DNA of 27,799 bases, taken from Candidatus Shapirobacteria bacterium (GTDB taxonomy: Bacteria; Patescibacteriota; Microgenomatia; UBA12405). Shown one piece after another: positions 1-27,799 of this stretch (within the stretch, counting starts at the first letter, position 1; every line of letters starts with the position of its first letter). The stretch covers positions 1-27,799 of the forward strand of contig JBAYMA010000001.1 in the NCBI GenBank assembly GCA_041663805.1, read 5' to 3'. A program made the position numbers and the translations under genes. Below the pieces are notes generated by a model that did no database searches, was not told the origin of the DNA, and was given only the letters and a program-made list of their open reading frames with translations.

Positions 1-857
1 CCACCGCAACTTCCTGCAGTTCCAGCACACGTCCACGTATAGGTAAAATCAGCATTAGTGCTCACTGAAGGCTGACTTCCATCAGCACATAAAGGATTTT
101 GAGTTATTAAATTAGTAGTAGCAGGTGCTGTTCCAACTCCCATGGACCAATGCATTGTTCCAGCTGCAGCTCCACAAACTCCATTTGTTCCATTTGTAGG
201 CACACAATTTGGAGTACAAGGTACACTTCTAACTCTGTTTCCATCTACAATATATCCACCCGGACATTGTCCATTGCGATATATATCTACTGCAGTAAGA
301 AATCCTCCGTTTATTGCCGCCTCAGGATAACCAGCTGCATCACAACAATATTTATAAACTCCAAGAATACTACAATGACAGTCACTAGCATACAAAAATG
401 TATCTCCTATATTCTTTAATTTATCTCCCAACGAACAATCAAGGCTGGTTATCCATTGAGGTACACAATTAAGTCCATTTAAAATATCACTATTTCTATT
501 TACACAAGTAATTTTACTTTTTGTCCAATTACTATAACTACTAGTACAACAATCACTTTTATCTGAACCACAAAAACCAATTCCACAATTTCCAATATTA
601 TTATTTCCCTTATAACACATATCCTCAGCTCCAATACAATCGTTAGCACAATTTATGTCTTGGATACATTTATTTCTACAACAATCATTAGAGTTGTTTA
701 TTAAACACAACTGGTATATATCTGCCAAATTGCATGTAATAATTGTATATGGGTAAGAAGACAATTGACAAGTAACAGCTGCTTGAACTTTTATTGTTCC
801 TATTGTCAACCAAATAACCAATCCAATTATTAATTTTAAAATAATTTTATTTCTCAT
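1..857 (-). CDS. Cys-rich secreted/surface protein, truncated by the left edge of the window (absent from the ORF track)
   Basis: Manual translation from ATG at 857-855 (ATGA overlap with the stop of 854..1375): MRNKIILKLIIGLVIWLTIGTIKVQA-AVTCQLSSYPY...NGVCGAAAGTMHW...LCADGSQPSV...WTCAGTAGSCG. No stop before base 1; signal-peptide-like N-terminus; 27 Cys in 285 codons. Confidence 0.88.
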   Translation of the reverse strand, partial: MRNKIILKLIIGLVIWLTIGTIKVQAAVTCQLSSYPYTIITCNLADIYQLCLINNSNDCCRNKCIQDINCANDCIGAEDMCYKGNNNIGNCGIGFCGSDKSDCCTSSYSNWTKSKITCVNRNSDILNGLNCVPQWITSLDCSLGDKLKNIGDTFLYASDCHCSILGVYKYCCDAAGYPEAAINGGFLTAVDIYRNGQCPGGYIVDGNRVRSVPCTPNCVPTNGTNGVCGAAAGTMHWSMGVGTAPATTNLITQNPLCADGSQPSVSTNADFTYTWTCAGTAGSCG

Positions 858-1375
858 TTACTTAACAACTTATCAATTAACTCATTTTTTAATTTTATTT
901 CATTTTCAAAGTTCTCCCAGTTTTCTTCGTTTATTTTTGGAGCAATATTAACAGTTACATCAATTTTTTCACCCTTTTTAATTTCAGCCAAAATCTGCCC
1001 TTTTTTAACCACTTTTGTTTTACACTCAAGGATACCCTTTTCAAACATTATTATATAAGTATAAACTTTATCATTTGTTTTACCTTCTATTAAGAAGGCA
1101 TTTTCCATTCTGTTATTTATAAAATTAGAAACAGTTGCAACACTGCAATTTCCATCAATTGGGGAATAAATTTTTGTCTCTTCAATTGTTGTAAAAAACA
1201 ATTTTCCACTATAAAAATCCTTAGTTTCAATTTTTTTACAATATTTATTTTCAAACAACAAACAGCTTCCTGGTTTAATCTCAAAAACTTGATGTAACCA
1301 TATCTTGTCCACCACCAAAAATCCACCAACTATAATCAAAAATATAACTATTCCAAATAAAACCAACCTTTTCAT
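854..1375 (-). CDS. Membrane-anchored protein with degenerate peptidase M23/LytM-like hybrid motif
   Basis: N-terminal hydrophobic anchor; IYSPIDGNC and VVKKGQILAEI resemble the M23 scaffold segments; no HxxxD or HxH zinc ligands. Confidence 0.55.
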   Translation of the reverse strand: MKRLVLFGIVIFLIIVGGFLVVDKIWLHQVFEIKPGSCLLFENKYCKKIETKDFYSGKLFFTTIEETKIYSPIDGNCSVATVSNFINNRMENAFLIEGKTNDKVYTYIIMFEKGILECKTKVVKKGQILAEIKKGEKIDVTVNIAPKINEENWENFENEIKLKNELIDKLLSK

Positions 1376-1426
1376 AAAATAGTTTACCTGTTTTCACTCA
1401 AAAAGTGTATATATCAAAGAATTAAG

Positions 1427-1470
1427 CCCTCCATTTTCAAGGGAGGGTACCCGCAGGGTGGGTGGGTTTT
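1427..1470. repeat. GC-rich intergenic hairpin element (REP/short dispersed repeat-like)
   Basis: ccctcc(1427-1432)-attttcaag-ggaggg(1442-1447) stem followed by tacccgcagggtgggtgggtttt; strongly GC-rich against an AT-rich background; shares ttcaagggRgg...gggttttg with 17701-17738. Confidence 0.65.
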
Positions 1471-1478
1471 GAAAAAAC

Positions 1479-2558
1479 TTAATTATTAGAAACCACAAAC
1501 ACTGGCACTTCATTAAATTTTAATATATTATCAAAAGATTGTTTTTTAATTACTTCAATAGTTTGAACCATTCCAGGTATACAACCTTCTAATATTGGTT
1601 CATTTGTTTCTCCAAGTTTATCTCCCATCACTACATTAATTATTCTTATTTTTCGATCTATAAAATTTGAATTAATAACTACAAATTCCATTTCCTTACC
1701 ATCAATATATTCACTACTGTTTTGACATAATTCAGTCCGATTAATTTCCTGACCAGTAGACATCGAACTTGATTGATACATATTTGTTTCTCTAGGAAGA
1801 ACATTAGTTACATCAATTGTTTCGCTTCCAAAAGAAATTTGGATAAAATATGGACCATCAACCAAAGTTCCTTCAGAATTAATCGCTAAATTAACATTTT
1901 CTAAAGTTGTTAAATCAGAAATATCAGCTGCTAATGGCATTAAGTAACCATTTTTAGCTGTTGGTAATTGTTCATTTAATATTTTTTCAGCTTCTGATCC
2001 AATCAAAGCAATTCCTCCAACTTCTGTCACTTCTCCATTTTCATCTGTCTGAGTAACTTCTTTTTTATATTCTCCTATATAAACTCCATCTCTTTCATAA
2101 GTTACTCTTTTAAGACCATTAATTTCTTTAATTACTTTTTCAGCTCCTTCAATATCTGGAGCCAATTCCATTTTTTCTTGTAAATCTTTTTTTTCCTGTT
2201 GTTCTGGAGTTAATGGTACTTCAGTAGGTGTTGGGGTAGGGGCTTCAGTTGGTGTTGGGGTAACTTTAACTGTAGTTTCTGTTGGAGTTACTGTCACACT
2301 TGGTTCAGTCTCACTAGATTCAACTGTAGCTTCTGTTTCAATAATTGGTTGAGGATTAACTTCACATCCAGTAACAGCTCCAGCTCCAGTTGCTATTGTA
2401 AAAGCAGCTATTCCAGCAGCAAACCTTCTTTTAAAAGCATCTCCGAATTTTTTTTCTTTTGGTTTTGGATTAGATTCTTGTCTAGTTGTATCTTGAACCG
2501 AATCGACTATTTTCCCAATTTCTCTCTCTGTAAATTGTTGTGGTGCACTTTCTGCCAT
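1479..2558 (-). CDS. Putative lipoprotein with Pro/Thr-rich linker
   Basis: KRRF, then a hydrophobic Ala/Gly stretch, then lipobox VTGC (C65); TPTPTE repeats; C-terminal domain not recognised. Confidence 0.65.
   Translation of the reverse strand: MAESAPQQFTEREIGKIVDSVQDTTRQESNPKPKEKKFGDAFKRRFAAGIAAFTIATGAGAVTGCEVNPQPIIETEATVESSETEPSVTVTPTETTVKVTPTPTEAPTPTPTEVPLTPEQQEKKDLQEKMELAPDIEGAEKVIKEINGLKRVTYERDGVYIGEYKKEVTQTDENGEVTEVGGIALIGSEAEKILNEQLPTAKNGYLMPLAADISDLTTLENVNLAINSEGTLVDGPYFIQISFGSETIDVTNVLPRETNMYQSSSMSTGQEINRTELCQNSSEYIDGKEMEFVVINSNFIDRKIRIINVVMGDKLGETNEPILEGCIPGMVQTIEVIKKQSFDNILKFNEVPVFVVSNN
2220..2262 (-). repeat. 24-bp-period tandem duplication encoding TPTPTE linker units
   Basis: ttcagtaggtgttggggta (2220-2238) and ttcagttggtgttggggta (2244-2262), 18/19 identical. 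Confidence 0.8.
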
Positions 2559-2683
2559 TTTTTATTTTTAAATTATTAATTTTTTTATTATTTTATCCAT
2601 CTCTGACGGAAACCTATAATATTAATTTAATTAAGGAAATAATATAACACCCAACCCATAAAGTCAAGAAAATCTATAAAATT

Positions 2684-2704
2684 TTAATTTCTGACTGACA
2701 CATC
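2684..2704. repeat. Direct repeat copy 1: displaced duplicate of the 3' end of the 4030..4515 pilin gene
   Basis: ttaatttctgactgacacatc matches 4030-4050 ttaatttctcactgacacatc at 20/21; both read D-V-S-V-R-N-stop on the minus strand. Confidence 0.9.
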
Positions 2705-2706
2705 AA

Positions 2707-3387
2707 CTATAATCTCATTCTTAATTCCAATAAAACATCTTCTTTTAAATGTTGCCTGACAAAATCTTTAGTTGAATTATCTATTAAATCACCTAAACCA
2801 AATAGTATCTGATTAGTTTTAATTTTTTCTATTCTAGAAATTGCCATTTCAATAATTTCTTTTGTCCCTAAACCACTTTTGCTTTTTATCACTTCATCAT
2901 CTATCTCCCAACCATTTTTCAAAAAATACCAAATATCAAAAACATCTCGATTAGCCATTTTTGTTCTAGTTGCTAAAGCTAATAATTTTCCAGCTACCAT
3001 TGCCTCTCTATTCATCACCAGCATCGAAATCCCCAAATAATTCATCACCACAAAATTGGTTTCTGTTTTTACGCGAGTTATTTCAATTTTTAGTTTTCTC
3101 TCTTCAAATCCATAGTCAAGTAAAAAAAATATAGTATTTTTTTTGACAACACTTTCAACTATTTTGCCATGTTTTTCAATTATCATTTTTACTCTATCAA
3201 AAACCAAAGATTCATTATTTTTATCTAACAAATCAAAGTCCAAATCAACCGATTCTCTGGGTAAATCATAAAATAAATAGGCCATAGTTCCACCTTTAAA
3301 ACCCAATATTTTTCCTAAATCTTTATCTGCATAAAAATCTTTTAGAATTCTAACCATTATTAATTTGTGTTTTTCGGGATTAAACAT
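2707..3387 (-). CDS. abiEii: AbiEii/AbiGii-family nucleotidyltransferase toxin (type IV TA)
   Basis: FKGGT...Y.LPRESVDLDF nucleotidyltransferase signature; GKLLAL..R..MANRDVFDIWY C-terminal motif; overlaps the upstream partner by 8 nt. Confidence 0.9.
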   Translation of the reverse strand: MFNPEKHKLIMVRILKDFYADKDLGKILGFKGGTMAYLFYDLPRESVDLDFDLLDKNNESLVFDRVKMIIEKHGKIVESVVKKNTIFFLLDYGFEERKLKIEITRVKTETNFVVMNYLGISMLVMNREAMVAGKLLALATRTKMANRDVFDIWYFLKNGWEIDDEVIKSKSGLGTKEIIEMAISRIEKIKTNQILFGLGDLIDNSTKDFVRQHLKEDVLLELRMRL

Positions 3388-3964
3388 GATCTTTTTTGTA
3401 TAAATTATAATAACTCATAATTCTTTTAGTCATTGCTTTACTTTTATATATTTTTGCCAAATCTAATACCAAATTCCAATCTAAAATATTAAGATTATCA
3501 AAATGATAATCACGATATAAATAAACAGCATCAGTAAGAGCTCTTTCTTTTGAAGCTACAAAATAGTTATTATATCTTTCTATACCCAAATTATTTAATA
3601 ATATTTCATTTTTTAGTCGTCTATAACCTATTTTATTATTTCCAACCTTTAACTCTCGACTGACATGAGAAATAGTGAATATAGTGTCATATTTCTGAAA
3701 AATAACCCCTTCTTTTGCCAAAATAGTTTCCAAACTAACATAAGATGGAGTATAAACTTTACAAGCTAATTCTAAAAGGCTAAAATTATTTTTAGCCAAA
3801 ATACCCCTAATTGGATTCATCAATTTTTCTTTTTTAACTAGATTATTTACTCTTCTCTTTAAATTCACATATTTTATTTCAGGAAACATAAGAGACAATT
3901 CTTTTAAAGAAAAAACTGTCTGCGATAACTTATATAAAGTATTTAAAATATCTATTTTTTTCAT
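3380..3964 (-). CDS. abiEi: AbiEi-like antitoxin/transcriptional regulator (N-terminal winged helix)
   Basis: VFSLKEL...LVKKEKLMNPIRGI winged-HTH-like segment, PSYVSLETIL..EGVI and ASKERALTD.VY motifs typical of AbiEi-like partners; directly upstream of abiEii. Confidence 0.82.
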   Translation of the reverse strand: MKKIDILNTLYKLSQTVFSLKELSLMFPEIKYVNLKRRVNNLVKKEKLMNPIRGILAKNNFSLLELACKVYTPSYVSLETILAKEGVIFQKYDTIFTISHVSRELKVGNNKIGYRRLKNEILLNNLGIERYNNYFVASKERALTDAVYLYRDYHFDNLNILDWNLVLDLAKIYKSKAMTKRIMSYYNLYKKDHV

Positions 3965-3971
3965 ATATTTG

Positions 3972-4017
3972 TACTGGAAGTAACATAATATGTTACCAAC
4001 AGTAGATTTTTTGTCAA
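3972..4017 (-). promoter_or_regulatory. sigma70-type promoter of abiEi with overlapping inverted-repeat operator
   Basis: Minus strand TTGACA (4017-4012), 16-nt spacer, TGg-TAACAT (3998-3990); palindrome tactg-N3-gtaacata-a-tatgttac-N3-cagta spanning 3972-4004. Confidence 0.7.
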
Positions 4018-4029
4018 GTAATTTAATTC

Positions 4030-4050
4030 TTAATTTCTCACTGACACATC
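4030..4050. repeat. Direct repeat copy 2 (last 7 codons of the pilin gene, including the stop)
   Basis: 20/21 identical to 2684-2704; the single difference is synonymous (GTG vs GTC, Val). Confidence 0.9.
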
Positions 4051-4515
4051 CAAACTAAAATTTTGACTTACACTTACACCTGCTGTTGTTGTTCCTACTC
4101 CAAAATTAAATTTAACACTCGTCACCCCTAGAGCAGGGGATTCAGTACAAGAAACAAAGTTAGTACAATCAGTTACATTGACCTGATTATTAGTTAAACT
4201 TCTGACTAAGGAACCCGAAGTTGAGGCAATATTATTGTTTCCACAACTAAATACTGTACTTCCATTATCATCAAGATTAGTCATTCCAATAGAAACATTA
4301 TTAATACAATTTATTTGTGTACCACTACTATTCAACACATTTTTCTTCAATTCATTCATAATCCAATTACCATTTTGAACCACCTTATTGGTCGATTTAT
4401 TTCTATTTTGTGATTTAAAAATCCCCAAAGTTATTCCCGTTATAGCTGTCATTATTAACCCTGTTGAAGCCACCACCACAATCATTTCAATCAATGTAAA
4501 ACCTGTTTTTTTCAT
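4030..4515 (-). CDS. Minor pilin/pseudopilin, PilW/PulJ-like
   Basis: MKKTG|FTLIEMIVVV class III signal; longer alpha1 helix and beta-rich C-terminus; follows a PilV/PulI-like gene. Confidence 0.8.
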   Translation of the reverse strand: MKKTGFTLIEMIVVVASTGLIMTAITGITLGIFKSQNRNKSTNKVVQNGNWIMNELKKNVLNSSGTQINCINNVSIGMTNLDDNGSTVFSCGNNNIASTSGSLVRSLTNNQVNVTDCTNFVSCTESPALGVTSVKFNFGVGTTTAGVSVSQNFSLDVSVRN

Positions 4516-4516
4516 T

Positions 4517-4912
4517 TTAATTATTCCTTGAAAAAAATCTATTAACCGTCATACTCTTATCTCCCCAAGAAACTATTACCGAAGTATCGGCACATTCTTT
4601 ACGAACAGCACTACACCCTCCATTAGTTTTTTGAACATAGTTAACTGCATAAGTATAACCACTAAATGTTGGTAAGGTCTGTCCTGCCGCTATATTCTCT
4701 AAAAGCCAAAAATTTTCCGGATCTGATTTTTGGGTACTAATCAAATTTTCTATTACTGCTTCAGCTAAACTACTAGCTGTCTTTCTTTGAAAAGCATTTG
4801 TTTTAATACTAACCGTACTAATAATCAATGCCACTACTCCAGTTATTACCAATACCACTATTGCCACCGAAAAAACTACCTCAATTAAACTTTGGCCTTT
4901 TTCAGTTTGCAT
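4517..4912 (-). CDS. Minor pilin/pseudopilin, PilV/PulI-like
   Basis: MQTEKG|QSLIEVVFSVAI class III signal with Gln at +1; C-terminal VIVSW motif. Confidence 0.8.
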   Translation of the reverse strand: MQTEKGQSLIEVVFSVAIVVLVITGVVALIISTVSIKTNAFQRKTASSLAEAVIENLISTQKSDPENFWLLENIAAGQTLPTFSGYTYAVNYVQKTNGGCSAVRKECADTSVIVSWGDKSMTVNRFFSRNN

Positions 4913-5360
4913 TAATTGTTCCCAAATCAGTAATTATCACCGTTTTAGTTGCGCTTCCTGAAACCCCTATACTTATCGGACCATTTATAAAAGTTCCATT
5001 TATATCAGTTAATCTACCCGTACCTACAGCAAAACCAAAAGAAGTAGCTGTTAAAGTTAAATCATTCATTGAATCAATTTTTTTACTAAAATAAAGAGTA
5101 CTACTATTATTTACTTTGGCTGTTATTGTTCCATTAGCCAAAGTTGTTACTCCCACATATACCAAATCATTACCACCGCTAGGTAATTGACCAGTAACTG
5201 CCATATTCTTAGCTAACTTTATTTGATTAACTAATTCATCTGTCACTGTTTCCAGCTTTTTAGAATTTGAAAAATTATTTATGTAAACAGAACCAATTCC
5301 CATCAAAACCATCACAATTACTACTGTAACTATTAACTCTACTAAAGTAAAACCTTTCAT
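4902..5360 (-). CDS. Minor pilin/pseudopilin, FimT/PulH-like
   Basis: MKG|FTLVELIVTVVI; L...I.LA..MA helix; C-terminal F...TG motif and ITDLGTI hairpin. Confidence 0.8.
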   Translation of the reverse strand: MKGFTLVELIVTVVIVMVLMGIGSVYINNFSNSKKLETVTDELVNQIKLAKNMAVTGQLPSGGNDLVYVGVTTLANGTITAKVNNSSTLYFSKKIDSMNDLTLTATSFGFAVGTGRLTDINGTFINGPISIGVSGSATKTVIITDLGTINAN

Positions 5361-5361
5361 A

Positions 5362-5754
5362 TTAAGGATTAACTACTTTGTAATTACAATTAGCCACTGG
5401 ATTATTAGTCGAACCCAAATCTTCAACTACTGCACAAACTTGATAAGTATTGGTTGTTAACCCAGTATAGGTATAAATAAGTCCAGTTTTCGGATCTTTA
5501 GGCCATTGTTGTAAATAAGTTGGTACTAAAATAGTTTGAACAGTACTGGTAGTAGGATAAGTATTACCCACTTGTCTAGCTGCTTCCAAAGAAATTCTAA
5601 TTTTTTCTAAATCAGCCATTCTTCTAGCATCACGAGATTTTTTACTTATTCCTCCAAAACTAATCACTGCTATCGCCGTCATTACGGCAATAATTGAAAT
5701 ACTTACTAATAATTCAAATAAAGTGAACCCATTTTTTTTATTTATTCTTTTCAT
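5362..5754 (-). CDS. Type IV pilin, PulG-like
   Basis: NG|FTLFELL; KSRDARRMADLEKI helix; P.DP motif; C-terminal Cys pair. Confidence 0.88.
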   Translation of the reverse strand: MKRINKKNGFTLFELLVSISIIAVMTAIAVISFGGISKKSRDARRMADLEKIRISLEAARQVGNTYPTTSTVQTILVPTYLQQWPKDPKTGLIYTYTGLTTNTYQVCAVVEDLGSTNNPVANCNYKVVNP

Positions 5755-5757
5755 AAT

Positions 5758-6183
5758 TTATTGTTGATTTTGAACACAAAAATAATTAACCTTATTAGCA
5801 AACCCACAAGTAGCATTTTCGGCATTACTATTTTTTGTATTTTCCATTAATGCACAAACACAATAAGTTGTAGTACTAACTCCAGAAACTAAATAATTAG
5901 AACTATCTTTTGGATCCACTGGTACTTTATTTAAAACTGTTTGACCATTAGCTACCCAAGAAGGAGAAGTCGCTCTATAGTAATTGACTGAATTTGGATA
6001 ATTTCCACTAAGTAATATCATCTGTTCAGCTGCATTTTGAATTGATTTAAGATCACCGATTCTTCTTTGATCTCGACCATCTTTTTGAATTTTAGAAAAA
6101 CTAACCGCTATTATCATTGATAAAATCCCAATAATTGAAATAGTAATCAATAATTCAACTAACGTAAAACCTTTATTTTTCAT
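5758..6183 (-). CDS. Type IV pilin, PulG-like
   Basis: MKNKG|FTLVELL; GRDQRRIGDLKSI; PVDP; four C-terminal Cys. Confidence 0.88.
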   Translation of the reverse strand: MKNKGFTLVELLITISIIGILSMIIAVSFSKIQKDGRDQRRIGDLKSIQNAAEQMILLSGNYPNSVNYYRATSPSWVANGQTVLNKVPVDPKDSSNYLVSGVSTTTYCVCALMENTKNSNAENATCGFANKVNYFCVQNQQ

Positions 6184-6671
6184 GGTAGGGAATCAAGATT
6201 GGCATTTGAACTAGTAATTACATAACAACAACCCGTAGTAAAACTATTGTAACTAGGACAATTATCTTTTAAATGACAATCCTTATCTTTTTCATTTTCT
6301 AAATTAGCATACAATCTAAATGATTTACTCGTTCCTGAAACTTCATAAAGAAAAGGTCTCATTGAACTTACTGTTTCTCCAGGCATTTTTTTCATATAAA
6401 TTACACTCCCTACACTAAATTCACCCTGACTACCCATTAATGTATTAATATTAATACCAACATTATCCGGATAAGATCCAAAATCACCATAATACATATT
6501 CAAAGCATCAGCCACTGATTTTAAATTAGCTTTTCTAGCCGCATCTCGCGATTTTTGTTGTGATCCATAAAAACTACTAGCAACTATTACCGTTAAGATT
6601 CCCATAATCGAAATCACTATCAATAATTCAATCAATGTAAAACCATTTTTTTTATTTATTTTTTTAATCAT
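6180..6671 (-). CDS. Type IV pilin, PulG-like (start revised from 6761 to 6671)
   Basis: MIKKINKKNG|FTLIELL; KSRDAARKANLKSV..AL..YY.D..SYP; the revised ATG lies just past the stop of 6673..7098. Confidence 0.88.
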   Translation of the reverse strand: MIKKINKKNGFTLIELLIVISIMGILTVIVASSFYGSQQKSRDAARKANLKSVADALNMYYGDFGSYPDNVGININTLMGSQGEFSVGSVIYMKKMPGETVSSMRPFLYEVSGTSKSFRLYANLENEKDKDCHLKDNCPSYNSFTTGCCYVITSSNANLDSLP

Positions 6672-6672
6672 T

Positions 6673-7098
6673 TTAATTACTACAAACTGCATAAACCTTA
6701 TCTTGTGGATCTCCAATTCCACAATTAGTCTGTGAATTAATATCATCATTACCTGCTCCACTATCCAATATAGTTGTCATTCTAAAACTATCTGTTCCGT
6801 TTGGTTGAGTATAAATAAAACTAGTATCACCGATACTAGATATATAACCAGTAAAACCAGACCCTAGAATAATAGCCTTACTTACAGGATAACTTTGGTT
6901 ATCGTTATAATACATTCTCAAGCCATTTTTTAAACTATTTAAATCTTGCATTTTTTTAGAATCTTTAGCTCTTTCTCTAGCTCCAACTATATTCATCATC
7001 AATACCGCCGCTAATACTCCCATAATCGAAACCACTACTAATAACTCTATTAAACTAAATCCTGTTTTTCGACCAACATAGCCATATTTATTTTTCAT
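6673..7098 (-). CDS. Type IV pilin, PulG-like
   Basis: RKTG|FSLIELL; RAKDSKKMQDL..L...L.MYY.D..SYP; C-terminal Cys pair. Confidence 0.88.
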   Translation of the reverse strand: MKNKYGYVGRKTGFSLIELLVVVSIMGVLAAVLMMNIVGARERAKDSKKMQDLNSLKNGLRMYYNDNQSYPVSKAIILGSGFTGYISSIGDTSFIYTQPNGTDSFRMTTILDSGAGNDDINSQTNCGIGDPQDKVYAVCSN

Positions 7099-7532
7099 AT
7101 TTTAATTACCACCGATTCTAATTTATTTATAAAACAATAACTTTGGTTATTACATATTTGTTCTATTTTTTTACAATCTACATCAGATTTATTTTCCAAC
7201 TCTGCAAAAAAAGTAAAAGTCTTTCCATCTGCACTCGCTTGATAACAAAATTCTTTATTTAAAAAATTTTCTTTAGGAACTTTGGCCATATAAGTATACC
7301 CATTATCTATCCACGGTTTACCCCACAAACTGTTAATAATCTCATCACTGGGTAATTCACCATAATCAGCGTAATAAAGACGAATTGCTTTAGCTACCTC
7401 GTTTAAATTTGCTCTTCTATCAACATCTCTAGATTTTGCCTTTGCCAAATTAAATTGATTAAAAGTTATCCAACTTAAAATTGAAATTACAATTATTATT
7501 ATTAGTATTTCCAACAAATTAGAACTTTTCAT
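7095..7532 (-). CDS. Pilin-like protein with atypical prepilin cleavage site
   Basis: MKSSNLLEIL (no G|F) followed by a hydrophobic helix and the same KSRD..RR..L.....I..YY.DY core as its neighbours. Confidence 0.75.
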   Translation of the reverse strand: MKSSNLLEILIIIIVISILSWITFNQFNLAKAKSRDVDRRANLNEVAKAIRLYYADYGELPSDEIINSLWGKPWIDNGYTYMAKVPKENFLNKEFCYQASADGKTFTFFAELENKSDVDCKKIEQICNNQSYCFINKLESVVIKI

Positions 7533-7560
7533 TACTTTAATAATAATACATTTTTATTTT

Positions 7561-8217
7561 TTATTCTTCATTACAACCACTACCACAACATTTCCAGACA
7601 CAACCAGCCTCACATCCACTAGAGTAATAACAAGTACCATTACTACTTAGATCACAACTTCCAATACCACCATCACAATGACCGCCTGTCCACATAGAAC
7701 AAAGATTTTTATTACAATTATCATTCAAAATAGTTTCATACCATAGTATATTTGAACTAGATACCCCAAAATTTGCCGTATCTTTAGTAAAACCAACTAA
7801 ATAATATTTATCTTCACTGGTATACCATTCAGTTGGAATATCTTTATCTAATTTATTTTCCAAATTTGTTACCACCTTAAAACTACTAGGACCAGAAGCC
7901 ATACTATAAACCTGACCATCTGGATCACATGGCCAATTTTTTATATAACCATCAATACCAGCAATATGTTCACCACAATTACCAACTACATTCCAAGTAT
8001 TAATATCTGTTGCAGTTGGATAAGTTTTTTTGTCATTGTAATATTCTTCAAAAGCAATTTTAATTTTATTCAAATCACTTTTTCTTCTGGCATCTTTAGC
8101 TCTTCCAATTAAAGCAATCGGATTAATAATACCTATTAAAATAGTCGCCATTGCTACCAAAATTGCTATTACTATTAAAAGTTCTGCCAATGTAAAACCA
8201 CGATTATTTCTTTTCAT
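7561..8217 (-). CDS. Type IV pilin with Cys-rich C-terminal module (start revised from 8250 to 8217)
   Basis: MKRNNRG|FTLAELL; INP...RAKDARRKSDL; 10 Cys in the last ~50 aa. Confidence 0.85.
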   Translation of the reverse strand: MKRNNRGFTLAELLIVIAILVAMATILIGIINPIALIGRAKDARRKSDLNKIKIAFEEYYNDKKTYPTATDINTWNVVGNCGEHIAGIDGYIKNWPCDPDGQVYSMASGPSSFKVVTNLENKLDKDIPTEWYTSEDKYYLVGFTKDTANFGVSSSNILWYETILNDNCNKNLCSMWTGGHCDGGIGSCDLSSNGTCYYSSGCEAGCVWKCCGSGCNEE

Positions 8218-8225
8218 ACTTAATA

Positions 8226-9011
8226 CTATATACCAAATACTAAATGCCAAATACTATTTCCCCAAAACCAAGCTACCAAAGTCCCTAAAATTAAAAAAGG
8301 TCCAAAAGGTATTTGGGCTTTTCTTTTTATTTTTTTAAAAACCAATAAAACCAAACTAACTAAAGCTCCTACTATAAAGGCTACATAAAAAGCGATTACT
8401 ACTTTAGGATAACCTAAAAATAATCCCATAAAAAAGGCAAATTTTACATCTCCTATACCCATACCTTTACCTTTAGTAATTAAATTTAATATTAATAAAA
8501 ATCCCATCGAAGCTAATGCCACCAAAAAATAATTCCATTCACCAAAATGTCCCAAAAACCAAAATACCAAAGCACTAATAATTAATAATATTGTCACTAC
8601 GTCTGGCAAAATCATATATTTCCAATCAAACACTGCACTAAAAACCAATAAAACAATTATTAATAATCCCAATCCACATTGTAATGGTGATCCTTGTAAT
8701 TTTCCTATAGAAAAATAAATTACAAATAAAATTCCCATCATCAATTCAATTATAGGGTAGAGGATTGGCAAATTTTTTCCACAACATCTAGTTTTTCCTT
8801 TCTGAATTATCCAAGACAATATTGGAACATTTTCATACCATTTCAATTGTTTACCACAAAAATCACAAAACGATCGGTTTTTATTTAAAATATTTATTTT
8901 TTTATTTTTCAGAATACCATACTTCTTTGCAGTTCGATAAACCAACATATTTACAAAACTTCCCAAACACAACCCAAGGGTAAAAACTAATATTATAAAT
9001 AAAATTACCAA
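8226..9011 (-). CDS. pilD: Prepilin peptidase (A24A) with N-terminal Zn/methyltransferase domain
   Basis: GSFVNM..YR, RSFCDFC, WYENVPILSW..QKG..RCC, FDW...ILPD, GMGIGDVK, IPFGPFL. Confidence 0.96.
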   Translation of the reverse strand: MVILFIILVFTLGLCLGSFVNMLVYRTAKKYGILKNKKINILNKNRSFCDFCGKQLKWYENVPILSWIIQKGKTRCCGKNLPILYPIIELMMGILFVIYFSIGKLQGSPLQCGLGLLIIVLLVFSAVFDWKYMILPDVVTILLIISALVFWFLGHFGEWNYFLVALASMGFLLILNLITKGKGMGIGDVKFAFFMGLFLGYPKVVIAFYVAFIVGALVSLVLLVFKKIKRKAQIPFGPFLILGTLVAWFWGNSIWHLVFGI

Positions 9012-9017
9012 TTTAAA

Positions 9018-9665
9018 TTAATTGATTAAACCTTCTGGTACGCACAATAAATTAGCATCAGTGGCACTAATTACATCAGTCCAAGTAGCTGGAACTGTAC
9101 AACCACCTACTGCTTGATCAATCAAAGTAGCAGTAGCAGCAGCACCTCCAATAGTACTAACACCGCTAATACATTTTAATTGAACATTATCTGCCTTTCT
9201 ATTTGCTTTAGCTGCTGGATGAAAACAAACATAATTAGAACCAGAAGTTCCATTATGAAAAACATACATTTTATTAGATTCCAAAACACCAGCTACAAAA
9301 GATTCTTTTCCCTTAAAAGATCCTTTAAGTTCAGAAGTTGATATTAAATCTCCATCAGTTGAACCTTGATCTCCAATAATTCCAAAACGATAATCTAAAC
9401 TTTCAAAAGCTACATCTGCTGTTTTATCTATAACTGCTTGAGTCCCGACATTCCAAGAATAACTAGTTTGAGATGCATAATATCTTTCAATTGCACTTAA
9501 CACTTCAGCGGCATCATTTTTAAATTTAGCATCACGAGCTTTATTTGTTTGTTCAATAGGATTAATAGTTGCTAAAACTGCTACTGATAAAATTGCTATC
9601 AAAGCAATAACGATCAACAATTCTACTAATGTAAAACCCTTCTCAAAAATTACTCTTTTTTTCAT
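9018..9665 (-). CDS. Type IV pilin, candidate major pilin
   Basis: EKG|FTLVELLIVIALIAIL; INP.EQ.NKARDA; first pilin after pilC; four Cys. The major-pilin role is inferred from position. Confidence 0.85.
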   Translation of the reverse strand: MKKRVIFEKGFTLVELLIVIALIAILSVAVLATINPIEQTNKARDAKFKNDAAEVLSAIERYYASQTSYSWNVGTQAVIDKTADVAFESLDYRFGIIGDQGSTDGDLISTSELKGSFKGKESFVAGVLESNKMYVFHNGTSGSNYVCFHPAAKANRKADNVQLKCISGVSTIGGAAATATLIDQAVGGCTVPATWTDVISATDANLLCVPEGLIN

Positions 9666-9711
9666 TTTTTTTTAAAATTAAATTTTAATATTCTAATATC
9701 ATTATTTACTA

Positions 9712-10920
9712 CTAAAATTGTGATGTCAAGTTATAGATTGGCATTACTACAGCTACCATCAAAAAAGCCACCCCTAAACCCAACAAAATCATAATTAATG
9801 GCTCAATTGCCGAAGTTAAAGCTTTTACTGATTGTTCAGCCTCAGTCGAAAAATAATCCGACACCCGCATCAATACTTCATCTAGTTTACCCGTCGCCTC
9901 ACCAGTTGACACCATCTGATTAACAATAACCGGGAATATTCCAGTTTCTTCAAAAGAATTAGCAATACTAAAACCTTTTTGCACTCGTTCCGCAATTTGT
10001 AAATAAGCATTCAAAAATAGGGCATTATCAGCCACATTAGCCACAATTCTCAATGCATCTACTAAAGGAATTCCTGCTCCTAATAACATCGCCAAAGTTC
10101 TAATTGTTGATGCCAAAATATTCTTTTGAGTTAAATCTCCCATTATTGGTAATTTAATTTTAAAAGTATCCAGTTTTAATTTAAAATTTTTGTTCTTACC
10201 ACCAACTCTAAATAATAAAATTCCACCAATAATTAATATTGGTATTAAAAACCAAAATTTAATCATAAAATTTGACATCGCCATTAATGCCATTGTTGAA
10301 GCTGGCATTTGAGAACCCATATCACCATACAAACCAATCAATTTTGGAATTACAAAAATCATCATAATAATAACTACCGCCACCATACCAATTACCACTA
10401 TTACTGGATAAATCATTGCTCCTTTAACCTTACCTTCAAATTCACTTTGTTTTTCTAAATTATCAGCTAATTTATTCATCACATCATCTAAAACCCCTGC
10501 CGCTTCTCCAGCATTAACCGAAGCAATATAAGCTTCTCCAAATACTTTTTTATATTTACCCAAACCATCGGCTAAACTATGACCACCCTGAACAGTGTTT
10601 AAAGTATAATCCAAAATTTCAAACATTAATCCATCTTTTTCTGTTTGATTTTTTAGAAGAGATAAAGCATCAGTTAACGGTAATCCTGAATTCATCATTG
10701 TCGACAATTGTCGAGTAAAATTTGTTACTTGTTTTAATCCAACTTTGGAAAAAATATTTCGATAAATTTCCTTAATTAAGGTTTGATTTTCTTCCATTAT
10801 CATCAAAGGTACTAAACCATCATTTTTCATCGATTCCACCACTGCTGCCTTATCATGTAAATCAACCACTCCTTTTATTAATTTTCCATTCCAATCTTTA
10901 GCTTTATATACAAATTTCAT
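9712..10920 (-). CDS. pilC: Type IV pilus platform protein (T2SS F family)
   Basis: FTRQLSTMMNSGLPL, AGEAAGVLD, AMIYP, GEATGKLD and EPLIMILLG motifs of the two GspF domains. Confidence 0.96.
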   Translation of the reverse strand: MKFVYKAKDWNGKLIKGVVDLHDKAAVVESMKNDGLVPLMIMEENQTLIKEIYRNIFSKVGLKQVTNFTRQLSTMMNSGLPLTDALSLLKNQTEKDGLMFEILDYTLNTVQGGHSLADGLGKYKKVFGEAYIASVNAGEAAGVLDDVMNKLADNLEKQSEFEGKVKGAMIYPVIVVIGMVAVVIIMMIFVIPKLIGLYGDMGSQMPASTMALMAMSNFMIKFWFLIPILIIGGILLFRVGGKNKNFKLKLDTFKIKLPIMGDLTQKNILASTIRTLAMLLGAGIPLVDALRIVANVADNALFLNAYLQIAERVQKGFSIANSFEETGIFPVIVNQMVSTGEATGKLDEVLMRVSDYFSTEAEQSVKALTSAIEPLIMILLGLGVAFLMVAVVMPIYNLTSQF

Positions 10921-10922
10921 AT

Positions 10923-11990
10923 TTAAAAATTGCTTTTTCTTAATTTATTTTTAAAATCTAAAGGATTAATTACATAATTAATTGCTACTTCTTCAGTTAT
11001 TTTTCCACCTAAAACTAATTTTGCTAAATAATCATCTAAACTAATCATTCCCACATCAGCCCCTGTTTGAATTACATTATCAAGCATAAAAGTTTTTCCT
11101 TCCCTAATCATATTTTTAACTGCTGAATTAGTCATTAAAACTTCAAAAGCTGGTACTCGACCACCGCCAATTGCGGGAATTAATCTTTGAGAAACTATTG
11201 CTGTCAAAACCGAAGCCAATTGAACTCTTACTTGCTCTTTTACATTAGCCGGAAAAACATCAATTATTCTATCAATAGTTTGTGAAGCTGAATTAGTGTG
11301 TAATACCGAAAATACTAAATGACCAGTTTCAGCAATTGTCAACGCTGATTGAATTGAATCTAAATCTCTCATCTCTCCTATAAAAACTACATTTGGATCT
11401 TGTCTCAAACAAGATTTTAAGGCACTGCCAAAATCATTAGTATCTTCACCCAATTCTCTTTGAGAAATTATTGATTTATCTGGTTTTAATAAATACTCAA
11501 CTGGATCTTCAATAGTTACAATATGGCCATTTCTGGTTTTATTGATTTCATTTAATAAAGAAGCTACTGTAGTTGATTTACCATGTCCAGTTGGACCAGT
11601 AATCAAAACAAAACCTTGTTTATAATTTATAAAATTTCTCAAGATATCCGGTAAATTTAAACTCTCAAATGTTGGAATATCAGAAGCAAGAATTCTCAAA
11701 ACACAGGCTAATGTTTCTTTTTGCCAATAAACATTAGCTCTTAATCTTGATCCAACAGCATCAAATGAAAAATCTAATTCTTTTAAATCTTTTAAATTTT
11801 CTCTTTGTTTATCACTAATTAATGAATCTATCATTTCAACCACTAATTTTTCTTCCAAAATTGGCCAATTCGTCGCATCTATCAAATCTCCATTAATTCT
11901 AATTTTTGGAATAATTCCTGCCATCAAATGAACATCAGAAGCTTTATTAGCTACCGCTAAAGATAATAGTTCTTGTAGTTTTGTATGCAT
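10923..11990 (-). CDS. pilT: Type IV pilus retraction ATPase
   Basis: ASDVHL, GPTGHGKST, TIEDPVE, LRQDPNV..IGEMRD, AETGHLV..LHT, AVKNMIREGK (AIRNLIRE-type motif). Confidence 0.96.
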   Translation of the reverse strand: MHTKLQELLSLAVANKASDVHLMAGIIPKIRINGDLIDATNWPILEEKLVVEMIDSLISDKQRENLKDLKELDFSFDAVGSRLRANVYWQKETLACVLRILASDIPTFESLNLPDILRNFINYKQGFVLITGPTGHGKSTTVASLLNEINKTRNGHIVTIEDPVEYLLKPDKSIISQRELGEDTNDFGSALKSCLRQDPNVVFIGEMRDLDSIQSALTIAETGHLVFSVLHTNSASQTIDRIIDVFPANVKEQVRVQLASVLTAIVSQRLIPAIGGGRVPAFEVLMTNSAVKNMIREGKTFMLDNVIQTGADVGMISLDDYLAKLVLGGKITEEVAINYVINPLDFKNKLRKSNF

Positions 11991-12003
11991 TTTTTTTAAT
12001 TAA

Positions 12004-13743
12004 TTAATATTGAGCAACTCTAATAACTTCATCTAAAGTAGTAACTCCTTCTAAAATTTTGACATAACCATCTTGTTTCATAGTCAACATACCATCCTCC
12101 ATAGCTTGTTTTTGAATCGTTGCTGCTGCTGCCTTTTCTATTACCAATTTGCTTATTTTTTCAGAAATTGGCATCACTTCATAAATTGCTACCCGACCCA
12201 AATAACCAGTATTATTACATTTTGCACAACCAACTATTTTAGGTATTTTTAAAGTCCCTCCGTCTTTTTTATATTTATCTTCGATCAAATTGTAAACTGG
12301 CCCTAAAGTGGTTTGAATATCTTGTTTTTGTTCTGGTGTCATTTCCATTTCACTAACACAATCCTTACAAACTTTTCTTAATACTCTCTGAGCTACCACA
12401 CAATTAAGAGAAGACACTAATAAAAATGGTTCGCAGCCCATATCTAAAAGTCTTGGTGGTACTCCAGAAGCATCATTTGTGTGTAATGTTGAAAAAACTA
12501 AATGTCCAGTTAATGCCGCATTTACAGCCAAATCAGCCGTCTCAGAATCACGAACTTCTCCCACCATAATTACATTTGGATCTTGACGTAAAAAAGATCG
12601 TAATGCCGAAGCAAATGTTAAACCAGCTTGAACATTGACTTGAACTTGATTAACTCCTTTCATTTGATATTCGACTGGATCTTCAATTGTTACTACATTT
12701 ACTTTAGAAGTAGCCACAATATCTAAAATAGAATATAAAGTAGTTGTTTTTCCTGAACCTGTTGGACCGCAAATAATAATAATTCCATGAGGTCTCTGAA
12801 TTGAACTCATTAAATTTTTTAAAGCCAATCCTCGTAAACCTAAATCCGGTAAAGTTGGCACTTTTTGTGATTTTTTAAGCAAACGCATTACTACTTTTTC
12901 ACCATAAGTTGTTGGTAAAGTAGAGATACGCAAATCTACATCATTTCCATCTATTGAAAAGAAAAAACGTCCATCTTGAGGTATTCTTTTTTCATCAATT
13001 TTTAAACTCGCCAAAATTTTAATTCTTGAAACTACTGCATCGTGAACATTTCGAGGTAATAAATATTTTTCCTGTAAAATACCATCAATTCTATATCTAA
13101 TTCTGACATTATCTTCTTGTGGTTCAATATGAATATCTGAAGCTCTTGATTTAACAGCATATTCTAATATTGTCGAAACTATTTTAGCTACTGGTGCTTC
13201 AACTGCTACTTTTTCCTGAACTTTCTTCATATCAGTTTCATCTACTTTTCTCTCATCTAAGGCCTTATTTACTTCTGAAGTAATATTTTTCTCTCTAATA
13301 TATTTCTCTTTTATAAAGCTACTTATCTGCTTTTCTGTCGACATGGCCGCACTTATTTTTAGGCTTGTTTTTTTCTCCAAAAATTCCAAAGTCTCCAAAT
13401 CAAGAGGATTTACCATGGTTACAAACAAAGTTTTTGTTTTTGGATCCAATCGATAGGGGACTATTTTATATTTTTCAGCCACACTTTCCGGCACTAAACT
13501 CAAAGCTTCAGGTGAAAAACCAATATTATCCAAATCTACAAAAGGTACTTTTAAAAATTGGGCTTTAGCTTTAACAAAATCTTCTTCAGAAACCAATCTC
13601 AATAATTTAATTATTTCCTCTTCTGATTCACCAGTTTTAAGTTGTCTCAAATTAATTTCTTCAGCTTTAGCATCATCAATCAAACCTTGATCTTTTAAAA
13701 CTTCTTTTAAATTCTTATATATTTTTGTCCCAAAATCATTCAT
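12004..13743 (-). CDS. pilB: Type IV pilus assembly ATPase (start revised from 13788 to 13743)
   Basis: ASDIHIEP, R.PQDG, GPTGSGKTT, RQDPNVIMVGEVRD, CKDC...CAKC zinc site; the longer start would overlap divergent holB. Confidence 0.95.
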   Translation of the reverse strand: MNDFGTKIYKNLKEVLKDQGLIDDAKAEEINLRQLKTGESEEEIIKLLRLVSEEDFVKAKAQFLKVPFVDLDNIGFSPEALSLVPESVAEKYKIVPYRLDPKTKTLFVTMVNPLDLETLEFLEKKTSLKISAAMSTEKQISSFIKEKYIREKNITSEVNKALDERKVDETDMKKVQEKVAVEAPVAKIVSTILEYAVKSRASDIHIEPQEDNVRIRYRIDGILQEKYLLPRNVHDAVVSRIKILASLKIDEKRIPQDGRFFFSIDGNDVDLRISTLPTTYGEKVVMRLLKKSQKVPTLPDLGLRGLALKNLMSSIQRPHGIIIICGPTGSGKTTTLYSILDIVATSKVNVVTIEDPVEYQMKGVNQVQVNVQAGLTFASALRSFLRQDPNVIMVGEVRDSETADLAVNAALTGHLVFSTLHTNDASGVPPRLLDMGCEPFLLVSSLNCVVAQRVLRKVCKDCVSEMEMTPEQKQDIQTTLGPVYNLIEDKYKKDGGTLKIPKIVGCAKCNNTGYLGRVAIYEVMPISEKISKLVIEKAAAATIQKQAMEDGMLTMKQDGYVKILEGVTTLDEVIRVAQY

Positions 13744-13770
13744 AATATATAAACATAGTACATTTTTTTT

Positions 13771-14430
13771 ATGATCAACACAAGCCAAATGGACCTCTTT
13801 CCTTCCACTTTAATTGTCTCTTCAGATAAAGAAACAATTAACCTTAAAATAGACCAAATATGCAATTATCTTGGTCAAAAAATAACCCCTAATAATCCTG
13901 ATATTTTTATTATTAATCAAGACACTGGTTGGACTATCGAATTAACTCGTCAAATAAAAAATTTTTTATCCCAAAAACCTTTTAACCATAAAAATAAAAT
14001 TGTTATTGTTTACGAAGCTCACAATTTAAATACCGAATCTCAAAATGCTTTACTAAAAACTCTCGAAGAACCGGGAGAAAATAATTATTTAGTAATTACT
14101 ACTTCTAAACCATCAAAAATACTTTCTACTGTTACTTCTCGTTGTCATCTAATAAAACTTAAAAATTCTTATTTTTTAGACCAAGAAATAAAACCATTAT
14201 TGATTACCAATGATATTAAAAAAGATTTGTTCTTTAGTGAATCCATCTCTAAAAATAAAGATCAAGTATTACCTTTTTTAGAAGCACAACTTAAAATTTA
14301 TCAAAAAATTATTCTCGACCAGCCTAGTCAATCAAATTCTCAAATTATCAAAAAAATAATCAAATCAATTCAAATGATTAATGCTAACGTCGATCCTAAA
14401 TCCGCCCTCGACTATATATATTTAGCTTAA
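13771..14430 (+). CDS. holB: DNA polymerase III delta-prime subunit, short form
   Basis: NPD, KPF..KNKIVIV.EAHNLN.ESQNALLKTLEEP, ILSTVTSRC. The true start may be 13789. Confidence 0.88.
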   Translation: MINTSQMDLFPSTLIVSSDKETINLKIDQICNYLGQKITPNNPDIFIINQDTGWTIELTRQIKNFLSQKPFNHKNKIVIVYEAHNLNTESQNALLKTLEEPGENNYLVITTSKPSKILSTVTSRCHLIKLKNSYFLDQEIKPLLITNDIKKDLFFSESISKNKDQVLPFLEAQLKIYQKIILDQPSQSNSQIIKKIIKSIQMINANVDPKSALDYIYLA

Positions 14431-15951
14431 TTATCTAAGCCAAATTGATTCATAAAGATTTGGTCTAATTATTCTTACTTTTGGAAATTTTATTTCAAAA
14501 TCAAAAGCCATTTTTTGTCTAGAAGATTCTCTACCATGACAAATAATGATAGTGTCTAAATATAGTAGATTGTATCTGTCTAAATACCCATTAACTTCTC
14601 CTGGTCCACTAGCATGACTAGTAAAACCATCTATTTGAAAAACTTGAGCTCCAACTGATTTTTCTTTTTTATGTTTTTTTGAAAATTTATTATTTAATTG
14701 TTCATTCTCCAATTCTCTGTCTTTTTTTTGTTTTTCTCTATAAAGCATATTTGCTCCACGAGTACTATCAACTTGAAAACAAGTAAAAATAACCGCATTT
14801 TTAGGATTTTTACAAAAATCACCTTTTAAATAATTAACCACTCTACCATGATCAGCCATTCCACCACCAGCTAAAATAATCGCTTTTTTATTACAACAAG
14901 CCATTTTTTTATCATTTAATTTTGAATCATCATGTGTCTTAATAATAGTTAAATTTTTTAAATCAAATCTAGATATACTACTTTCAGGTGTTTTATAAAA
15001 ATTAGGGTCGTTTCCATATCTCGGTGACAAATAATCAGGACCAAGTTCTCGAAAAACATCTGTTATTTCCATCCCTAAAGGAGAATCTATTATAATTTCA
15101 CAATTCATAGGTATATTTCCATTTTCTTGACCATTATGAAACATTTCTATTATTTCTTGAAGTCGATGCCAAGATAAAACTGGAAAAACAGGATTACCAC
15201 CACCATCCCAAACTTTTCTAATTGTGTTTAATAATTTTTCCTTTTTTTCCTCAAAAGGAACTGGTTCTTTTTCATAATTAGTTGAATCAATTATCAATGT
15301 ATTAATTGGATCATTTGGATAATTGTCAACAAAATCAAGATAACCTCCACATAAAGATTGAATTGGTTTTCCCATATCACCAGTAAAAAGTGTATTTCTG
15401 TGATTATCAGGATCTCTAATTAAGATAGAACTACTTCCTTCCACATGACCATTAATCTCAAACTCAACTGTCATATTACTATTATTTTGACCAACTTGTG
15501 TTTGTTTAAAAGGTTTTACTCCTCTCATATGTCTAAAAGTCGTATGTACATCATTCATTTCATAAATTTTATCTCCAGAATAGTATTTTGATTGTTGAAT
15601 TTCAGCCGAATTTAATAATAAAGGTTTCATAAAAGCGACAGTAACCTCTGTTGCTAATAGGTTTGGTTTAAAACCATCCTTATATATTTTTGGAATTCGA
15701 CCTGTATGGTCAACATGAGCATGAGTAACTACAATATTATTTAATCCTCTCTCTACTCCTAATAACGGTGTTAAGTTTCTTCTTTCACCTCTTTCCGATC
15801 TTTCATCATTATGACCCTGAAACATTCCTCCATCAATCAATATTTTAGAATTTTTTGTTTCTAATAAATAGAAAGATCCTGTTACTATTCCTCCAGCAGC
15901 ACCATAAGGTTTAATTAACGTACTACCTCTTGATGTTTCTACTTTTCCCAT
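14431..15951 (-). CDS. Metallo-beta-lactamase-fold beta-CASP nuclease (probable RNase)
   Basis: GAAG.IVTGS, THAHVDHTG, GHVEGS, TGDMG, IDST.Y, FTSHA and C-terminal HG motifs. Confidence 0.9.
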   Translation of the reverse strand: MGKVETSRGSTLIKPYGAAGGIVTGSFYLLETKNSKILIDGGMFQGHNDERSERGERRNLTPLLGVERGLNNIVVTHAHVDHTGRIPKIYKDGFKPNLLATEVTVAFMKPLLLNSAEIQQSKYYSGDKIYEMNDVHTTFRHMRGVKPFKQTQVGQNNSNMTVEFEINGHVEGSSSILIRDPDNHRNTLFTGDMGKPIQSLCGGYLDFVDNYPNDPINTLIIDSTNYEKEPVPFEEKKEKLLNTIRKVWDGGGNPVFPVLSWHRLQEIIEMFHNGQENGNIPMNCEIIIDSPLGMEITDVFRELGPDYLSPRYGNDPNFYKTPESSISRFDLKNLTIIKTHDDSKLNDKKMACCNKKAIILAGGGMADHGRVVNYLKGDFCKNPKNAVIFTCFQVDSTRGANMLYREKQKKDRELENEQLNNKFSKKHKKEKSVGAQVFQIDGFTSHASGPGEVNGYLDRYNLLYLDTIIICHGRESSRQKMAFDFEIKFPKVRIIRPNLYESIWLR

Positions 15952-16218
15952 TTTTTTTAAATATCAACTTTTAATAATCTATAGGTTATATTATTAATCA
16001 ATTCTTTAATACCGTCAATAACACAATATGTATCAAATTTTTTCGAACCTTAGGCATTTTTTAAACAAAAAAAATAAAAAATTAAAAAAAAATTACCAAT
16101 AATAAAATACTAATAAATCATAAGTTAAGGTAATTTTTAAACCAACTCTATGTGTAACAGATAATTATTTTTTGCAGATTTATTTTCCGCATTTTCCCCT
16201 TATTGATTTTTAAAAAAG

Positions 16219-16227
16219 TGTTATAAT
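16219..16227 (+). promoter_or_regulatory. Extended -10 promoter upstream of fic
   Basis: TGtTATAAT ending 10 nt before the ATG at 16238. Confidence 0.6.
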
Positions 16228-16237
16228 TCACCAACAC

Positions 16238-17365
16238 ATGTTTTCACCTATCTTTTCAATCAATAATAAAATTCTCAAAAATATCGGCAGTATTGAAGCT
16301 TCCAAAGCTATTATCGATGAAGCTCCTCTTATTCCAGCCTACGAAAAACAATTTCAACAAGAAGCTATTGTTAGAACAGTCCATTATGGTACTCGTATTG
16401 AAGGAAATGACCTTACTTTCCAAGAAGTTGCTAAATTAGTCGAAGGTCAAAAAATAACTGCCGGTGAAAGAGATATTCAAGAAGTTATTAACTATAGAAA
16501 TGTTATGTCTTATCTTGAAGAACTTTGGTCTCTTTATGATGCTAATATGCCTCTTCCTGAAGAAAAGAATCTCGATACTAACAATTTAAATCGTTCCTTC
16601 TTTTATAGTGAAACTATTATTAAAAGAATTCACGAGTTAACTACCACTAAGATTATTCCCGAATCAGAAATTGGTAAATATCGTCATCAACAAGTTGTTC
16701 TAAAAAATACTCGTACTGGTGAAATTGCTCATCGACCACCACCAGCTATCGAAGTTCCATATTTAATCACTGATTTTATTGATTGGCTTAATAGTCTTGA
16801 TGCTAAAGATATTCATCCTGCTATCAAATCTGCTATCACTCAATATATTTTAGTGGCTATTCATCCTTTTATTGAAGGTAATGGTCGAGTTTCTCGAGCT
16901 TTTGCTATGTTACCTCTTTATGTTGAAGGTTATGATATTCGCCGTCTTTTTTCTATGGAAGAATATTTTGATCGCAATGCTGAAGATTATTACAATACTA
17001 TTCAAAATACTCATCTTTTATCTTCTGATATTTTTAAAAGAGATTTAACTAATTGGATCACTTATTTTACTGAAGCTATATCAATTGAATTATCCCGAGT
17101 TAAGGAAAAAGTTCAATCTCTTTCTCGTGATATTAAACTCAAACAAAAACTTGGCGGTAAACAAGTTCATCTTACTGAACGTCAAATTAAATTAGTTGAA
17201 TATATGCAACAATTCGGTGGTCTTCGTATGCCTGATGCTCAACAACTTTTACCCATGGTTTCCGATGATACTATCTGGCGCGATCTTAAAAAATTAGTTG
17301 ATACTGGTGCTGTTGAAAAACGTGGTTCTACCAAAGGCGCCTATTACTGTCTAGTAAATATCTAA
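16238..17365 (+). CDS. fic: Fic-domain protein with C-terminal HTH
   Basis: HPFIEGNGRVSR Fic motif; N-terminal GTRIEGN inhibitory-helix-like motif; C-terminal T..RDL..LV..G.V...G..KG..Y winged helix. Confidence 0.93.
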   Translation: MFSPIFSINNKILKNIGSIEASKAIIDEAPLIPAYEKQFQQEAIVRTVHYGTRIEGNDLTFQEVAKLVEGQKITAGERDIQEVINYRNVMSYLEELWSLYDANMPLPEEKNLDTNNLNRSFFYSETIIKRIHELTTTKIIPESEIGKYRHQQVVLKNTRTGEIAHRPPPAIEVPYLITDFIDWLNSLDAKDIHPAIKSAITQYILVAIHPFIEGNGRVSRAFAMLPLYVEGYDIRRLFSMEEYFDRNAEDYYNTIQNTHLLSSDIFKRDLTNWITYFTEAISIELSRVKEKVQSLSRDIKLKQKLGGKQVHLTERQIKLVEYMQQFGGLRMPDAQQLLPMVSDDTIWRDLKKLVDTGAVEKRGSTKGAYYCLVNI

Positions 17366-17380
17366 GCTATAATTAGCTTA
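17363..17380 (+). promoter_or_regulatory. Palindrome containing a perfect -10 box 6 nt before the ligA ATG (leaderless promoter / possible operator)
   Basis: taagcta-taat-tagctta; TATAAT at 17368-17373; ATG at 17380. Confidence 0.55.
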
Positions 17381-25472: not shown

Positions 25473-25963
25473 TGGTATCCAGTCCAGAATTATTTTTACA
25501 AGCCAAGAAATATCTCTCTAGTCATCAAAAAGAATTAGTCACTGATGTCGAGATTATTTTAAAACGGCTTCAAATCAAAGATAATATCAGTGATTTTTCT
25601 TTTTTAGTTTCTCCTCTTGCCAAAGCCTATGAAGGTTTTTTGAAAGATTTTTTCCTTAAAATAGGAATTATTTCTGATGCAGAATATGAAAGTGATCGTT
25701 TTAGGGTAGGGAAGACTCTTAATCCATCTCTTCGTTACAAAAGATTTTCCGTCTTTCAAAAGTTAGCCGATTATCATGAAAACGGAGAAGAATTAGCTGA
25801 AATGCTTTGGGATGCTTGGAAATTTGGTCGCAATGAAATATTTCATTATTTTCCCAATAATTTCAAAAATCTTTCCCAAAATGAAGCTGAAGAAAGAATT
25901 AATCTTCTTCTCCGAGCCATTATCAGAGCCAGCGAATTTATCGACCAAAATCAAAAAATCTAA
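25469..25963 (+). CDS. Stand-alone HEPN-domain protein resembling the C-terminal domain of RnlA/LsoA (RNase LS)
   Basis: DFSFLVSPLAKAYEGFLK resembles the RnlA DY..L.YP.LR.IEG.LK segment; R121-NEIF-H126 fits the HEPN R-x4-H motif. Confidence 0.7.
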   Translation: MMVSSPELFLQAKKYLSSHQKELVTDVEIILKRLQIKDNISDFSFLVSPLAKAYEGFLKDFFLKIGIISDAEYESDRFRVGKTLNPSLRYKRFSVFQKLADYHENGEELAEMLWDAWKFGRNEIFHYFPNNFKNLSQNEAEERINLLLRAIIRASEFIDQNQKI

Positions 25964-26793
25964 CAAACATCAGATATTTTTATTAATTTTCCTTCAAAAT
26001 CTTTAAAACTATCCCTATTTACTTCCCAAAAAGACAAAGGTACTGGTATTTTATTAGCATTACCCGGAACATCAATTATTAAATTTGGACAACAAAAACC
26101 AGAAATTCTCTTTCTTAACTCTGTCATAATTTCTATTTCTTCTTTAAGTGGCACTATATATTTTTCAATCCCTTTAATCTTATTACATTGATAAATGTTA
26201 TATGGCCTCACACCTAACTCTACTAATTTAGAAAAAAGTTCTTCTAGAATTTCTACTGAATCATTAATTCCTTTCAAAAAAACCGATTGTGAATACAAAA
26301 TAATTCCTGTTTGTCTAATTTTATTTATAACTGATTCGGTTTCAATAGTAATTTCATTAATATGGTTTACATGAATCGACATATAAATTATCTGTTCACG
26401 TTTCTTCTTTAATATTTCCAAAAAATTTTTTGAAATTAGTTTAGGTGCTGTTATTGGAGCTCTGGTGTGAATTCTAATAATTTTAATCTGCTCTAATTGA
26501 CTAATTTTTTCAAAAACATATTCTAATAAATCGATAACCATTAACGGTTCACCCCCAGAAAAGATAACTTCACCAATCTCTTTATTTTTTAAGAGATATT
26601 TGACTATATTATCTATATCTATATTTTCTAAACTTTTACGACACTGTTCCTTTTTCCATTTTCGATAACAAAAATCACACTCAACTGGACAATTTAAAGT
26701 TAATTCCAATAAAACTCTATTTTTATATCTCCTAATTAGACCTTTAACTGGTGTGACTTTATCTTCAAAAAAAATATCCTTCATATTATTCAA
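25960..26793 (-). CDS. epmB: KamA/EpmB-family radical SAM lysine 2,3-aminomutase, short form
   Basis: GL.RRY.NRVL, CPVECDFC, EVIFSGGEPL, RIHTR.P, HVNH, SQSVFLKGIND, RPY..YQC, PG..NK (PLP Lys); adjacent to epmA. Confidence 0.85.
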   Translation of the reverse strand: MNNMKDIFFEDKVTPVKGLIRRYKNRVLLELTLNCPVECDFCYRKWKKEQCRKSLENIDIDNIVKYLLKNKEIGEVIFSGGEPLMVIDLLEYVFEKISQLEQIKIIRIHTRAPITAPKLISKNFLEILKKKREQIIYMSIHVNHINEITIETESVINKIRQTGIILYSQSVFLKGINDSVEILEELFSKLVELGVRPYNIYQCNKIKGIEKYIVPLKEEIEIMTELRKRISGFCCPNLIIDVPGNANKIPVPLSFWEVNRDSFKDFEGKLIKISDVC

Positions 26794-27757
26794 TAATAAT
26801 TAATTTCAAATCATTAATATTTTTTACATCAGCAAAAATCATTGCCAATCTATCTACACCAATCGCAATCCCAGCACATTTTGGTAATTTTTCCAAAATT
26901 TCAATAAACTTATCATCAGTTTTATAACTCACTAATTCAGCATCATCATTAAATCTTTTTTTATATTCCTCAATTTCTACTCCTTCATTTCCACAATTAC
27001 CTAACTCAATTCCTCCAATATAAAATTCAAATCTTTCCGCTATTCCAAATTCATTTATTTTTGTAATAGCCGCTAATTCTTTTGGATATTCATAAATAAA
27101 AGTTATCATCCCATTTTTACCCAAGTTTGGCTCCACTTCAATTCCATAAATTTGAGACCAAACATCAATATAATCCATATTTTCTACTCTATATCCTTTA
27201 TTTTTTGCCTGCTCAAAAAACTTTTTATGATCAAAAATATCTGTTATTCCAGCATATTTTTTAAAAGCCTCAGTCACTGTAATTTTCTCAAACTTTTTTA
27301 AATCAATAATTTTATTTTGATAGTTAATTTTTTCTTTACCAAACATTTTTTTAGATATAAATCTTAGCAAATTCATTACATCTTCAGTAATCTCAAAATA
27401 ATCTGCATTAACTCGATAAAATTCCAACATTGTAAATTCAAAAGAATGTTTTATTTCTACTGGTTCATTATTTCTAAAAGATTTACCCAAAGAAAAACAA
27501 TTTCCAATCCCATCAACAATTAATCTCTTCAAAAATAATTCTGGTGATGGAATTAAATACATTTCTTGATTATTTTTTTTAAATAAATTTTTCGTTTCAA
27601 AAATTTCTAAATAAGATTCCGGTATCAAACTAGGAGAGAGAAGGGGAGTGTCAATCTCAATAAAACCAGCCTTTTTTAAAAAAATACCAGCCAATTTCTT
27701 TGTTTCCAAAAAAATCTGGTGATTTTTAAAATTATTAATTTGAGACTTAATTTCCAT
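26786..27757 (-). CDS. epmA: EF-P lysine aminoacylase (LysRS2 catalytic-core paralog, GenX/PoxA)
   Basis: FIEIDTP, YL.PSPEL.LKRL, FRNNE...H..EFTMLEFY, ERFE..I.GIELGN, GIAIGVDRL; no anticodon-binding domain. Confidence 0.9.
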   Translation of the reverse strand: MEIKSQINNFKNHQIFLETKKLAGIFLKKAGFIEIDTPLLSPSLIPESYLEIFETKNLFKKNNQEMYLIPSPELFLKRLIVDGIGNCFSLGKSFRNNEPVEIKHSFEFTMLEFYRVNADYFEITEDVMNLLRFISKKMFGKEKINYQNKIIDLKKFEKITVTEAFKKYAGITDIFDHKKFFEQAKNKGYRVENMDYIDVWSQIYGIEVEPNLGKNGMITFIYEYPKELAAITKINEFGIAERFEFYIGGIELGNCGNEGVEIEEYKKRFNDDAELVSYKTDDKFIEILEKLPKCAGIAIGVDRLAMIFADVKNINDLKLIIIE

Positions 27758-27765
27758 AGAATCAT

Positions 27766-27774
27766 ATTATATCA
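27766..27774 (-). promoter_or_regulatory. Extended -10 promoter of epmA-epmB
   Basis: Minus strand TGaTATAAT ending 8 nt before the ATG at 27757. Confidence 0.6.
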
Positions 27775-27799
27775 ACTAAATTAATATTGACATAAAAAC

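What the first reader, a model, noticed from the sequence alone, without database searches (positions are those of the whole stretch)
2684..4050. AbiE toxin-antitoxin cassette flanked by a duplication of the last pilin gene's 3' end
Seen: 21-bp direct repeats (2684-2704 and 4030-4050, 20/21 identical, synonymous difference) both encode DVSVRN-stop and bracket exactly promoter + abiEi + abiEii. Weaker similarity continues through the abiEii stop (attatagtt-gat vs attttagtttggat on the minus strand). Removing one repeat plus the intervening DNA (1346 bp) restores an intact pilin gene joined to the lipoprotein upstream region. Established: integrative elements that target a gene's 3' end regenerate it and leave the displaced end on the far side. 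Inference: a minimal integrase-less defence/addiction cassette using a pilin gene as its attachment site, moved in trans or by short-homology recombination, possibly via pilus-mediated DNA uptake.
Basis: partly seen in the sequence, partly recalled or inferred. Interest (0 to 1): 0.8.

Follow-up and report, generated by a model that had tools for sequence, protein, structure and literature searches.

The report
AbiE cassette inserted with target duplication
A two-gene toxin-antitoxin/phage-defence cassette (AbiE) with no mobility gene was inserted right after the last pilin gene of a tiny groundwater bacterium and duplicated that gene's last 21 bases, a scar also seen around about a fifth of related cassettes and so far described only for restriction-modification genes.

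Summary
2684-2704 and 4030-4050 are a 20/21 direct repeat that occurs nowhere else in the 570-kb genome. It brackets exactly promoter + abiEi + abiEii (1325 bp). Assemblies from several samples (JGI, ENA, two Logan runs) carry the same structure, so it is not an assembly artefact.

The pilin copy is the native gene end, because orthologues in relatives end the same way. No relative has abiE at this site. The two closest have a different toxin-antitoxin pair (RelE-type) there.

The 'attachment site' reading is not supported. Among 70 distinct related AbiE loci, 15 have flanking direct repeats. Each repeat is a different local sequence, usually a neighbour's gene end, 14-163 bp long. Controls gave 2/300, 1/70 and 12/500. 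The units have no inverted ends and no recombinase. Two of 29 RelE/ParE cassettes in the same order show the same scar, so AbiE proteins are probably not the agent.

Four loci re-use the same target in arrays. One pair of metagenome contigs differs by exactly one cassette between its 21-nt repeats.

The closest known case is 'insertion with long, variable target duplication' of restriction-modification genes (Nobusato 2000; Furuta 2010). This scan has noted the same AbiE scar before on many other genomes. No same-species empty site was found, and the mechanism remains inferred.

The parts
4030..4515 (-). Last gene of the prepilin-type gene run (161 aa). This is the target gene, and it is intact.
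   Evidence: ORF. Weak N_methyl motif match (E 0.0018, 18.2 bits, below the 21.2-bit cut-off). Orthologues in relatives end ..ITVRN*..VTVRD*..VTLRN*..DVSVRN*.
4030..4050 (-). Repeat copy 1: the native last 6 codons plus stop of the pilin gene (DVSVRN*).
3965..4029 (-). Cassette 5' region. It has 12 nt, then -35 TTGACA (4017-4012), a 16-nt spacer and TG-TAACAT (to 3990). The palindrome GTAACATA-A-TATGTTAC (3980-3996) is the likely AbiEi operator.
   Evidence: Promoter scan, 10/12 match. The TTGACA box and the palindrome are conserved in four genomes while the flanks are unrelated. Inverted-repeat operators of AbiEi are established (PMC7319586 abstract).
3380..3964 (-). abiEi, the antitoxin/autorepressor (194 aa).
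   Evidence: PADLOC AbiEi E 1.9e-51. NCBIfam TAA_AbiEi E 2.8e-9, below the cut-off. Pfam AbiEi_4 in 9 of 18 aligned homologues, but not in this protein itself.
2707..3387 (-). abiEii, the DUF1814 nucleotidyltransferase toxin (226 aa). It overlaps abiEi by 8 nt.
   Evidence: Pfam PF08843 E 2.3e-17. PADLOC AbiEii E 2.3e-67. Motifs GGT32, DLDF48, KLLALATR134 and RDVFD147 are intact.
2684..2704 (-). Repeat copy 2: the displaced duplicate of the pilin 3' end (20/21). It starts 3 nt after the abiEii stop and is not part of any gene.
2559..2683 (-). Original downstream flank of the pilin gene. It is the upstream region of the next gene and has its own promoter-like site (TTGACT 2667-2662, 17 nt, TATTAT to 2639).
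   Evidence: The next gene, 1479-2558(-), has an 81% nt orthologue in G012.

Best explanation
A 1325-bp AbiE module (2705-4029: own promoter with operator palindrome, abiEi antitoxin/repressor, abiEii nucleotidyltransferase toxin) was inserted immediately after the stop codon of the last pilin gene. The insertion duplicated the last 21 bp of that gene, possibly up to about 26-34 bp with decay. The pilin gene stayed intact, and a dead copy of its end sits on the far side, in front of the untouched promoter of the next gene.

[quoted passage not shown] In this mode a compact addiction/defence cassette with no transposase, integrase or defined inverted ends enters at a gene end through host-driven recombination.

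My preferred mechanism is inferred, not shown. DNA carrying the cassette, either taken up through the competence machinery or a small circle excised across such repeats in another cell, is joined at two short-homology points that lie staggered on the target. This could happen by template switching or by fill-in of a staggered break, and the stretch between the two points ends up on both sides.

The flanking repeats then allow loss or gain of the whole unit by recombination. The toxin-antitoxin addiction penalises loss, so the cassette stays fixed in the population.

What is shown: the anatomy, the uniqueness of the repeat, its recurrence in the family, and a one-cassette presence/absence difference at such repeats.

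What is inferred: the direction of the event at this locus, the joining mechanism, and the role of uptake and addiction.
For: Anatomy and significance of the repeat:
- establish the structure and show it exceeds chance.
- Assemblies from several samples agree.

The cassette is foreign and mobile:
- Copies at 69-75% nt identity sit in G035, G007 and G042 (a different family) in unrelated contexts. Homology is limited to promoter through abiEii stop.
- Cassette GC is 25.7% against 29.6% for the window.
- AbiEi of this type was found in only 25 of 132 genomes of the order.

The pilin end is native, and abiE is absent from this site in relatives.

The scar recurs:
- In G035 the closest homologous cassette lies between two perfect 56-bp copies of the 5' end of the downstream glycosyltransferase gene. 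That segment is single-copy at the gene start in G022, G019 and G009.
- Over 70 distinct AbiE loci, 15 have a flanking direct repeat scoring >=14 and 10 score >=17. Controls gave 2/300 (cross-locus), 1/70 (inverted) and 12/500 at >=14 with 0/500 at >=17 (random own-genome segments).
- The repeats differ in sequence from locus to locus and measure 19-163 bp by BLAST.
- In 10 of 16 loci (score >=13) the downstream copy starts within -12..+27 nt of the abiEii stop.

No mobility machinery:
- The units have no terminal inverted repeats.
- No recombinase lies in or next to the unit. The genome has only two Xer-like tyrosine recombinases, on other contigs, and no serine recombinase was found.
- ComEC is present.

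Not AbiE-specific: 2 of 29 Phd/RelE-ParE cassettes in the same order have 38- and 29-nt flanking gene-end duplications with the same tight boundaries.

Gain or loss at the repeats: contigs L102/L106 carry a second AbiE cassette exactly between two copies of a 21-nt segment that is single in L105.

Precedent: Furuta et al. 2010 (PMC2853133) describe this mode for restriction-modification units, mostly in naturally competent species.
Against: - No same-species empty site and no circle junction were found. Insertion is therefore inferred rather than observed at this locus.
- The duplication is 21-26 bp, shorter than the 30-bp threshold Furuta et al. used.
- Four repeat-flanked loci (G035, G091, G122, L102/L106) show the same target used twice or more with nearly the same boundaries. 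In G091 the repeats begin with the last 14 nt of an adjacent tRNA-Asn. That fits a site-preferring enzyme, or homologous (Campbell-type) integration of repeat-bearing circles, better than random illegitimate joining.
- The excess of matches beyond the repeat cores is modest: 4.5-4.7 of 12 against 3.4 expected.
Confidence: 0.7

Rival explanations
1. Site-specific integration. A tyrosine recombinase acting in trans uses the pilin 3' end as attB. The cassette circle carries the matching core, and the 21-mers are attL/attR.
For: The target gene end is regenerated, as with integrases that target gene 3' ends. Arrays re-use the same target with nearly the same boundaries in G035, G122, G091 and L102/L106. 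The G091 repeats start with the tRNA-Asn 3' end. The genome encodes two Xer-like recombinases.
Against: Each locus has a different repeat sequence and length (14-163 bp) with no shared core. The cassette has 12 nt before its -35 box and 2 nt after the stop, which leaves no room for arm sites. No integrase lies within or beside the unit here or in the loci inspected. The 21-mer occurs only twice in the genome. The two recombinases look like housekeeping Xer proteins.
Confidence: 0.12
2. Homologous (Campbell-type) integration. A small circle, or a taken-up fragment, that already carried the cassette plus a copy of the pilin end recombined with the chromosomal pilin end through the 21-34 bp of homology. 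The duplication is then the homology arm, not a staggered-cut product.
For: This explains identical repeat boundaries in arrays and the one-cassette difference between L105 and L102/L106. A ComEC homologue is present.
Against: It does not explain how the cassette first became linked to a pilin-end copy, so some illegitimate first event is still needed. About 21 bp is near or below the usual minimum for RecA-dependent recombination (general knowledge). No donor with this arrangement other than the same species was found.
Confidence: 0.12
3. Non-autonomous DNA transposon moved by a transposase that makes long, variable target duplications (IS1630/IS1634-like).
For: Such transposases exist; IS1630 makes 19-26 bp duplications (cited in PMC2853133). 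The 21 bp seen here falls in that range.
Against: The best inverted match between the first and last 60 nt of 15 repeat-flanked units is no better than in shuffles (mean 6.5 versus 6.2). Duplications range up to 163 bp. Unit ends are not conserved.
Confidence: 0.03
4. Chance similarity or an assembly artefact.
For: In a 30% GC genome, 20/21 pairs do occur. Two other such diagonals exist in the window, one between paralogous pilin N-termini and one in an AT-rich stretch. The repeat length equals a common assembler k-mer (general knowledge).
Against: The two copies are not identical, so they are not a k-mer overlap. Assemblies from several samples, made with different assemblers, agree. The copies sit exactly at the pilin stop and 3 nt past the abiEii stop. 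It is the top score among 91 gene pairs and above all 500 random segments. The same scar recurs family-wide.
Confidence: 0.03

Closest known systems
[quoted passage not shown] 2000, Gene 259:99; Furuta, Abe & Kobayashi 2010, NAR 38:2428, PMC2853133)
   Same: In both cases a compact addiction-type gene unit with no transposase or integrase is flanked by direct repeats of a sequence that is single-copy at the target. Repeat length and sequence differ from event to event. The RM cases occur mostly in naturally competent species, and this genome has ComEC. Gene ends can be duplicated or fused.
   Different: The cargo here is a type IV toxin-antitoxin pair with no DNA-cutting enzyme, so the double-strand-break role proposed for the RM enzymes cannot apply. 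The duplication is 21-26 bp (14-163 bp in the family), whereas the RM cases were selected at over 30 bp. The host is a reduced-genome, Patescibacteria-like bacterium. My library searches found no paper describing this mode for toxin-antitoxin cassettes.
AbiE type IV toxin-antitoxin / abortive-infection system (Dy et al. 2014, PMC3985639; operator work in PMC7319586)
   Same: It is a bicistronic abiEi-abiEii operon with overlapping genes. The toxin is a DUF1814 nucleotidyltransferase with intact motifs. The antitoxin family matches, and there is an inverted repeat in the promoter.
   Different: Function is untested here. The described AbiE systems sit on plasmids, ICEs or islands, whereas this one is a bare cassette at a gene end.
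Integrative elements that target a gene's 3' end (tRNA- or protein-gene att sites) and integron gene cassettes
   Same: The target gene end is regenerated and a displaced partial copy sits on the far side. Some relatives have arrays of cassettes separated by the same repeat. Toxin-antitoxin cassettes with their own promoter are known in super-integrons (PMC2654758).
   Different: There is no integrase, no attC-like element (only 2 nt lie between stop and repeat), no common core between loci, and repeat lengths vary widely.

Membership tests
AbiE (AbiEi/AbiEii) type IV TA system | Toxin is a DUF1814/AbiEii nucleotidyltransferase with the conserved NTase motifs | tested here: met
   PF08843 E 2.3e-17, 64 bits against a 22.5-bit cut-off. 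PADLOC AbiEii E 2.3e-67. GGT, DLDF, KLLALATR and RDVFD are present.
AbiE (AbiEi/AbiEii) type IV TA system | Upstream, overlapping gene encodes an AbiEi-family antitoxin/regulator | tested here: met
   PADLOC AbiEi E 1.9e-51 over 181 of 186 profile positions. 8-nt gene overlap at 3380-3387. The NCBIfam equivalog scores only 36.9 bits against a 150-bit cut-off. Pfam AbiEi_4 is seen in 9 of 18 homologues but not in this protein itself.
AbiE (AbiEi/AbiEii) type IV TA system | Inverted-repeat operator in the promoter for autoregulation | tested here: met
   An 8+8-nt palindrome at 3980-3996 overlaps the -10 region and is conserved in four genomes. Binding was not tested.
AbiE (AbiEi/AbiEii) type IV TA system | Toxicity, neutralisation by AbiEi, and an abortive-infection phenotype | not testable with these tools
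   Needs expression and phage assays.
Insertion with long target duplication (Kobayashi type) | Flanking direct repeats correspond to a sequence that is single-copy at the empty target in a related genome | tested here: inconclusive
   No same-species empty site was found. Orthologous pilin genes in other species have one copy of the ..VRN-stop end, but with different downstream genes. The feature is met for family members: the G035 repeat is single-copy in three relatives, and L105 versus L102/L106 differ by one cassette.
Insertion with long target duplication (Kobayashi type) | Duplication longer than transposon-type duplications (Furuta et al. used >30 bp) | tested here: inconclusive
   21 bp at 20/21, or 26 bp at 88%. 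This is longer than classical duplications of under 10 bp but below the 30-bp cut-off. Family members reach 56, 101 and 163 bp.
Insertion with long target duplication (Kobayashi type) | No mobility gene in or next to the unit, and the repeat is not a multi-copy element | tested here: met
   Only abiEi and abiEii lie between the repeats. The neighbours are the pilin gene and a membrane/lipoprotein-like gene. The 21-mer occurs twice in the genome.
Insertion with long target duplication (Kobayashi type) | Repeat sequence and length vary between independent insertions of related units | tested here: met
   15 repeat-flanked loci carry unrelated repeats of 14-163 bp.
Site-specific integrative element | Integrase gene carried by or adjacent to the element | tested here: not met
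   None is in the unit or its neighbours. The only PF00589 hits are Xer-like proteins on contigs C6 and C14. No PF00239 hit was found. The genome is 85% complete.
Site-specific integrative element | Common att core shared by insertions of related elements | tested here: not met
   The repeats differ completely between loci.
DNA transposon / MITE-like unit | Terminal inverted repeats and a short duplication of fixed length | tested here: not met
   Inverted-repeat scores equal those of shuffles. Duplication length varies from 14 to 163 bp.
Integron gene cassette | attC recombination site at the 3' end of the cassette and an IntI integrase with attI | tested here: not met
   Only 2 nt separate the abiEii stop from the repeat. 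No integron integrase scores above its cut-off. attC models were not run.

The most novel reading that the evidence does not exclude
Toxin-antitoxin cassettes in reduced-genome bacteria (AbiE, and also Phd/RelE-type) may form a class of recombinase-free mobile cassettes with quasi-defined ends: about 12-13 nt upstream of their -35 box, and a few nt past the toxin stop. They would cycle through excision across their flanking duplications into small circles and re-insert at gene ends. This would re-use targets and stack into arrays, giving integron-like behaviour without an integrase. The pilin-operon end would be one such landing pad.
Probability: 0.17. Interest if true: 0.8.

Novelty: new member of a known kind. 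Interest (0 to 1): 0.48.

Why it matters
Toxin-antitoxin and defence modules are among the most mobile genes in prokaryotes, yet many sit in chromosomes with no visible vehicle. This case adds to a growing set showing that a bare promoter-to-stop cassette can enter a gene end and leave a long, variable target duplication.

The scar is also present around RelE-type cassettes, and AbiE has no nuclease. The process is therefore probably host-driven and general, not a property of the cargo as was proposed for restriction enzymes.

In very compact genomes this mode keeps the neighbouring genes intact. It also creates built-in repeats for later loss, gain or stacking of cassettes, which may be how small defence islands form in organisms that have few classical mobile elements.

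Tried and rejected
- **Reads.** No read-level test for an empty site or circle junction was possible. Only Logan contigs were on offer anyway.
- **Genome-collection scan.** The search for related loci in genome contigs with the AbiEi alignment failed because no stretch was conserved enough.
- **Empty-site hunting by exact protein look-up.** The pilin and downstream-gene look-ups returned only cassette-bearing contigs. The upstream gene of L087 gave only the same arrangement, and the L076 neighbour is not on record.
- **Possible empty site in L127.** The 385-aa gene after the L127 pilin is unrelated to the window's downstream gene, so this is not an empty site.
- **Possible decayed pilin-end remnant in L131.** It lies beyond the RelE pair at the L131 contig end, could not be told from the antitoxin operator repeats, and the contig stops there. 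Left undecided.
- **Terminal inverted repeats.** None found.
- **Repeats as a genome-wide REP-like element.** Rejected for the window, G035 and G055. G091 and G122 have three copies, but all lie in one local array.
- **L071.** Its repeat is an internally repetitive TTTACAC array next to two tRNA genes. I treat it as ambiguous, not as a clean duplication.
- **Ku.** Only a sub-threshold hit, so end-joining by Ku is not supported, though it is not excluded in an 85%-complete genome.
Full report
**What is there**

All genes in the first 9 kb of the window lie on the minus strand. A run of prepilin-type genes ends with ORF 4030-4515, whose N-terminal methylation motif match is weak. The sequence 4030-4050, its last six codons plus stop (DVSVRN*), recurs at 2684-2704 with one synonymous change. 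The pair extends to 26 nt at 88% and occurs nowhere else in the 570-kb, 74-contig, 30% GC assembly of which this window is contig C1.

Between the copies lie 1325 bp holding three things:
- a promoter (TTGACA 4017-4012, 16 nt, TG-TAACAT) with an 8+8-nt palindrome at 3980-3996;
- abiEi (3380-3964);
- abiEii (2707-3387), which overlaps abiEi by 8 nt.

Only 12 nt separate the pilin stop from the -35 box, and only 2 nt separate the abiEii stop from the second repeat. Beyond the second repeat the sequence runs into the promoter-like site and start of the next gene (1479-2558), a membrane-anchored or lipoprotein-like protein with no family match.

**Identity of the cargo**

The toxin matches Pfam AbiEii (E 2.3e-17) and a PADLOC AbiEii model (2.3e-67), and it keeps the nucleotidyltransferase motifs. 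The upstream protein matches a PADLOC AbiEi model over nearly its full length (1.9e-51). Half of its aligned homologues hit Pfam AbiEi_4. The palindrome and -35 box are conserved in four genomes whose flanks are unrelated. This fits the known autoregulation of abiE through inverted repeats (PMC7319586, seen). Function was not tested.

**Is the repeat more than chance or artefact?**

- Shuffles give no second match.
- Among 91 adjacent co-directional ORF pairs of similar size in this genome, the AbiE pair has the single best flanking repeat (17 against a next best of 13).
- None of 500 random segments reaches 17.
- Contigs assembled from other samples carry both junctions at 99.9-100% identity, including the G/C difference. 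These come from a JGI metagenome, an ENA assembly, and Logan assemblies of a groundwater run and a landfill run. One of them may be the window's own source sample.

**Which copy is native?**

Orthologues of the last pilin in other species of the genus and in metagenomes end ..ITVRN*..VTVRD*..VTLRN*..DVSVRN* or ..NVAVRN*. The copy at 4030-4050 is therefore the gene's own end, and 2684-2704 is the displaced duplicate.

None of these relatives has abiE after the pilin. They have a Cys-rich secreted protein gene, a pilM-like gene or other genes there. The two closest pilin relatives (66-68% aa; L131, L133) have a convergent RHH-antitoxin/RelE-family toxin pair immediately after the stop. The site is thus a variable spot that takes different toxin-antitoxin cargo, and abiE is specific to this species.

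**The cassette elsewhere**

The same cassette at 69-75% nt identity sits in G035, G007 and G042 (another family), inside polysaccharide gene clusters. Homology starts about 10 nt before the -35 box and ends at the abiEii stop.

In G035 it lies between two perfect 56-bp copies of the first 56 bp of the downstream glycosyltransferase gene. That segment is single-copy at the gene start in three related genomes.

**Systematic test**

I collected AbiEi-AbiEii loci from 132 genomes of the order (25 have it) and from metagenome contigs, giving 70 distinct loci. For each I scored the best ungapped direct match between the 400 nt upstream of abiEi and the region from -30 to +400 around the abiEii stop.

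| Set | Score >=14 | Score >=17 |
|---|---|---|
| AbiE loci | 15/70 | 10/70 |
| Cross-locus pairs | 2/300 | not tallied |
| Same locus, inverted | 1/70 | 0/70 |
| Random own-genome segments | 12/500 | 0/500 |

Further properties of the repeats:
- Every repeat is a different sequence, usually the 3' or 5' end of a neighbouring gene.
- BLAST extents run from 19 to 163 bp, at 80-100% identity.
- The downstream copy starts within -12..+27 nt of the abiEii stop in 10 of 16 loci scoring >=13.
- In several loci the upstream copy ends 12-13 nt before the -35 box.
- Unit ends show no inverted repeats beyond chance.
- The 12 nt beyond the repeat cores match slightly more often than expected (4.5-4.7 against 3.4). 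In the window the abiEii end (ATTATAGTT) resembles the pilin sequence just before the repeat.

**Not specific to AbiE**

The same test on 29 RelE/ParE-type pairs from the same order gave two clear cases. Their flanking repeats are 38 nt (36/38) and 29 nt (27/29), both duplicated gene ends. In both, the unit starts 13 nt before the -35 box and ends 4-9 nt after the toxin stop. The scar is therefore a property of how small cassettes enter these genomes, not of the AbiE proteins.

**Target re-use**

Four repeat-flanked loci are arrays.
- **G035:** a third, 84%-identical copy of the 56-mer lies upstream of a second, diverged abiE pair, and an inverted third abiE pair lies beyond it.
- **G122:** repeat - AbiE - repeat - (AAA_14-type ATPase plus a 175-aa gene) - repeat.
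- **G091:** repeat - AbiE - repeat - (two small ORFs) - repeat, next to tRNA-Asn. Each repeat begins with the last 14 nt of that tRNA.
- **L102/L106:** a second AbiE-type pair lies exactly between two copies of a 21-nt segment that is present once at that position in contig L105, which is otherwise 92% identical. This is a natural presence/absence difference of one cassette at its repeats. Sequence beyond the shared 47 nt differs between the contigs, so the direction (gain or loss) is not settled.

**Mechanism**

The data exclude several options: a cassette-borne recombinase, a common att core, transposon ends, and a role for a cargo nuclease. [quoted passage not shown] That mode was described for restriction-modification units without other mobile elements, mostly in naturally competent bacteria (PMC2853133; the review PMC3874152). 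My searches found no paper reporting it for toxin-antitoxin cassettes.

The own genome has ComEC, two Xer-like tyrosine recombinases on other contigs, no serine recombinase and no Ku above threshold.

I favour two short-homology joints staggered on the target, through template switching or fill-in, for the first event. Recombination across the resulting repeats would then account for later loss, gain and stacking. The arrays keep a site-preferring enzyme, or Campbell-type integration of repeat-bearing circles, alive as rivals. None of these steps was observed directly.

**Relation to earlier notes of this scan**

After I had reached this reading, a word search of the scan's notes showed 65 notes in at least 64 other genomes, Patescibacteria and DPANN archaea among them. 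They describe AbiE cassettes bracketed by duplicated neighbour gene ends. Follow-up reports name the same closest known mode, and several find the scar at about one in five related loci, which matches my 15/70. These are unchecked AI notes and not independent evidence, but they mean this window is one more instance rather than a first sighting.

This report adds four things:
- the own-genome gene-pair control;
- the RelE/ParE comparison;
- the arrays with target re-use;
- the L105 versus L102/L106 difference.

**Verdict**

This is a real, clean insertion scar around a probably functional AbiE cassette. The 'pilin gene as attachment site' idea should be replaced by variable target duplication at a gene end. 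Interest is moderate for this instance and higher for the general phenomenon.

Noticed in passing
window 1409-1475: A GC-rich hairpin element of about 55-65 nt (ccctcc...ggaggg plus a G-rich tail) recurs at 82-96% identity on other contigs of this genome (C47, C7 twice) and in dozens of genomes of the genus. It is a genus-wide intergenic repeat.
   Followed up: no
L131:1877-2364 and L133:580-872: In the two closest pilin relatives, a convergent RHH-antitoxin plus RelE/StbE-family toxin pair sits directly after the orthologous pilin stop codon. A different toxin-antitoxin type therefore occupies the same site.
   Followed up: partly
L149 (G035:C17) 144-4588: Three AbiE-type pairs lie in a row, one of them inverted. 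Three copies of the first 56 bp of the downstream glycosyltransferase gene separate or flank them (84%, 100% and 100% identity). This is a small stacked defence array.
   Followed up: partly
L146 (G091:C4) 3541-6079: Three direct repeats of 53-96 nt bracket an AbiE cassette and a 938-bp two-ORF unit next to tRNA-Asn. Each repeat begins with the last 14 nt of the tRNA, like stacked att scars, but no integrase lies in the 10 kb inspected.
   Followed up: partly
L165:1149-1776 and L163:1148-1778: Phd/YefM-like plus RelE/ParE cassettes of about 0.6 kb are flanked by 38-nt and 29-nt duplications of the upstream gene's 3' end. The unit boundaries lie 13 nt before the -35 box and 4-9 nt after the toxin stop.
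   Followed up: partly
L144 (metagenome contig of L087) 3127-9407: An AbiE pair plus a 104-aa ORF is inserted among three tandem AAA_14/DUF4143 ATPase paralogues and is bracketed by a 163-bp, 96%-identical repeat of the paralogue's upstream region.
   Followed up: no
window 5726-5751 / 6640-6665, and 3940-3961 / 8882-8903: These are the only other 20/21 direct-repeat diagonals in the window. The first is the shared N-terminal coding sequence of paralogous pilins. The second is an AT-rich stretch and probably chance.
   Followed up: no
L043 (JGI contig) 5702-9080, beyond window base 1: On the longer JGI contig the Cys-rich ORF that runs off the window edge is 647 aa with a dockerin domain. It is followed by a cohesin-domain protein and another dockerin protein, which suggests a cellulosome-like surface assembly downstream of the pilus genes.
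   Followed up: no
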